Position numbers and translations under genes: made by a program
The notes under the pieces: model-generated
What the model saw: the letters and a program-made list of their open reading frames with translations, nothing else
The model's database searches: none
What the model was told of the DNA's origin: nothing
Shown here: piece by piece, positions 1 to 64,000 of the stretch
How positions within the stretch are numbered: position 1 is the stretch's first letter
How the letters are laid out: the number at the start of each line of letters is the position of its first letter
IMG/VR virus record: IMGVR_UViG_3300032225_001437
Coordinates: 1 to 64,000 of that record
Source: a virus
Lineage: Duplodnaviria > Caudoviricetes
Strand: one strand, 5' to 3'
DNA length: 64,000 nt

Positions 1-2
1 CC

Positions 3-851
3 TTGGTGTCTGATGGGCGTAACCACTTTACTCACGCTCACGATAGTGCTCAACTATACCGGTTTGGTGAAACAAATCCCTACACTGAAGCGTTCTTTGA
101 GTGGTGGGAAACAGATCTACACCGGACTCTTCAAGAACTAAGAATCACCGGCGGCGAGCCATTGATGTCAGGCGAAACTTGGAAACTGTTAGATCGGTTT
201 AAAAACAATCAAGGCAAGAGTTCTACTCGACTGGCAATCAACAGTAACCTAGGCGCAGAGGTAGATGTGGACCGCTTGTTAGACAGTGTTGATGGGCTAG
301 AAGTAGATATCTATACTTCTATGGAAGCTATTGATCAACAGGCCGAGTATATTCGTGACGGACTAGACTACCCTGCTTGGTTACAAAATGTAAAGAAGTT
401 ACTAGAGTCAGATCGAATTCGTGCGGTACATTGTATGTGTACCATCAATGCGCTTTGCCTTAACAGCCTGGATACGTTGTTAGACCAGTTGGTTGAACTG
501 AAGAAAGTTTATGGACGAGAGCGTGTGAGTTTTACACTCAACATCTTGCGCTTCCCTAGCTTTCAAAGTTCATTGGTCCTGCCGGAACACCTGTTGCTTT
601 ATTATCGTAATCGATTGATCATGTGGACACTACAGCATCAAGAACAACCGTATATGCATGAACATGAAATCAATCACTTGAGCAGGTTAATTGAATATCT
701 GGAGAGGGTCGAAACTCCGCATAGCGATACATTTGAAATGCCCAAATTGCACAACGACTTTAAGCAATTTCATACTCAGTATGACCAACGTCGTGGCAAA
801 GACTTTGCGGCAACATTTCCAGTATTAAAAGATTGGTACAACACATTATGA
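3..851 (+). CDS. Radical SAM protein, C-terminal part (truncated by window start)
   Basis: ITGGEPL motif, INSN, EYIRDGLDY and C-terminal DxRRG shared with downstream paralogues. Confidence 0.8.
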   Translation: MVSDGRNHFTHAHDSAQLYRFGETNPYTEAFFEWWETDLHRTLQELRITGGEPLMSGETWKLLDRFKNNQGKSSTRLAINSNLGAEVDVDRLLDSVDGLEVDIYTSMEAIDQQAEYIRDGLDYPAWLQNVKKLLESDRIRAVHCMCTINALCLNSLDTLLDQLVELKKVYGRERVSFTLNILRFPSFQSSLVLPEHLLLYYRNRLIMWTLQHQEQPYMHEHEINHLSRLIEYLERVETPHSDTFEMPKLHNDFKQFHTQYDQRRGKDFAATFPVLKDWYNTL

Positions 852-1507
852 CCATTCTGGCATTTGGATGTTCAGTAACCCATGGCACAGAAATAGCCGC
901 CCCTGGGAATTCCAAAGACAACATACCTTACAGCTATCCGGCACTGGTGGCCAAACACCTTGGCGTGGATTGTGACAATCGAGCATTCTGCGGCAACAGT
1001 AACGAAAACATTTTTCATGAAGCTATGGATACTGTACCGCAATACGAACAGGTTACAGCAGTTGTGGTTGGGTGGACCAGTGTGGAGCGCGAAGTATGGC
1101 ATTGCGACAAACGATTGTGGCAATTCATACCATCATGGTGTGGTACTTCCACCAGTGCCTGGCAACCGTATACCTGTATTGTTTCAGGATCAGGCACAGC
1201 ACCACAAAAATGTGCCGACAAAGAAGAATACATGCCAGCGTTAGACAATATTTACAATCTGTTAATTAGTTATAAATTTGATTACGAAGTGTACCGTCAA
1301 AAAAGAGACAATTATGTTCGAGCATTGCGTTCTTATTGCAAGTTGAAAAATATAATGTTGTTAGAAACCTGTTGGTCAGACAACCTTGACGGACATGCGG
1401 TTAATATAGGAGCCATTGGCAACTGGTTTCCAGAAATGAAACGTCATCCCAGTGCCGAGGAACAGCAGTTGTTTGCTGACAAAATTATTAAACACTATGA
1501 GCTATAA
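848..1507 (+). CDS. SGNH/GDSL-hydrolase-like protein
   Basis: GCSVTHG block I, GNSN, C-terminal HPxxxxQ; ATG 848 overlaps the upstream TGA. Confidence 0.6.
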   Translation: MTILAFGCSVTHGTEIAAPGNSKDNIPYSYPALVAKHLGVDCDNRAFCGNSNENIFHEAMDTVPQYEQVTAVVVGWTSVEREVWHCDKRLWQFIPSWCGTSTSAWQPYTCIVSGSGTAPQKCADKEEYMPALDNIYNLLISYKFDYEVYRQKRDNYVRALRSYCKLKNIMLLETCWSDNLDGHAVNIGAIGNWFPEMKRHPSAEEQQLFADKIIKHYEL

Positions 1508-2784
1508 TGACTTTTAATTGGAACGACCGAACCCCACTTCACATAACACCGGAAGAACTAACGCCAGACGAAAAACATAAACTTATAAAAAGTAATGTTT
1601 TTTGCATTTTGCCATGGATCCATTTATCGCCAGAACCCGGCGGGGAAGTGTTGCCGTGTTGTATTAGCAAGACAGTAGTTGGTGATTCTAAAACACAGTC
1701 CTTGAAAGAAATTTGGAACAACACTCCAATGATGGAAATACGTAAAGCCATGCTGGAAGACAAGCCGGTTGAAGGGTGTCGGCAATGTTATGAAAGAGAA
1801 AACAGTGGATATCCTAGCCTGCGTAATGGGTGCAATCGAACCTATGGACACCATGTAAAAAGAACAAAAGGTACGCTGGCAGATGGCAGGTTGTCGTCGA
1901 TGAAACTCTACTATTGGGATGTGCGTTTTAGTAACATCTGCAATCTCAAATGTCGTATGTGCAGTTCCAATTACAGTTCAAGATGGTACGATGATGACAT
2001 TAAATTAATGGGCGGCAGCGCAAGACTGCAAGTAAATATGGCCGGGCGTGATGATCAAGACATGTGGGATCAGATACAAGAACACATTTCTTATGTTGAG
2101 CACATTTATTTTGCCGGCGGCGAACCCTTGATGATGGCCGGACACTACGAAATTCTTGAACGATTGATTGAGCAAAAAAACACCAATGTTCACTTGACTT
2201 ATTCTAGCAACCTGACAGAATTAAAATTCAAAAGTAAATCAGTGCTAGAGCTATGGAAACAATTTCCTAAGATTGGTGTCAATGCCAGTCTAGACGACAT
2301 GGGTGAACGGGCATCGATTATACGAACCGGCACAGACTGGGCACAGGTAGAACAAAACATTAGAGATCTCAAACGTGAATGTCCGCATATAGATCTCATG
2401 ATTGCCCCAACAATAAGTATTATGAACATCTGGAATATCTGCAAGTTCCATCACTATCTGGTAGATCAGAAATTAATGGAGCCCGATGGGTTTAACGTAA
2501 ACCTGCTGCAAGGACCTCCGCACTATCGCATAGATCTGTTGCCCATGGACATTAAACTGCAACTCAAACAAGAACTTGAACAACACATAGAATGGTTACG
2601 GCCATTAGATCCATCACAACGATCAACTGTGCAATTTGAAGGTGTTGTTGCTTTTATGATGGCCAAAGACAATACTGCTTTGTTGCCAGATTTTTGGAAA
2701 CAGACAGATGGATTGGATCGCATACGTTCTGAAAAGTTAACAGATATAGTGCCGGAATTACGAGCACTTGAACAATATAGATAA
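1507..2784 (+). CDS. Radical SAM protein with N-terminal twitch/SPASM-like Cys cluster
   Basis: CxLPW..CC..CxxC followed by CNLKCRMC and FAGGEP. Confidence 0.9.
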   Translation: MTFNWNDRTPLHITPEELTPDEKHKLIKSNVFCILPWIHLSPEPGGEVLPCCISKTVVGDSKTQSLKEIWNNTPMMEIRKAMLEDKPVEGCRQCYERENSGYPSLRNGCNRTYGHHVKRTKGTLADGRLSSMKLYYWDVRFSNICNLKCRMCSSNYSSRWYDDDIKLMGGSARLQVNMAGRDDQDMWDQIQEHISYVEHIYFAGGEPLMMAGHYEILERLIEQKNTNVHLTYSSNLTELKFKSKSVLELWKQFPKIGVNASLDDMGERASIIRTGTDWAQVEQNIRDLKRECPHIDLMIAPTISIMNIWNICKFHHYLVDQKLMEPDGFNVNLLQGPPHYRIDLLPMDIKLQLKQELEQHIEWLRPLDPSQRSTVQFEGVVAFMMAKDNTALLPDFWKQTDGLDRIRSEKLTDIVPELRALEQYR

Positions 2785-2789
2785 TAAAC

Positions 2790-4118
2790 ATGACTGATAA
2801 AATTATAGGCAAATACAATTGGCAGGACCGTATTCCCAGTTACATTCCATTGGAGCAGTTAACTGATGTGCAAAAGCATCGTCTAATGGAAAGCGAAACG
2901 TTCTGTATGCTGCCTTGGATACACTTACACGCATGGCCCGATGGTCGTGCTTATCCTTGCTGTCTGGGTAAAGCCCAGCACCCTGTGGGCAACTTTAAAG
3001 AAAAGTCGATGAAGGACATTTGGAACGACGAACCTATGCGTCAAATGCGTCGTAACATGTTGGCAGATAAACCGTGTGCAGAGTGCGGTGATTGCTATGA
3101 GCAAGAGTCATTTGGCTTTGCTAGTATGCGTAACAATAGCAATAAAAACTTTGGACAGCATATCGCTGAAGTAGAAGCTACATTGCCAGATGGGTCAACA
3201 CCTAACTTCCAGCTACACTATTGGGACGTTCGTTTCAGTAATATTTGTCAGCTCAAATGCCGTAGTTGCGGTAGTATCTTTAGCAGTCGCTGGTATGACG
3301 ATGATGTTAAACTCTGGGGCAAAGAGCTACGCCCACGTGTGCAGTTTGCTGGGCGCCACGAAGATGATGTATGGGAACAAATGCAAGAGCACATTCCTCA
3401 CTTAGATCAAATATACTTTGCTGGTGGTGAACCCTTGATCATGGAAGAACACAATCGCATATTAAATTTATTGATAGAAAAAGGCAACACCAATGTGCGC
3501 TTAATTTACAATACCAACCTAAACGAATTGCGGTATAAAAAAGAATCAGTGCTGGACCTATGGAAACATTTTCCTAACGTATGTGTGGCAGCCAGTTTAG
3601 ACGACATGGGTGATCGTGCCGAAATTATACGCTCAGGAACCGATTGGGCCCAGGTAGAACAAAACATACGCGATCTTAAACGTGAATGCCCGCACATAGA
3701 TTTTATGATTAGCCCTACATTGAGCATGATGAATATCTGGAACTTTACTCGGTTCCATCGTTACATGGTAGAGTCGGGATTTATTGGCGCACAGGACTTT
3801 AACCTTAATATCCTTCAAGGACCACAAGAATACAGAATAGACATGTTGCCGGCTGATATCAAACAACAATTCAAGCAAGATTTTGAAAAACATATTCGTT
3901 GGTTAGAACCCCGTGATGGAATACAACGAGCCACAGGTGGATTCCGCGGCGCTATTGAATTTATGATGGCCACAGACAATAGTCATCTGTTGCAAGGTTT
4001 TTGGGAAACAGTCAATGATTTGGATTGGAGCCGCTCTGAAAGTCTAGTGAGTGTAGTTCCAGAGCTAAAAGCCATTGAGCAATATCGTCCACGAGATAAA
4101 AGAATACCACTCAAATGA
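2790..4118 (+). CDS. Radical SAM (twitch) protein, close paralogue of 1507-2784
   Basis: CQLKCRSC, FAGGEP. Confidence 0.9.
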   Translation: MTDKIIGKYNWQDRIPSYIPLEQLTDVQKHRLMESETFCMLPWIHLHAWPDGRAYPCCLGKAQHPVGNFKEKSMKDIWNDEPMRQMRRNMLADKPCAECGDCYEQESFGFASMRNNSNKNFGQHIAEVEATLPDGSTPNFQLHYWDVRFSNICQLKCRSCGSIFSSRWYDDDVKLWGKELRPRVQFAGRHEDDVWEQMQEHIPHLDQIYFAGGEPLIMEEHNRILNLLIEKGNTNVRLIYNTNLNELRYKKESVLDLWKHFPNVCVAASLDDMGDRAEIIRSGTDWAQVEQNIRDLKRECPHIDFMISPTLSMMNIWNFTRFHRYMVESGFIGAQDFNLNILQGPQEYRIDMLPADIKQQFKQDFEKHIRWLEPRDGIQRATGGFRGAIEFMMATDNSHLLQGFWETVNDLDWSRSESLVSVVPELKAIEQYRPRDKRIPLK

Positions 4119-5335
4119 AAATTCCACACGATAAATTTTGCGTCCTGCCCTGGATCAGTTTAGAAGCCAGTCCAATTGGTACTGTGCGACCCTGCTGTTT
4201 AGCCGACGATGAACTAGTTGACGATGCTGGTAATAAGTTTAATTTAGCCACTGCTGATTTTAACGGGATACAAAATAGCAACAGCATGAAGACTTTGCGA
4301 CAAGACTTTATTGAAGGTCGTCAATCACAGACTTGTCGTAAGTGCTGGAAAGAAGAACGTGCTGGCAGAACCAGCAAGCGTATGCATACTCTGGATAGAC
4401 TCAAACACATGTTACCAGATCAGGAATGGACCGCAGATGCCAAACCATTGATGTTTCTAGATCTTAAACTGGGCAACATTTGTAATCTCAAATGTCGTAT
4501 ATGTGGATCATGGAGTTCGAGCACATTTGCCACAGAGGAACTACAACATCTGATGCGTAATGAAGATCGCAAAGATAACCATCATTATCATATGTTGCGT
4601 CAAGGCGCTTGGCCCAGAGAAAATCAACAGTTTTGGAACGAAATAGCCGGCATATCTGACCAGATACAGTATATAGAGTTTACTGGCGGTGAACCGTTTA
4701 TGATCCAAGAACATTTTGACCTGTTGCAAGGTTTGGTTGATCGCGGCCTGGCCAGCAACATAGAGATACACTACAATACCAATGGTACTCAATGGCCAGA
4801 AAATGCCGAAGCTATCTGGCAGCATTTCAAGATAGTAGAAATTGCGTTCAGTATTGATGATGTTGATGAACGCTTTGAGTACCAAAGATCAAATGCTGTA
4901 TGGACAGAAGTGATCACTAATATTGCTCGCTTCCGAGCCTTACGCAGTCGACACACAAATATACGTCTACAAATCTGTTGCACTATAAATGTATTCAATG
5001 TTTATTATTTAGAAACTGTGGCCACGTGGATTTTAGAACAGAAAATGGATTTTGTCTATTGGAACATGATGCACGATGCATATTTCTTCAGCATTAGCTC
5101 GCTGCCAGAACAGGCCAAACAAGTTATTGCTGAGCGACTGCTGACAGCCAACGTGCCGGAGCGAGTCAAGGAAGAATTTAATCGAGTTGCAGATTTTATG
5201 AACCGAGGCGTCAGTCTTGATGGTGAACAACTACGTAGAGAAGTCGGTAATTTAGATCGTCGTCGCAATCAAGACCTAAGAACTGTTGAACCAGAATTTG
5301 CTAACCTAATAAACTATGCCGGACCTCACGCATAA
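4115..5335 (+). CDS. Radical SAM (twitch) protein
   Basis: CNLKCRIC, FTGGEP, YNTNG. Confidence 0.9.
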   Translation: MKIPHDKFCVLPWISLEASPIGTVRPCCLADDELVDDAGNKFNLATADFNGIQNSNSMKTLRQDFIEGRQSQTCRKCWKEERAGRTSKRMHTLDRLKHMLPDQEWTADAKPLMFLDLKLGNICNLKCRICGSWSSSTFATEELQHLMRNEDRKDNHHYHMLRQGAWPRENQQFWNEIAGISDQIQYIEFTGGEPFMIQEHFDLLQGLVDRGLASNIEIHYNTNGTQWPENAEAIWQHFKIVEIAFSIDDVDERFEYQRSNAVWTEVITNIARFRALRSRHTNIRLQICCTINVFNVYYLETVATWILEQKMDFVYWNMMHDAYFFSISSLPEQAKQVIAERLLTANVPERVKEEFNRVADFMNRGVSLDGEQLRREVGNLDRRRNQDLRTVEPEFANLINYAGPHA

Positions 5336-6623
5336 ACCCGACACCTTGTGCATGGCACCATGGACTCATACATACCTTAGTCCACAAACAGAGCGTAGGA
5401 TGTGCTGTGCCAGTCGCGAACCTGCGCAGAGTTTTGAACAATACATAGACACCGAGTCTGGCACCGGTCGTTATCATCCTATTACCTTAGACGAACACTG
5501 GAATAGCGAACACATGAAGAGTGTCAGACGTCGTATGATGGCCGGAGAAACACTTCCAGAATGTGATGTATGCAACAGCAAATTGCTCAACACAGATGTT
5601 TACCGTAGTTACTTTAATCGTCTGTTTGGCCACAAATACGAAACCGCAATGGCCAATACCAAAGAAGACGGATCAACTACTGTAAAGCCTGTGAGTTGGG
5701 ACTACCGTTTCAGTAACTTGTGTAATTTTAAATGTCGCATGTGCGGAGATATGCTCAGTAGTTCGTGGGAAAGTGAACAACGTGCCAACAATATGATCAA
5801 CTGGGACAATCCCAAAAACAACTGGATGCGGCCCGAGGTTAGAGAAGAAATAAGTCGGTTCCAAGATACGCAAATTGAAGCAGAATTTGCTCAAGCGGTA
5901 GCAGAACATCGTGTAGAAGAAATATACTGGGTAGGTGGTGAACCCTTGATGTTTGAACAGCATTGGCGCTACATGAAACAAATAGTAGATCAAGGAGATG
6001 GTCGTCGTGTTTATGCAAGATATAATACTAATCTTAGCAGGGTTGATTATAGGGGTGTTAACCTGTATAGCGATATACTTGCTCATTTGCGAGATTGGCA
6101 AGTCTGTGCAAGTTTGGACGGTACTGGACCAACAGGCGAGTATATCAGAACCGGACTTGACTACGAGCAATGGCGTAAAAACTTTGCCATGGGACTGGAT
6201 ATATCCACCAACCGGAGACAAATGCGGATCGATTTTACCCTCACCCTTCCGGGTTTATTTGAAGTCAACAGTATACAAGCACTAGCCCAAGAGTTTGATG
6301 TAGACATACTGGCCAAGGTAATATTTGCCTTTAGCCCAGATATTATAATGAGCCCATTGGCCTTGCCAAGAGAGCTATTAGATAAAAAGGTCGACAGCCT
6401 GGTAGCCAACTTAAATAATGGAGCACTCCGAGATATACTGTTACAGTTGAAGAATCGTCCAACATTTGCTGAACAATGGCCCAACGAGTATCAAGCAGGT
6501 TTAATTAAAGGAAAAGAACGTATATTGCGATTAGAGCAAGTGCGTAATGACATCTATACGTTTAAAGATATACTGAGCGCAGACAACGAAATATTGGAAT
6601 GGTATGAATCGATTATTACTTGA
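5316..6623 (+). CDS. Radical SAM (twitch) protein
   Basis: CNFKCRMC, WVGGEP. Confidence 0.9.
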   Translation: MPDLTHKPDTLCMAPWTHTYLSPQTERRMCCASREPAQSFEQYIDTESGTGRYHPITLDEHWNSEHMKSVRRRMMAGETLPECDVCNSKLLNTDVYRSYFNRLFGHKYETAMANTKEDGSTTVKPVSWDYRFSNLCNFKCRMCGDMLSSSWESEQRANNMINWDNPKNNWMRPEVREEISRFQDTQIEAEFAQAVAEHRVEEIYWVGGEPLMFEQHWRYMKQIVDQGDGRRVYARYNTNLSRVDYRGVNLYSDILAHLRDWQVCASLDGTGPTGEYIRTGLDYEQWRKNFAMGLDISTNRRQMRIDFTLTLPGLFEVNSIQALAQEFDVDILAKVIFAFSPDIIMSPLALPRELLDKKVDSLVANLNNGALRDILLQLKNRPTFAEQWPNEYQAGLIKGKERILRLEQVRNDIYTFKDILSADNEILEWYESIIT

Positions 6624-7656
6624 TGTTATAGAAATAGATCTTGAGGACTTGACTGTATATGTTGATATATACGACTCTAGTCTTGGCCGCAAATGGTTGG
6701 CTAGTTTGAACGAGCTCATAGCCAATGACTATCATTTAGAAAAAAACTATTGTTTTTTTGGATTTGCTGATGGCCCCCGTAACGGTGCTTATATATGCGA
6801 ACAAATTAATCAATCAATTGCGGCCATAAACGCGGCCAATCTAGGCTACACAATTGACAATGTGTTTACTATTGAAAATACTTTACTGCCTACTCTTAAA
6901 GTCAACAGTGATAAGTTTAATCATTTACACAGATATTTTGAAGATTTACAAGGAGTAAGCGGCGCCATTAGCCCATATTACCTAAAAGCCGACGCTGCCG
7001 CACGATGGCATATTCGTCAACTTAATTTGTTGTGTCACGAATTTGAGTCTTGGTCAATGAGCAATCATAAAAAACATACAGCACCGGAATGGCAACGTCC
7101 CAGTCAGTTAATGTGTTGGCTTAATGCCCCACGTTTTGTGCTGGATGAAGAAGACTATGAATTATTTGGAGTCGACACTATCAATCGTCCATTAGGCGGT
7201 GTATTTGTAGGAGTAAACAAGGCCATTGGAAAACACCATTGGGAAGTATTTGTTGACGAAGCTGACTATAATCCCACGCACATTGCAGAAAATTTAACCA
7301 CTACTAGTCTGCGTAGTCAAACACAAGCTGCTGGAGACTTTGACATAGAGTGGGCAAATAATCCTGGAACTTTTCCATGGCAAATTAAACACCTGGAAGA
7401 TTTCAGAACTTGGTTGACTAACAATGGGTTAGATCCAGAAGACAAAAGTTTAACCATTGGGCATCCACAAGTGGGACAAGTTAATTTAAAGAAAACATTT
7501 GGTACAGAAGATTATGCCACAATATGGGCGCAATTAAATACTAGGCTTAATGTAACAGCTATACGCACCAGCGATGCCCGTGTTGAGTATCCATACAATT
7601 GGTCTGACGCAGACTACATGGAAACGCAAATAGCACGACTACAACAAGGAAACTGA
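6604..7656 (+). CDS. Hypothetical protein
   Basis: 350-aa ORF tiling the operon. Confidence 0.75.
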   Translation: MNRLLLDVIEIDLEDLTVYVDIYDSSLGRKWLASLNELIANDYHLEKNYCFFGFADGPRNGAYICEQINQSIAAINAANLGYTIDNVFTIENTLLPTLKVNSDKFNHLHRYFEDLQGVSGAISPYYLKADAAARWHIRQLNLLCHEFESWSMSNHKKHTAPEWQRPSQLMCWLNAPRFVLDEEDYELFGVDTINRPLGGVFVGVNKAIGKHHWEVFVDEADYNPTHIAENLTTTSLRSQTQAAGDFDIEWANNPGTFPWQIKHLEDFRTWLTNNGLDPEDKSLTIGHPQVGQVNLKKTFGTEDYATIWAQLNTRLNVTAIRTSDARVEYPYNWSDADYMETQIARLQQGN

Positions 7657-7657
7657 T

Positions 7658-7759
7658 ATGAACTGGATTAAAAACTTATACAATCGAATTCAACTAGAAA
7701 TACGTTATCGTAAAAAACTCAAAGAGCTTCGCAAAAGAGATCCGTTTATCTATAAATGA
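7658..7759 (+). CDS. 33-aa basic small protein MNWIKNLYNRIQLEIRYRKKLKELRKRDPFIYK (not in ORF track)
   Basis: AAGGA SD upstream, fills the gap exactly, ATGA overlap with the next gene. Confidence 0.75.
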   Translation: MNWIKNLYNRIQLEIRYRKKLKELRKRDPFIYK

Positions 7760-8406
7760 AAAAACGCTTGTTAACAATTGGATGTAGTTTTACCTACGGA
7801 GAAGAATTGTCAGATCCGTCTACACACAGCTGGCCTGCATTATTGGCTGACAAGTTTGACTATGACCTAACCAATCTAGGCAAATGTGGTGGCAGCAATG
7901 ATTACATAGTTAGAACGGCAGTTGAATACACAATTGATGATCGTTATGATTTAGTTGTGGTTCAATGGACCGAACCCAGTCGAGCAGAAGTATGGAATGA
8001 ATTAAATCGTGCTCCTGTAAATATTTCTGCTAATCCCAGTGGCGGCGTAGTAATCAATCAAGGACTTCCTTGGGTGCAGGACTATTACAAATACAGTTAC
8101 AATGAACTATTTGCATTTAGAACATGGGCTGTAAAAATATTAGCTTTACAACATTATTTTAACAGTGTAAATCAACCATATTGTATGGTTGGTGCATCAG
8201 GGTTAAATCCCAAAGGACATTGGCGAAATTTTTATGATCAGCTAAAGCACTTGTGGAATCAAGTCAGTGCAGATCATTATGTAGGATGGCCACATGTAGG
8301 TCTCAAAGATTGGTATATAAGTGAGCCTGTGGGCCCCGGTGAACACCCATTGGAATCAGGACATAGAAAGATAGCAGATGAAATTGCAAAACATATTAGG
8401 CATTAG
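7756..8406 (+). CDS. SGNH/GDSL-hydrolase-like protein
   Basis: GCSFTYG, GGSN, HPLESGH. Confidence 0.7.
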   Translation: MKKRLLTIGCSFTYGEELSDPSTHSWPALLADKFDYDLTNLGKCGGSNDYIVRTAVEYTIDDRYDLVVVQWTEPSRAEVWNELNRAPVNISANPSGGVVINQGLPWVQDYYKYSYNELFAFRTWAVKILALQHYFNSVNQPYCMVGASGLNPKGHWRNFYDQLKHLWNQVSADHYVGWPHVGLKDWYISEPVGPGEHPLESGHRKIADEIAKHIRH

Positions 8407-9838
8407 TGCTGGTTATCATGATGCGGCTGCCACTGTTATAAACAACCGTGGCGATATCTTATTTGCTGGACATGCAGAACGTTACAGCAAACGCAAAAAT
8501 GATGAAAACTTTTGTCAAGGCCTGTTGGATGAAATTACAGTGTATGGACCAGACGTAGTTGCATACTATGAACGTCCTTGGGCAAAACAAACAAGACAAT
8601 GGTACGCAGGACAAGGCATTGAATGGAACAAGTTAACAGTTAAACAGATATTGAAACAACAGCTAGGCGGCCAAATTGAACTGGATCATGTGCTGAGTTT
8701 TAATCATCATTTAAGTCATGCCGCTGCAGGCTTTCAAACTAGCCCTTACGATCGAGCTACAGTTGTAGTCATTGATGCTATCGGCGAGTGGGACACTGTC
8801 AGTATATGGGGCGCAGAATACAACAAGCAAGGCCGTGCTGTATATAAACGACTTTGGGTGCAAAAATATCCTAGCTCGATTGGGTTATTTTACAGTGCAG
8901 TCACTGGCCGCATTGGACTTAGGCCCTTAGACGAAGAATACATAACAATGGGCATGGCCGCCTGGGGCAAGCCCGATCATACAGACGCAATGGGTCCATT
9001 GTTAAAAGAAAATCTACATGTGGGCATTGATCCTGGGTTCTTGCCCATGGCCAAAGATGTAGATATTGCTGCAAGTGCCCAGGTAATTGTGGAACAAGAG
9101 ATATATAAAGTAATGCAACGAGCCAGAAATTTTAACTGGAGCCCAAATTTAGTTTATATGGGTGGAGTTGCACTCAACTGTCTTGCTAATAGAAATTTAG
9201 GTAATTATTTTGAACAAATATGGATTATGCCTTGCCCTGGCGATGCTGGCAGTAGCCTCGGAGCCGCCGCGCTGGCATACGGCAAAAGAATTAACTGGAA
9301 TAACGCATACCTTGGTCAAAATATCGGCGGTGAATACCCTGTTGATTCCGTCATCGATTGCCTACTCCGTGATCGAATTGTTGGTGTTGCCTCTGGTCGA
9401 GCCGAGTTTGGCCCAAGAGCTCTTGGGAATAGAAGCCTCCTTGCCGACCCCCGAGGATCTGATATAAAGGAAAAAGTAAATGAGATTAAACGTCGTCAGC
9501 AGTTCAGACCATTCGCTCCAGTTATTCTTGAAGAACATGTGGACAAGTATTTTATTATGCCACGTGGCTGGAGTGATAGTAGGTATATGCAAATCGTCGG
9601 TGTATGCCGGAACCCTGACTTATATCCTGCTGTTGTGCATCGTGACGGCACTTCACGTATACAGACTGTGCCTCAAGACGGAAGCGGAATCAGATCGTTA
9701 CTTGAAAAATGGTATAGTCTAACTGGTTGCCCAATGTTACTCAACACTAGTCTTAATATACGCGGTGAGCCAATGGTTAACGATCGAGCAGATGCCGACC
9801 GGTTTGAACAACTATATGGCGTAACAGTTTGTAGTTAA
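8378..9838 (+). CDS. Carbamoyltransferase (NodU/CmcH family)
   Basis: LGISAGYHD, HHLSHA, DAIGE, GGVALN, EFGPRALGNRS, NTSLN. Confidence 0.95.
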   Translation: MKLQNILGISAGYHDAAATVINNRGDILFAGHAERYSKRKNDENFCQGLLDEITVYGPDVVAYYERPWAKQTRQWYAGQGIEWNKLTVKQILKQQLGGQIELDHVLSFNHHLSHAAAGFQTSPYDRATVVVIDAIGEWDTVSIWGAEYNKQGRAVYKRLWVQKYPSSIGLFYSAVTGRIGLRPLDEEYITMGMAAWGKPDHTDAMGPLLKENLHVGIDPGFLPMAKDVDIAASAQVIVEQEIYKVMQRARNFNWSPNLVYMGGVALNCLANRNLGNYFEQIWIMPCPGDAGSSLGAAALAYGKRINWNNAYLGQNIGGEYPVDSVIDCLLRDRIVGVASGRAEFGPRALGNRSLLADPRGSDIKEKVNEIKRRQQFRPFAPVILEEHVDKYFIMPRGWSDSRYMQIVGVCRNPDLYPAVVHRDGTSRIQTVPQDGSGIRSLLEKWYSLTGCPMLLNTSLNIRGEPMVNDRADADRFEQLYGVTVCS

Positions 9839-11079
9839 CGGAGCCAAGGCGCCCATTCTGGAACCACTTCACGGAGTGGTTTTTTGCTGGCAGTATCTTC
9901 TCGTTTGATGTGTTGAACAAATCGATCTAATACTTCGGGCTTAAAAGTAACATGTTCAACAGTGCTGATCAATCGATCTATGGCCTGCACATAGTTTTGT
10001 TCATGGTTAGTATATGCTGGTGTTGCGTAATGTTCGTAACGTCGGCGTCCTTCTTGTAAACGATGTAATGCTAAGGCTGTTAATTCGGGAGGCATGGCAG
10101 TAACACCTAGATGCTCTTGAAACACATGACTTATACTAATAAACTTTAAATCGTTGGTATGACACCAATCAATAAAGTCCATGGCGCTTAATATATTAAT
10201 GGCAGTGACCACATGATTAACAATTTCATGAACTGGGCTTGCGTGTATCTTTCGAATATTCTCTTCAACAGTGGTCCAACGTGCTCCACGTCGCTGGTAT
10301 TCTATTACATCTCCAACTCCGTCAACACTTACAGTATACAACACTCGTTTAAACTGTTTAAATTTTTCTAATATGCTGTCAGGAAAATTACTGGCATTGG
10401 TCAACATGGTTATAATCATGTTTTTAGCCAATCCTTGTTCAATCGCATAATCAATCAAGCGATTAACTTCGGGTTGTAAGATTGTTTCACCTCCGGTAAA
10501 ACCCAAGATCTTAACATCCTTGATAACATCAAAGAAATCGCTATCCACTGGATTGATTTCGTATTTTGTTTTTATACCTTGTTTTATATCAAAAGTATAG
10601 CGTTGACTACTGGCACCACTGAAACACATTACACAGGCATAGTTACAGTAGTTACTGGGCATATAGTCCATTGCATACACACTGTCGGCTATTAGTCCAG
10701 CATCGACAATTCGTTTAACTTCTGCTAGAATATCCAAATCTAAATGCTCAAATAAGTATTCGTTATTGAGTTGTCTAGGACTGCTTGCTCCTACACGTTC
10801 TGCGTTAATACAAGTGGCGCACATGCTGGGCATTTGCCCATCTAGAAAGGACTGTCTTAGATTTTTCCAAACTGAATTATTTCTTGAGTCAGTGATGTTG
10901 GCATTTTGTATATCCCATTGAGGACCAGCTTGGATTATGCTACATGGCCTTACATGATTAGATACTGTTAGTTCTGGATCAACTACACCGCAAGTTGAAT
11001 AAAAGCTATTGACAAACGGAGCCAGACACATGCAATCACCATAGGCGTCATATAGCTGTTTTACATCAGCTTTGCTCAT
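9835..11079 (-). CDS. Radical SAM (twitch) protein
   Basis: CNYACVMC, FTGGE; start moved to ATG 11079 overlapping the upstream stop. Confidence 0.85.
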   Translation of the reverse strand: MSKADVKQLYDAYGDCMCLAPFVNSFYSTCGVVDPELTVSNHVRPCSIIQAGPQWDIQNANITDSRNNSVWKNLRQSFLDGQMPSMCATCINAERVGASSPRQLNNEYLFEHLDLDILAEVKRIVDAGLIADSVYAMDYMPSNYCNYACVMCFSGASSQRYTFDIKQGIKTKYEINPVDSDFFDVIKDVKILGFTGGETILQPEVNRLIDYAIEQGLAKNMIITMLTNASNFPDSILEKFKQFKRVLYTVSVDGVGDVIEYQRRGARWTTVEENIRKIHASPVHEIVNHVVTAINILSAMDFIDWCHTNDLKFISISHVFQEHLGVTAMPPELTALALHRLQEGRRRYEHYATPAYTNHEQNYVQAIDRLISTVEHVTFKPEVLDRFVQHIKREDTASKKPLREVVPEWAPWLR

Positions 11080-12098
11080 AGATAAGTTTCTAATCCGCCG
11101 CGGCGTCGTAGATCTTGTGTGCAACAACTGATACCACCGTCCCAGAAATAACTGTGTCGTAGTTCGCTTATGATAGGATTAATTCTGTGTTTTTTGCAAA
11201 AATCAAATACATTTTTATTGTATGCAGAGAAGATAACATTTTCTTCGTCTAGCACCAAGCAGTTGACATCAAACACTGTTTCGGCCACAAAGCCAGTCCA
11301 TTTATTAAGATACGTATCTACAAAGTTAGTAAACTCTGCGGTAGGTGTTTGCCCTTGCACATACCATGCGCCTGGATTTTTTTCGTATTTAAATTTGCCC
11401 ACTTCCATAGCAGCCCAGATACTCGAGTCCCAGACCTTGCATACTTCCCAACCTGGAAAGTCTTTGGCCAAGTGTAAATGCATATCATGTTTGCTACTTA
11501 ATATAACACCTGGCTTGAGAATAGCAAATACCGCATCTCCGTGCCCGTCTGTGATAGCTTCGTGTATGCGATACTCGGGCCCTAGAACATTATCTACTAT
11601 CCAGCGTGTTTGCTCGGGCTTTAAGTAATCACTATTGTCAAAAAATACATCACGTCCTACACGCACAATACACGAAGCACTGGCACCGTTAAGTATGCAA
11701 TTTTCATCATATCCGGTTGGTCCATGCGGGTTGACCACTTGATCTCCAAACTCGTTGCAAATATCATCCAATTCGGTAATGGGCAATACACGCAATAGTT
11801 TATCACCAAGACTAATTTGCCAATCTCTTGGAGTCAGTGGTGGAAGCGGAACTCCGTAGTCACTGGTTTGTCTCCATTGAAAACTTTCTTTGCCGCACAG
11901 TGTGGGTCTATGCACCCGGGCCCCATATGTTTCAATTGTTTTTTGAAGGTTATTGAGATCTTCTTCTGTCTCGGCCAAGATTTGTTGCAATTGATTACGC
12001 ACTTGTGCATTATCAATAAAGTCAAAGTAGTCAGGTGGATAGGCTTGCCCTACTATAACTTCTTCTAAGGGTTGCCAACTGGTATAACTGCTGATCAT
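11076..12098 (-). CDS. Amidinotransferase (glycine/inosamine-phosphate amidinotransferase family)
   Basis: WQPLEEVIVG, PRD, GHGD, FDVN, DGGISCCT catalytic motifs. Confidence 0.85.
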   Translation of the reverse strand: MISSYTSWQPLEEVIVGQAYPPDYFDFIDNAQVRNQLQQILAETEEDLNNLQKTIETYGARVHRPTLCGKESFQWRQTSDYGVPLPPLTPRDWQISLGDKLLRVLPITELDDICNEFGDQVVNPHGPTGYDENCILNGASASCIVRVGRDVFFDNSDYLKPEQTRWIVDNVLGPEYRIHEAITDGHGDAVFAILKPGVILSSKHDMHLHLAKDFPGWEVCKVWDSSIWAAMEVGKFKYEKNPGAWYVQGQTPTAEFTNFVDTYLNKWTGFVAETVFDVNCLVLDEENVIFSAYNKNVFDFCKKHRINPIISELRHSYFWDGGISCCTQDLRRRGGLETYL

Positions 12099-13225
12099 TG
12101 CGGTCCTTTTTGATTGTTAAATTTTGTTAACATTTGATTTAATTCTGTCCAAAGTAGATCACTGAATGCACCGCGATAAAAATGGCGATAATTATGCTCA
12201 ACTCGGGATAAACAAGCACGATGTATTTGTTGTCTTTCTGCTGCAGATAAATTATTTAAGTCTTTTAATAACTGGGTGACTTTTTCGATGCGAGCAATAT
12301 CGTCAGTCTCTTCGTCGTAACTTTCATCAAATATACCTGCAAAAGTTTGAAAACCGTATTCACGCAGGTAGGCCAAACTGCCAGCGGGCGCAACCAACAC
12401 AAATGGCATTTCTAATGCTATGGCTTTAAATGTCTTTTCAGTTATGTGAGTTCTGCGCCCAAAATAAACAGTTTCGGTTGGAACATATACCAGGCTATCT
12501 GCTGCTTCTGCAAAATTTCCCAATTGATAACTGTGCATTTCCTGAGATTCTTCGCCGGCAAATAATCTAGGAAGATCAGCCTGTTCAAACACATTGGCAA
12601 TGTCTTGGTATACATGAGTATATTTTTGTGCTATACTAGTTATATCTACACCTTCATATTGACAAGTTCTAGGTGCGCTAATATGATTGTGCTCTAACCC
12701 TTGTTTAAAGACGTTGTATAAAAATAACACACGATGATCACGTTTGCCACCTACAATACGATTGGGACTCATAAAGGTTCGAGTCGGATTGCGGTCTTGA
12801 GCTCTAGGAATTAAAAATGACCGATCGTAACCGCGGAACCAGTCCAAACAGGCCCAGCCATGATAAAAGTAATAGTGTGGCGTCCACCCGTATTGTTGGC
12901 AAAGTTGTTCAACATATTCACCTCGCTCTGAAACTACTACATGTCCAATTGGACTGGGCAACACTGGTTCGCCTTTGTGCCGCCACAGATCTAGATTCCG
13001 ATCATTTACTTCATCAAACAATGGCTCAAACATATCTAAATGCACAGGTTCTTGATCGTGCATGAACACATAATTGTTTTCTGCAATGACATCACTGCCT
13101 AAGTTAAATAAAGCATCTGGGCTAGTATCGCCTGGCGGATCACAAAAAAACAGTCTAGTTCCTGGCCTGTTGTCTCTAAACCAAGGCCAAAATGTATGGT
13201 TGTAAATCTCATCTATTCTAATCAT
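12095..13225 (-). CDS. Hypothetical protein, glycosyltransferase-like C-terminus
   Basis: ETVYF..ITEKTFKAI..PF..YLREYGF motif resembling GT10/GT-B-like proteins. Confidence 0.5.
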   Translation of the reverse strand: MIRIDEIYNHTFWPWFRDNRPGTRLFFCDPPGDTSPDALFNLGSDVIAENNYVFMHDQEPVHLDMFEPLFDEVNDRNLDLWRHKGEPVLPSPIGHVVVSERGEYVEQLCQQYGWTPHYYFYHGWACLDWFRGYDRSFLIPRAQDRNPTRTFMSPNRIVGGKRDHRVLFLYNVFKQGLEHNHISAPRTCQYEGVDITSIAQKYTHVYQDIANVFEQADLPRLFAGEESQEMHSYQLGNFAEAADSLVYVPTETVYFGRRTHITEKTFKAIALEMPFVLVAPAGSLAYLREYGFQTFAGIFDESYDEETDDIARIEKVTQLLKDLNNLSAAERQQIHRACLSRVEHNYRHFYRGAFSDLLWTELNQMLTKFNNQKGPQ

Positions 13226-15026
13226 GTTTGACGTATTTTATTCTGGAACAAAACCTAATCGATTTGCTCACGAGCAACGGGCGGATAATATTGATCATGC
13301 TAGGGAGTTAAGTCGTACTAGATACTTCTGGTGGATCAATTATTTAACTGACTACGCAGGGTTTGATTTTTTATATGAGCCGGTACCTTGGCAAAGCCAT
13401 CAACGTCATGCGTGGCCTAGTCAATGGCAAAAGGATGCAGAAACTTATTTGGTACCCAAGTCTGGTTACTCGGAAACCAATTATAAAACTAATTATATAC
13501 TAACACGTCAACAGGATAGATCTAATTGGACAATACCCGATACCTTTGATGCAGACACGTTTGACTTTAGCTGGCACCCTGACGTGACTGAACCAGGTTA
13601 CATATATCAATTTGGCACACAGCATCAACGCACCGGCGGTCCACAATATCGTGTTGCTGGTGCCACTGATTTAAAGTTTTGCGATCAAGTGCGTGGCAGT
13701 GTCAAGTTGGGTGCAACTCCAATTGTTGAAATTAATCACATGGATGGTAACGCTGGAAAGGTAGCCGGAGTAGTCTCTACCGTGCGTTACTTTGACAACT
13801 ATAAAGATATCCTAACTAGAATCGCCAACACAAGTGAGCACGAGTATATCTGGATCGTTAGTAGCTGTTGCGACTATACCAACTTTGACTTCAGTTGGCA
13901 TCCAGAATTATGGCAAAATACCATGTTACATGTATTTGCCAGTAGCGGTGAAAAGTTTGGCGACACATTCTATATGCATGTGCCCAGTTTCAAGAGACGC
14001 ATAGGGCAATTTGAATTACTGGATTGGTATGATGTTAACTTTGTTGTACCTGGAGTGCCGCGTAGACCTTTACCAGTGATCAAACACACCCTGGATACTC
14101 ACGTAGAAGCAATTAAAACCATGGACTGGCCTGGTCCATTGGCAGTGTTTACAACAGATGAAGCAGTAGGAGAAGTGCCCACTGTTCCGTTATGGCGTGA
14201 AAAGACCAAAACCGTTGTTCCTTTGAGTGCTGGCGCTAGCCAGGTCATTGTACCTAAAACAGCAGTTCCTTATATCAAACGTCAGGCCTACGACTATCCT
14301 TATATAGATCGTACACAGCGCCATATGTATACAGATGCTCCATTGGACATTGTGTTTATTGACAACGGTGAGCCCAACGCAGAACAAAATTGGGCATTCT
14401 TAAACATAACAACTGCAAACAACAACAATCGCATACATCGCAGTAGCGGAGTTAATGGTCGTGTTGCTGCCTATCAAGCTGCCGCTAGGTTAAGCACTAC
14501 ACCTTGGTTCTTTGCTGTATTTGCTAAACTTAAAGTTAATGGCACTTTTGATTGGTCGTGGCAACCAGACCGCTTACAAGAACCCAAGCACTATATCTTC
14601 CACGCACTCAATCTCATCAACGGATTGACATACGGTCACCAGGCCATGATTGCTTATAACAAGCAATTGGTCCTAAACAACCCGGGTGTTGGATTAGACT
14701 TTACACTGGACAGTGAACACGAAGTAGTTCCTATCTTGAGTGGTACAGCAGAATATGCACATACACCTTGGATGGCTTGGCGCACAGCATTCCGTGAATG
14801 TATTAAATTACGAGGCAATACCGATGTTGAAAGCGAATATAGACTCAATCGTTGGTGTGCCAATGGTGAAGGAGCAAATGCTCAATGGAGCAGTTTAGGC
14901 GCACAAGATGCTGTGGAATACTACGAAGAGGTTGGCGGAGATTTTGACGAGCTACGAAAGAGCTACGACTGGGCCTGGTTGGCTAGCTATGCTTTGCTGA
15001 AGCGCAATCTAACACAGCATCAATAA
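13224..15026 (+). CDS. Hypothetical protein with repeated FD(F/W)SWxP modules, possibly glycosyltransferase-derived
   Basis: 600-aa ORF; FDFLYEP/FDFSWHP/FDFSWHP/FDWSWQP repeats. Confidence 0.6.
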   Translation: MFDVFYSGTKPNRFAHEQRADNIDHARELSRTRYFWWINYLTDYAGFDFLYEPVPWQSHQRHAWPSQWQKDAETYLVPKSGYSETNYKTNYILTRQQDRSNWTIPDTFDADTFDFSWHPDVTEPGYIYQFGTQHQRTGGPQYRVAGATDLKFCDQVRGSVKLGATPIVEINHMDGNAGKVAGVVSTVRYFDNYKDILTRIANTSEHEYIWIVSSCCDYTNFDFSWHPELWQNTMLHVFASSGEKFGDTFYMHVPSFKRRIGQFELLDWYDVNFVVPGVPRRPLPVIKHTLDTHVEAIKTMDWPGPLAVFTTDEAVGEVPTVPLWREKTKTVVPLSAGASQVIVPKTAVPYIKRQAYDYPYIDRTQRHMYTDAPLDIVFIDNGEPNAEQNWAFLNITTANNNNRIHRSSGVNGRVAAYQAAARLSTTPWFFAVFAKLKVNGTFDWSWQPDRLQEPKHYIFHALNLINGLTYGHQAMIAYNKQLVLNNPGVGLDFTLDSEHEVVPILSGTAEYAHTPWMAWRTAFRECIKLRGNTDVESEYRLNRWCANGEGANAQWSSLGAQDAVEYYEEVGGDFDELRKSYDWAWLASYALLKRNLTQHQ

Positions 15027-16068
15027 CGTATTCGACCTCTAAGTCACTGAGCTCTGGATAGATAGGCAAACTCAATACTCTACGTGCTAGGGCACTGGCC
15101 ACACTCAGGATATCTGGTCCTGAGTAATCCGCATAAGCAGGTAACTCGTGTAGGGGTTCTCGGTAATGAACTTTGGTTTCAATACCTTTAATGGCCAAGT
15201 TGCGAGCCAGCGTATCTCTACTGTCTACATCAATCACAAACTTGTGAAAACAATGCGTTTCAAAGTTGCCAGCATCGATTAAACTTCTAATGCCAGATTT
15301 GTGCAAACGTTCCATCCAGTATTTTGCAATAGTCTTGCGCCGAGCTTGCCAGGCATCTATATAGCGGGACTTGACCAGCATCTGCGCTGACTCTGTTTCA
15401 CTCATTCTACTGTTGGTGCCGATGCTGGCGTGTTTGGGTTTACCGTTGTTGGTCCATTCACGTGCAAACTCTAGTAGATCTATATCATCAGTTACAACAG
15501 CACCACCATTGCCGTAAGCGTTTAAGTTCTTCATTGGATCGAAACTTAATGCAGTGGCGTTGCCAACTCGAGTGTAATTATTGCTTAACCAATGTTGAGC
15601 ACCATCTTCGATTATCAAGTCTGTGGCCCAAAAGCGATCAGCATTGACCGCCGCACCATATAGGCCAACCAGCACAGTGGCCTGCACACTTAGGTCATGT
15701 GGTATTTTTTCTTTATCTAGCAAGCCGTGATAATCTGTATCGCCAATATACACTTTCCATCCGGCACGAATAAAAGCGTTGGCAGTGGCCACGTAGGTCA
15801 TTGCAGGTACAACCACAGTGGGTGGCACAACACTGGTTTGTAGTCTATAAAACTCAGCAATAATTTCTAATGCTTGACTACCTGAATGACAAGTTACAGC
15901 ATATTTGCTGTGATTCTTTTGAGCTAACCAGTTTTCAAATTCAGCGGTATAGTTGCCCTGCATGAGTTGTCCACTACGTAGGACCTCGTCGGTCACGTCT
16001 AGGATTTCTGTGCGTAGCGTGTTATACTGTTTTTTGAGACCAGTAAACGGAATCTTTAAGCCATTCAT
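14983..16068 (-). CDS. DegT/DnrJ/EryC1/StrS PLP sugar aminotransferase
   Basis: IIEDGAQ, SFDPMKNL (PLP Lys), GNGGAV, LSLPIYP. Confidence 0.92.
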   Translation of the reverse strand: MNGLKIPFTGLKKQYNTLRTEILDVTDEVLRSGQLMQGNYTAEFENWLAQKNHSKYAVTCHSGSQALEIIAEFYRLQTSVVPPTVVVPAMTYVATANAFIRAGWKVYIGDTDYHGLLDKEKIPHDLSVQATVLVGLYGAAVNADRFWATDLIIEDGAQHWLSNNYTRVGNATALSFDPMKNLNAYGNGGAVVTDDIDLLEFAREWTNNGKPKHASIGTNSRMSETESAQMLVKSRYIDAWQARRKTIAKYWMERLHKSGIRSLIDAGNFETHCFHKFVIDVDSRDTLARNLAIKGIETKVHYREPLHELPAYADYSGPDILSVASALARRVLSLPIYPELSDLEVEYVIDAVLDCASAKHS

Positions 16069-16990
16069 AGTATATTTGAAATCCTTCGTCTATATCAACC
16101 TTGGGGTCAAACCCTAGGTCTTGTCGTGCTGCGTTGATGTTTAATGCTCCGCGACTAGGAAAGTCTGCATCTTTGTCGCGCACTTCTATGGTTCCTTTGC
16201 CTACAATTTTAACAGCTAGCTCTGCTGCTTCTAGCAAAGTCTTTGAATGGCTCTTTGTGATGTTATATGTCTTGTTGTTAATTTTGCTCAAAGTAGCGGC
16301 TACAATTCCGTCTGCGGCATCGTCTACATAGGTAAAGTCTAGTGTTTCGTTGGCACCGTTTACTTTGATGACACCATCACGCATAGCAGTAAGAATAAAC
16401 TTACTGATAACACGATCTTCCACGTCCAATGGACCATAAACAGCACTGGGGCGAATAATAGCGTAGTCAAAAAAGCCACGGCGATGATAGTCTTTAACAA
16501 GCCATTCTCCTGCAAGTTTCATAATACCATACTGCCCTTGTGGGCGACATGGTGCATCTTCAGCAACATCATTGTCAAAGTCACCGTAGACCATACTCGA
16601 GCTAATATAAACAAATTTGCACACTTGATTATTTTTGGCGGCTTCCAGTAAATTAAGTAATCCTTCGCTCATAGTTTGACTGCCACGCTGAGGATTGACA
16701 TTGACTACTTTTTGTCGAGGAAAGCTGGCTAGATGTAGCACAGTATCTGGATTATAAGTTCGCATCAACCAATCAATACCGTCACGGTCAGCGATATCAA
16801 TTGCGTGTATACGATCTGTTTTAATTTTCTTACGACGTTCTGTTAATAGATAATCTAATTCCGCCTGTGGAACTAGTCCGTAGTTAGTCTTGATATCTGT
16901 TATATAAACATCATGTCCTTGCGCTTCAAGGCGCTGAACAATGTTGTGTCCAATAAGGCCTAAGCCTCCTGTTACTAAGATTTTTGCCAT
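16022..16990 (-). CDS. NAD-dependent epimerase/dehydratase
   Basis: TGGLGLIG, SSSMVYG, YxxxK. Confidence 0.92.
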   Translation of the reverse strand: MAKILVTGGLGLIGHNIVQRLEAQGHDVYITDIKTNYGLVPQAELDYLLTERRKKIKTDRIHAIDIADRDGIDWLMRTYNPDTVLHLASFPRQKVVNVNPQRGSQTMSEGLLNLLEAAKNNQVCKFVYISSSMVYGDFDNDVAEDAPCRPQGQYGIMKLAGEWLVKDYHRRGFFDYAIIRPSAVYGPLDVEDRVISKFILTAMRDGVIKVNGANETLDFTYVDDAADGIVAATLSKINNKTYNITKSHSKTLLEAAELAVKIVGKGTIEVRDKDADFPSRGALNINAARQDLGFDPKVDIDEGFQIYYEWLKDSVYWSQKTV

Positions 16991-17325
16991 TTTAATGCCC
17001 AATACGTTTGATCTTGCTCTCGGAGACGAGCAATGATATAATACTTGTATCCGTAAGTAGATGGATCCACGTGTCTATGCCAAAATGGTGTTTCGACTGC
17101 GTGTTCCATTACCCATTTACCCATTTCACTTTGTTGCCAATCATACATTGGCTGTGCCGCATATAAATCTGGATCTTCTACATCTCCCATATTAAACGAA
17201 TAAACTATTACGTCCGAAAGTTTAACAACCTTTTCATCAATGAGTCGATACTCAACAGGTTTAAATAATTTGTCAGCTTCGGCTGACCGATGTCTAGGAT
17301 GCAGTTGATTTATAGCATCGAACAT
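16975..17325 (-). CDS. Hypothetical protein (C-terminal xxLKW family)
   Basis: ORF tiling; ends YWALKW. Confidence 0.65.
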   Translation of the reverse strand: MFDAINQLHPRHRSAEADKLFKPVEYRLIDEKVVKLSDVIVYSFNMGDVEDPDLYAAQPMYDWQQSEMGKWVMEHAVETPFWHRHVDPSTYGYKYYIIARLREQDQTYWALKWQKS

Positions 17326-17329
17326 ACAA

Positions 17330-17803
17330 CTATTGCTTGAGAGCTTTTAATGTTTCTGCTTCAGCCACACGTTTGCGTAGACTACTGGAACTAAACGAAT
17401 GATCTCGCCCGTTAAAAATAAGTTCAATATTACGCATATAACATTCTTCTCTGCCGGTGAACTCTTTTTCTTGATACTCTACACCCAACACACGAACATC
17501 CAATGGTAAAATCAACAACAAGTCAACCAGGTCCTGTTCTGTTTGATAAACAACAACTTCGTCTACATATCGACAAGCGGCCAACTGTATTTGACGCTCT
17601 ACAATACTTTGAACAGGATGATTCTTGGTATCGGGTCGATCTATAGTAGGATCTGTTTGTAAGCCGGCGATCAAATAATCGCAATGATTCTTGGCTTCGG
17701 CCAACATGGCAATATGACCGGCATGCAACATGTCAAATGTGCTAAAGGTTATGCCAATCTTCTTACCGTCTTCTTTAAGTTTTCTAATGTGGTTGAATAT
17801 CAT
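17330..17803 (-). CDS. Cytidylyltransferase (glycerol-3-phosphate cytidylyltransferase-like)
   Basis: TFDMLHAGH (HxGH), RDHSFSSS. Confidence 0.9.
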   Translation of the reverse strand: MIFNHIRKLKEDGKKIGITFSTFDMLHAGHIAMLAEAKNHCDYLIAGLQTDPTIDRPDTKNHPVQSIVERQIQLAACRYVDEVVVYQTEQDLVDLLLILPLDVRVLGVEYQEKEFTGREECYMRNIELIFNGRDHSFSSSSLRKRVAEAETLKALKQ

Positions 17804-17808
17804 AATAT

Positions 17809-17837
17809 ATTATAACAGGTTTATTGGTTGTTTGCAA
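17809..17837 (-). promoter_or_regulatory. sigma70-type promoter
   Basis: TTGCAA-17-TATAAT, ATG 5 nt downstream of the -10. Confidence 0.65.
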
Positions 17838-17844
17838 CAAATTA

Positions 17845-18519
17845 TTAGAATTTTTTAAACATTTGAGCCAGCGGTGTTTCTGGGTCTGAAAATTTTGAAT
17901 AGTCTGTTTGGAATGTGCCAGGTGTTAGGGTTGTTTTGATTTCATTGGCCAGGATGCGTTGATTGGTGATACTCAAGTGTCCAGGTCTTAGATCTTGATA
18001 TTTACTGTAAAAATGTTCAGCCTCTTGTGCTCCAAAATAAAACTCTGCTTCACGTCGAGACAATTCAAACAAGTTAAAGTTGCATTCTAATGGATCACGA
18101 AAACACGGAATGACCATGACATTTTTACAAACATCACCAACGTAATTTACCAGTGCCTTGCCTGTGATTTTTTCGTTTTCCCAATCTAATAAATCGCTTT
18201 GCCAATAGTCAACAAACAACAACCATTGTTCTCTTATGAGTTTTGAAGGATGATTTTTAAAATCTGCACCAAACGAAAAATGCACAGGTTTATCATCCCA
18301 GTATACAGTCTGCCTTCCGCCTTGAGTCAAACACCAAATTACCAAATCGTATTTGTGATAGTTTTCTAGTATTTTTTTTGCGCTGAACATGATGCTAGAT
18401 GCAGACTCGCCAAAACAATCAACATCATGCTTGGTCGTTTGTTTCAGAATGCCCCACCAGATAGATGATTCATTTTGAGTTCGATCTGCATAGCTATCGC
18501 CAAACACACCAATTTTCAT
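17845..18519 (-). CDS. SGNH-like protein
   Basis: GVFGDSY, RPGHLS. Confidence 0.55.
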   Translation of the reverse strand: MKIGVFGDSYADRTQNESSIWWGILKQTTKHDVDCFGESASSIMFSAKKILENYHKYDLVIWCLTQGGRQTVYWDDKPVHFSFGADFKNHPSKLIREQWLLFVDYWQSDLLDWENEKITGKALVNYVGDVCKNVMVIPCFRDPLECNFNLFELSRREAEFYFGAQEAEHFYSKYQDLRPGHLSITNQRILANEIKTTLTPGTFQTDYSKFSDPETPLAQMFKKF

Positions 18520-18521
18520 GG

Positions 18522-19187
18522 TTAACTGTTGGCAACAAATTCTGTAACCATTGGAAAGATACTTTCCAATGCACGGGCACAGGCCTGGGCAACTGCTCTA
18601 TGTTCTTTTTGGGTTTCTGGTCCAGACCGTAGTTCAATATAGTGCAACCAGCTACGCAAGGTACCTTGCATATACAAGCGACTGGTAGTGATACCCTCTG
18701 GCAGAATAGCACGAGCTTGTTCTTTGGCAATGCCCAGTTCGATTGCTTTGTTATAAATCATACTGATATGAGTGCTAACAAACCCTTGTTGCGCTTGCCA
18801 CCACTTGTCTAACTCTGGATCATCTGTGGCCAAACTGTTCTGGCGATTCTTTGTATCTTGTAAGCGTGTTTCTTTGAACTCAAATCCAAGATCTGCTACA
18901 GCATAACGCTGACTAAACTCTTGAAAGCTGAAGCTGCGATGACGCAGGATCTGTCTAGCAATATCTCTGGTGGTTTCAATTTCTAAACAGGCTGACACCA
19001 TTTCCAATGGTGACCAATGCTGGTGTTTGATAAGATAACGGATCAGCTTTTCGCTGGTGTCGGTGTTGGTTTGATTGGCCGGATTGCTAACCCTAGCGCA
19101 GTAAGCAACCAATTCCTGAGCATTAGCAATGCCCTGGTTTACTAATTCTGCGCTAGGTTGGCTCGACGAAACTAGTGTGACTTTCAA
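18522..19187 (-). CDS. thyX: Flavin-dependent thymidylate synthase
   Basis: RHRSFSFQEFSQR ThyX signature, HWSPLE. Confidence 0.96.
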   Translation of the reverse strand: MKVTLVSSSQPSAELVNQGIANAQELVAYCARVSNPANQTNTDTSEKLIRYLIKHQHWSPLEMVSACLEIETTRDIARQILRHRSFSFQEFSQRYAVADLGFEFKETRLQDTKNRQNSLATDDPELDKWWQAQQGFVSTHISMIYNKAIELGIAKEQARAILPEGITTSRLYMQGTLRSWLHYIELRSGPETQKEHRAVAQACARALESIFPMVTEFVANS

Positions 19188-19486
19188 ATTTTTCCTAACA
19201 ACTTATCGGTTTCGGGTTGAACAAGATTGGCCACTGCTGTGACATCTACTACAAAATCTACATCTCGAATTTGATGGTCATTCTCGCCAAAATATCTAGT
19301 GAGCATGGTTTCAACTTCTTCTAAGTCTAGACCTTGTTTGAGTAAAGTATGAACGTTAATGGTTTTCTGCTTGCCGCCGGCCAGCTTGATTACAACTTTT
19401 TTAATGCACTCTAACGGTACATCAGTTTTGTTTACGTCGGCAAGAATCAGTTCCCATTGGCTTATGAAATCATCATTGTGTTGCAT
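19184..19486 (-). CDS. Hypothetical protein
   Basis: ORF tiling with overlaps. Confidence 0.7.
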   Translation of the reverse strand: MQHNDDFISQWELILADVNKTDVPLECIKKVVIKLAGGKQKTINVHTLLKQGLDLEEVETMLTRYFGENDHQIRDVDFVVDVTAVANLVQPETDKLLGKI

Positions 19487-20219
19487 CTGCCGTCACAGTC
19501 TTAGGCTTGTTAGGACCACGGGTGCGGCGCTTAGGTGCTTCAAAAGACTCAGTTGCAGGAGCAGTTGCTCGAGCAGTAACGGTAGGATCCATACGTTCGG
19601 CATCCTTTTTCATACGGGCTGCTTCGGCAACCATGGCACGAGCATTGACTTCCATGGCTTTGGCCTGTGCCAACATGTTGGCTGCAATGTCACGATCACT
19701 CAGTGCGCCGTCTTGACCAGCTTTGAGTGCAGGAGGTGCAACATAAGCAGGATCTGCTTTGGTAGCTTGGCCAGCTTTGTATTCGGCTTCGGCTTTGCGT
19801 TTGACTTCAGGAGCAACCATGCCACGGCTGGCATCATTCTCGGCCATTTTCTTGATGGCAGCTTCGCCTTGTTTCATTTCGTTCAACATCTTGTTGAGTT
19901 CGTCCAAACGAATCTTGGCATCGCCAGTTGGAGTTACAATAACATCACTGGTGCGTAATTTTTTAATCATACGTTCTTGATGCAGAGTTTCTAACACAGG
20001 GCGACCATCGGGCAAGAAGCTACGATGTAGTGCATCAGCCAGTTCTTCACTTTGCTGGGCCACTTCGCTTTCTAGGGCTCGTTGAATTGAGTCTTGCCAG
20101 TGCGCTGGTAGTACCTCTGGATAAATGCACAAGCACATGTGATCTTCACCTGGTACCTGACGGAACAGGATGCAGACTTTACGGTCTCCGTGTTTTCCTA
20201 CGTGTTTGATAAATGCCAT
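19473..20219 (-). CDS. Hypothetical protein with coiled-coil/basic C-terminus
   Basis: AAGGAG SD before ATG 20219. Confidence 0.75.
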   Translation of the reverse strand: MAFIKHVGKHGDRKVCILFRQVPGEDHMCLCIYPEVLPAHWQDSIQRALESEVAQQSEELADALHRSFLPDGRPVLETLHQERMIKKLRTSDVIVTPTGDAKIRLDELNKMLNEMKQGEAAIKKMAENDASRGMVAPEVKRKAEAEYKAGQATKADPAYVAPPALKAGQDGALSDRDIAANMLAQAKAMEVNARAMVAEAARMKKDAERMDPTVTARATAPATESFEAPKRRTRGPNKPKTVTADATQ

Positions 20220-20220
20220 A

Positions 20221-20430
20221 TTATTCTCCTTGAGGTGTGCCGGCATCGGCATTGTTTGCTTCTTGGGCTTTCGCCTGTTCAATTACTGCTTGTAAAAATT
20301 CTGTGAGCTTGTCATACATGGTACCCACCATACTGAGTTCTTCGCCACGGAATGCACCACGTGTGGCGGCAAGATTGATAATGTTCTTGATTGTGTCAAG
20401 ATCTGAGATTGTGATTGTGTTGTTTTCCAT
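20221..20430 (-). CDS. Hypothetical protein
   Basis: ATG 20430 just downstream of a TAAATA motif. Confidence 0.65.
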   Translation of the reverse strand: MENNTITISDLDTIKNIINLAATRGAFRGEELSMVGTMYDKLTEFLQAVIEQAKAQEANNADAGTPQGE

Positions 20431-20476
20431 GTAGATATTTACGACTAATCTATGCCGTTGATTTATTTTCTCAAAC

Positions 20477-20503
20477 AAAAACACCCCGGTTTAGGGGTGT
20501 TTT
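20477..20503 (-). terminator. Rho-independent terminator
   Basis: AAAACACCCC/GGGGTGTTTT hairpin with T tract. Confidence 0.75.
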
Positions 20504-20526
20504 GGATAAACTGATACTGACAACTG

Positions 20527-23390
20527 TTACATTTTTGCTTCATCCAGTGGGTGTATTTCACCTGGAGTTCTATTTGTGTAGAACTTTTCGTCAGGCACAG
20601 CAATAACCATTACTTCGTCTATGGTGTTGCAATATGGGTCAAATGGATTGGAATGCTTGATAATTGCACACCGAGTTTCGTCGCCCTGTTCAAAGCGTTC
20701 CAGCTTGCTGAGCAAAGTAAGCAGATTCCGCTTGGATAGATAAATTCTTTCTTCAGTCATTAGTTGTAGTCCTTTGGTAAACAAATATGATTTTTCTTTG
20801 TGCCCATGGCCTTAACACACTCTTGTCGAGTCTTGTGCTCACTGACCACTTCTACATTGGCATTGGGTATGGGCCCTGGTACAAGAATTAAAACCAATAC
20901 CCAATCATAAATCATTTTGTAGTCCTTAGGTATGGTGGTACATCTGTGTCTGTAATAGGCTGACCGAAGTGTTCTTTGATAACAAGATTCCAAGCTCGAC
21001 CACGGCTGAATATGTTATGACTGTATGCTAGATCAGCACAGTCTTGAACAATTAATTGAGCAAATAATTCCAGACCTTCTTGATCAGGATTATCAGCAAT
21101 GCCAGCCTGGTCGACAAGTAGTTTAATCTTTTTGTTCATAAGAATTCAATCTTTGTTTAAGGTCAGTTATTTCAGCTTCAAATCCTGTTAAGTATTTTTT
21201 CACAACTTCTTCGGCAAACTTTTCAAGATCAAAGTGCTCGTCAATCATGAATGATCTATTGCCATACACCTGATGCCATGCGCCGCATTTGAGTGCAAGT
21301 TCTTGAATTCGTTTGTTCATTTTATATTTCCTTCTACACGCCGACCTTCTTTAAGAGTCTGCATCAGCTGACGATTGCGTTCCTTTTGTTCACCGGCCGC
21401 ACGTTTCTTGTCATCGCTGACACGCAACATCATGTCGTATTCTCTGGCCCAACGCACACCGTGTAACCATGTTTCAAGTTGTTCCAGACTGCCCACATAT
21501 AGTTCAGCATCACGCCTATAAATTGGCAAGGCATCCGGATCTTTTGGTACAAGACTTAGGCTTCTTTCTTCGTTTTCCCAATCGCCATGACGCGGCTTGC
21601 TGAACTTAAAACCAAGTTTATCCACTTGTTCTTCTATGTGTTTAATTCTTTGAATTGTATTCCAACCGCTCATTCTTCAACTCCAATGTCTAAATCTTGT
21701 GTGACCATATCAACCATGCTGCTATAACATGTAGGACAAAAAGCAACAGGCAGGATACCAAAGTAACCTACGACACCGCCCTCATCTTCGGTAAATTCAC
21801 AGGCACATACATTACACCGGTGTTCGTCACCTACATGTTCAAAACCTTTGATCATTGTTCATATCCTAAGTTTGTTGCGTATTCTCGAATGGTGGGTGCT
21901 GCATTCAACCCATCTTCATCGGTGAACACAGGGTTGTTGGTATGAGTATACCCATCCCAGAATGAGATAAACCAAGAGGGCTGACCATAACTCTGACAAG
22001 GTGTGGCCTGCCCTACTCGCCGACTATCTACATAGGGTGGCCGATCAATGCTGACAAGATACTGACTAATCTGGTTCATTCTTCAACTCCAATTTTGATT
22101 AGCGGCCCTGTTACGATTTGCCGCTGTCGAGGAAAATCTGTCAAGTTGATGTATAGTGCTACAAACATACAAGCAATCACTACAGCATCAGCTTTTCTCA
22201 TGCTGGTCAATATGCTCTCGTAGCACAGTTTCGACCAATTGGTTCAATGTGACATCACGTTCATGCGCCAACTTCATCAAGTCAAACAATTGATCATTAT
22301 CTAGTGTCAACGGCATCTGAACACGAGTGTCGTAGTCTTCACCGGCCACAATGGCCTGTGCCTTTTCCAACCAATCTTCTTCGACATCTAGATCAACAAA
22401 CTTGATATCGTCCCAGGCTTGATTCATGTCGACTGAGCGTTGTTTAGCTTCTTTACGATGTGCCTCAACCAATCCAGGATTGATCAAACGATAAGCACGA
22501 TTGCGGGTGTAATCGCACACTTCTGCTTCATACACAGTTTGATCCTTGGTATCAAAAATAATGCTACCACTGAATCCACCGGCACCGTGAATACCGTTCC
22601 ATGAATCTATTGTATAAGCATTGGACCCATAACATTCCCAACCATATTCACTGCCTTCAGTAATGCGGTAACCAAATGTTTCAAAAAATTGTTTTAAAGT
22701 AATCATAGGTTCATTTCTATTAAAGGTTATGGGCTCTTCCCAAAACGCACACTCGCACACATATTCCCCAGCTGAGTGAGAAGCATCTCTCATAAATCCA
22801 TGTGGCGCATCCGGATGAGTCTTACAAGTCATTTGACTGTTCCGTCTGCTAGATGATCTTGTTTGATTTCTCGCACAGGATGACCCAGGATACTAGCAAT
22901 TGAATTCTTGTAGGCAATACGCTTGTTATTAAAATCTCGAATCGCAATAGCCCTGCGGCCAATTTCTTGTAGACTCAACATCTGCTCTACGCCTGATTTC
23001 AACTGCCACTCTAGATCCCAAATGGCATGATGAATGTCAGTCATGGCTTGAATGTCTGCATCTAATTCTGGGCTCTGCGGCAATTGCCGATACCGCTCTT
23101 CATACCAATCAAGTTCAACTTGGTTTGCTCCTTTGGTGCGGGCATATTTGACTCTGGCAATGCAAAGTCGGTCAATCAATTCTAATACTGGTAAAAACTC
23201 CATAAATGCTTCCTTAATCGAACTGCACGTCTACTATACGTCCGTTGTGGACAATATAATAGCAATTGACACGACCATAGCTGACCCAGACACAATTGTT
23301 ACCGGGCTGTATGGTATAGTCGGTGATGCCTCGTTTCAATAGATCATCTATGACTAATAGTCGATCAAAACTGTTTACTTCTTGTTGCAT
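20527..23390 (-). other. Array of about 10 small hypothetical ORFs (20527-20784, 20760-, 20912-21139, 21123-21320, 21317-21673, 21670-21855, 21852-22079, 22188-22832, 22829-23203, 23214-23390)
   Basis: Co-oriented, translationally coupled short ORFs typical of phage early regions. Confidence 0.7.
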
Positions 23391-24679
23391 TAGTGACTCT
23401 TTTCTTCTTCATAATAAGCATACTGACCAAATGGTGGAACGATTGAGGTAGTGCCATGCATGATAAACACCGTATCACAGTATTGCTCATCACCCCAACT
23501 TCCGCAAGGATAACCGTCTGTGAACATGATATGACGCTTGGGTTCAATTTCGTTTTCTTTGAAGTAGCGGAACACACAATCAAAGTCAGTGCCACCACCG
23601 CCCATGACTTCGTATTCGGTGATATCGTCTAAGTTCTCCGAATCAAACTGTTGCGGATTATACACTTCGGTATCAAACGATACTACATGGATGCGATAGT
23701 TAGGGAATTGTTCCATGATGCCAGCCACTTCGCCCAGCACATCTTTCAAGATCTTTTCACCCATTGAACCCGAAGCGTCAATACTGATAGCAATATCAAT
23801 CATAGGATCCAACTTCATACCTGGCATGACAGCATCCATGTGCCAGCCTCGACGACTGTTACGCAACCAGGTGTAGTCACTCTTGATAGTGCTCTCCAAT
23901 TGCATACGAATAAGCTCACGCCAATTCATCTTGGGTGCAGTCATATCTTGGATAATGCGTTTGACTCCAGCAGGCAAGTTACCGGCACCATCCGAAGCGG
24001 CCGCGGCCGCTAGCACTGCTTCTTTGATTTCGTCTTTAATCTTTTGACGTTCTTCTTGCGACAACTTGGGACGACCTTTGCCGTTTTCCTTGCCGTCGCC
24101 ATCTTCACTCGATCCTTCACCGTCACCTTCACCATCCAAGTGCTCGTCTAACATTTTGTCAATCAAACTGCCAATGTCAATTTTCTCGGCATTTTCATAC
24201 AAGATATCGTAGATCTCTTCAGAACTCATGTCCTGATACTTGGGATCATATAAACAAGGAACAGTGGTAATAAATTCGCCTACACGATGTTTCTTCAAGT
24301 CGGCATTGACACAATAGTCATTGGCAATGTTGAACAATTGTGGGTCTCTGTCACCACGACGTCCAAAGTGATCATACACACAATGCAGGACTTCATGTCC
24401 AAACAAGAATTCTACTTCTTTGGGTTTGAGCATGTCTACAAATCTGCTATTGTAGTAAAAATTACGGCCGTCGGTTGCGGCTGTAGGACACCATTCGTCA
24501 GCGTTCACTAACTTGAGACGAGTAGCCAAGTTACCAAAAAAGCTGGCACGAAGTAGCAGGCCCACACGGGCAGTGATCAATTTTTCGCGGATTTCGCGAT
24601 CTAATTTGGGATCTGTTGCGCCCAACAGGTTTTTAAACTTGTCGGATTCTTTTTTATTTGCTGTAGTGGCTGTGCTCAT
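23390..24679 (-). CDS. Metallopeptidase-like + vWA domain protein (DUF2201-type)
   Basis: TAATDG, HEVLH, DASGS MIDAS, GGGTDF, FTDG. Confidence 0.9.
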   Translation of the reverse strand: MSTATTANKKESDKFKNLLGATDPKLDREIREKLITARVGLLLRASFFGNLATRLKLVNADEWCPTAATDGRNFYYNSRFVDMLKPKEVEFLFGHEVLHCVYDHFGRRGDRDPQLFNIANDYCVNADLKKHRVGEFITTVPCLYDPKYQDMSSEEIYDILYENAEKIDIGSLIDKMLDEHLDGEGDGEGSSEDGDGKENGKGRPKLSQEERQKIKDEIKEAVLAAAAASDGAGNLPAGVKRIIQDMTAPKMNWRELIRMQLESTIKSDYTWLRNSRRGWHMDAVMPGMKLDPMIDIAISIDASGSMGEKILKDVLGEVAGIMEQFPNYRIHVVSFDTEVYNPQQFDSENLDDITEYEVMGGGGTDFDCVFRYFKENEIEPKRHIMFTDGYPCGSWGDEQYCDTVFIMHGTTSIVPPFGQYAYYEEEKSH

Positions 24680-24707
24680 ACATGTCCTTTTATTAACTTA
24701 TACTACA

Positions 24708-24736
24708 ATTATACAATAAAGGCCTTTTTTGGTCAA
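24708..24736 (-). promoter_or_regulatory. sigma70-type early promoter repeat
   Basis: TTGACC-17-TATAAT. Confidence 0.8.
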
Positions 24737-24966
24737 TCAACAAAATGTTGTGGATATTTCTTTTTATAAAGATTTAGTTCTTCTTGCTTTTTTAATTCTC
24801 TAATCATTTTTTCTTCTTTAATTTGTTTTTGAGCTTTAATCATCCACTCTGGAGTTGGCTCTTTTGGCCAAAATTCTTCATCTCCGTAACGGATAGTATT
24901 GACTATAGAAACTATGAATGCATATAGCAACCAAGCTATAACGATATAAAACAATATGGTCAACAC
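24733..24966 (-). CDS. Small membrane-anchored hypothetical protein
   Basis: N-terminal hydrophobic helix, AGGAG SD. Confidence 0.65.
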   Translation of the reverse strand: MLTILFYIVIAWLLYAFIVSIVNTIRYGDEEFWPKEPTPEWMIKAQKQIKEEKMIRELKKQEELNLYKKKYPQHFVD

Positions 24967-24995
24967 ATGAGCTCCTAATTTCTAACTATACAACT

Positions 24996-25024
24996 ATTAT
25001 ACAATAAAGGCCTTTTCCGGTCAA
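24996..25024 (-). promoter_or_regulatory. sigma70-type early promoter repeat
   Basis: TTGACC-17-TATAAT, near-identical to 24708-24736. Confidence 0.8.
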
Positions 25025-25455
25025 CCAGCAAGAATCTTGTAAATTCTGCTAGCCAGCACCCGTTCTCTACGCCAGGCTTCCTGCTCCCAGGGCTGATCCC
25101 AATAATCTGCTTGGATCTTGCGCCCCAACCAATAGAATGTGGGTTTTTTGCTACGGTATCGAATCTGCGCTTGACCCAGTGCAAATTGCTTGACATGCAC
25201 CATTTCATGACACAAGGTATCAATTAACTTCTCGTCATCCAGTGCAGAATCTACCAGCATTACCAGTTGGGTTGGGTCAGCTGGGTCCGGTCCAACAACA
25301 CCACGCATGCCATCTTGTTTGGCCAGGCCACGGTGACTTCTAATTATTAAATCAAAACGACTACGAGTGAGTCGTAGTTCAGGAATTAATACTCGCACCA
25401 CAGAGTCAATAAGAGCTTGACGACCTTTGCTACGGCACATAATTTGATACTGCAT
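25021..25455 (-). CDS. HExxH zinc-metallopeptidase-like protein
   Basis: TLCHEMVHVKQ...PWEQEA. Confidence 0.7.
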   Translation of the reverse strand: MQYQIMCRSKGRQALIDSVVRVLIPELRLTRSRFDLIIRSHRGLAKQDGMRGVVGPDPADPTQLVMLVDSALDDEKLIDTLCHEMVHVKQFALGQAQIRYRSKKPTFYWLGRKIQADYWDQPWEQEAWRRERVLASRIYKILAG

Positions 25456-25480
25456 CTGATTCCTTAATGTTCTAGTGTAT

Positions 25481-25509
25481 ATTATACAACAAAGGACTTT
25501 TCTGGTCAA
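25481..25509 (-). promoter_or_regulatory. sigma70-type early promoter repeat
   Basis: TTGACC-17-TATAAT. Confidence 0.8.
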
Positions 25510-25512
25510 CCG

Positions 25513-27047
25513 CTAGGTATTTAGATATTTCAGTGCAAACCAAGTTTGCTGAGCTTCGTTGTAAAAGTCAAGATGCACTTGTTCTTCGTAGTGGTAGCGA
25601 TGGGTCCATCCTTCTTCCTTCATCAGTTCCCATTCAATGGCATCGTGTGGTGCTAGGCCTTTGTGATGCCTGACAGTGAACCCTAGCTCTCGCCGGCACC
25701 TTGCAGAAATCAACATGATGCTGATACCGTATTCGTTTCTAAGACGCTCGGCCAAATCGTACCATTCATGCGGCTTATGAAATACAATCAAGTTCTTTTT
25801 AACGGTTATTTTCATCAGGTAACCCTTTGACCAAATCGATGGCACGTTGAGCATAATCACCCATACGACCACCACGATCCATACGTGCTATATCTTCTAA
25901 GGCAGTCATCATAATTTCACTTTCTTCTGCCATCTTAAAACAACGATTGCGTAGATTGCCGGCTTCGATCCATGACATGCACATGGATACAAACTTGGCA
26001 ATCAATGCACTCCAATTGATCATCGAAATCGCAATCTAAACATTAGAGCATCTTGTTCATTACTAAACCAATAACAATCTTCATGCGGGCCTTCTGCAAG
26101 CACTGCCGCTGCCATGTCAGGAAAGTCCTTCCACCATGACTCATTCCATGCACCTATATTGACTTGACACCAGGGCTCACACTCAGTATAGTGGGTATAG
26201 GTTTTTACCGGAATAGTCAAGCGTGAATTGCGTTCTATTGCCATCACTTAAACTTCAATCTAAATAGTGTAGCATCCGCAGGATCAATAAAATAAAACGC
26301 CGACACTTCATCAAAAAATGCACTAACATCACTTGTTTCAACCAACTCAGACCATACCAAACTTAAATTGTTATCTCGGCAATACTGTTTCATTTGCCAC
26401 ATTCTAACGGACGGATCTCCGATCAGCACCTGGTGGCATCGTTCCAACACATTGTCGGGAGGTCTAGGTAGTGTCCAGTTATTGATATGCATTATTGTCC
26501 AAACTTTAACAGGAACACAGTGTATTTCTTTTCATCTACTATGGCATAGTCAAGATCAATGCCACTTAGCTTGTGATTTACAGTGAGTTTGATGCCGTAG
26601 TATTCTTGCACATAGTCTTCAAATGTAAGGAATCCTTGGCCAATTGGCACTTCTGCAGCCAACGCATCCCATTCTTTTTTGGCTTTGTGCAGGCGATTAA
26701 AGTTACGAGTATCGCCACCTATAATGGTATCCAGTCGAGCCGCTGTGTCACGGTAGTATTCGTCCTTACTCATCATCCCACCACTTGATTACTTTTGCTT
26801 TGAGTTTGACCAAGGTAAACTCGCGTGGATCCACCGGGCGATGTCCGTGCCATGCTGGATGCACTTGATATACACCGTTGCGATTTTCCAACCATACTCT
26901 ACGGCTACGAGCCATAAACTCATCGTGTGTTTTAAAACACATCTTGCCGTTGTCAGCTGGACTACAGTTGGCCATGCACCAATAGTGCCATTTATCCCCA
27001 AATACGGTACCATCATACTTGGGATCTATTTCGTAATAGTAATCCAT
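25513..27047 (-). other. Array of six small ORFs (25513-25815, 25799-26023, 26020-26247, 26244-26492, 26492-26776, 26766-27047), four ending in F-x-L-(K/R)-(F/Y)
   Basis: Coupled ORFs with a shared C-terminal motif. Confidence 0.7.
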
Positions 27048-27058
27048 TTAACTCCACC

Positions 27059-27835
27059 TTAACATTTTAATTCTGGAATAGCTGTTAACAAAAATTCAAA
27101 AATTATTTTGTGAGCACGTTCGTTAGGATGAATTCCGTCAGGATAAAAATAGTGAGGATTTTTCATCATCAATGATATACGTTGTCCACCTAAATTAATG
27201 TCGTTTAACAAAATTTCTAAATCACTACTGGAAATATTCTTTTTAACCATTTCTAAAAAATTATATTCTGGACTATCAACTAATCCTGATATAAAACTAG
27301 AATACACAGGAGTTGTGGCTCGGTGGTCATTTTCCAATATCAAATGAGTCACACTTTCACATACTATATTAACACCAGGTAACTTTTCCTCCATTCCGGG
27401 CCACCCAACAGCATCGCTGGCACCGCCAATTATATAAATGGGAATTTTCCATTCTTGATATATCTCAGCCAAACTAAAATACGGTTCGTATATCCATTTA
27501 TTTTTAAGCGCAGAATATCCTTGACCTACCAGTTCCTGCAATGCATCGGGACTGTAATGCCACATTTCTCTATAAAACTCAGTTTGCCAAAACAAAATAA
27601 ATTTGATATTTGCAATTTCATGCTGATTACACTGTAGATAGTGTTTGACACGAGTATATGATTCCAAGTTTGAACCACCTGGCTTTGCAATATTCCTTAC
27701 CTGGTATCCGTGCTTGACAAAGTTGTGACCTATGCCTACATCATAGGGCTTGTAGTCCACACCTGGATCGCGCCATTCCCCTGCGGCAAAACTGTCTCCC
27801 GCAATCAATACAATATTGTCAGACGATTTCATCAT
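27059..27835 (-). CDS. SGNH/GDSL-hydrolase-like protein
   Basis: AGDSF, GGSN, DGIHPNERAH. Confidence 0.75.
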   Translation of the reverse strand: MMKSSDNIVLIAGDSFAAGEWRDPGVDYKPYDVGIGHNFVKHGYQVRNIAKPGGSNLESYTRVKHYLQCNQHEIANIKFILFWQTEFYREMWHYSPDALQELVGQGYSALKNKWIYEPYFSLAEIYQEWKIPIYIIGGASDAVGWPGMEEKLPGVNIVCESVTHLILENDHRATTPVYSSFISGLVDSPEYNFLEMVKKNISSSDLEILLNDINLGGQRISLMMKNPHYFYPDGIHPNERAHKIIFEFLLTAIPELKC

Positions 27836-27842
27836 TTTTCCT

Positions 27843-28034
27843 TTATGACCATTTCAACATAAACATAATATAATCTGAACCCCATTCAAACTCAAATACA
27901 CCTTCACTGACAAACAACCAAGGGCCTTCGCAGTTGGTATCACACCATTCAATACAAGGTGTCCACCCTTGATATCTGTGGCCAGATACCGGATCAGAAT
28001 GCACCACTGGCGCTACAACACTAGCTATCTTCAT
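27843..28034 (-). CDS. Small hypothetical protein (FMLKW family)
   Basis: Coupled ORF, C-terminal motif. Confidence 0.65.
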   Translation of the reverse strand: MKIASVVAPVVHSDPVSGHRYQGWTPCIEWCDTNCEGPWLFVSEGVFEFEWGSDYIMFMLKWS

Positions 28035-29548
28035 TTGAACACTAGAGATCTAGCCTGTTCTAATTCAGGAATATAATCACCCAACCGACTGCTACGAGCT
28101 TGATCTAGTTGATCATTGTATTGAAAGAACTTTGACAATACATCAAGATTACATTCGTAGTTTTTATAACGATTTATCATTTCTGTTACTAGTGCATCAG
28201 TGTTCCTGCCACCGTTGTAGTAGACTTTGGTTTCTTGACAACGATACATCGATTCCAATACTTGTTCTCTAAGCGGATTGTTCCAAGGCCCTAGATGAGA
28301 ATTTAATCTACCAGCCGGTTGAACTAGACTATTGATGCCCGGAAACTCTCGATCGTAAAATTCATATATTTCGTGAATACGTGTGGCATTATACAAACTG
28401 AATACTGTCTGAAAGGCTAGATAATGGCCTTCGTTGACAATACGATGGCAGTTGTTTCTCACAGTGTCAAAGTCGCTACCCCATCTGATATAATCATTAA
28501 TCTTTTTGTAACCATCAAAACTTATACTAAATGTTACCCGAGGAAATTCTTTTAATAATGCAATTAGTGTATCACTAATTTTCATTCCATTGGTGCCAAT
28601 TGACAAATCAAAGTCAGTTTGGTTTTGGTCAATGCACCTACGTAAAAATGCATAAAACTCCGGCATCACTGTAGGTTCACCGCCGGCCCAATAGATACGT
28701 TTTACTGTATCAAAGTTAATTTTATCATAGGGAAAATCTTGATACCTCCATTGCTCGTCAAGTGGTGCCAGTCCTAATTTTTTATTTTCTTCTTCAATCA
28801 AGTGACTATGTCGGTCGTCACACATGCGACACATGATATTACATTTATTACTGGGACGTATTTCGTAAAGAGCTGGTTGTTTTATCTTTTTTAAATCTTG
28901 TTTATTGCTTAGTTTTAAATGTATAGCCCACTCTAACGATTCAAATTGCCTGGCACTTTCCCCACCTTCTTCTTCTCGCTCATAGCAGGTTTTACATTTG
29001 TCTGGCATTTGCAGTCCGGCCAGCATGTTGTTTCTAATAGGCATAAATGCTGGATCAGTTGACCACTCAACAATAGATTCGATTTGTGTCAATGGGTTTG
29101 GATTTTTTTGACACATAACTGCCGACCCATAATCATTAATCAAATTAATAAAAGGATATAAACATAAGCTCTTGTTGGTTTTTAGCAAGTTGTGCCAATA
29201 TAAAATATCTGTATTGCTACCATTGTTCCGAAATACAGTGTTGTATCCTTTTTCTTCTAGCTCAATCATGAGTCTGAAAGTGTTTACAAAACTCTTCCAG
29301 TGTGGATAAGAATCCACAGTTTGATCCAACATTACAACGGAATCAAATTGTGGCGCTAAATTTAAAACAATACTACCAGATGATACATCTGCAATACTGG
29401 TATGATAGTAACCAAATTCATCAGGAGAAAAAGTGTCGATTGAGATCAAGCCATGATTGACTGTTGCATCCTTGACGGCAAGTGTGCCGGTTAACTGATC
29501 AGTCAGTTCAGTTTCGTTACCAATACATAAAATTTTCTTATTGAACAT
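28031..29548 (-). CDS. Radical SAM (twitch) protein with extra N-terminal domain
   Basis: CNIMCRMC, WAGGEP, GTNG. Confidence 0.9.
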   Translation of the reverse strand: MFNKKILCIGNETELTDQLTGTLAVKDATVNHGLISIDTFSPDEFGYYHTSIADVSSGSIVLNLAPQFDSVVMLDQTVDSYPHWKSFVNTFRLMIELEEKGYNTVFRNNGSNTDILYWHNLLKTNKSLCLYPFINLINDYGSAVMCQKNPNPLTQIESIVEWSTDPAFMPIRNNMLAGLQMPDKCKTCYEREEEGGESARQFESLEWAIHLKLSNKQDLKKIKQPALYEIRPSNKCNIMCRMCDDRHSHLIEEENKKLGLAPLDEQWRYQDFPYDKINFDTVKRIYWAGGEPTVMPEFYAFLRRCIDQNQTDFDLSIGTNGMKISDTLIALLKEFPRVTFSISFDGYKKINDYIRWGSDFDTVRNNCHRIVNEGHYLAFQTVFSLYNATRIHEIYEFYDREFPGINSLVQPAGRLNSHLGPWNNPLREQVLESMYRCQETKVYYNGGRNTDALVTEMINRYKNYECNLDVLSKFFQYNDQLDQARSSRLGDYIPELEQARSLVFK

Positions 29549-30711
29549 TATGACTTTTTAATTAATGATCTTGCACGTTCTAATTCTGGAATATAATCTG
29601 CCAACTTGACACCTCTGGATTGATCCAATGCATCGTTATACTTGAAGAATTTTTGAAGATTGTCTAAATTCACAGTGGCTTTTTCTAGCACTTTTATAAA
29701 ATAATCAACTTTAGATTTAAATCCAGCCAATTGGTCAGTTTTGTAAGACCTTGATAATTTGACACGTTCCAGGTCGGCCAGTGCCAGGGCTTTATTAGGA
29801 AATGTCTCAAATTTTTGTTCAGGTGGATGTGTGACTTGGTTTAACAAGATCACCGGGCGTTCAAAATTTGAATCAAAAAAGTCTATTAACTTGCTCAACC
29901 GCGAGATATTCCAAATGCTCACAGTCACATTGAACGATACATTTGGGGTAATCTCATACAGGCCTTTTATATTCTCTACTAAAGTCGGCCAATCTGCAGG
30001 CCACCGTATGTATTTGTTCACTTGATCGTATCCGTCGATACTGCAAATGATATTTAAATTAGAAAAATGACTCAACAGGTCACGATACTCTTTGTTTAAA
30101 TTTGTAGTATTGGTGCTGATACGAATGTCTATGTCGGTTCGTCCGGCATCAATGGCACGTTTTAAAAAAGTTCTAAACTCAGGCATAAGGCTAGGTTCGC
30201 CCCCGGCTACATAGATCTTTTGCACTGTGGCCATATCAACCACACTATTGAAACCAAAACTCCTGGGTTCTGGAGGCCACTCGGCCCATCCGATCGTTTT
30301 GTATTCTTTTGCCAGCTGACTACTGAACTGCGGATTACACATGCGACAACTTAGATTACACAAGTTATCATTGCGTATGTCATAATAGATCAATTCAGAT
30401 TGAAGATCTTCTGGTTCAACCACGTTGAGTTTAGCAATCCATTCCTCGGTATCTCGTATCCTGGTGCTTTCGGCACCACCATCTTCTAGTTCATAACACT
30501 TGGTGCAATGGGGAATACGTTCACCTGCCAGTAACTTAGCACGAACGTCTTGATAATCTGGATCGTTGGCAAAGTCAAAATCTTCAGTGTATTTGTTAAG
30601 CTCCATGTTGTCTTCGGCTAAACAGCACAATTTGATATTGTTTTTCTCACTAACGTGTATATGTATAAACGGTAGAATGCAAAAGGCTTTGTTTTGTTTT
30701 AAATCGATCAC
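29548..30711 (-). CDS. Radical SAM (twitch) protein
   Basis: CILPF..CC..CTKC, CNLSCRMC, AGGEP. Confidence 0.9.
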   Translation of the reverse strand: MIDLKQNKAFCILPFIHIHVSEKNNIKLCCLAEDNMELNKYTEDFDFANDPDYQDVRAKLLAGERIPHCTKCYELEDGGAESTRIRDTEEWIAKLNVVEPEDLQSELIYYDIRNDNLCNLSCRMCNPQFSSQLAKEYKTIGWAEWPPEPRSFGFNSVVDMATVQKIYVAGGEPSLMPEFRTFLKRAIDAGRTDIDIRISTNTTNLNKEYRDLLSHFSNLNIICSIDGYDQVNKYIRWPADWPTLVENIKGLYEITPNVSFNVTVSIWNISRLSKLIDFFDSNFERPVILLNQVTHPPEQKFETFPNKALALADLERVKLSRSYKTDQLAGFKSKVDYFIKVLEKATVNLDNLQKFFKYNDALDQSRGVKLADYIPELERARSLIKKS

Positions 30712-31037
30712 TTGTTATTCCCGTATTTGATCTTGAACCACGACAACTCTTCTTCACCTCGAAGATATATTTTATGAATACGCCAATTGATTGTAAATGC
30801 CCAATGCAGATTGGTATTGGGTTGGTCTTTCTTTAAATCTTCGGAGTAGCCGTAAGTCTCGCTCAACCATTTTCGTGCATCGTGGAAGTCGAGAATCTGT
30901 CCTATATCAACAATATATTTAAAATATTTATTTGGAATAGTATCTTCTAAAGTATATTTCATTGTTTTATTTGATATAGCCATCTCTTCCATAACTTGAT
31001 CATGCGCTTCTTTCCAGTAGTCGTATTGCGTTTTCAT
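30708..31037 (-). CDS. Hypothetical protein (WFKIKY C-terminal family)
   Basis: Coupled ORF. Confidence 0.65.
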   Translation of the reverse strand: MKTQYDYWKEAHDQVMEEMAISNKTMKYTLEDTIPNKYFKYIVDIGQILDFHDARKWLSETYGYSEDLKKDQPNTNLHWAFTINWRIHKIYLRGEEELSWFKIKYGNNK

Positions 31038-31050
31038 GATCGCCCTTTAC

Positions 31051-31112
31051 AAAAGGTAGGAGGGCGGTGCGAACACAGCCCGTGTTATAAGATAACACCA
31101 CCCCCCTAAACC
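31051..31112 (-). terminator. Branched hairpin/terminator after the AAA ATPase
   Basis: AGGGGGGTGGTG/CACCGCCCTCCT stem followed by ACCTTTT. Confidence 0.5.
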
Positions 31113-31115
31113 ATC

Positions 31116-32204
31116 TTACTTGTCGCTGGCTTGCAAAATATACTTGCCGTAGCGTTGATGGAACTCATCAAAGTTTTTCAGCTTGGTCGGCTGGAACGGT
31201 AAGTTGTAGGTGGTAAGTGCAATACGGGCACCCATAACAACCAACTCAGTTTCAAAGTTCTTCATCATGTAAGCAAAGAAGTTATCAGCCATTTCGTGGA
31301 ACTGTTTATCTGATACTTTACGCTCAATTGCACCTTTGAGCTCGTAGCACATACTGATCACCAAGCTATACATAGCCGACACTTCTTTGACATTGAGCTC
31401 TTTTTCCTTGCCAGCTAGGATGTCTTCGGGCTTGGGCATACGACCGGCAATCTTGCGATGTGCCATGAACTTGACAGCAAGGCCTTCGCCTACTGTACCA
31501 GCGATCAAGTTCATAATTGTGTCATCATCGCCTTCTTCGTCTTCGAGCAATTCTGACACAAAGGTCCAGCTTCGTGGTGTAGCAAAGGCACGGCTTGCAC
31601 TTTTAGCATCAAAGTCATATAGATCCTGCTTGGCAAAACTCAAGTAACCGACTACATCTTTGTGGATGTTCTTGTTTACAGCCCACTCTTGCCAAGGGCC
31701 AAATTCAACCTTCATCTCTTGGTGGATGAAACGATTTGCCAGTGGAGTAGGCATACGATATGTAACACCTTTGTCGCTTTCACGATTACCTGCAGCAACA
31801 ATCACAACATTCTTGGGCAAGTGATATTTGCCAATGCGTCGATTCAAAATCAACTGATAAGCCGCGGCCTGAACACTGGGCGCCGAACTGTTCATCTCAT
31901 CTAAGAATAAGACCACGATTGGATACTGACCAGCAAGTTCTTCATCGGGCAGTTCAATTGGAGCCGCCCAATCCATTTTGCCTAGATCTTTGTTATAAAA
32001 AGGAATACCACGAATATCTGTGGGTTCCATCTGACCCAAACGTAGGTCGATCATGTAACCGCCCAGTTCGGCAGTGATGTCTGCTACTAGCTCACTCTTG
32101 CCAATTCCAGGAGGACCCCAGAGAAATAATGGGCGTTGTTTACGAAATGCTTTGAGCAAACTCTTGCGAGCTTGAATTGTAGTGACTGTTCTTGTTTCTG
32201 ACAT
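31116..32204 (-). CDS. MoxR/dynein-related AAA+ ATPase
   Basis: GPPGIGKS Walker A, LFLDE Walker B, AAGN, LANRF, TPRSW. Confidence 0.92.
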   Translation of the reverse strand: MSETRTVTTIQARKSLLKAFRKQRPLFLWGPPGIGKSELVADITAELGGYMIDLRLGQMEPTDIRGIPFYNKDLGKMDWAAPIELPDEELAGQYPIVVLFLDEMNSSAPSVQAAAYQLILNRRIGKYHLPKNVVIVAAGNRESDKGVTYRMPTPLANRFIHQEMKVEFGPWQEWAVNKNIHKDVVGYLSFAKQDLYDFDAKSASRAFATPRSWTFVSELLEDEEGDDDTIMNLIAGTVGEGLAVKFMAHRKIAGRMPKPEDILAGKEKELNVKEVSAMYSLVISMCYELKGAIERKVSDKQFHEMADNFFAYMMKNFETELVVMGARIALTTYNLPFQPTKLKNFDEFHQRYGKYILQASDK

Positions 32205-32235
32205 GGCTGTGTTCCTTAGTTACGATTAAAAATAT

Positions 32236-32264
32236 ATTATATGTTAAATAGACTTCTGTGTCAA
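32236..32264 (-). promoter_or_regulatory. sigma70-type promoter
   Basis: TTGACA-17-TATAAT. Confidence 0.8.
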
Positions 32265-32721
32265 GCAATCAATGATCTGTTGTTGCAAAACTGCAACATC
32301 TTCACGATCCACATAAAAATCAGTGCGTGGATCATAATACTCACCGGCCTTGGGATCGTAATACAAGACAGCGCCACTGGGGTAGTGAAAGGGTCCTTCC
32401 AGACCTTTGCGTGGACCATATTCTTGATTGTGCTTGAAAACAGTATAGGCCAAATTACACTCCCATTTCGTAGAAGCTGACAGTAGGATCAATCGAGAGT
32501 AGTTGCTCTGCACAACGAACCAGACGATTCATCTTCTCACGCACCATTGCAGGAGGCAATTCACCATCACAGGTCAAGTTTTCTGGACTCATCTCAGCAT
32601 CGATACTGTTAGCAATGGCCTGACGATCTTTGGCATTGAGCAAGCTCAACTCGCGTTTTTTAAAAATCTTGTTCCAAGTATTTTTCTGTGCCACATAGGC
32701 TTCTAGTGTGCTGATGTTCAC
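32244..32721 (-). other. Two small hypothetical ORFs (32244-ca.32460, 32455-32721)
   Basis: ORF track; AAGGAG SD. Confidence 0.6.
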
Positions 32722-32750
32722 ATCTGCTCCTTTTTAGTTTCTATACAAGT

Positions 32751-32779
32751 ATTATAGCAAATGGGCAATTTCTGGTCAA
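32751..32779 (-). promoter_or_regulatory. sigma70-type early promoter repeat
   Basis: TTGACC-17-TATAAT. Confidence 0.8.
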
Positions 32780-33009
32780 CCGAATGCTTTGACCAGCCCT
32801 GTAAGCCCAATCGCTAGGGCTACAATGTTGACCAGCAACTGTGGTTTATTTGCAACACGGATTGACCAGGCCATGAACAGGACGGTGCCTACGAAGAAGG
32901 CAAGTATGTTGTAAGGATAGGCCGCAGGTCCCACGGCGTTGAGACTGTGACCGGCTATTATAAACACCGCTCCAGTCCACTGTAAAACTTCATTGATTTC
33001 TAACTTCAT
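32776..33009 (-). CDS. Small multi-pass membrane protein
   Basis: Three hydrophobic segments; probable leaderless start at 33009. Confidence 0.7.
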   Translation of the reverse strand: MKLEINEVLQWTGAVFIIAGHSLNAVGPAAYPYNILAFFVGTVLFMAWSIRVANKPQLLVNIVALAIGLTGLVKAFG

Positions 33010-33015
33010 AGCCAT

Positions 33016-33044
33016 ATTATAGCAAAATGGGCATTAATGGTCAA
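33016..33044 (-). promoter_or_regulatory. sigma70-type early promoter repeat
   Basis: TTGACC-17-TATAAT, near-identical to 32751-32779. Confidence 0.8.
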
Positions 33045-33053
33045 CCGGCGTTT

Positions 33054-34040
33054 TTACAAGCGCACAAAGTGTTTTTCTTCAAGATTTCTATACAAAGGCT
33101 TCATGTGTGAACTAAATGACAGGGCATCTCTAAATCTTTGATTAGCTGGACTAACAGCATCTACCCAACGACTGTCACCTATGTGTAAAATCAGGCTGAT
33201 AATTTCCAACAAGATATTTTTACTCTGTGTATATTGCGTATTCCTGCGATGCCAAAAGTTATCCGACGGCGTGGTTGTATGAACTGATACCAAATTGTCT
33301 TGCCACATCATTAACAAGGCCGAAACAGACAGCCCTAGTTTTTTATAGTCGTAGTCAATGTTGATATTTGTGCGTTCAATATATTGACCAAGATCTTGAT
33401 ACAACGACATCACGATACCAAGATAGTTGGTTACAAAACAATAGTCACTCATGTTGGTGATATGGAAAAATTCTGGAGAATTTTCATGATACTTTCTGTA
33501 GCCTAAAATAGCGTTGTCAGGCAACACATAACGGTCTAGAGTGATTGATCCAGGCCTTGCAATCTGCATACCAATTGGAGTAGTATAACTTAGATCAATC
33601 ATTGGCTGTGCTGCCGCAAAGTCAATCATCACATAGGCTTCGGTATCGTTGACCGGCACACGGAAAATTCCAAAGTCGGCACGGTCCACTAGAGAAATCC
33701 ATTGCTTGGTTCCTGATATTACATTACCATCTAACCGCATTGAGTCAGCACTTTTCCACCCAGAATAGCAACCAATTTTATTTTCATACGTAGAATCGTA
33801 AAACTCTGGCAACTGATCACCAAACTTGGTTTCTATGTGCAGACGTGGATAATGGTTGTGTTGAACACAGTGAGCAATGCTGAGATCATATTTGGCCAAG
33901 GTCAACAAGTTGTGAAACCACTGTTCACGGTCAGCTGCGGAGGATCTAGCAATGTTCAAATCAAAGTAAGGCTTTAACTTGATCAAAGTGTCTCGGTTGA
34001 AATCAGTCACATCGGTCTGTATCAATGTCGCTAACATCAT
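33054..34040 (-). CDS. Acyl-CoA dehydrogenase-like protein (divergent)
   Basis: DLSIAHCVQH, ISGTKQWIS, PIGMQ, RFRDA pattern. Confidence 0.55.
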   Translation of the reverse strand: MMLATLIQTDVTDFNRDTLIKLKPYFDLNIARSSAADREQWFHNLLTLAKYDLSIAHCVQHNHYPRLHIETKFGDQLPEFYDSTYENKIGCYSGWKSADSMRLDGNVISGTKQWISLVDRADFGIFRVPVNDTEAYVMIDFAAAQPMIDLSYTTPIGMQIARPGSITLDRYVLPDNAILGYRKYHENSPEFFHITNMSDYCFVTNYLGIVMSLYQDLGQYIERTNINIDYDYKKLGLSVSALLMMWQDNLVSVHTTTPSDNFWHRRNTQYTQSKNILLEIISLILHIGDSRWVDAVSPANQRFRDALSFSSHMKPLYRNLEEKHFVRL

Positions 34041-35158
34041 GGGCCTAGGTCGTATTCTTTGCTAAACATCAGTCTAAGGTTTACTAGTTGATTCTTTTCT
34101 CTAAGGTATTGATTGTCGTTTACAAAGTTCATAAATCTAGTTTCGCTTTGCAAGTTAAACAGTCCCTTGACATAGTTCAATGCAGTCCGATTGTCATTCT
34201 TTAAAAATCCTTGCAAGGTTGGATCAGGATTGGCAATCAAATCAGCGTAGGATTTTTCACCGCTTACATCTATACTAAAATATTGATCACTGCTGAGTTT
34301 TTGTAGGTTGCTGGCACCATCAGTCAGTTCTGGATGACGACCACAGGCCGTGGCCCAGCCACGATAGCCCTTGACTGTTCTGGGCCACTTTGCTTCGGCC
34401 CAATCACCATCATACAACGGCAGTTTATTGGCTACAATGTGTCGTTTGACTGCGTGTTTGACCAAATGGTTCTGCTTGATATTGATCAATGGTTCCAAGA
34501 AGAAACGATTCAAGTGGTCGTAACTCATGGTTTGACGCAGCGGACTGTCAAGGTGTCTGGCATACCAACGACCTTGCCTATAAACCAGTCGGGGTTTTTC
34601 AAAGCCAGCCACAGCGGTCCATCGTTTGCCAGCATGATTGCGTTCAATCAGGTGCTTGACGCCTTCGGCGCCGGTGCTCATACCAAACATCAACAAGTCT
34701 CCTTTGTTCTTCCATACCCAATCTTCGTCCGGGCAATCAAGGCTTCTCAAAGTAGTATCGTTTTGATCATAACGAGTGATGATAGTGGAGGGATCATAGT
34801 GGTTGGCCTTAATCCAATCCACATGATGGTCCGGATACTGTGCCAAGTGTGCTGATGCTTTGATCAAGATCTCGTCGATACGTATGTTGGCCCTTTTAAA
34901 AATATTGTAAATGGTATGACTATCAGTGCCACCGCTCCACAACAATATCACACGTTCGTATTGGGACCTTATACTCAAAGCATGAGCAGTCATTAATTCA
35001 TCCAACGACTGCTCAGGTTCTACAGCCCAATTGAATTGATCGTATACACTGTCTCTACAGTAAAACTCTACTGGATTGCCGGACTGCATGGCTTCCATCA
35101 GTGCCGGGTAGATGTTGTAGACGAACTTGTGACCAACTCGATAGGCTATAGTGTCCAT
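34037..35158 (-). CDS. PP-loop (adenine nucleotide alpha-hydrolase-like) protein
   Basis: LLWSGGTDS. Confidence 0.6.
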   Translation of the reverse strand: MDTIAYRVGHKFVYNIYPALMEAMQSGNPVEFYCRDSVYDQFNWAVEPEQSLDELMTAHALSIRSQYERVILLWSGGTDSHTIYNIFKRANIRIDEILIKASAHLAQYPDHHVDWIKANHYDPSTIITRYDQNDTTLRSLDCPDEDWVWKNKGDLLMFGMSTGAEGVKHLIERNHAGKRWTAVAGFEKPRLVYRQGRWYARHLDSPLRQTMSYDHLNRFFLEPLINIKQNHLVKHAVKRHIVANKLPLYDGDWAEAKWPRTVKGYRGWATACGRHPELTDGASNLQKLSSDQYFSIDVSGEKSYADLIANPDPTLQGFLKNDNRTALNYVKGLFNLQSETRFMNFVNDNQYLREKNQLVNLRLMFSKEYDLGP

Positions 35159-35161
35159 GTG

Positions 35162-36139
35162 TTACTCGATACTCTTGGCCACATTTCTCATGATGTTCAA
35201 GGTGTTGACTTGAACTTGACGTTGATCCTGAGGTGATCCACCAAAGTTGGCAATGTGTAACATTTCAATATCTCGAGTATATTTGGGATTCTTCAACGCG
35301 GTGTTAACTACAGAATTGAATTGTGCAATGACTTCGCGTGGTGTGCCAGCCGGTGCATATAGGCCATACCAAATTGGCACGTCCACTGCTGGCACACGGT
35401 CAGCAATGTTGACCAGTCGTGCATCTGGTATGTCTTTCTTTACAATAGCAACTCCACGTCGATCCAAGGCAGCAACGATTTTGACCTTGCCGGCTTGATA
35501 GTGCGGAGCCATTGCAGTGTAGGTATCAAACACAAACGGAACATGTCCACCTAATAGATCAGCCACTTGTGGTGCTGAACCTTTGTAGAAAATCATGTTG
35601 GGCTTGGGAAGACCTTCGCGTTTGGCCCATTCGTAGAAGATGTTGCCAGTGTAGGTGTTCCAAAAACCCAGATTGAACTTTTCTGGATTTTTCTTCACAT
35701 AGTCCTTGAACTCTTCATAGGTGTTGACTGGAACATTGCTGGCCACGGCCAACACTGCGGTACCGGCACCCAAGGGGATGATTGGCTCAAAACTGTTTTC
35801 AGTATATTCGATACCGGGTGCTTTTTGTTTGAAAGCAATATTGGCATCAATAAAACCATTGCCACCAACGTAAATGGTGTGACCATCGGCTTTGGCAGCG
35901 GCAACATAGTTACTGCCAATAACAGTATCAGCACCGGGCTTGTTTACCACAACACTTTTCCATCCTTGTGCCTGAAAAATTTCATCCAACACACGGGCCC
36001 ATTTGTCAGTGGCGCCGCCTGGTGGGTACGGCACTACAATTTCAACAGTTTTGGTTGTGGGGGTAAAACCTTGTGCTGATGCAAATGAGGACAGAACAAC
36101 TAGCATGCCGACAGCGGCAATTTTTAATAATCGAAACAT
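35162..36139 (-). CDS. Tripartite tricarboxylate transporter substrate-binding protein (Bug/TctC)
   Basis: Signal peptide, VPYPPGGATD, NKPGA, YKGSAP..DLLGGHV, WYGLYAPAGTP. Confidence 0.93.
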   Translation of the reverse strand: MFRLLKIAAVGMLVVLSSFASAQGFTPTTKTVEIVVPYPPGGATDKWARVLDEIFQAQGWKSVVVNKPGADTVIGSNYVAAAKADGHTIYVGGNGFIDANIAFKQKAPGIEYTENSFEPIIPLGAGTAVLAVASNVPVNTYEEFKDYVKKNPEKFNLGFWNTYTGNIFYEWAKREGLPKPNMIFYKGSAPQVADLLGGHVPFVFDTYTAMAPHYQAGKVKIVAALDRRGVAIVKKDIPDARLVNIADRVPAVDVPIWYGLYAPAGTPREVIAQFNSVVNTALKNPKYTRDIEMLHIANFGGSPQDQRQVQVNTLNIMRNVAKSIE

Positions 36140-36149
36140 TTATTTTTCT

Positions 36150-36285
36150 CCTAAATTTTGGTTTCTTTAAGAGCTTGCAGAAGAACTCTGCTACGGCTCG
36201 GCGTTATGTATTAATAATACAGTAAAGACATCACTATGTCAAGCGTCGATTTAGATGCCGACGTCGGAACTACCCGGCGTTGCAG
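36150..36285 (-). ncRNA. Candidate structured 5' leader RNA of tctC
   Basis: Series of hairpins between a CATAAATA motif and the SD. Confidence 0.4.
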
Positions 36286-36296
36286 GAATATTTATG

Positions 36297-37922
36297 TCAG
36301 TAATTCAATTCGTCAAAGATTTCATCTGATGTTTTACCATCAAATCTGTTTTCTTTGAGCCATTCGTAGTAGTTCGGCCATTTGGATTCACGAATGTATT
36401 TGTTTCTCGCTTGATTATATTGACAAAATGCCGTGAACATTTCTAAATCACGATCTGTTGGGCGTGGTAATTTGAATTTACTAACATCAACATCGCAACT
36501 TACAACCAACCTAACATATGCTTGTTGCCAGTTCCAAACTAATCGAGAATTAATATTGTTGGTCTTCATTTCAACAATGTCTTGTAACTGTTCTAAGAAA
36601 TGTTCATCCTTGGCTCGTTGTCTTTGTAGATCCCAAAAGTTGCCAGACTTGGTAGAAAATCCCAGCATAAGGGTCATTCTCAATGCCACTTCATCCAGCA
36701 CAGGTTTTTGTAATGCATTGTATTGAGTTTCAATATCCTGTATTGCTAGCTCTGGCTGATTTAGTAATTTGATAAGATTTTCTAAGCCGCGACTGTGCGT
36801 GTGAATTAAGTTTCCGTCAAATGGATGAATCAGTCCTGATGCAAGACCAAACGCAATGGTATTACCGTAGCATGGCCGTTCGTAATAACCTGATTTCCAA
36901 GAGATCACTATGGGATTATTGACCTTGTAGTTACCAGCCCGGGATTGTAGATACTCGTGTATCTTGTCTTTTTCTGCCATAGAACTCATATAGCAGTAAC
37001 CGTTGCCAGTTCTATGATACAGATTTATTTTGAATCCCCATCCGTGTTCTAGACCTGAGAATGTAGTAGCGCCGACCATTTCTGTGTGTGGATCAGTATA
37101 CTTGCGTGGATATACCATGGCACTGTCGGGAGAATATTTTGAATGATCGATCCAAGAATGATTATCGAGCTTAGACATGATCACTCGTCTAAAACCAGTA
37201 AGATCTAGATACATGTCGCCGACAATCTTTTTCTGGCTGTCTGATACTACGCCAGTGATATGTCCGTTTTGATCTTGCTCGATGTCCTGTATCACTGCGT
37301 CAATTTCTTCAATTTGACCTGGAAAGTTAGCGATACAAATGTTGCGCATTAAAATGGCAGTTTTATCAGCATCAAAGTGATAGGAAAATCCATCATTGGG
37401 CCTTAGTATATAATTGTTGTTGGCATCGTATGGAGCCTTGGGAACGCTTGAAAAATATTGAGCGTCAATAATATCATCAACTAATTGATTCATAGTCCGA
37501 GGATTTTGTTGATGTGCCCATAGCCATGTGTCAATAATGCCAGCATCACCAGGCCTGGCCGTCCATGTTTCGTAATAGTCGGGATAATCAAAAGCAGAAT
37601 AAAATTTTGCAAGACTACTGATTTTTAAATTGTGTATTTTACCATGGTGAGTAATCTTGTTGTCGCCATTGAATTCATCTAGCTTGACCCCATACTTGTA
37701 GATAGCACCGGTGGTTCTCATGAACTCTCGATCGTCTTTAAACTTTAACAAATTTTTAAGATTATACGGACCATCAAATGCCATGGCTTCGCCAACTTGA
37801 AGTTTTGGAATCTTAGAGCTGCCTACAATGGTAATGCGAATATCTGGAACATTTTGTAAAAGTGACAACGCTGTGTACCATCCACTAAAACCTGCGCCGG
37901 CAACAACTATTTTTTTAATCAT
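36297..37922 (-). CDS. Tryptophan halogenase-family flavoprotein (divergent)
   Basis: GAGFSG, VGEA, GAIYKYGV, YHFDA, DLTGF, RTGNGY. Confidence 0.8.
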   Translation of the reverse strand: MIKKIVVAGAGFSGWYTALSLLQNVPDIRITIVGSSKIPKLQVGEAMAFDGPYNLKNLLKFKDDREFMRTTGAIYKYGVKLDEFNGDNKITHHGKIHNLKISSLAKFYSAFDYPDYYETWTARPGDAGIIDTWLWAHQQNPRTMNQLVDDIIDAQYFSSVPKAPYDANNNYILRPNDGFSYHFDADKTAILMRNICIANFPGQIEEIDAVIQDIEQDQNGHITGVVSDSQKKIVGDMYLDLTGFRRVIMSKLDNHSWIDHSKYSPDSAMVYPRKYTDPHTEMVGATTFSGLEHGWGFKINLYHRTGNGYCYMSSMAEKDKIHEYLQSRAGNYKVNNPIVISWKSGYYERPCYGNTIAFGLASGLIHPFDGNLIHTHSRGLENLIKLLNQPELAIQDIETQYNALQKPVLDEVALRMTLMLGFSTKSGNFWDLQRQRAKDEHFLEQLQDIVEMKTNNINSRLVWNWQQAYVRLVVSCDVDVSKFKLPRPTDRDLEMFTAFCQYNQARNKYIRESKWPNYYEWLKENRFDGKTSDEIFDELNY

Positions 37923-38374
37923 GAAAAAATCCTTCCTGTAATGCTGAATCTGATTTTACCAGGCTCGGTGTTGACAACTTGATGAGCAGTATCTGCTTTA
38001 AAAATATGCCAACGGTTAGGTTCAATACAATACGATGCTAACTTGGTAGCATAGTCGTTGTCAAAGAATTCAGTTAACACACGGTCGCCTCCGCAGTCTA
38101 ATACATAAGTTAATTTAATTTTTGTACCGTGATCTTTGTGCAAGCGTAAATCACCAACAGCTGCCTGGAATCCAAAATACATGTCAGGACATATATTTTG
38201 TTGACACCATTGATTTATTTCTTCGTTGAAGCTATCACTCCACCAATAGGTGTCGGGGTTAGCAACCCTACCTGGTTCTTTACGATATTGATCAAAATCA
38301 CGATTGATACGATTTAACATTTCCTTAGGAATCTGTGGAAAGTTAACGTATTGTATGTACCTTGGTGTATACAT
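37919..38374 (-). CDS. 2OG-Fe(II)/cupin-like protein
   Basis: HxD...H facial triad (HKD...AHQV), RFSIT. Confidence 0.55.
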   Translation of the reverse strand: MYTPRYIQYVNFPQIPKEMLNRINRDFDQYRKEPGRVANPDTYWWSDSFNEEINQWCQQNICPDMYFGFQAAVGDLRLHKDHGTKIKLTYVLDCGGDRVLTEFFDNDYATKLASYCIEPNRWHIFKADTAHQVVNTEPGKIRFSITGRIFS

Positions 38375-38542
38375 TATCTACCTCGGCCAGCACTTCTAGT
38401 AGGTGGCTTTTTACCGGCAGGTGCAGCAGATTTAACTCGTTTTGCTTTGGTGTCAACAACGGCGGTGCCATCGTTTTCTAAATGATGGATACCTTTTTTC
38501 TTATCCAGTGCGGCCTTAATTGTATCGCTTAGTTTGCTCATT
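38374..38542 (-). CDS. Small basic protein MSKLSDTIKAALDKKK...AGRGR (not in ORF track)
   Basis: AAGGA SD, fills the gap; ends approximate. Confidence 0.55.
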
Positions 38543-38555
38543 GTGGTTCCTTATA

Positions 38556-39317
38556 TTAAAACTTACTTATAAATTGTTTTTTCAACAATTCAAAATATTG
38601 TATTTCCTGCTCACTCAGAGTAACTGAATCAATATTTTGCCTAAAACTATCAGCGGCATGTTGTAGATTGTTTATATCCCCAACAAATTTAAAATTTTCT
38701 GTTGCACCTTTGGTATCGTAGGCATCCATTATGATATGATATCTATTTTCTGTTGACTTATTTGTCACTTGATGATTCCTATTCACCCAGAGAATATACA
38801 CCGATCCATCAGCTGGCATGTGCAAATCATACCCGTCGCAATGGTGTATACATTGCTCATTGGTCCATAAAGGAATATGTATACGAGCCATATATACATC
38901 AGGAGTAGCATCGCTATGCAATAGTGTAGCGCCGCCTGGACGTAACAAACTGACCCTGGCCCGGCGTGGTGTAAACCCTTGATCACGAATTTGATCTAGC
39001 ACACGGGCTATTTCACCACGACATCCATTGGTAGGATTTGCGTGTTCAAAACTATGACTGATATTTAAAAATTTACTTGCACGATAGTTTGGTTTACCTT
39101 CAGGGAATATAATCTTTTCACCTGGATGACCTGTATGTCCAATTTCCCAACCGTCTTGCCAAGTACCGGTTCGTGTTAACAAACTCCAGCCACCAAAATT
39201 GTCGTAACCGTATTCATCACCTTGAAATATAGGATCCCCTAACGTGAATACATATTGCTTCACGTCTTTGCGTAGACAATCTATGTCTACTGTGATGTTG
39301 AGTTTTTCAAAAAACAT
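38556..39317 (-). CDS. Aspartyl/asparaginyl beta-hydroxylase-family 2OG-Fe(II) oxygenase
   Basis: LRPGG..LHSD, RIHIPLWTN, H..N..RYHII. Confidence 0.75.
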   Translation of the reverse strand: MFFEKLNITVDIDCLRKDVKQYVFTLGDPIFQGDEYGYDNFGGWSLLTRTGTWQDGWEIGHTGHPGEKIIFPEGKPNYRASKFLNISHSFEHANPTNGCRGEIARVLDQIRDQGFTPRRARVSLLRPGGATLLHSDATPDVYMARIHIPLWTNEQCIHHCDGYDLHMPADGSVYILWVNRNHQVTNKSTENRYHIIMDAYDTKGATENFKFVGDINNLQHAADSFRQNIDSVTLSEQEIQYFELLKKQFISKF

Positions 39318-39328
39318 AATTAAAATTT

Positions 39329-39402
39329 TGGTGCCCCTTGACAGAATCGAACTGCCAATTGATGATTACAAATCAACTGTTATACCATTTAACTAAAAGG
39401 GC
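39329..39402 (-). tRNA. tRNA-Thr(UGU)
   Basis: Cloverleaf, TTCGA, CCA encoded; one mismatch in the anticodon stem. Confidence 0.9.
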
Positions 39403-39448
39403 GTAATGCTACTTATTTGTTACAAAGTGTATCCATAAATATCATGTA

Positions 39449-39595
39449 ATGAAACTTCAACACGATGACCTAGGCTTCTATTTTGAATTCAAGTATGCTC
39501 GATATATCGAGCATCCGGGCTGGTACCTAATGGGCACAACATTACTGGGTATCTTTGCATTCAATCTAGGATTTTTAATAGGGTCAATTTGGTAG
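39449..39595 (+). CDS. 48-aa membrane peptide antisense to the tRNA array (not in ORF track)
   Basis: CATAAATA motif at about 39434; hydrophobic C-terminus. Confidence 0.45.
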   Translation: MKLQHDDLGFYFEFKYARYIEHPGWYLMGTTLLGIFAFNLGFLIGSIW

Positions 39596-39667
39596 GACCT
39601 ACTGGATTCGAACCAGGGACCCTGGAGGTAGAAGCTCCATGCTCTAATCCAACTGAGCTAAGGTCCT
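39590..39667 (-). tRNA. tRNA-Arg(UCU)
   Basis: Cloverleaf, TGGAG-CTTCTAC-CTCCA, CCA. Confidence 0.92.
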
Positions 39668-39674
39668 GCGTATT

Positions 39675-39764
39675 TGGCGGAGAGTGTGGGATTCGAACCC
39701 ACGATAGTGTTGCCACTATGACGGTTTAGTAGACCGTTGGTTTCAGCCGCTCACCCAACTCTCC
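39675..39764 (-). tRNA. tRNA-Ser(ACU)
   Basis: Long variable arm, G73, ACGGT-CTACTAA-ACCGT. Confidence 0.88.
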
Positions 39765-39818
39765 GTAATTTTACTGTCATATACCTTTTGATAAATACCT
39801 TTATAAACAGCGTATATT

Positions 39819-40250
39819 ATGTTACACACAATCACAACCATTTCAGACGATCTTGCCCACCTTATCAAGGACGATCCTGTGCGCCCAGAAATACCCCTGT
39901 CTGATCGCGTAAACTCAAACAGTCGAATTTACATGTTAAAAGATGGTGATCAAACCCTGGCCGTTACCTGTGTTAAATTTTTAGAAACAATTCCTTCAGC
40001 AGTGGATGATTTGGTTGTGATAATCGGCAGTGCAACCACAGCAGTATTCTACACTATCTGGAGCTACACAGCCGGTGCCGGGCGAGACCTTATTGTAGCA
40101 GCTCAACGGTCAATTGAATCCGAATTTCCAGAGATTCAAACTTATGTGACCCTAAGTCCCAAGACCGAAATGGCTCGGCGCTTTCATCTCAAAAACGGCG
40201 CTCGTCAATTACGAGAAAACACCGACACCATCAACTACATCTACAAATAA
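39819..40250 (+). CDS. Hypothetical protein, GNAT-like features
   Basis: FYTIWSY..GAGR..LSP..ARRFHLKNGA; GATAAATA upstream. Confidence 0.6.
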   Translation: MLHTITTISDDLAHLIKDDPVRPEIPLSDRVNSNSRIYMLKDGDQTLAVTCVKFLETIPSAVDDLVVIIGSATTAVFYTIWSYTAGAGRDLIVAAQRSIESEFPEIQTYVTLSPKTEMARRFHLKNGARQLRENTDTINYIYK

Positions 40251-40553
40251 CATCACTTGTTTAAAATCTGTGTCTGTTTAAAGGCCTTGATCTTGGCGTG
40301 AGCACTGGCTTGACTAGCCATAATCTGTCTACTGGCCTCGGCTCGTTTTTCAGTCTTGGTCCATTGTCCTGCTAAGGTACGACTCAATTCAGTTGCTGTT
40401 TGTTGTTTTGCCATTTTGATTCCTATCTAAAAAATTTTCTAACAATCCATTTTAACCAAAGATAACGGACCGGCCGGGTTGGGAAAAAATCAACACCCCA
40501 TCCTACTTCTCGGGGCATATTGCCATAGGCTCGATCTAGTGTATCTTTACGGG

Positions 40554-40775
40554 TCATTTTACCTTGGCCATGTATTGAAGCATGTCAATTTTACCTTGTT
40601 GCATTTCTAACAAGGCATCAACTGGAGTAACATACGCACCGGTTTCTCGTGCTCGACGCTTGAGTTCACGCAGACGTTGTGATACAGCAACGATCATGTC
40701 GTAACGAGAGCCAGCAAGCCCTACACATTTTTCAAGATCAACTTGGCTACTACGACTATCAACGATTGGTTTCAT
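40554..40775 (-). CDS. rpoZ: RNA polymerase omega subunit-like protein
   Basis: C....GSRYDMIVAVSQRLREL...PVDALLEMQQGKI matches the omega pattern (NRF.L...A..RAR.L..P...AL.EI..G). Confidence 0.65.
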   Translation of the reverse strand: MKPIVDSRSSQVDLEKCVGLAGSRYDMIVAVSQRLRELKRRARETGAYVTPVDALLEMQQGKIDMLQYMAKVK

Positions 40776-40798
40776 ATCTTCTCCTGTTGTAAATGTAT

Positions 40799-40827
40799 AT
40801 TATACACTAAAAAATACTGACAGTCAA
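40799..40827 (-). promoter_or_regulatory. sigma70-type promoter
   Basis: TTGACT-17-TATAAT. Confidence 0.75.
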
Positions 40828-40844
40828 GCATTAATTTTTAAAAC

Positions 40845-40921
40845 TGGTGCCCCGGGAAGGATTTGAACCTTCAACAGCTCCCTTCTGAGGAGAGTGCGTC
40901 TACCAATTGCGCCACCGGGGT
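40845..40921 (-). tRNA. tRNA-Leu(CAG), short variable loop
   Basis: CTCTC-CTCAGAA-GGGAG, Leu-type D loop, A73, CCA. Confidence 0.8.
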
Positions 40922-40935
40922 CGACGTATTTAATA

Positions 40936-41013
40936 TGGAGCAACGGGCTGGATTTGAACCAGCGGTTTTAGGGATTTGCAATCCCTTGCATTGGGCCGCT
41001 CTGCCACCGTTGC
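40936..41013 (-). tRNA. tRNA-Cys(GCA)
   Basis: Cloverleaf, U73. Confidence 0.92.
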
Positions 41014-41021
41014 CTTGCTAC

Positions 41022-41096
41022 TGGGGTACTGTAAGAGTATCGATCTCTTGCTACGAGCTCCACAAACTCGGGTGCTACCATTACACCAACAATACC
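41022..41096 (-). tRNA. tRNA-His(GUG)
   Basis: G-1:C73, anticodon GTG, T loop ATCGATA. Confidence 0.88.
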
Positions 41097-41102
41097 ATTG
41101 TC

Positions 41103-41176
41103 TGGAGCGGGATATCGGAATCGAACCGATGACGAAAGATTGGAAATCTTTAGTTTTGCCCCTAAACTAATCCCGC
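41103..41176 (-). tRNA. tRNA-Gly(UCC)
   Basis: GCGGGA acceptor, U73. Confidence 0.93.
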
Positions 41177-41184
41177 ATAAAAAC

Positions 41185-41269
41185 TGGTGCGACTGGCCAG
41201 AATCGAACTGGCACGCCCGCAAGCGAGAGATTTTAAGTCTCTTGTGTCTACCTATTTCACCACAGTCGC
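41185..41269 (-). tRNA. tRNA-Leu(UAA)
   Basis: Long variable arm, A73. Confidence 0.93.
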
Positions 41270-41289
41270 AAAATATCTCTCTAACTAAC

Positions 41290-41364
41290 TGGCACTCGGA
41301 AGGGGAATCGAACCCCTCTTCCCGCCGTGAAAGGGCGGTGTCCTAACCGATAGACGACCCGAGC
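41290..41364 (-). tRNA. tRNA-Glu(UUC)
   Basis: CCGCC-CTTTCAC-GGCGG. Confidence 0.93.
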
Positions 41365-41371
41365 GTAAATC

Positions 41372-41456
41372 TGGTGGAGAATACTGGGATCGAACCAGTC
41401 GTACCCGAAGGCGGCGGATTTACAGTCCACTGCATCACCATTGATGCTTCTTCTCC
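41372..41456 (-). tRNA. tRNA-Tyr(GUA)
   Basis: GTGGA-CTGTAAA-TCCGC, long variable arm. Confidence 0.88.
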
Positions 41457-41461
41457 AAAAA

Positions 41462-41530
41462 CATATAAGAACACACTCACGTTTCTAGTGTCTCTGTTGG
41501 CTATGGGCCAACCGAATGTGTTCATATATG
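41462..41530 (-). ncRNA. Long-stem small RNA candidate within the tRNA array
   Basis: CATATAAGAACACACTC...GAATGTGTTCATATATG imperfect terminal inverted repeat. Confidence 0.45.
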
Positions 41531-41760
41531 CTCTTCAGCCCCCGGCGGTCAACTATATTCTAAACTCTGCAACACCCTACTGGTGTCGCCTCTGGTTGGC
41601 CGATCAGCCTCAGCAGAGAAACAAGTTAGACCTCATCCGCTACACGACAGGGCTCGTTATCGCATTGCCAGCGCCAGTTGGGGTTAGACTGGGACCACCC
41701 GTAGCAGTCAGCTACTTCTCATCGTGTGGGTCACACTAGCCGACGACACTCGGCACGTTC
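41530..41760 (-). ncRNA. About 230-nt structured RNA candidate
   Basis: GC-richer than flanks, no credible ORF, multiple stems and a potential pseudoknot, lies between tRNA-Pro and tRNA-Tyr. Confidence 0.6.
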
Positions 41761-41761
41761 T

Positions 41762-41838
41762 TGGTCGGAGTACGAGGGTTCGAACCTCGGACCTCCTGGT
41801 CCCAAACCAGGCGCACTACCAGGCTGTGCTATACTCCG
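41762..41838 (-). tRNA. tRNA-Pro(UGG)
   Basis: CGGAG acceptor, anticodon TGG. Confidence 0.94.
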
Positions 41839-41840
41839 AC

Positions 41841-42044
41841 TTATTTCTTATCAAACTTGGGATCTTCGTAGATCACTTCTTTTTCTTCTTTATGCATGTA
41901 GTCTGGAAGCAAATTCCAACCCCAACTTTTCCAATACTTGTAAATGATATTATTAATAACCACCGCAGCGATTACAATAATAATAAATCCAAGTGCTGTC
42001 AAAATACTACCTGCTAAAAACACTGCCGCCTGATCAATATCCAT
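41841..42044 (-). CDS. Small membrane protein
   Basis: GAGG SD, single TM helix. Confidence 0.65.
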   Translation of the reverse strand: MDIDQAAVFLAGSILTALGFIIIVIAAVVINNIIYKYWKSWGWNLLPDYMHKEEKEVIYEDPKFDKK

Positions 42045-42057
42045 GTTTACCTCTTAA

Positions 42058-42131
42058 TGGTTGCGGGTCCTGGAATCGCACCAGGGACTAGAGCTTATGA
42101 GACTCTCGAGATACTCCTTCTCCAACCCGCG
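42058..42131 (-). tRNA. tRNA-Met(CAU), initiator-like
   Basis: C1:A72 mismatch, CGCGGG 5' end. Confidence 0.85.
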
Positions 42132-42143
42132 ATCGAAAACACT

Positions 42144-42172
42144 ATTTTACACTAACTGCTATACCTTGTCAA
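42144..42172 (-). promoter_or_regulatory. sigma70-type promoter inside the tRNA array
   Basis: TTGACA-17-TAAAAT. Confidence 0.7.
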
Positions 42173-42180
42173 ACTGTTTC

Positions 42181-42254
42181 TGGCGAATCCCCAGAGACTC
42201 GAACTCCGACGAACGGTTTTGGAGACCGTTATGCTGCCATTACATCAGGGACTC
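42181..42254 (-). tRNA. tRNA-Trp(CCA)
   Basis: ACGGT-CTCCAAA-ACCGT, G73. Confidence 0.92.
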
Positions 42255-42260
42255 AACTTC

Positions 42261-42335
42261 TGGCGGTCTCGACGAGAATCGAACTCGTCCCATCCCCGTG
42301 ACAGGGGGATATTCTAACCAATAAACTACGAGACC
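42261..42335 (-). tRNA. tRNA-Asp(GUC)
   Basis: TCCCC-CTGTCAC-GGGGA, G73. Confidence 0.93.
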
Positions 42336-42345
42336 GTTTAAAACT

Positions 42346-42951
42346 TTACATCGCAGGACCGTTGCCGTTCCTGAATCCAACTTCACCACCTTCTGCTTCG
42401 ATGCGTCGGATCACGTCTTCAAACAAGATCGGAGCAAAATCAGTTTGTTCCACGCAAACGCAATGATAACGAACATCATTCTCGTCACTGTATAAAACTT
42501 CACCGGTCTTAGCATCGACACCACGAGCCCGCTTGACACGATTTGCGTGTAAGTGTCCATGGATGTTGACACCAAAACGACCAAGGCTTTCTGCGTGAAC
42601 AGGAATATGACTCAATATCATTCCGTTCATGACATGATATGCTCTAAGCTCACGAAAGTGTTCACGATATTCCTCATCACGAAAAATGTCGTGGTTACCA
42701 CGGATTAAGATCTTGTCGCCGTTTAAGCGACTCATGATCTTTAATGCCTTGCGGTTGATGACAACGTCGCCTAAGTGGTAGACCTTGTCAGTGGGCTTGA
42801 CTCTTTCGTTCCAAGCCTTGACCATAGCTTCGTCCATTTCCTCAGGACTATCCCAAGGACGTAACTTTGTAACACCGTCATTACGGGTGAAGCGGCAGAC
42901 GCCGGTATGTCCGAAATGTGTGTCGCTTACTAAAAATACACTAGGCATCAT
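42346..42951 (-). CDS. Calcineurin-like metallophosphoesterase
   Basis: SDTHFGH, LGD, GNHD, HGHLH. Confidence 0.92.
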   Translation of the reverse strand: MMPSVFLVSDTHFGHTGVCRFTRNDGVTKLRPWDSPEEMDEAMVKAWNERVKPTDKVYHLGDVVINRKALKIMSRLNGDKILIRGNHDIFRDEEYREHFRELRAYHVMNGMILSHIPVHAESLGRFGVNIHGHLHANRVKRARGVDAKTGEVLYSDENDVRYHCVCVEQTDFAPILFEDVIRRIEAEGGEVGFRNGNGPAM

Positions 42952-42979
42952 GCCCTCCTTTCTTTTAACTGTTACTATT

Positions 42980-43008
42980 ATTATAGCAAATGGACTATTT
43001 TGGGTCAA
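42980..43008 (-). promoter_or_regulatory. sigma70-type early promoter repeat
   Basis: TTGACC-17-TATAAT. Confidence 0.8.
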
Positions 43009-43039
43009 CCTACTAATTTGTAATACTTTTGTATTAACG

Positions 43040-43345
43040 TCAAGCAGTCAGCCACTTTTCATTGGATTCCAATACCAGACTTTCTGCTCCATCATATTCA
43101 TCAATGCGGAAACGAGCTCCTGCTGGCACCCACTTTACTTCTAAATCTTTCAGCCCTCCGCAATACACATCTGGATACTTTAATTCCATATAGGTAACAA
43201 TTTTATCAAAATTTTCTTGCTCAACCCACTCTACAATGCTAGGATCATAGATCAATTGTTCATTGCCGTGCCAGGTATACCAACCAGCACCGTAGCCAGG
43301 GCTTACCAACACAGCTACTCGACCATCACGAATTAATTTTTTCAT
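43040..43345 (-). CDS. Hypothetical protein
   Basis: VLVSPGYGAGW...EYDGAE. Confidence 0.75.
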   Translation of the reverse strand: MKKLIRDGRVAVLVSPGYGAGWYTWHGNEQLIYDPSIVEWVEQENFDKIVTYMELKYPDVYCGGLKDLEVKWVPAGARFRIDEYDGAESLVLESNEKWLTA

Positions 43346-43496
43346 TGTTTTTTAATTTCTTTACTGCATCAATTTGTGCTATCATCGCTTCGACCTGTGC
43401 TCGGGCCCGAGCGACCTTACTCTCAAGCAAGGCCATACGTTCTTCTGGATTTAAAAAAAATTTATTTTCTTTGTTGTCTGTCATATTTTTCTCTCA

Positions 43497-43570
43497 ATAA
43501 AAAACCCCGGACTGTTTAGTTTCGGGGTTGTTGAATAAAGTTAAAACTTACTGCTATTCAAAACCCACCC
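43497..43570 (-). terminator. Overlapping antiterminator/terminator (attenuator)
   Basis: Terminator AACCCCG..CGGGGTT-TTTT; competing 13-bp stem GGGTTTTGAATAG/TTATTCAACAACCC. Confidence 0.75.
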
Positions 43571-43649
43571 TACAATCTTCACAGCCATAGACCCACAGTC
43601 CAATTATTGGATTGTTTGCTAAAGAAGGATGCAAGTTATTAATCATCAT
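43554..43649 (-). CDS. Putative leaderless attenuator leader peptide MMINNLHPSLANNPIIGLWVYGCEDCRVGFE
   Basis: ATG 7 nt after the -10; stop codon lies in the antiterminator 5' arm. Confidence 0.7.
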   Translation of the reverse strand: MMINNLHPSLANNPIIGLWVYGCEDCRVGFE

Positions 43650-43656
43650 AGTAAGT

Positions 43657-43685
43657 ATTATACAGGTTTATTTATGCCGTGTCAA
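43657..43685 (-). promoter_or_regulatory. Perfect sigma70 consensus promoter with an embedded CATAAATA late-like motif
   Basis: TTGACA-17-TATAAT. Confidence 0.85.
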
Positions 43686-43703
43686 CCAGCGTATTGCCAA
43701 AAT

Positions 43704-43726
43704 AAAAGGCCCCGAAGGGCCTTTTT
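43704..43726. terminator. Bidirectional Rho-independent terminator
   Basis: AAAAGGCCC-CGAA-GGGCCTTTTT. Confidence 0.85.
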
Positions 43727-43750
43727 GAGAACTCTAATCAAACTGTTTGA

Positions 43751-44476
43751 TTAGAATGATTTTGCTACAGAGAAAACTGCGGCATTGCGATACAACTTTT
43801 GACCATTTACGGTGTTGGCTGTGTTGAACGCTGTAGTCTTGTCGCCGTTGGTGTAATACTTGGCGGCCAAGTTCCAACCTTGTAAGTCGTAACCTACACC
43901 AAAGTTGTAGTCGTTATAGTCCAATGAAGAACTATTAGCAACATTAGTCTTACCTGCGTGAGCAAGCAAACTGATCTTTGAACCAGCGATTGGATATGCT
44001 ACATCAGCTTGGTAGTATGCTGTGCCTTGAGCATTGGCTGTACCAAAGTAGCCATTACCCAATGTACGATTATACTTGACGCTTACTGGACCATAACCTA
44101 GACCAACATAACCTTCGTATGTGTCAAAGTTTGAACCTGTACGAGCTGAGGTAGTGGCACGTGGATAAAAATAATTATAAGAACCAACATCAAGTGTTAG
44201 ACCTTTGTAAATATCTTTCTTCCAACCAGCATATACATCTGACTCAACACCTGAACCGTTTGTGTAAACTTGTGAGCTTACTGAACTGTTCCAGTTACCG
44301 ATATAGAAACCGCTTGAGTGAGCGTAGTCAATACCGCCTTGGACAGCAGGAGCATTTTGGGATTGGCTGATACCACGGAAGCGGTAGTCTGAGGTCAATC
44401 CTAAATTGCCAGATACTTGAGCGTGAGCTGAAGTAATGCCAGCCAATACGAATAATGCTAATAATAATTTCTTCAT
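43751..44476 (-). CDS. TorF-family putative outer-membrane porin
   Basis: Signal peptide, TSDYRFRGISQ..PAVQGGIDY..GFYIGNW, C-terminal Phe. Confidence 0.88.
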   Translation of the reverse strand: MKKLLLALFVLAGITSAHAQVSGNLGLTSDYRFRGISQSQNAPAVQGGIDYAHSSGFYIGNWNSSVSSQVYTNGSGVESDVYAGWKKDIYKGLTLDVGSYNYFYPRATTSARTGSNFDTYEGYVGLGYGPVSVKYNRTLGNGYFGTANAQGTAYYQADVAYPIAGSKISLLAHAGKTNVANSSSLDYNDYNFGVGYDLQGWNLAAKYYTNGDKTTAFNTANTVNGQKLYRNAAVFSVAKSF

Positions 44477-44596
44477 TTGTTTTATTTCCTTTTAAAAGTA
44501 ATGCTTAGAATAATATTTAGTGGTTTTTACTAGTGGCCAGTAATTTTTGCACACTTTCCTGCCATTTTTATAGTTAACGGCGTAGTTAACTAAGTT

Positions 44597-44623
44597 AAAA
44601 GAAACCCGCCGAAGCGGGTTCTT
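44597..44623 (-). terminator. Terminator of the tmRNA gene
   Basis: AACCCGC-TTCG-GCGGGTT-TCTTTT. Confidence 0.85.
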
Positions 44624-44624
44624 A

Positions 44625-44935
44625 CTATTTTCTGTTACGAGGTATAATTACCCTAAGCAGTGATTAAACTGCTAAAGATTGGCGTTGTGCTGAACGAGCA
44701 GAGAACTTGACGTTCTTACCAGATACAGTTACTTCGCCTTTAGATGCGTTTGCATTTAAAGTATTTGCTTGATTTACAGTCATCGCCTACTGTGTTGCCT
44801 CTTTCGCTATCTCACCATGTCGAATCCAAATACAGGCCCACCTAAATATACTATATCAATATACTTAGGTGGACCTGCCCGGGGTCGAACCGGGGTCCAC
44901 AGTGCCTTCACTACGAAGGAATTACAACAATTCTT
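44625..44935 (-). ncRNA. ssrA: Circularly permuted (two-piece) tmRNA; tag ANASKGEVTVSGKNVKFSARSAQRQSLAV (44664-44753)
   Basis: T arm and CAGGTCC-A come first, then a hairpin spacer, then GGGCCTG..GGATTCGAC; G3:U70, A73; TAAAT-GCA-AAC resume context. Confidence 0.9.
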
Positions 44936-44944
44936 TATTTAATG

Positions 44945-45214
44945 TTAAACAGCTTCGGCTGTTGCAGCCGTTGGTGCTGGACTAAATCCGTTGCAAAGTG
45001 CTACATACCCAGTTGCATCATTAATATCTGACCAACGATTTACATAGGTAAGCGTAGGTTCATTAAACATATCTACTCCAACTTGGCGACCTGCGGCAAT
45101 AACATCTTTTTTAAAGTTGCTTATTGCTAGCTGTTCTGATGCAGTAACTGGTCTGCCAAAAACTATAGTGCTTTGAGCGTTGGCAAGAAATTGTGTCTGT
45201 GCTAATTTTGTCAT
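44945..45214 (-). CDS. Hypothetical protein
   Basis: AAGGAG SD, TAAATA upstream. Confidence 0.7.
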   Translation of the reverse strand: MTKLAQTQFLANAQSTIVFGRPVTASEQLAISNFKKDVIAAGRQVGVDMFNEPTLTYVNRWSDINDATGYVALCNGFSPAPTAATAEAV

Positions 45215-45268
45215 TGTAAAACTCCTTTTTGTTATGCGCTATTATTTACTAACAGCAGTATTAACTAC

Positions 45269-45472
45269 TTATGCAGGCACAATATTTGATGCCTGCTTGC
45301 CTTTTGGGCCTTGTACCAAATCAAATTTTACCACTTGATTTTCTTTCAATGTTTTAAATCCATTGATATTGATTGCTGAAAAATGTGCAAATACATCTTC
45401 TCCACCGTCGTCGGGTGTGATAAATCCAAAACCTTTTGCATCATTAAACCATTTTACTTTACCTACTACCAT
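45269..45472 (-). CDS. Cold-shock domain protein
   Basis: GKVKWFN, KGFGFI (RNP1), VFAHF (RNP2). Confidence 0.96.
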
Positions 45473-45692
45473 AATATACTGCTTCCTTTTAAATTAATCA
45501 TGAGTGCTAATTATAGCCTTTTACAACATTGTTGTCAACCTTGGGATTACCTTTTGCATGAGCATCTAAAAAAGCACGATCACGCTCGGCCGGCAACTTT
45601 CCACAACTTAACCGATCCCATTCTTTTTCGGAATAGTAATACTGATTAACAGGTTTTTTCTGCTGTTCCACGATCATGTTATTTAGCGTGTT

Positions 45693-45767
45693 TGGTGGGC
45701 CAGCTTGGAATTGAACCAAGACTCGACCGATTATGAGTCGGTTGCTTTACCATTAAGCTACTGGCCC
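45693..45767 (-). tRNA. tRNA with CAU anticodon, probably Ile2 (lysidine) type
   Basis: G1:C72, C4:G69/C5:G68, ACCGA-CTCATAA-TCGGT. Confidence 0.75.
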
Positions 45768-45784
45768 TAGCGTATAGTATAACA

Positions 45785-47880
45785 CTAGGGCTCGTAGTTG
45801 TCAAGGAATTGTTGTAAATTTCCGTATAGGTTTACCATTACCGCTTCCCGGCTGCCAAAAAATATAATTTTTTTAGGTATGCCTTTGACTGCATGAATAT
45901 AGTAGGGCATTTGCATTTTGCGGTCTAATTTTAAGATAAGCTGTTTGTTAAACGTATGTGGATCGTCAATACTGTATGAGTAATGCTCTAGTTCCAGATC
46001 CTCAGCAAGTGTTTGATAACCAATGCTGGTCAATCTCATACCACCGTTGCGTCTTAAATTAAACCACCAACTGGGAACGGCACTTTCTACGCTGATACGT
46101 TGTTCATCGGGTAGTAGTGCAATTAACTCTTGTGTGAGTTTTCTTTTATCACGCACATCAAGGATAAATCGATTGCCCTGCTGTCAACAGAACCACAGTG
46201 AACTTTTCGGTTTTAAATTGCGTGTTTAATTTTTTTGCCAAGTTCTTGGCATGGCCAGGATTTGAGAATGAAACTTTTTTGTATTTTGGCCCGGGATATT
46301 GGACCAGGAGGTTTGATGTTTTGAGATTGATAGGCTTGGCGTCATAGAATACAGCCCACACACCTTCTGAAGCTAAAACCTGCTCACACTTATAGGTAGA
46401 CTTGTTTGTGTGCTCAATTAATACGTTGGGTTTTGGACGACTCATATCATTAAACTCCTATATTTTATTTATCTAGAAATATAGGTAGTTTTAGAATGTT
46501 CCGCCTTCCATTTTTACGGTGATTACTTCGGTGTCTTTTTGGAGGGTTTGCACTGTTTGTTCACGTAAAGCCTGAAGTTCTAATAAAAGTCTAGTGATGT
46601 CAGCGTGTAAGTCCTGAGCATCTTTAATGCTCATTATGAAGTCTCGAGCACCTCGGGCCTGCTGACCTTGAACTCGTTCAACAAATTTATTTAGATGAAT
46701 TGTCATGGGCTTCGTGTTCTGAGTAGTATGGACCTTGATACGGATAGCGTTGTAACACAATTAACTTTGGTGACAACACTGTTCGCCAATGACGACCTTT
46801 ACGAACATTATACCAACCGGCTGAAAACCAACTTTTACTTTTGTTGGTCTTGGTATAGACTGGTAGTTGTTGACTAACGTTCCACATGGGATTATATACT
46901 CGACCTGCGACTGGGTAGCCATGAACATGGTCCACGGTTGTCTTGGGTCGAGAAATTTTCACTGCCGGTTCAAATTCAATATTGGCAGTTCGGGCTGCAA
47001 TTTTTATAGTCTTATATTGTGCAATTTGATTGTTGATCTTTACTTGATAACCACCGTCGCAGGCCTCGATATTTCCGACCTTTTGATTATTTTCTTGTAG
47101 GATCCAAAACTGCTTGTCTACTACGGGCTTTGCTATTAATGTCATTTTGATGACTCCTTTTGTTTTTGTCTACACTCTTGTTTCATAGCCGGTGTGTAGT
47201 CCGGCGAAATTTCTGCAATGCGGCAATCATAGACCGCTTCATGGGGCAACACTGAATAAATGCCATATAACAAAGAAATTAGTGCGGCTCCTAATACAAA
47301 CAATATTGGCCACATGATTAAATGTTCTTTAATAGTTGTCATCGTATTCCATTGATTTCCATCCCAAGCTGTTTAAGTCTTGTTCGATTTCTTCTGTTAC
47401 AGTACCTTCGGGGACATAGCCAGTTCGTTGTTGCCATGCTTCGTTGGTTTCTTTACTGTCATACTCTTGATTCAGGCCGCCCATGCCCGAACAATACCAA
47501 TCAATGTAGTCACCCTTTTCCAGCATATCTGCAACAACCCCGCCGGCGTGTCGCCAACTGCACGACCAACGTTGGTCTTTGAGTATGGGCATAACTGCTA
47601 TTTTTTGAAACTGCATGTTGCACATGGCCGCATAGAGATTTTGTGCATAAGCATCACTGGCTTTGACCTTGTCGCAAATCCATTTGTTGCTGCGCAGATC
47701 ATACTCCAAGTTGTCTTGTTGCCACTCCGGGTCCACAAGATTTGCCTCATCTTGCTCCTTAGCTGATTTCCAAAAGTTTTCATAGAACTCTGGAACTTCC
47801 TTGTTATCTTCTGCGGCACGTTGCTTGGCAGCCTCAAGCTGGAAGGTATGTCGTTCAGGACTATTTGATACTTTCTTCAC
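45785..47880 (-). other. Six hypothetical ORFs (45785-46156, 46158-46445, 46491-46706, 46687-47145, 47142-47342, 47329-47880)
   Basis: Co-oriented tiling ORFs. Confidence 0.7.
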
Positions 47881-48874
47881 TCAATACACCTTTGTATGTT
47901 TCGTTCATCCAACGTCCAAAACTGTCGGCACTTTCACTGCACTTGTTCAATTCATACTTGCCGCAAAACTGCATAAAACGCACACCGACCTGTCCAATGT
48001 CCTTGTGACTGATCTGTTTACGTATGGCTGTGTCCACTGTGGCTTTGATTGCTTCAGGTTGTGCTGTTAAATCAATTAATTCTCGATTGCGTTCGTAATC
48101 ATCCAGCACTCGATGTTCTACACCATCTGGATCTGACCAGCGTTGCAGCATCATGTTGTTCCAATTATATCCGCGAGTTTTACGATCTTCAAACGCCTCC
48201 AAGAGACCAACTTTATTTTTTGTTCCTTTAGTTCGAACACCCGGATAAGCTGAAAACACATTGTCTGATGCGTCTCCTCGCATACACTTTTCAAAAAGTA
48301 ACCACTCCGGATTGGGAATTGTTTTAGCTTCTTTAGTTTTTTTATCGATGACCGCTTTACCTTTAGCATCGAAGATTCCTTCTATGGTGATTAGTTCGTC
48401 TGTGATACCGTTGTATTGTTTGACATTGGGTGCTACTAATTGAACAAAGTCGGTATCGCTACTGATAACAATATGTTCATCTTGGGGGTGTAGTGCGATC
48501 CAGCGAGCAATGATATCGTCGCCTTCTGCTGTGGGACATCTTACAACTGAGCAATTAGTCCGTTCAGACAAGTATTTAGTCAAATTATCATATGTTTCCC
48601 AGAACATTTTATCTTCTTCTGCTTGGGCTTCTGTCAAGGCCGCACGGGCTACAGCACGGTTATTTTTATAAGGTTTATAATAGTCCTTGCGCCAGCTTCG
48701 CCCTTCTAAGGCAAAAACCACATGATCTGCTTCAAAGCGGCGGGCCACTTTGTTGGCACTCATTAGGGTTACATGGAGGGCAAATCCAATTTTCTCCCAC
48801 GTGTCAGCGGCACGAAAAGCACCGTGTCTAGCACGAAAGAACATATTAGCCGTATCTATAAGAACATATTTCAT
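47861..48874 (-). CDS. rnh: T4-like RNase H / 5'-3' exonuclease
   Basis: LIDxxN, YKxNR, EGDDII, SSDTDF, GDASDN. Confidence 0.88.
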   Translation of the reverse strand: MKYVLIDTANMFFRARHGAFRAADTWEKIGFALHVTLMSANKVARRFEADHVVFALEGRSWRKDYYKPYKNNRAVARAALTEAQAEEDKMFWETYDNLTKYLSERTNCSVVRCPTAEGDDIIARWIALHPQDEHIVISSDTDFVQLVAPNVKQYNGITDELITIEGIFDAKGKAVIDKKTKEAKTIPNPEWLLFEKCMRGDASDNVFSAYPGVRTKGTKNKVGLLEAFEDRKTRGYNWNNMMLQRWSDPDGVEHRVLDDYERNRELIDLTAQPEAIKATVDTAIRKQISHKDIGQVGVRFMQFCGKYELNKCSESADSFGRWMNETYKGVLSEESIK

Positions 48875-48880
48875 ACTGCT

Positions 48881-48909
48881 AGTATAACAGATGTCGTCTA
48901 TTTTGTCAA
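48881..48909 (-). promoter_or_regulatory. sigma70-type promoter, leaderless rnh start
   Basis: TTGACA-17-TATACT, ATG 6 nt downstream. Confidence 0.7.
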
Positions 48910-49610
48910 ACGAATTTGTTGCTCATTAAGTAATTGAGCAGGTATTTAAACCACCAACTGTGCCCGTCTCGTCCATAATGATATGAATCGGGCATGACCG
49001 TATCAATTCCTGCGGCTTGCAGTTGTGCATGGTATGTGCTGACCGGATCATATGGTCCAATATAATTGACACCCCAATCTTTTTGATCCGTAACGGAACT
49101 GAAATCATTGTTGCCGTTAAAGAATATATGTGGAATATTTTGAGACACAAGCTCTTGGTGGAATGCCCAAATATCATCATGTGCTGCCTGTGTTTTTTGG
49201 CGCCAGTCCAGCCCGATTACATAGTTACGATATCGTTCATGTGCTTCTTGCGGCACATGATCGATACCCGAACCGTTGACTTGATATGTAACACCGTTGT
49301 ATAGCCATTCTTCTCGTTCCCAAGTTGACCATTGGATAACAATCAAAATGTCTTGTAGATTATTTTTTTGTTCTGCAAGCCAAGCACGGGTGGTTCTAAG
49401 TATTCGGGCGTTGGAACTGGCACTTTCGGCTTCGCATTGAAATCCAGCATTAAGCGCGAGACTTAACAGTTTACCCCAAGTGACTTGAAGATTTTCTGGA
49501 TGTGGTAAACGTCCTAGGTAATATAGCGCAGGATCATCTTCGGCAAATGCATGAGAGTTTACTGCTTCGGCGCCAGCAGTATGGCTGTCACCATTGACAT
49601 ACAAAATCAT
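48906..49610 (-). CDS. SGNH-like protein
   Basis: NGDSH, ASSN, QWSTWERE, YHYGRDGH. Confidence 0.6.
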   Translation of the reverse strand: MILYVNGDSHTAGAEAVNSHAFAEDDPALYYLGRLPHPENLQVTWGKLLSLALNAGFQCEAESASSNARILRTTRAWLAEQKNNLQDILIVIQWSTWEREEWLYNGVTYQVNGSGIDHVPQEAHERYRNYVIGLDWRQKTQAAHDDIWAFHQELVSQNIPHIFFNGNNDFSSVTDQKDWGVNYIGPYDPVSTYHAQLQAAGIDTVMPDSYHYGRDGHSWWFKYLLNYLMSNKFV

Positions 49611-50257
49611 AGAATAAATTCTTTGGCATAAAGACCAAGTTCGGTGCCCCAAGCTGCTTGAGCATCTGCACCATAATGGAATGGATCTCCGTTGTTGGCT
49701 AGTATGTTGTTTGACTCAAAATATTTGGCCATGCATCCGTTAGGATTGTAAGGCTTGTAAAAGTTTCCATGCCAGTCTTGATGGTCAGTAATGGTATGAA
49801 AATTGTTGTAGGTGGTCCAAAACAAATGTGGAATACCGCGCTCACGCAGTTTTAAATGCACGGCATAAATTCTGTCGTGCCAGAACTGTGTCATCTTGCG
49901 ATAGTATTCGCCAGTTAATGTGGTCTTCCATTGATTGAATCTGGCCTTCATTGGTTCAGGCATACCAAAGTCTGGTCCGCCACACACAGATATATTGTTA
50001 TACAGCCATGGCCATTCTTCTCGTTCAAAACTGGTCCACCCAATGAATAGCATTGTATCAGGTTCCCATCGTGCATCGGCTAAGAAATAGTCTATGTGAT
50101 TTTCAATCCAGTAGTTACTGGCACCGTTTTTGGCCCAACAACTAAATGATTCAGCAAACTGCCGACTAAAGACTACGATCATGTTATCGGTGTCTACGGG
50201 TTGCTCTGACTCAGTGCAGGCAGGATATAGATTACTATCACCAATGGCTAGAATCAT
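49607..50257 (-). CDS. SGNH-like protein, tandem paralogue
   Basis: IGDSN, GASN, GWTSFERE, FHYG. Confidence 0.6.
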   Translation of the reverse strand: MILAIGDSNLYPACTESEQPVDTDNMIVVFSRQFAESFSCWAKNGASNYWIENHIDYFLADARWEPDTMLFIGWTSFEREEWPWLYNNISVCGGPDFGMPEPMKARFNQWKTTLTGEYYRKMTQFWHDRIYAVHLKLRERGIPHLFWTTYNNFHTITDHQDWHGNFYKPYNPNGCMAKYFESNNILANNGDPFHYGADAQAAWGTELGLYAKEFIL

Positions 50258-50643
50258 GACACTTCCGATCTACCTTCGCCGATGTTGCGTGTTTTAACTA
50301 CACGATCACGTTCGGGATCCATGGCTTGGTATTGCTCGTAGGTTTCTAACACAATATTGCGACATACCGCGGTAAACCAACGATCAACAATGTCCGAGTC
50401 GGTATCTTTGGGACTCATTTGATAGCCGGCACGAACAAGATTGGCCACAAATTTATCGTTCCAATCTAATTCAAACGCACCGTTCTGCATATTAGCAGGA
50501 TCAACCTCCATGCTGAGAATAGTCACATAGGGCTCGCCCTTTTCTGTGGCCAATTCTTTGGCAGTTTTTTCTGCCTTCTTGGGTTTAGACTCTGCCTTGA
50601 CTTCTGCTGGCTTTTTCTTTTTAAAGCGATCAAATAATCCCAT
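50254..50643 (-). CDS. Hypothetical protein
   Basis: ORF tiling. Confidence 0.7.
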   Translation of the reverse strand: MGLFDRFKKKKPAEVKAESKPKKAEKTAKELATEKGEPYVTILSMEVDPANMQNGAFELDWNDKFVANLVRAGYQMSPKDTDSDIVDRWFTAVCRNIVLETYEQYQAMDPERDRVVKTRNIGEGRSEVS

Positions 50644-50651
50644 ACTATCCT

Positions 50652-51890
50652 TTAGATTCTTGTATTACCGTAGTGTAGCACAGCAATACCCGGCATGTCA
50701 AATGGCAACTTACGCCATGGATCAACGATGACACTACCCGGTTGAATTTCACAATATGGTTGTGTATCGGGCGTGTTACCGGTATATTCGTAAGTGATCT
50801 TGCGATTGTGTGCCCATAAAAATACTGCAGGTCCATCAATGGTATCTAAACAGCCAGTACGATCATCAGCTAAGGGGTCGACATATACTACAGGCAACCC
50901 GGCTTCTCGGATATAGAATCCCACCAAGGTGCTGTAACTACCAATACAATATTCAACATCGGGCTTGTAGGCTTTGCCGTGAATCACAATTGGTAAACTG
51001 AGTCGTTGTGCCTGATCAACTAAGAACAGGGCCAAGTTTTTGGCCTGTATTTCTCTGGCATGCATTACAGTATCAAACAGGTCGTAGCCGATGTTGTATT
51101 CTTCAGCCAACCAACGCAAGGCAATGTTATCTCTAGGATGGCAAGCACCAGCATCGCCCATACCTGCTGTCATGTATTTAGGACCCATAATACGCATGGT
51201 TGACCTTGCTAGAGCATTTGTAACTACATCAACATTGATATGACCGATCTTCATGGCAAAGTCTTGAATCATGTTTACAAGCCCAACCTTGGCACTAATA
51301 AATGTGTTGTAGAAAATTTTAATGGCTTCGCACTCGTCCCATGTGCCAATTTCGTAACGTGGATTGTTTTGCATGATTGTTTCATACAAATCTCGCAGTT
51401 CACCGGCAACTCCGGTTAGGTTACCATCTTCGGTACCTAACATGATCATTTCAGGATTGACCATGTCCCATTTGACCGAACCCATGGCAATCAAATAAGG
51501 ATTGTAAACAAATTGATGTTTAGTATCTAATAGTGGAACAAACTTGTTACGAGTTGTTCCAGGCAACACGGTACTAATTAACACTACCTTTTTAGGACTG
51601 GTAGCATACCGGTTTACATTATTGATGGCATCAATGACTGCATCGTGCCCAAAGTCTCGGGGAGTCATATGGCTTGATGGAACTGACCCATCGTAACCTT
51701 CAGCGTGTGGAGTAGGAACAGCAATAAAAATCCACTCGCTTTCGTTGACTACTTCACTGATATCGCATACTTTTACAGTATCGCTAACTCGTGGATAAAT
51801 GTCGTAACCACGAACTTCGTGCTTTTCAGCAAATACTTCTGCACAATCCAAGCCCAGCTTGCCAATGCCAATAAATCCTATTTTTTTCAT
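50652..51890 (-). CDS. UDP-glucose/GDP-mannose dehydrogenase family protein
   Basis: GIGKLG, AVPTP, STVLPG, KIFYN, GACHPRD, AYKP. Confidence 0.9.
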   Translation of the reverse strand: MKKIGFIGIGKLGLDCAEVFAEKHEVRGYDIYPRVSDTVKVCDISEVVNESEWIFIAVPTPHAEGYDGSVPSSHMTPRDFGHDAVIDAINNVNRYATSPKKVVLISTVLPGTTRNKFVPLLDTKHQFVYNPYLIAMGSVKWDMVNPEMIMLGTEDGNLTGVAGELRDLYETIMQNNPRYEIGTWDECEAIKIFYNTFISAKVGLVNMIQDFAMKIGHINVDVVTNALARSTMRIMGPKYMTAGMGDAGACHPRDNIALRWLAEEYNIGYDLFDTVMHAREIQAKNLALFLVDQAQRLSLPIVIHGKAYKPDVEYCIGSYSTLVGFYIREAGLPVVYVDPLADDRTGCLDTIDGPAVFLWAHNRKITYEYTGNTPDTQPYCEIQPGSVIVDPWRKLPFDMPGIAVLHYGNTRI

Positions 51891-51943
51891 GTGAGTCCTT
51901 AAAGATAAATGATATAATAATTTATCCGTGTTTCGAGCGGTGA

Positions 51944-52735
51944 TTAAGATTTCTTAAACACCGGAATAGGATTCATTTTGTGTAGGCTACGGGCACGGAT
52001 TGCTTGGTATTTTTGTAGGCGTTCTAATTCTAGACTATTTTTTACTAAAATTCCGCCTTCGTCTTGTTGCATGGCCAGTTCTAAATCGGCATAGCTCATG
52101 CCACCCAGTTGGTCCTGATCTGTGCGACCGTCATCCCATAGGCCATCTGTGGGAGCTGCATCAATGATATCTTGTAACACTCCTAGTTCACGACCCATTT
52201 GCCACACTTCAGTTTTATAGCAGTCAGCGATGGGACTAATGTCTACACCACCATCACCGTATTTGGTATAAAATCCTACACCAAAGTCTTCCACTTTGTT
52301 GCCGGTACCCACTACCAAACCGCCCATGCTTTGTGCAATTTGATACAAGGTGACCATCCTTAAACGACTACGACTGTTGGCAAAACCCAATAAATTATTG
52401 TAGGTGTTGCTGAGTCGATTTTTAAACTCATCAAACGTGCTGGTAAGATCAATAATTTCGTGACGCACATTGTCAAACTCGTTGCATAACCAAGCACCTT
52501 GACGCATACTGAGATCATGTAGGTCGGGTCGCTGACGAATAGGCATGGTCACTGCAATGGTCTGCAGACCAGTTCTAGCGCATAGTGCGCTGACTACAGC
52601 ACTATCAATACCGCCACTAATACCTACAACCAATCTACGCATACCGGATTGTTCGGCGTAGTCTCGAATCCAGGTAGTAATGCGATCTTGTAACGGTGCA
52701 ACGGACAATCTATCTTCAGTTGTAAATGTTGTCAT
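51944..52735 (-). CDS. nadE: NH3-dependent NAD+ synthetase
   Basis: GISGGIDSA, RSRLRM, GTGNKVE, GFYTKYGDG, APTDGL. Confidence 0.94.
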   Translation of the reverse strand: MTTFTTEDRLSVAPLQDRITTWIRDYAEQSGMRRLVVGISGGIDSAVVSALCARTGLQTIAVTMPIRQRPDLHDLSMRQGAWLCNEFDNVRHEIIDLTSTFDEFKNRLSNTYNNLLGFANSRSRLRMVTLYQIAQSMGGLVVGTGNKVEDFGVGFYTKYGDGGVDISPIADCYKTEVWQMGRELGVLQDIIDAAPTDGLWDDGRTDQDQLGGMSYADLELAMQQDEGGILVKNSLELERLQKYQAIRARSLHKMNPIPVFKKS

Positions 52736-53188
52736 ATTTTTCCTTAAATCCAATGCTGTGCTAGGACCATCAAGCTCAACCAAGCCCACATGGTATTAAA
52801 GCCAACCAGTGTAGGCAAGGCTTTTTTACGACTAGCCCAAATTAATGTTACGCTAGTCAATAGTGTTAGGTAATACAATTCCCAAATTTGAATACCAAAG
52901 ATCAGTCCTGGGATAATAATAATGGCTTTGGCCAACCATGATACAAACTCTACAGTATTGTAACCAGTCCAATATTCTTTAGTAAACCACATCATATAGC
53001 AGTCACGCATATTTTGCCACCCGCTGTGGCTATAACTGATTACCATTAGGACCAACCATACACCTACTGCTAGTAAAATTTGATTTTGTGTCATTTTAAT
53101 TTCCTTTTGGTTTCTAAATTAAGAATTCGCCACTGGTGATCAGATCGCTAGAACCTGCCAATCTATCTTCAGTTGTAAATGTTGTCAT
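52706..53188. repeat. Perfect 30-bp direct repeat (52706-52735, 53159-53188) encoding MTTFTTEDRL
   Basis: CAATCTATCTTCAGTTGTAAATGTTGTCAT present twice. Confidence 0.92.
52744..53094 (-). CDS. Multi-pass membrane hypothetical protein
   Basis: Four hydrophobic segments, AAGGA SD. Confidence 0.75.
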   Translation of the reverse strand: MTQNQILLAVGVWLVLMVISYSHSGWQNMRDCYMMWFTKEYWTGYNTVEFVSWLAKAIIIIPGLIFGIQIWELYYLTLLTSVTLIWASRKKALPTLVGFNTMWAWLSLMVLAQHWI

Positions 53189-53417
53189 TGTATTTTAATT
53201 TCCATATTAAATGTTCCACAGGTTCATGATATCTAAATATAAAGACAGGATCACCAGGTCCTGTAATCATTCTAGTTCCTTCGTATACAGTGCAAAGCCA
53301 TAGACGCCGACCAGTTATGGCACTGCGCTTGGGCCACCATAAAAATCGTAGTCGCCAATTGGCGTGAGTATGAAATGCCTCTTCTTCCCAACTGATATCC
53401 ATTCCAGGTATTGGCAA
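53169..53417 (-). CDS. Hypothetical protein
   Basis: ORF track; start uncertain. Confidence 0.55.
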   Translation of the reverse strand: MPIPGMDISWEEEAFHTHANWRLRFLWWPKRSAITGRRLWLCTVYEGTRMITGPGDPVFIFRYHEPVEHLIWKLKYNDNIYN

Positions 53418-54275
53418 TCAAGTGCCCCATTCGTTTTTAAACAGCGGCACTTGTAATCGATCACTGTAACGAAGTCCGTGTTTCATTGCTAACAGGGCCA
53501 CATTACGATTATTCATTGCGTATACTGTTTCCACACCACCTACTGGCATTAGATAAACATGTCCTGTAAATCCTGCTGAACGATACGCACCAATAGCACA
53601 TTCTGCATCGGCAAAGTCTTGCTCTGTAGCAATAACAAACTTCAAGTATGCTGTGCCATATTCCTCATACTCATATACTATTTCTGGGAGAATTGCTTCT
53701 TCCCACTTCTCTCCACTGCATGGCAATTTAGCACTTACTGAGAATGTAATCTCACGACAAAATTCTTGATCATGATGTGATTTCCAAGTGTGCAAATACG
53801 AAGCGAATTCTAGAGCAAGTTTCTGAGTACCGTTTGTTTCAAAGGTAATTTCTTTCAACCCGGCCATCTTGGGATGATTCAACAGATCTGGATAAGCACG
53901 TTGCCAGCCCAGCAAAGGCTCGCCGCCTGTGATCACAAGATGTTCATCACGCCATTCACCGTGTGGCAGTATCTCCATAATGCGCTCAACAATAGCATCA
54001 GTAGTTAACATAGGACTTAAATCCTTGAAACTAGGATGCCAGCTAGCATAGCTGTCACAGCCGGTGCTCACCAATGGCAATTCTTCATATTTGTTATATA
54101 AATGTGCCACCTCACTGAGTTCTTCTGCTTCTTTGCTCAACTCACCACGCGGCATGCCAAAACCGGAGCATTTAAAGTTACATCCAAACACACGCAAGAA
54201 TACCGATGGTACACCCATATACCTGCCTTCGCCTTGCACTGAATAGAATAATTCTGCTATTTTTAATTTACTCAT
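53418..54275 (-). CDS. queE: 7-carboxy-7-deazaguanine synthase (radical SAM)
   Basis: ELFYSVQGEG, FLRVFGCNFKC...CDS, ITGGEP, ETNGT. Confidence 0.88.
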   Translation of the reverse strand: MSKLKIAELFYSVQGEGRYMGVPSVFLRVFGCNFKCSGFGMPRGELSKEAEELSEVAHLYNKYEELPLVSTGCDSYASWHPSFKDLSPMLTTDAIVERIMEILPHGEWRDEHLVITGGEPLLGWQRAYPDLLNHPKMAGLKEITFETNGTQKLALEFASYLHTWKSHHDQEFCREITFSVSAKLPCSGEKWEEAILPEIVYEYEEYGTAYLKFVIATEQDFADAECAIGAYRSAGFTGHVYLMPVGGVETVYAMNNRNVALLAMKHGLRYSDRLQVPLFKNEWGT

Positions 54276-54474
54276 CGTTGACCTTTATTGGAATACCTTT
54301 ATACATATATTGCACAGAATTGTCTTTCTGAAATGATTTGTCAAACATGGTGTAGATGGAATCAAATTCTTTTTGAGTCAATTCAAAATACTCAATGGGT
54401 TTTGATTTGGCTTGAACAAAAATAGCATTGTTCATTTCATCTAAAATAGTTCGTTCTCTATAGTGTATTTTCAT
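54268..54474 (-). CDS. Hypothetical protein
   Basis: Coupled ORF. Confidence 0.6.
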   Translation of the reverse strand: MKIHYRERTILDEMNNAIFVQAKSKPIEYFELTQKEFDSIYTMFDKSFQKDNSVQYMYKGIPIKVNDE

Positions 54475-55001
54475 TGCCACCAATCCTCCCAAGGAAACAC
54501 AATCCAACAATCTTCTTCGGCTTTATTTAGATCAATTGCTGAATAACTAATTTTTAATTTACTAGCACTGGCTTCGTTATCTACCAGGGTAGCAATACGA
54601 ACATTGTTGCCCCATACTTCTGCCCAGCGTTCATCGTTAGGTAAACACCCGCTTTGCCAATCTTCTTGGATCCAGTTTAATGTAGCACCGCTATCGTTAA
54701 TGTCGTCTACAATAAGAATACGTTTACGACCATCGCCTGAACACATTGGATCACAGATGTCGTAGCCAAACGCATCTTCGGCCATACCTAGATTACTAAC
54801 GCAGTCGCCACCATCACGTAAACTCACATCCAATGACTTCATAGGAACTTCTAAGTATTGGCTAATAAGGTTAGCCGGAACCAAGCCGCCACGAGTGAGT
54901 CCAACTACATAATCGGGCAGCCATGCATCACGTTGCAGTTGACGCAGGATTTCTTGTGTTTGATTTTCAATGTCTTGCCAGGTATAGTATACTTTTTTCA
55001 T
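54471..55001 (-). CDS. Type I purine phosphoribosyltransferase (Gpt-like)
   Basis: TRGGLVP, LIVDDINDSGAT PRPP motif, WIVFPWE. Confidence 0.9.
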   Translation of the reverse strand: MKKVYYTWQDIENQTQEILRQLQRDAWLPDYVVGLTRGGLVPANLISQYLEVPMKSLDVSLRDGGDCVSNLGMAEDAFGYDICDPMCSGDGRKRILIVDDINDSGATLNWIQEDWQSGCLPNDERWAEVWGNNVRIATLVDNEASASKLKISYSAIDLNKAEEDCWIVFPWEDWWQ

Positions 55002-55007
55002 ATTACT

Positions 55008-55036
55008 ATTTTAACATTTATAGTCGACATTGTCAA
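55008..55036 (-). promoter_or_regulatory. sigma70-type promoter, leaderless start
   Basis: TTGACA-17-TAAAAT, ATG 6 nt downstream. Confidence 0.7.
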
Positions 55037-55800
55037 GGCAAATGAGAGATATCTATAGTTTTTGTTGGCCTAGCTTTTACCGGAACAGCAGGTATACCTA
55101 ACCGATCATTGATGGCCTGCATCAAATGTAACTTTGATGGTGCATGTCTACTGCCATGCCAGTGAACAATTTTGGCATCATTTAGGGTGCAACCGTTCCA
55201 TGTATCAGTAAATCGTTGACGCTCCTCATCACCGGGCAACCATGGTCCTTGATAGGCCATGGTTGGATCAATTACCTGCTCTGTAGTTAATCCTTGTCCC
55301 CACACCATATGATTATATAATTTTTGATCGCCATTCCATTCGGTACAATTGCTTAATTGGCCCAGGGCCGTTTCAAACATAGCACGATCCATTTTGGCTG
55401 GATAGTAACGTATGTCAGCATTTAAAAAATGAGGAAGTTCGTCTAAGGTCTTGGGATCAGTATAGTTGAACATCAAAAAATGTTTGTAACGTCCAAATAC
55501 TTCAACAGGTTTTAGGACCTGCACATCACTGCCGCAGTAATAAATGTTACAAGGTTCTGTGCTCCAAATATCCCATATGGCACGGAACTGTTGACGAAAC
55601 ACATGATTGACATCTGTGGCTGTAGATTCTAGTCGAATCAATTCCCAATCACCTTGTAAATTATGAAAGAAGCTGGCTTCACTTAGCACAGCCATTTTTT
55701 CATAGTATGAATACAAGTCACCTTCGTCGGCTCTATCTCTTCCAGGCCACCATTTGGTGCTGCCAATGCGATGCAGACCTTTGATTAAATAATTTTTCAT
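55033..55800 (-). CDS. Glycosyltransferase-like protein
   Basis: FLNAD, GDQxxxN and IVHWHGS resemble GT8/GT-A proteins. Confidence 0.5.
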   Translation of the reverse strand: MKNYLIKGLHRIGSTKWWPGRDRADEGDLYSYYEKMAVLSEASFFHNLQGDWELIRLESTATDVNHVFRQQFRAIWDIWSTEPCNIYYCGSDVQVLKPVEVFGRYKHFLMFNYTDPKTLDELPHFLNADIRYYPAKMDRAMFETALGQLSNCTEWNGDQKLYNHMVWGQGLTTEQVIDPTMAYQGPWLPGDEERQRFTDTWNGCTLNDAKIVHWHGSRHAPSKLHLMQAINDRLGIPAVPVKARPTKTIDISHLP

Positions 55801-57026
55801 TGAACTTCTACTTCAGGGAAATATCTAAGGAAGCGATCATTGGTATTGGTTCTAGCCGCTTGAATCTTTGATTTGATTTCTTTAAAAAAATTCCAGGCCA
55901 AGGGCACAAATAGTATTTTACTATCAGCATCGAACTTGTTTAAATGATCAACGCTGACAATGGCGCAACCAGTACCGGGTGTAAATTTGTCTTGTTTAAG
56001 TGGATTGTCGTCAATGATAAAATCCAATCGAATATTGCCAAAGTTCAATAAAGTATTGCCCTTGGCCGCTGCCCCGTACCCAACCAAGGTATATCCATCA
56101 GCACGATATTGATCAATGGTTTCGATTAACTGATCCATGTTGGACTTGACTGTAGATTCCCAACGAGCGTAGGTATCTACATTCAGCAGTCCATAGGCGG
56201 CCTCAAGGTCAATGGCATTCTTTACACGATTTTTATTGACAGAGGCCTTGCTTAGAATAAAAATATAACTGTTTCCGTGTATGGGAGTTTTGATTGTATC
56301 AACCAGATTTAACCCAGCACGTTGAGCTAACTTTTGCATTGAGTTAACGTTAAAAAAGTTAACATGCTCGTGATAAATTGTGTCAAACTCATTGTTTAGC
56401 ACCATGTCAGCCTGACTGGTTTGAATAAACAACACAGTATTGTCGGTCATTAGTTCGGCGCAGCATGTTATAAACTCGTAGGGGTCTGGATTATGGGCAC
56501 AGACATTTTGTGCTATAATAATATCGTAGTTGACTTCTTTCAATTTCTCAACAGCTTTAGGGCCAAAGAAATCACAAATCACTGAGTGGCTGGCACTACT
56601 ACGGAGGAAAAGATTTTCAGCAGGATCAATTCCGTATGTGTTGATTGGTTGTAACTGTTGATTTCTTGCTGTTTTAAAATAATTAAGCTGGGTGCCGTCG
56701 TTGCATCCAATGTCTAACACATTGCTAATTCCTGTGCAAGACTCTAAACAAAAATCAGCAAACCATTTACAGTAGTCTTGTATAGTTTGATTGGTGCCAG
56801 TGGCATACAAGTAGTTTTTGTAAATGATCTCAGGATCAACTGTGTGACTTAATTGTAAATGAAAACAATCATGACACAGTCTGACTGCTAGTGGATAACG
56901 TTCTTCTGGTGCGTCAGCTGAGTCTTTATAACTGTTGGCTAGAGGTTGTTGGCCCAGATCCAATGCAGTGTGAATATCGTCTGACCCACAGGCCAGGCAG
57001 TGTGTGTTTTCTACAACATGATTCAT
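55797..57026 (-). CDS. NDP-sugar C-methyltransferase
   Basis: Zn CxxC pairs, LDIGCNDG, IYHEH, YGAAAKG, DDNPLKQ. Confidence 0.9.
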   Translation of the reverse strand: MNHVVENTHCLACGSDDIHTALDLGQQPLANSYKDSADAPEERYPLAVRLCHDCFHLQLSHTVDPEIIYKNYLYATGTNQTIQDYCKWFADFCLESCTGISNVLDIGCNDGTQLNYFKTARNQQLQPINTYGIDPAENLFLRSSASHSVICDFFGPKAVEKLKEVNYDIIIAQNVCAHNPDPYEFITCCAELMTDNTVLFIQTSQADMVLNNEFDTIYHEHVNFFNVNSMQKLAQRAGLNLVDTIKTPIHGNSYIFILSKASVNKNRVKNAIDLEAAYGLLNVDTYARWESTVKSNMDQLIETIDQYRADGYTLVGYGAAAKGNTLLNFGNIRLDFIIDDNPLKQDKFTPGTGCAIVSVDHLNKFDADSKILFVPLAWNFFKEIKSKIQAARTNTNDRFLRYFPEVEVQ

Positions 57027-58063
57027 AATTTTAACCAGCGATCATTCTTTAATGTCCAAGAGACCATTTGTTCAATTCTAGTATCAAAACTATATTTGGG
57101 TTCCCAACCTAGCTTTTTCATATATTCACCGCTGAGAGCGTAACGAAAATCGTGGCCTGGACGTTGTGTATCGTAGCCAACCATTGTGTATTTTAATTCT
57201 TTGCCCAGTATGTCGGCAATCTTTTGTGCTACATCAAAATTACTAACTTCCTGTTGCCCTACAATATTAAATTTAGGACAAGTAGCCCCACCAAAATCAT
57301 CAGCAAGCGGAAAACCTCGGTGTGGCAACGCCATGATAAACATTGTAGCATCGGCTACATCTGCTGCATGAACCCAATGACGTAAGCCACTCCGGGTACC
57401 AGTTTCCTCATCGCAATGAATAGAAACTGGTTCACCTGCTAGAATCTTACGCATAGCAATACCAATAAACTTTTCTGGTAGTTGACGTTCACCAAACACA
57501 TTCATTGTATGTGTGCAGTAGATGGGCATGCCAAATGTATTTTCGTAGGCCACACACAGTTCTTCTGCACCGGCTTTGGTCGCTGAATAAGGACTGCGAC
57601 TGTTGTAGCGATCGTATTCCTTGTATTCTACACCGTCAGGGGCTGAACCAAATACCTCGTCGGTACCAAAGTTAATAAATTTTTCTAAGTTAGGCAGGTA
57701 ACGTCTAGCATAGTCCAACAGGTTACAAGTGCCGACCACATTGTCTTGCACAAACAACATGGGATTTTCGATACTACGAGTAACATGGCTACCTGCGGCC
57801 ATATGGATAATAGTGTCTACTGGACCAATTTGTGCGGCCAGTTGCGGATTGATTTCAGCACGAAGATCATGATAAATTACTCGCAATCGACTCATAGCGT
57901 CAGTTCCAAACTCTTGACTTAGTTCGTGTAAACGATTTAAATTTCCTGAGAAATCTAGTCGATCCATGCTGATAATATTGTATTGTTCGTGCTTGAGAAG
58001 TCGACGAATCATATGGTGACCAATAAAGCCAGCACCCCCGGTTACTAATACTGTCTTTTGCAT
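57023..58063 (-). CDS. dTDP-glucose 4,6-dehydratase-like protein
   Basis: TGGAGFIG, SHV.RSI, TDEVFG, SPYSATK, RPGHDFRY. Confidence 0.92.
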   Translation of the reverse strand: MQKTVLVTGGAGFIGHHMIRRLLKHEQYNIISMDRLDFSGNLNRLHELSQEFGTDAMSRLRVIYHDLRAEINPQLAAQIGPVDTIIHMAAGSHVTRSIENPMLFVQDNVVGTCNLLDYARRYLPNLEKFINFGTDEVFGSAPDGVEYKEYDRYNSRSPYSATKAGAEELCVAYENTFGMPIYCTHTMNVFGERQLPEKFIGIAMRKILAGEPVSIHCDEETGTRSGLRHWVHAADVADATMFIMALPHRGFPLADDFGGATCPKFNIVGQQEVSNFDVAQKIADILGKELKYTMVGYDTQRPGHDFRYALSGEYMKKLGWEPKYSFDTRIEQMVSWTLKNDRWLKL

Positions 58064-58884
58064 TATTGAGTCCTTATTTGAAATTGTCGCATTTGATTAT
58101 TTGGATCATTCTTACGTAGATTTTCCCATGGATCTTGTTGTTGCAACTTAACACGATCCCACCAGTCTGAAGACACGCCTATACTTTTTAAGTGGGTATG
58201 TATTTTTTCAACTTCTGCTATGCGTAAGGCTGATACAGACGGATTATGAAAATCTCTAGGGTTACTAGGATTACCTTCCAGCAACTCGCGTTGTTTAAAA
58301 GTAGCATCTAGATTGTTACCAGTAAGATCAGCACGATCATGTAGGACCTGAATCTCAATTCTTTCCCAAATATCTACTAGGTATGCAATTTGACTCAACC
58401 AGGCATCGGTCATGCTGTGTAAACTCAAATGTCCAATAAGATCCAACCAAGCCCTGGGCACTATAGGAAATATACTGTAAGGATGATCGTTATGTGTATG
58501 CACAGCCAGCAATTTAAACTCGCCGGTGTGTTTGACAATTTCAAGATCCCAGTCTTGGCTCTCCATCAGTGCATCATCATTCCAGAAAAATATCCAGTCT
58601 GCATCTGAGTTTTTACTCAAGGTATTGATGTATTCGTTAAGACGACTGTATCCCAGCGGTTCAAATGTCATGGCAGTGTATGACACTTCCATCTTATCCA
58701 GTTGAGGTTGCAACGATTCTTGAAAATGGGCGATACCTACAGTGTCATCGACGTCCAGTCCCAACAACACTTGTATTGTGTCTAGATCTGCGGCTTTTTC
58801 AAGTAGGCCAACTAGACTATTTGTCAGTGCTGTGGTGCGACCTCGGGTGGGCAATACGATTGCTATTTTGTATTCATGTGGCAT
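58063..58884 (-). CDS. Glycosyltransferase (GT2-like)
   Basis: IVLPTRGR, WNDD (DxD-like). Confidence 0.65.
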   Translation of the reverse strand: MPHEYKIAIVLPTRGRTTALTNSLVGLLEKAADLDTIQVLLGLDVDDTVGIAHFQESLQPQLDKMEVSYTAMTFEPLGYSRLNEYINTLSKNSDADWIFFWNDDALMESQDWDLEIVKHTGEFKLLAVHTHNDHPYSIFPIVPRAWLDLIGHLSLHSMTDAWLSQIAYLVDIWERIEIQVLHDRADLTGNNLDATFKQRELLEGNPSNPRDFHNPSVSALRIAEVEKIHTHLKSIGVSSDWWDRVKLQQQDPWENLRKNDPNNQMRQFQIRTQ

Positions 58885-58933
58885 AGTGCGAATATTTATA
58901 TGCGCCGTTTATTCAGCGATAATTTGTTGTTCA

Positions 58934-59100
58934 TTACCAATGCCTTGCAACACCGGCAATTATAAACAAATTGGTAACAAAATAGGATACTACAATAAAA
59001 GTACGAACCAGTGCCACTAAGTGGCACCGGACTTTTCTCCTAGCGCCTTGGCCCAAAGACGCCAATAGTGTTTAACCTTCGTAGATAGCCGAGTTGGCAC
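58934..59100 (-). pseudogene. Frame-disrupted small membrane ORF (..YWRLWAKALGEKSGAT* / VALVRTFIVVSYFVTNLFIIAGVARHW*)
   Basis: Two protein-like halves in different frames joined at a 10-bp hairpin (59008-59030). Confidence 0.45.
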
Positions 59101-59521
59101 CGTGTTCTGCACATTCTACCCTGACGCAATAGCAACGACCGTTGGTCTTTTCTCTAATTAATTGATCAGCAAAACGGAAAGCATGTTCAGCAAACTTTTC
59201 TGCACCTACACCATCAAAGATACGTATCTCTGCTAGATCCAATTTTTCTAATTCTAGAAATTTGAGCAAGTGCGGATCTGCCTTGTCCAATGCTAACTTG
59301 TGATCAAAGTGATCTTCCAACCAGGCTTTGAGCGGTTTGAGTCCGCCAAAGTCCACTGCCCAGTTCTTGTTGTCTAGTGTATCGCAGCCAAATGTAAATG
59401 TGAACGCTAGACTGTAGCCATGTAGCAAGTGACAGTGACTGTGATCTGCATTGGGTTGACGGAATACTGCTGACAGACCAATGTTGTGTCCGTAATGCTT
59501 TGTTGAATAATACTTTGCCAT
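59072..59521 (-). CDS. queD: 6-carboxy-5,6,7,8-tetrahydropterin synthase
   Basis: CHLLHGY, VDFG, FDH, AE, VECAE. Confidence 0.9.
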   Translation of the reverse strand: MAKYYSTKHYGHNIGLSAVFRQPNADHSHCHLLHGYSLAFTFTFGCDTLDNKNWAVDFGGLKPLKAWLEDHFDHKLALDKADPHLLKFLELEKLDLAEIRIFDGVGAEKFAEHAFRFADQLIREKTNGRCYCVRVECAEHGANSAIYEG

Positions 59522-59528
59522 TATAATT

Positions 59529-59594
59529 CTCCTATGTTAGATTATAGCATAGGCGGCAGAATTTATAAAGCGGGATGAACGCCAAAGACCGCTG
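59529..59594 (-). promoter_or_regulatory. Candidate preQ1-class-I-like riboswitch with an SD-sequestering hairpin
   Basis: AGCGG-U..CAUC-CCGCU-UUAUAAA.., loop GGCG complementary to downstream CGCC; CCUAUG/CAUAGG covers AGGAG. Confidence 0.55.
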
Positions 59595-59597
59595 GGT

Positions 59598-59843
59598 TTA
59601 TTTTTTCTTGCTTGGCGCCGATTTTCTAGCTGACTTGGTTTCTGCGACATCAGTTGCATTGGCTGATTTGATCAATTGTTCCACTGTGTCAAGAGCCTCG
59701 GTAGTAGCAAACATTTGCCAAAGTTGATTGCCAGTGGCATCAATGGGAGAAAACTTGAATTCAATTACTGAATCGTTTTTTAGTTGTAGTTGTATGGTTC
59801 GGTCTTGTGGCGTATTTAAATTTACTGTGCGTAGGTTTGTCAT
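59598..59843 (-). CDS. Hypothetical protein
   Basis: ORF track. Confidence 0.6.
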   Translation of the reverse strand: MTNLRTVNLNTPQDRTIQLQLKNDSVIEFKFSPIDATGNQLWQMFATTEALDTVEQLIKSANATDVAETKSARKSAPSKKK

Positions 59844-60048
59844 CTTGCGTCTTTCGTTATATTGAATCTATTTATTATCTTTATTTGTGGCGGTAGTGTT
59901 TGCAGATTGAACTTCAGCCTTGTCAAACACAGGATTGATGTATGGTTCTACCACTGTCTTTTGTGCAACTCCCCAACCAACTGCTGTGAAAAAACCAACC
60001 ACTATCCATGTTCCAATTAACACCATTTTACCATTGCCTTTTTAATAA

Positions 60049-62667
60049 TTAAAACGTGTATCTGTATTCGGACATTGCGCGATACTGTCCTGTTTGTGTA
60101 ACCATTCCTGATAATCTATAACTGTTATTTCGATCAATGACCCCAGTGTATAGCGCACGAACGTATGGTGTAGTTTGACTCACAACGCCCATCTTAGTGT
60201 TAGTATATACTACATTGCCTGCATTGTCAACACCGGTCGGTATAGTAGCGGTTATATTACCACTCAATACTACCGGTTTCACTCCTACATAAACACCAAG
60301 GTCTCCAAATCCTGCTTCGTTGTACCTGTAACCGGTTTCGGTCCATGCTGCCATGATTGGACTCACATCGGTTATGATACCAGATTTGAAATTGGTAGTG
60401 GTCATCATAACGGCACCTTGCACACTAAACCGATCCTTTCGATAAGTCATTACTTGTTCTATGGTGCTACTATTATTGACTGCACCAAACGACCCAGTAA
60501 AGTTTAGCCACGGATTGGTATTCAAACTGGTAAACTGTGTGCCGGTAGAAAAGTTACCACTTCTATAAATTTCTGGTAAACCAAAACTCCATTGTGTTGG
60601 TCGAGGCACACCTATATACATACCTTGTGCTGATTGATCACCAAATTCTTTTGGTAGGGGAGGAGGACCAATGGTGTTGAATTGATTACGAGTTTCGGCT
60701 CCTAATCGCATGGCCATTCCTTGCTGGTTATACACAGTATTGGTGTTGCCATTTAACATATACTCAGTATGACTGCTAAGATTGTATTGATCAATGTGTT
60801 CTGTGTTGACAGTAAAACTGTTAGGCCCAACTGAGCTAGTGGTGCCAAAATTCAAACTATAGTTACGTCCAATGGAATCAAATGCCTGCATCTGATTAAG
60901 ACCCGACATGTTGACGCCAGCAACGCCACCAGTTAATCCACTTAACGGTATAGTACCCGATCGGGTAGTAATATTCAGTGCGCCCACCGGATTCAATAAT
61001 TTATCAGGATTTAAAACTAGGCCTGTGCCAGCATCGGTCATGTAACTGCTAGAAGTTTGCGCTAGAACCTGATTGACCTGCGCCGGACTCATCCATGGCC
61101 ATGTTGCCTTGACAGCGTTGAATGCAGCCTGAGCTGTGGTAGTGCTTACATTGGCTCCTACCAGACTCAAATAAGTGGCCATTCTTACTGGACTTGTAGC
61201 ATCGGACTGATACTGTAGTGTAGATACTAGATATAAATTTTTACTGGAATCTTTGACCACAGCCACTTGGTTACCAACGTTTACACTGCCAGCGATCAAA
61301 TTAGCTTGGCTAGCAAAGTCAGTAATAATATTTTGGAATGCCGCCACATAAGGGCCTGTGGCACTTTGTTTAATTAAAAATTGTGTGCTGCTATTTGTTC
61401 CAGACCAATCAGTTCCGCTTACAATCATACTCTTAAATCCATTACCGAGATCCACAAACTGTGGACGGTAAGTGCCGTAGGTATTGGTATTGTAACCTTT
61501 GAGCATGGTTGCGGTTACATCAGTGAAGTTGCCTGTGCCATCATTTTGTAAAAACTGTATTGCCGATTGTTTTACACCACCGCTGGTACCGGGCGAGCTA
61601 AACAAGATCAAACTTTGATTGCCACTGGCATTAAAATCATAATTTATAACCAGGTAATTGTGACTGCTATTGCCCAGTATCGGTGCTGGTAAATCTTTTG
61701 CCCAATTGATGCTGAGTTTGTTGGTGACTGGATCTATTTCCCAGGTATACATTTTGGTAGTGCTACTGCCACAGCCATTCCATCCGGTGTCACCAATGCA
61801 GGCTCTACTGTCGGTGGCCACTAACTGAGTTTTTCCATTATTTAAAAAGTCAGCGGCTGCGATACTTGAGGTGCCCCAAAACAGATCGTTGTTGCCTCGA
61901 GCTTGATATACCGTAAAACCGTTTACACGGTTGTTCATTAAGAATGTGGTGTTAGGACCGTAGTCGGTGATAATAGCATCTTGCCAACCGGTTTTGGTCA
62001 AGTCAGCCATTGTAGTGCCGTGACCCCATACTTGTGCGCCAAGTTCTATAGTGCTACGAGTAAATTGGCTTCCGTTGTTTCGGAACAACCAGGCTTGGCT
62101 AGATCCAGTTGGACCGTAGTAGTTCATGTCAGTAGACGCACTGACCAGCATGTCGGTTCGGCCCGATTTAAAAAAGTCTGCAAACTGGATATTAGGGTCT
62201 GTTCCTAAAATTGAATTACTACCGGCAGTAAACCAAGTGGCGGTATCGTTGACAAAACTTCCATTTTTCCATGTGAACAATTGTATGCTACTGTTGACCC
62301 ACTCGCTACTGGTAGCTGGTTGACTCATACGTCCGGCTACAATCATGCTGTCAGCACCGTTGCCGGTCAAGTCGTTTACTACATATTGTTGACTTACCGC
62401 AGTTTTGGTTGAATCTGTAGTATAAGGATTAAATTCACTGACTTTGGTAGGAGTAGCATAAGGAACAGTGGTGCGAGAGCCCGGAGTAAATCCGTAATTA
62501 GATAATGTGCCAGACCCGTAATACGGATTGTCAGGTTTGGTATAAGATGGAGTAGGATTACCAGGCGAACCACCTCCGCCACCACCACCTCCACAGGCTG
62601 TAAGAAAGAAAACAGTTGATACAGCAATAGCTATAGACGTTTGTCTAATTATACGCTGTTTTTTCAT
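60049..62667 (-). CDS. Large lipoprotein with FG-GAP/VCBS-like repeats and a beta-rich C-terminus
   Basis: Lipobox LTAC + Gly8, repeats DLTGNGAD/DFFKSGRTD/DFLNNGK/NDGTGNF, ends YRYTF. Confidence 0.8.
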   Translation of the reverse strand: MKKQRIIRQTSIAIAVSTVFFLTACGGGGGGGGSPGNPTPSYTKPDNPYYGSGTLSNYGFTPGSRTTVPYATPTKVSEFNPYTTDSTKTAVSQQYVVNDLTGNGADSMIVAGRMSQPATSSEWVNSSIQLFTWKNGSFVNDTATWFTAGSNSILGTDPNIQFADFFKSGRTDMLVSASTDMNYYGPTGSSQAWLFRNNGSQFTRSTIELGAQVWGHGTTMADLTKTGWQDAIITDYGPNTTFLMNNRVNGFTVYQARGNNDLFWGTSSIAAADFLNNGKTQLVATDSRACIGDTGWNGCGSSTTKMYTWEIDPVTNKLSINWAKDLPAPILGNSSHNYLVINYDFNASGNQSLILFSSPGTSGGVKQSAIQFLQNDGTGNFTDVTATMLKGYNTNTYGTYRPQFVDLGNGFKSMIVSGTDWSGTNSSTQFLIKQSATGPYVAAFQNIITDFASQANLIAGSVNVGNQVAVVKDSSKNLYLVSTLQYQSDATSPVRMATYLSLVGANVSTTTAQAAFNAVKATWPWMSPAQVNQVLAQTSSSYMTDAGTGLVLNPDKLLNPVGALNITTRSGTIPLSGLTGGVAGVNMSGLNQMQAFDSIGRNYSLNFGTTSSVGPNSFTVNTEHIDQYNLSSHTEYMLNGNTNTVYNQQGMAMRLGAETRNQFNTIGPPPLPKEFGDQSAQGMYIGVPRPTQWSFGLPEIYRSGNFSTGTQFTSLNTNPWLNFTGSFGAVNNSSTIEQVMTYRKDRFSVQGAVMMTTTNFKSGIITDVSPIMAAWTETGYRYNEAGFGDLGVYVGVKPVVLSGNITATIPTGVDNAGNVVYTNTKMGVVSQTTPYVRALYTGVIDRNNSYRLSGMVTQTGQYRAMSEYRYTF

Positions 62668-62700
62668 ATAGTTACTCTAAGAATAATTGATCATACAACT

Positions 62701-62729
62701 ATTATAGCAAATAACTATTTTTGGGTCAA
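62701..62729 (-). promoter_or_regulatory. sigma70-type early promoter repeat
   Basis: TTGACC-17-TATAAT. Confidence 0.8.
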
Positions 62730-63052
62730 TCTCGCGTTAGATACTGTAGTTTATTGGCAACACCGGACCATGTTTTATGTTCGGGCATGGATTCCTTGGA
62801 CTTGGTTAGAGGTTTCCATAATCGAGCCAGTTCGGCATTAATTTCAACAAATTGTTTTTGGTCCTCTGGAACATCATCAAGAGCATAGATAGCATTTTCG
62901 GGGCATTCTGGAACGCATACGGCACAGTCAATGCATCCATCAGGATCGATTGCTAGAAAGTTTGGACCTTCTACAAAACAATCCACTGGACAAACATCTA
63001 CGCAATCAGTATGCTTACAAAGAATACATCCTTCTGTTACAACATAAGTCAT
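62726..63052 (-). CDS. fdxA: 7Fe ferredoxin (FdxA type)
   Basis: MTYVVTEGCILCKHTDCVDVCPVDCF..CIDCAVCVPECP. Confidence 0.92.
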   Translation of the reverse strand: MTYVVTEGCILCKHTDCVDVCPVDCFVEGPNFLAIDPDGCIDCAVCVPECPENAIYALDDVPEDQKQFVEINAELARLWKPLTKSKESMPEHKTWSGVANKLQYLTRD

Positions 63053-63273
63053 GCTCGTTGTCCTTGCAACCATGCATCCACACGCTGTTCGGCTTCGTCT
63101 TGACTCATGGCCGGAACGGTAATCTCTACCGGACCTCCTAAAACATGGTTCATGTTATACGGAATTGGATTACCATTAAAAATAATTTCTTCTATGTCTC
63201 GAAATACCAAAAACTCTTGTAGGTTTTTAGCACGGTTAATAAGTTGATCTGCTTGATCTTTTGCGTTGGTCAT
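63049..63273 (-). CDS. Hypothetical protein
   Basis: Coupled ORF. Confidence 0.65.
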   Translation of the reverse strand: MTNAKDQADQLINRAKNLQEFLVFRDIEEIIFNGNPIPYNMNHVLGGPVEITVPAMSQDEAEQRVDAWLQGQRA

Positions 63274-63986
63274 CTTGGGGCAAAGTCCTGTTGTAGTTTA
63301 ATATTGTCCATGAACTCTTTCTTGGTTCCAGAGTCTGTAGCAAAGCTACCTTTTAATACTGTGGTCTGTGTTAAACTTGAATGGGCCATGATGCCACGAT
63401 TTTCACAACATCCGTGAACTGCTTGTATGTAAACACCGACGTTTTCTGATTCTGTAGCCCGCATTATTTCTCTTGCGATGTCGTTACATAGTTCTTCTTG
63501 AAGTGTGCCACGACGAGCACACCACTGAGCGATCCTAGTATATTTAGACAGGCCAATAAGTTTATTAGCGGCGATGATTCCGATGTAAGCAACACCAGAC
63601 ACAGGCTGATGATGGTGACTGCACATAGAACGCAATTCGCTACGAACAACAAGCATACCTTCGTATCTATCTTCTGAATCATTTGGAAAAGCTGTTGCAT
63701 CTGGTGCTGGATCATATCGACCTCCCATAATTTCGTTAAAATACATTTTAGCAAGGCGACGTGCTGTGCCCTTTGAGTTAGGATCGTTTTCACGATCAAT
63801 TAGTAATCGATCCAATACAGTTTCAAATGCTTCTGCAGCTTCGTTGATTAGAATTTCCTTGTCACCTTCGTGCAAGTAATCACTGATGTTGTCACCTGCC
63901 CAGAATCGTTTGTTATCACGCTTCATTGCAAAACGAATAGCATCGCCTAGATAACCTTCTTGATAATCTTTGTCGCTCATCATCAC
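63270..63986 (-). CDS. folE: GTP cyclohydrolase I (frame stays open to the window end)
   Basis: SMCSHH, GLSK..R, LQE, HGC...RG. Confidence 0.94.
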   Translation of the reverse strand: MMMSDKDYQEGYLGDAIRFAMKRDNKRFWAGDNISDYLHEGDKEILINEAAEAFETVLDRLLIDRENDPNSKGTARRLAKMYFNEIMGGRYDPAPDATAFPNDSEDRYEGMLVVRSELRSMCSHHHQPVSGVAYIGIIAANKLIGLSKYTRIAQWCARRGTLQEELCNDIAREIMRATESENVGVYIQAVHGCCENRGIMAHSSLTQTTVLKGSFATDSGTKKEFMDNIKLQQDFAPR

Positions 63987-64000
63987 AGCGGCATCTTCGT

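Follow-up and report, generated by a model that had tools for sequence, protein, structure and literature searches.

A candidate leader-peptide attenuator at the head of a tRNA array in a very large phage

Phages were found to carry tRNA genes decades ago, and to our knowledge hardly anything is known about how the expression of these genes is controlled. The locus analysed here raises the question of why a phage should set a consensus promoter, an open reading frame of 31 codons and an intrinsic terminator in a row ahead of its tRNA genes. Phage tRNA genes can offset the loss of host tRNAs and tRNA-cleaving defences (PMC10264068, PMC11555353, PMC11464382). The original prediction, made from the DNA letters, read the arrangement as an attenuator in which a leader peptide samples the codons of the downstream tRNA array. 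Based on a comparison of related sequences, we consider it rather probable that a leader-peptide attenuator sets transcription from a strong early-type promoter into the tRNA-array operon.

Layout of the locus and its relatives

The window, namely the whole stretch of 64,000 nucleotides analysed in this study, covers the initial 64 kb of an IMG/VR virus record of 156 kb. As this record is only 43% complete according to CheckV, its source should be a very large phage. Every part around the leader element lies on the minus strand, and the element itself spans 43726-43497. The features are as follows, in the direction of transcription.

44476-43751, minus strand, gene of the Gcw_chp family upstream of the leader (PF09694, 4.7e-51)
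43726-43699, minus strand, insulating intrinsic terminator of that gene, predicted from GGCCC-TTCG-GGGCC followed by a T-run
43685-43657, minus strand, consensus sigma-70 promoter (TTGACA at 43685-43680, 17-nt spacer, TATAAT at 43662-43657)
43649-43554, minus strand, leader ORF of 31 codons plus TAG, with its ATG at 43649, 7 nt past the -10 box
43610-43600, minus strand, mid-ORF hairpin CCAAT-A-ATTGG, part of the MFE fold
43566-43525, minus strand, antiterminator hairpin, predicted from folds of partial transcripts and covariation in the family
43529-43497, minus strand, predicted intrinsic terminator (AACCCCG/CGGGGTT stem, loop of 9-10 nt AACTAAACAG, T6)
43484-43326, minus strand, coiled-coil-like ORF of 52 aa, the first past the terminator, with its own RBS 15 nt past the T-tract
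43345-43040, minus strand, ORF of 101 aa of unassigned function, conserved in 72 viral loci
43008-42980, minus strand, promoter of the metallophosphoesterase (11/12 match)
42951-42346, minus strand, metallophosphoesterase (PF12850/PF00149; phrog_547 at 2.8e-50)
42335-40845, minus strand, 11 co-oriented tRNAs: Asp, Trp, Met, Pro, Tyr, Glu, Leu-UAA, Gly-UCC, His, Cys, Leu-CAG
42172-42144, minus strand, internal promoter of the tRNA array, from the promoter scan
39764-39329, minus strand, distal tRNAs Ser(ACU), Arg(UCU) and Thr(UGU), from the tRNA search

The leader promoter matches the consensus at 12/12 positions, as had been predicted, and is one of only two such promoters in the 8.5 kb scanned. 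Judging from its GC hairpin and T-run, the terminator of the Gcw_chp-family gene insulates this promoter from upstream transcription. The spacer carries ATAAATAA, which is kept across the family described below and was not found in the other promoters of the window. Downstream of the leader ORF, the predicted terminator was found as a 7-bp stem formed by AACCCCG (43529-43523) and CGGGGTT (43509-43503), followed by T6, which is the form of an intrinsic terminator.

All 11 tRNAs of the array are real, including tRNA-Tyr(GUA) at 41456-41375, which was detected by Rfam and missed by ARAGORN. In this window, the tRNAs lie 1.2 kb downstream of the terminator. As the original prediction had noted, further promoters and ORFs lie in between. 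As two promoters and three ORFs intervene, at most part of the tRNA transcription can be gated by the element in this genome.

The element was followed into other genomes by two routes. Using the 101-aa ORF as a query brought in the 72 viral loci, and a BLAST search of the element against these loci gave a match in one of them (L002) only, the neighbourhood being rearranged in the rest. The L002 element has the same promoter and terminator, and its ORF is of similar length and different sequence with the same end motif; a homologue of the 52-aa ORF, for which no Pfam or PHROG family was matched, follows the element there as well. The protein search with the 101-aa ORF found relatives of at most 47% identity, mostly from Vibrio phages, and no cultured model, and the DNA search of cultured phages gave no match.

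The second route was a search of IMG/VR by the terminator-loop motif alone, with no selection for the ORF, the promoter or the tRNA context. It gave 43 loci, which comprise 29 distinct elements in 13 lineages and a few plain terminators. The 29 elements belong to uncultured, mostly freshwater, large phages. In the plain cases, the same hairpin merely closes ordinary genes (L099, L106, L108) or ends a phasin gene in a Usitatibacteraceae MAG (L117). Each of the 29 elements has a promoter with at least 10/12 matches and a 17-nt spacer, usually carrying ATAAATAA, then an open frame of 20-53 codons, apparently leaderless in most, and a stop codon that ends 28-36 nt ahead of the loop motif. The ATG lies 5-11 nt past the -10 box throughout, with two exceptions that have leaders of 18-33 nt. 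Some relatives also carry a conserved RNA of about 190 nt past the terminator; it had no Rfam match and is neither tmRNA nor GOLLD.

In nearly all loci with available downstream sequence, the element stands at the front of a co-oriented array of tRNAs, with few or no tRNAs upstream. Counted from the start of the loop motif, the distance to the first tRNA is 38 nt in L086, L087 and L093 and 50 nt in L084, which places this tRNA a few bases beyond the T-tract; as there is no space for another promoter, the tRNAs of these four elements need read-through of the terminator. In a complete genome of 344 kb with terminal repeats (G005), 28/28 tRNAs lie downstream of the element. Protein genes come first past the terminator in the window and in many relatives.

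A predicted leader ORF coupled to a covarying antiterminator hairpin

The ORF at 43649-43554 has the predicted coordinates, with 17 amino acid types in 31 codons, no Lys, Gln or Thr, and a TAG stop at 43556-43554. Its translation also agrees with the expectation of 17 amino acids with no run of any single one. As the ATG lies only 7 nt past the -10 box, there is no space for a Shine-Dalgarno sequence; the ORF may thus be leaderless, as had been proposed, a status that is judged from the promoter-ATG spacing alone.

An ORF occupies the equivalent position in 29/29 distinct elements, with start, frame and stop position kept. The window and L081 differ by 7 synonymous and 4 non-synonymous changes (pN/pS 0.13) and by one 9-nt indel that keeps the frame. 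Values of pN/pS are 0.1-0.5 in several close pairs, with indels in frame, and about 1 in some lineages. Leader peptides of different lineages share only 21-42% identity, as compared among seven leaders that contain all 20 amino acids, and some residues recur between lineages, namely one Trp and an N-S/N-D-R stretch. A kept frame with a free sequence is what one would expect if the ORF were regulatory, translation mattering more than the product, and this pattern suggests that the ORF is translated. A reading as a RiPP precursor was set aside, since there is no adjacent modifying enzyme and the downstream genes are variable.

The end of the ORF forms one side of the antiterminator. Its 5' arm GGGTTTTGAATA (43566-43555), which contains the stop codon, pairs with 43537-43525, and the last CCC of the 3' arm is the start of the terminator 5' arm. 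The original prediction had described a 13-bp hairpin; the placement of the stop in the 5' arm and the capture of the terminator arm were both found, and the stem is 12 bp with one bulged C.

Each element was folded alone, up to the point before the terminator 3' arm is made. In 29/29 separate folds, a GGG at the ORF end sequesters the CCC(Y) of the terminator, and the stop codon lies in or beside the antiterminator 5' arm in every fold. The antiterminator hairpins are more stable than dinucleotide shuffles in 27/29 elements (mean z=-3.7); the window's own hairpin does not stand out in stability from shuffles of its 5' half (z=-0.8, P=0.165). At full length, the MFE structure varies between antiterminator and terminator among the elements, indicating that the two structures are nearly iso-energetic.

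As MAFFT alone misaligned the 5' arms, they were aligned by a covariance model, which was built on 13 sequences and then used to align all matches. At the 10 modelled pairs, 87% of the cells are paired, compared with 71.5±1.4% after shuffling. Compensatory changes occur at 8/10 pairs, and there are 47 doubly changed cells, compared with 14.7 in shuffles. The covariation score is 0.39 against 0.15 for shuffled alignments (0/500), and at most 0.08 for slid controls, in an alignment that was itself fitted to the structure. The predicted conservation of the ORF and the antiterminator was therefore found in all 29 distinct elements, with stems that covary. A weak match of the model at 13142-13193 of the window is not an element of the leader kind. 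Rfam gave no family for the element, either over the whole window at gathering thresholds or over 43300-43900 at E up to 10, and the best Rfam leader match in the family was a sub-threshold Thr_leader in L113 (25 bits, threshold 55).

No anti-antiterminator (region 1) was found in the folds, and the mid-ORF hairpin leaves the antiterminator arm uncontested there. Owing to this, untranslated RNA should read through. The mid-ORF hairpin at 43610-43600 is a possible RNA polymerase pause hairpin. Analogous CCA...UGG hairpins occur in most lineages, as spotted by eye only.

Based on these parts, the following course of events is proposed. RNA polymerase would start at or beside the AUG, and a 70S ribosome would translate the 31-codon leader. 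A ribosome arriving at the stop in step with the polymerase would cover the 5' arm at 43566-43555; the CCC at 43527-43525 would then be freed for the terminator stem, and transcription would end at about 43499. A delay of the ribosome within about the first 22 codons, or a failure to load, would let the antiterminator form first and sequester the terminator 5' arm, so that transcription would continue past the terminator into the ORFs of 52 and 101 aa, the phosphoesterase and the tRNAs. The switch would thus run from termination to read-through as decoding slows, and tRNA, amino acid or ribosome may be the limiting factor in vivo. As the leader alphabet is so wide, slow decoding of almost any codon class should raise read-through, which would couple phage tRNA output to decoding capacity by negative feedback.

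Leader composition and the content of the arrays

According to the original prediction, the leader contains a cognate codon for each of the 11 array tRNAs, and 11/11 are indeed covered. Compared with random 31-codon windows from the long ORFs of this genome, such coverage is above chance, as it is reached by 0.3% of them (P=0.003); when all downstream species are considered, 12/14 are covered (P=0.007). Other measures in the window are not above chance: the fraction of leader codons readable by the array is 0.48 against 0.37±0.10 (P=0.16-0.25), and the number of amino acid types is 17 against 14.4 (P=0.13). As the coverage was noticed after the fact, the window alone is not decisive.

For the composition tests in the family, one representative per lineage (n=13) was used, and fuller arrays and background genes were fetched. 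The 13 leaders together cover 202 tRNA species, compared with 147.8±6.4 in windows from their own ORFs (z=8.5, 0/20000), and contain 230 amino acid types, compared with 199.6±6.1 (z=5), with the proviso that the lineages are homologous and thus not fully independent in these statistics. All 20 amino acids are present in 7/13 lineages, within 37-52 codons. The excess persists under a nucleotide-shuffle null (z=4.8) and when the count is limited to codons that lie 12-15 nt or more upstream of the hairpin arm, where a stalled ribosome would not cover it (coverage z=6.3-7.1, diversity z=3.6-4.5). Random replacement at 70% of positions retains all 20 amino acids with a probability of only 0.005-0.06 per leader, so that one all-20 ancestor cannot account for the breadth.

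The leaders also track the tRNA content of their own arrays, as the original prediction had anticipated for related phages. Pairing each leader with its own array gives higher values than shuffled pairing, both for coverage (permutation P=0.0006-0.001) and for codons read (0.001-0.006). Three lineages have leaders of restricted alphabet, and their arrays are likewise restricted. In L087, 81% of the leader codons are readable by the array compared with 49% expected (Fisher P=0.010). The L084 leader covers 8/8 species, and 60% of its codons are readable compared with 19% expected (Fisher P=0.010). In L076, 94% are readable compared with 73% expected (Fisher P=0.032). The L076 leader misses amino acids including Asp, His, Tyr and Arg, whose tRNAs lie upstream of the element; one further tRNA-Arg(UCG) lies downstream of it in this genome.

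A second, independent element of equal architecture and unrelated sequence is present in the record G002 (L119:4206-4400), ahead of the upstream tRNAs of the L076 genome. It consists of another leaderless ORF with its own unrelated terminator and an overlapping antiterminator, and it precedes a sub-array of Glu, Tyr, Asp, Arg, His and Met tRNAs.

The level at which the array would be sampled is that of the amino acid and not of the isoacceptor, since the choice of synonymous codons does not track the array anticodons (120 against 110.6 expected, z=1.45). The stricter idea of one codon per anticodon was dropped on account of this value, and the predicted codon sampling of the array is retained at the amino acid level. 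Nor is the leader always confined to its array. The lineage B leader has 18 amino acid types and 6 downstream tRNA species (96-kb record, 7 tRNA matches), and the window leader has 17 types compared with 13 for its array (Fisher P=0.27). A sensor of elongation through all amino acids fits these data better than a strict list of one codon per tRNA.

The position of a codon in the leader should also matter. Asp25, Cys26 and Arg27, together with one Glu codon, lie within the last seven or so codons of the window leader, and a stall there should favour termination because it would be so near the antiterminator 5' arm. The Asp and Arg codons, one Cys codon and one Glu codon of the last seven are thus probably not sensing codons here. 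Loss of tRNA-Asp, one of the losses in the proposed OR-gate, would accordingly go unsensed by this leader in all probability.

Alternative readings and known systems

Three other explanations were weighed, and all of them fit the overlap of stop, hairpin and terminator, the breadth of the alphabet and the abutting tRNAs less well than the attenuator does. The most serious of them, which we nevertheless regard as unlikely, keeps the same RNA switch and lets it report general translation status instead of tRNA supply, the tRNAs being only some of the early genes that are gated. The status reported might be the supply of any amino acid, the capacity for 70S or leaderless initiation, or the number of ribosomes. 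Several of the results above agree with this: the signal lies at the level of the amino acid and not of the isoacceptor, many leaders contain all 20 amino acids regardless of array content, those of lineage B and the window are broader than their arrays, protein genes come first past the terminator in the window and many relatives, and failed initiation would also yield read-through when there is no anti-antiterminator. Against it speak the place of the element at the front of tRNA arrays nearly everywhere, with a tRNA directly abutting in four distinct elements, the match of restricted alphabets to restricted arrays in three lineages, and the better pairing of leaders with their own arrays (P≈0.001).

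The leader could also be an ordinary gene, that is, a highly expressed micro-protein with its own terminator, the stop-codon hairpin serving to stabilise the mRNA or tune translation termination. The conservation of the ORF with pN/pS below 1 in several close pairs, the residues that recur between lineages and the use of the hairpin as a plain terminator elsewhere all speak for such a gene. We regard it as improbable, because lineages share only 21-42% identity and pN/pS is near 1 in several of them, yet start, frame, stop and breadth of alphabet are kept; a composition of all 20 amino acids in about 40 residues would be unexpected for a functional micro-protein. Moreover, in every case the covarying hairpin takes in the stop codon as well as the terminator arm, and in four elements the tRNAs could be transcribed only via read-through of the supposed gene end. 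Still more remote, in our judgement, is a small non-coding RNA that binds a protein or RNA in trans through its conserved terminator loop, the open frame being incidental. Such an RNA would agree with a unit of about 150 nt that has its own promoter and terminator, and with a 9-10 nt loop that is invariant among very divergent elements and occurs in a bacterial MAG, although this invariance is partly an artefact of the loop-based search. Against it speaks the frame, which stays open from the promoter-adjacent ATG to a fixed end in 29/29 elements with indels in frame; in addition, no Rfam family matched, and complements of the loop occur at chance level in the window (7 matches, 6.9 expected).

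Returning to the attenuator, a wider form of it can be put forward more tentatively, as an idea that we would not yet back at even chances. Large phages may possess a modular tRNA homeostat, in which each tRNA block is headed by a leaderless test ORF whose alphabet is tuned to that block, so that a drop in the host's decoding of any sampled amino acid would automatically switch on the matching replacement tRNAs. Such a drop might result from shut-off of the host, mismatched codons or tRNA-cleaving defence; that anticodon-nuclease defence sets off the switch is speculation. Among the elements found here, there are all-20 leaders with near-complete arrays, restricted alphabets with small arrays, and one genome with two leaders of different composition ahead of two sub-arrays.

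If the attenuator reading is true, a feedback loop would be closed between decoding capacity and tRNA supply, and textbook attenuation would extend from amino acid operons to tRNA genes themselves. A leader of all amino acids would represent a new design principle, in which selection acts on the breadth of the alphabet and not on the peptide sequence, and this breadth would make further switches of the kind simple to recognise. As a compact device, the element could also be used to sense translation stress. The homeostat, if true, would provide the first tRNA genes under ribosome-mediated attenuation, and phages would thereby have an inbuilt answer to tRNA-targeting immunity. No account of attenuation in front of phage tRNA arrays was found in full-text literature searches.

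Concerning known systems, the T-box has a similar aim, in that the state of the tRNA pool is read out as transcription read-through. It recognises one uncharged tRNA by direct binding to its specifier loop and T-box sequence, without translation, whereas the phage element would read the tRNA pool via a translating ribosome. No T-box family was found by Rfam at 43300-43900 (E up to 10) or in the window (gathering thresholds).

The leaders trpL, hisL, leuL, thrL and pheL are enterobacterial leader-peptide attenuators of amino acid operons. The phage element shares with them a promoter-proximal short ORF, an intrinsic terminator and a mutually exclusive antiterminator, and, as in the trp and his attenuators, its stop codon is placed so that a finishing ribosome would mask the antiterminator arm. 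This is the geometry that the original prediction had recognised. In contrast to the trp and his attenuators, the phage leader has 17-20 amino acids and no run of control codons, its ORF is apparently leaderless, and no region-1 anti-antiterminator was found. What lies downstream is also different, namely tRNA genes and small phage ORFs with no biosynthetic enzymes, and the element is borne by phages and matches no Rfam leader family.

A leaderless design is known from mycobacteria, in which leaderless polycysteine short ORFs are cysteine-responsive attenuators (bioRxiv 10.1101/834739). Like these, the phage leader is a short and apparently leaderless ORF that opens an operon, and it would be a translation-dependent cis-regulator. 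The mycobacterial ORFs are rich in Cys, bacterial and directed at cysteine-related targets, and the phage leader differs on all three points.

By analogy, the phage element would work most like the multivalent ilv leaders, one of which, the Leu-rich attenuator peptide of the Staphylococcus aureus ilv-leu operon, has been described (PMC5794164). In the leaders of ilvGMEDA, ilvBN and S. aureus ilv-leu, several amino acids are sensed at once with OR-type logic, as is proposed for the phage leader. Each ilv leader responds to 2-3 related amino acids from one pathway, whereas the phage leader would sense most or all amino acids and would have tRNAs as its output.

A second putative attenuator and the breadth of the family

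The phage represented by loci L076 and L119 carries a second putative attenuator, which is unrelated in sequence to the family collected by the terminator-loop motif.

L119:4206-4400, + strand, second putative attenuator

Its promoter (11/12) is followed by an ATG 5 nt past the -10 element, which opens an ORF of 35 codons using 18 amino-acid types. The antiterminator, GCGGGT:ACCCGC, lies over the end of this ORF, the terminator is formed by CCCGCC/GGCGGG, and the whole unit precedes tRNAs for Glu, Tyr, Asp, Arg, His, and Met. Between the attenuator and these tRNAs (L119:4400-4560, + strand), a promoter-like unit, GGTGTTATACTAGAGACTAGTTAG, is present in two near-identical copies. Since the second unit is unrelated in sequence, the putative attenuator family, as judged from its layout, is wider than the loop motif used as the query.

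The terminator hairpin and the stretch behind it

The terminator hairpin of the element, with an identical 9–10 nt loop (GGAACTAAACACTCC), was also found as a plain terminator behind ordinary genes in another phage and in a bacterial genome, where the gene coming next after the phasin gene and hairpin encodes an SDR reductase.

L099:4511-4527, plain-terminator copy of the hairpin, another phage
L117:7509-7529, - strand, plain-terminator copy behind a phasin gene, Usitatibacteraceae MAG

The loop is conserved between phages and a bacterium. Directly 3' of the element terminator, several relatives share a conserved, structured-looking stretch of ~150–200 nt containing the motifs GGAAACGAGGTCCTG and AAACGGGCGG; it contains no credible ORF, has no Rfam match, and is absent from the genome fragment of the window phage.

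L076:3490-3680, L113:4620-4800, and L002:1040-1160, conserved post-terminator stretch (also in L077, L094, L103, and L112)

Promoters in the window

The promoter spacer of the element contains a conserved ATAAATAA (window 43663-43679, - strand), which occupies the same position across the family and does not occur in the five other strong promoters of the window. This sequence could be a binding site or merely inherited. A separate tRNA-Met(CAU) lies upstream of the element and begins ~8 nt past the -10 element of its own promoter; therefore, it is not under the control of the putative attenuator.

45693-45767, - strand, separate tRNA-Met(CAU)
45776-45804, - strand, its own promoter (11/12)

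Unusual tRNAs and other RNA genes

Two related large phages have, within their arrays, tRNAs called by ARAGORN with the amber-reading anticodon CUA and the label 'Pyl' (L119:5545 and L120:1694); these are possibly suppressor tRNAs. The window encodes a tRNA-Ser whose anticodon, ACU, is unusual, and this tRNA recurs in relatives (L118:12093 and L095). Related phages also carry GOLLD RNA genes within or adjoining their tRNA arrays (RF02032, 188–212 bits), and in L094 the attenuator promoter is immediately downstream of the GOLLD gene.

39675-39764, - strand, tRNA-Ser(ACU), window
L087:10890-11350, + strand, GOLLD RNA gene (RF02032)
L094:1825-2291, - strand, GOLLD RNA gene (RF02032)
44664-44981, - strand, phage-encoded two-piece (permuted) tmRNA, window (RF01850, 124 bits; RF04321, 110 bits)

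The tmRNA, whose tag has 29 residues as read by ARAGORN, has counterparts in five related phages (L083, L086, L087, L090, and L112). As it is of the betaproteobacterial type, it hints at a betaproteobacterial host for the window phage.
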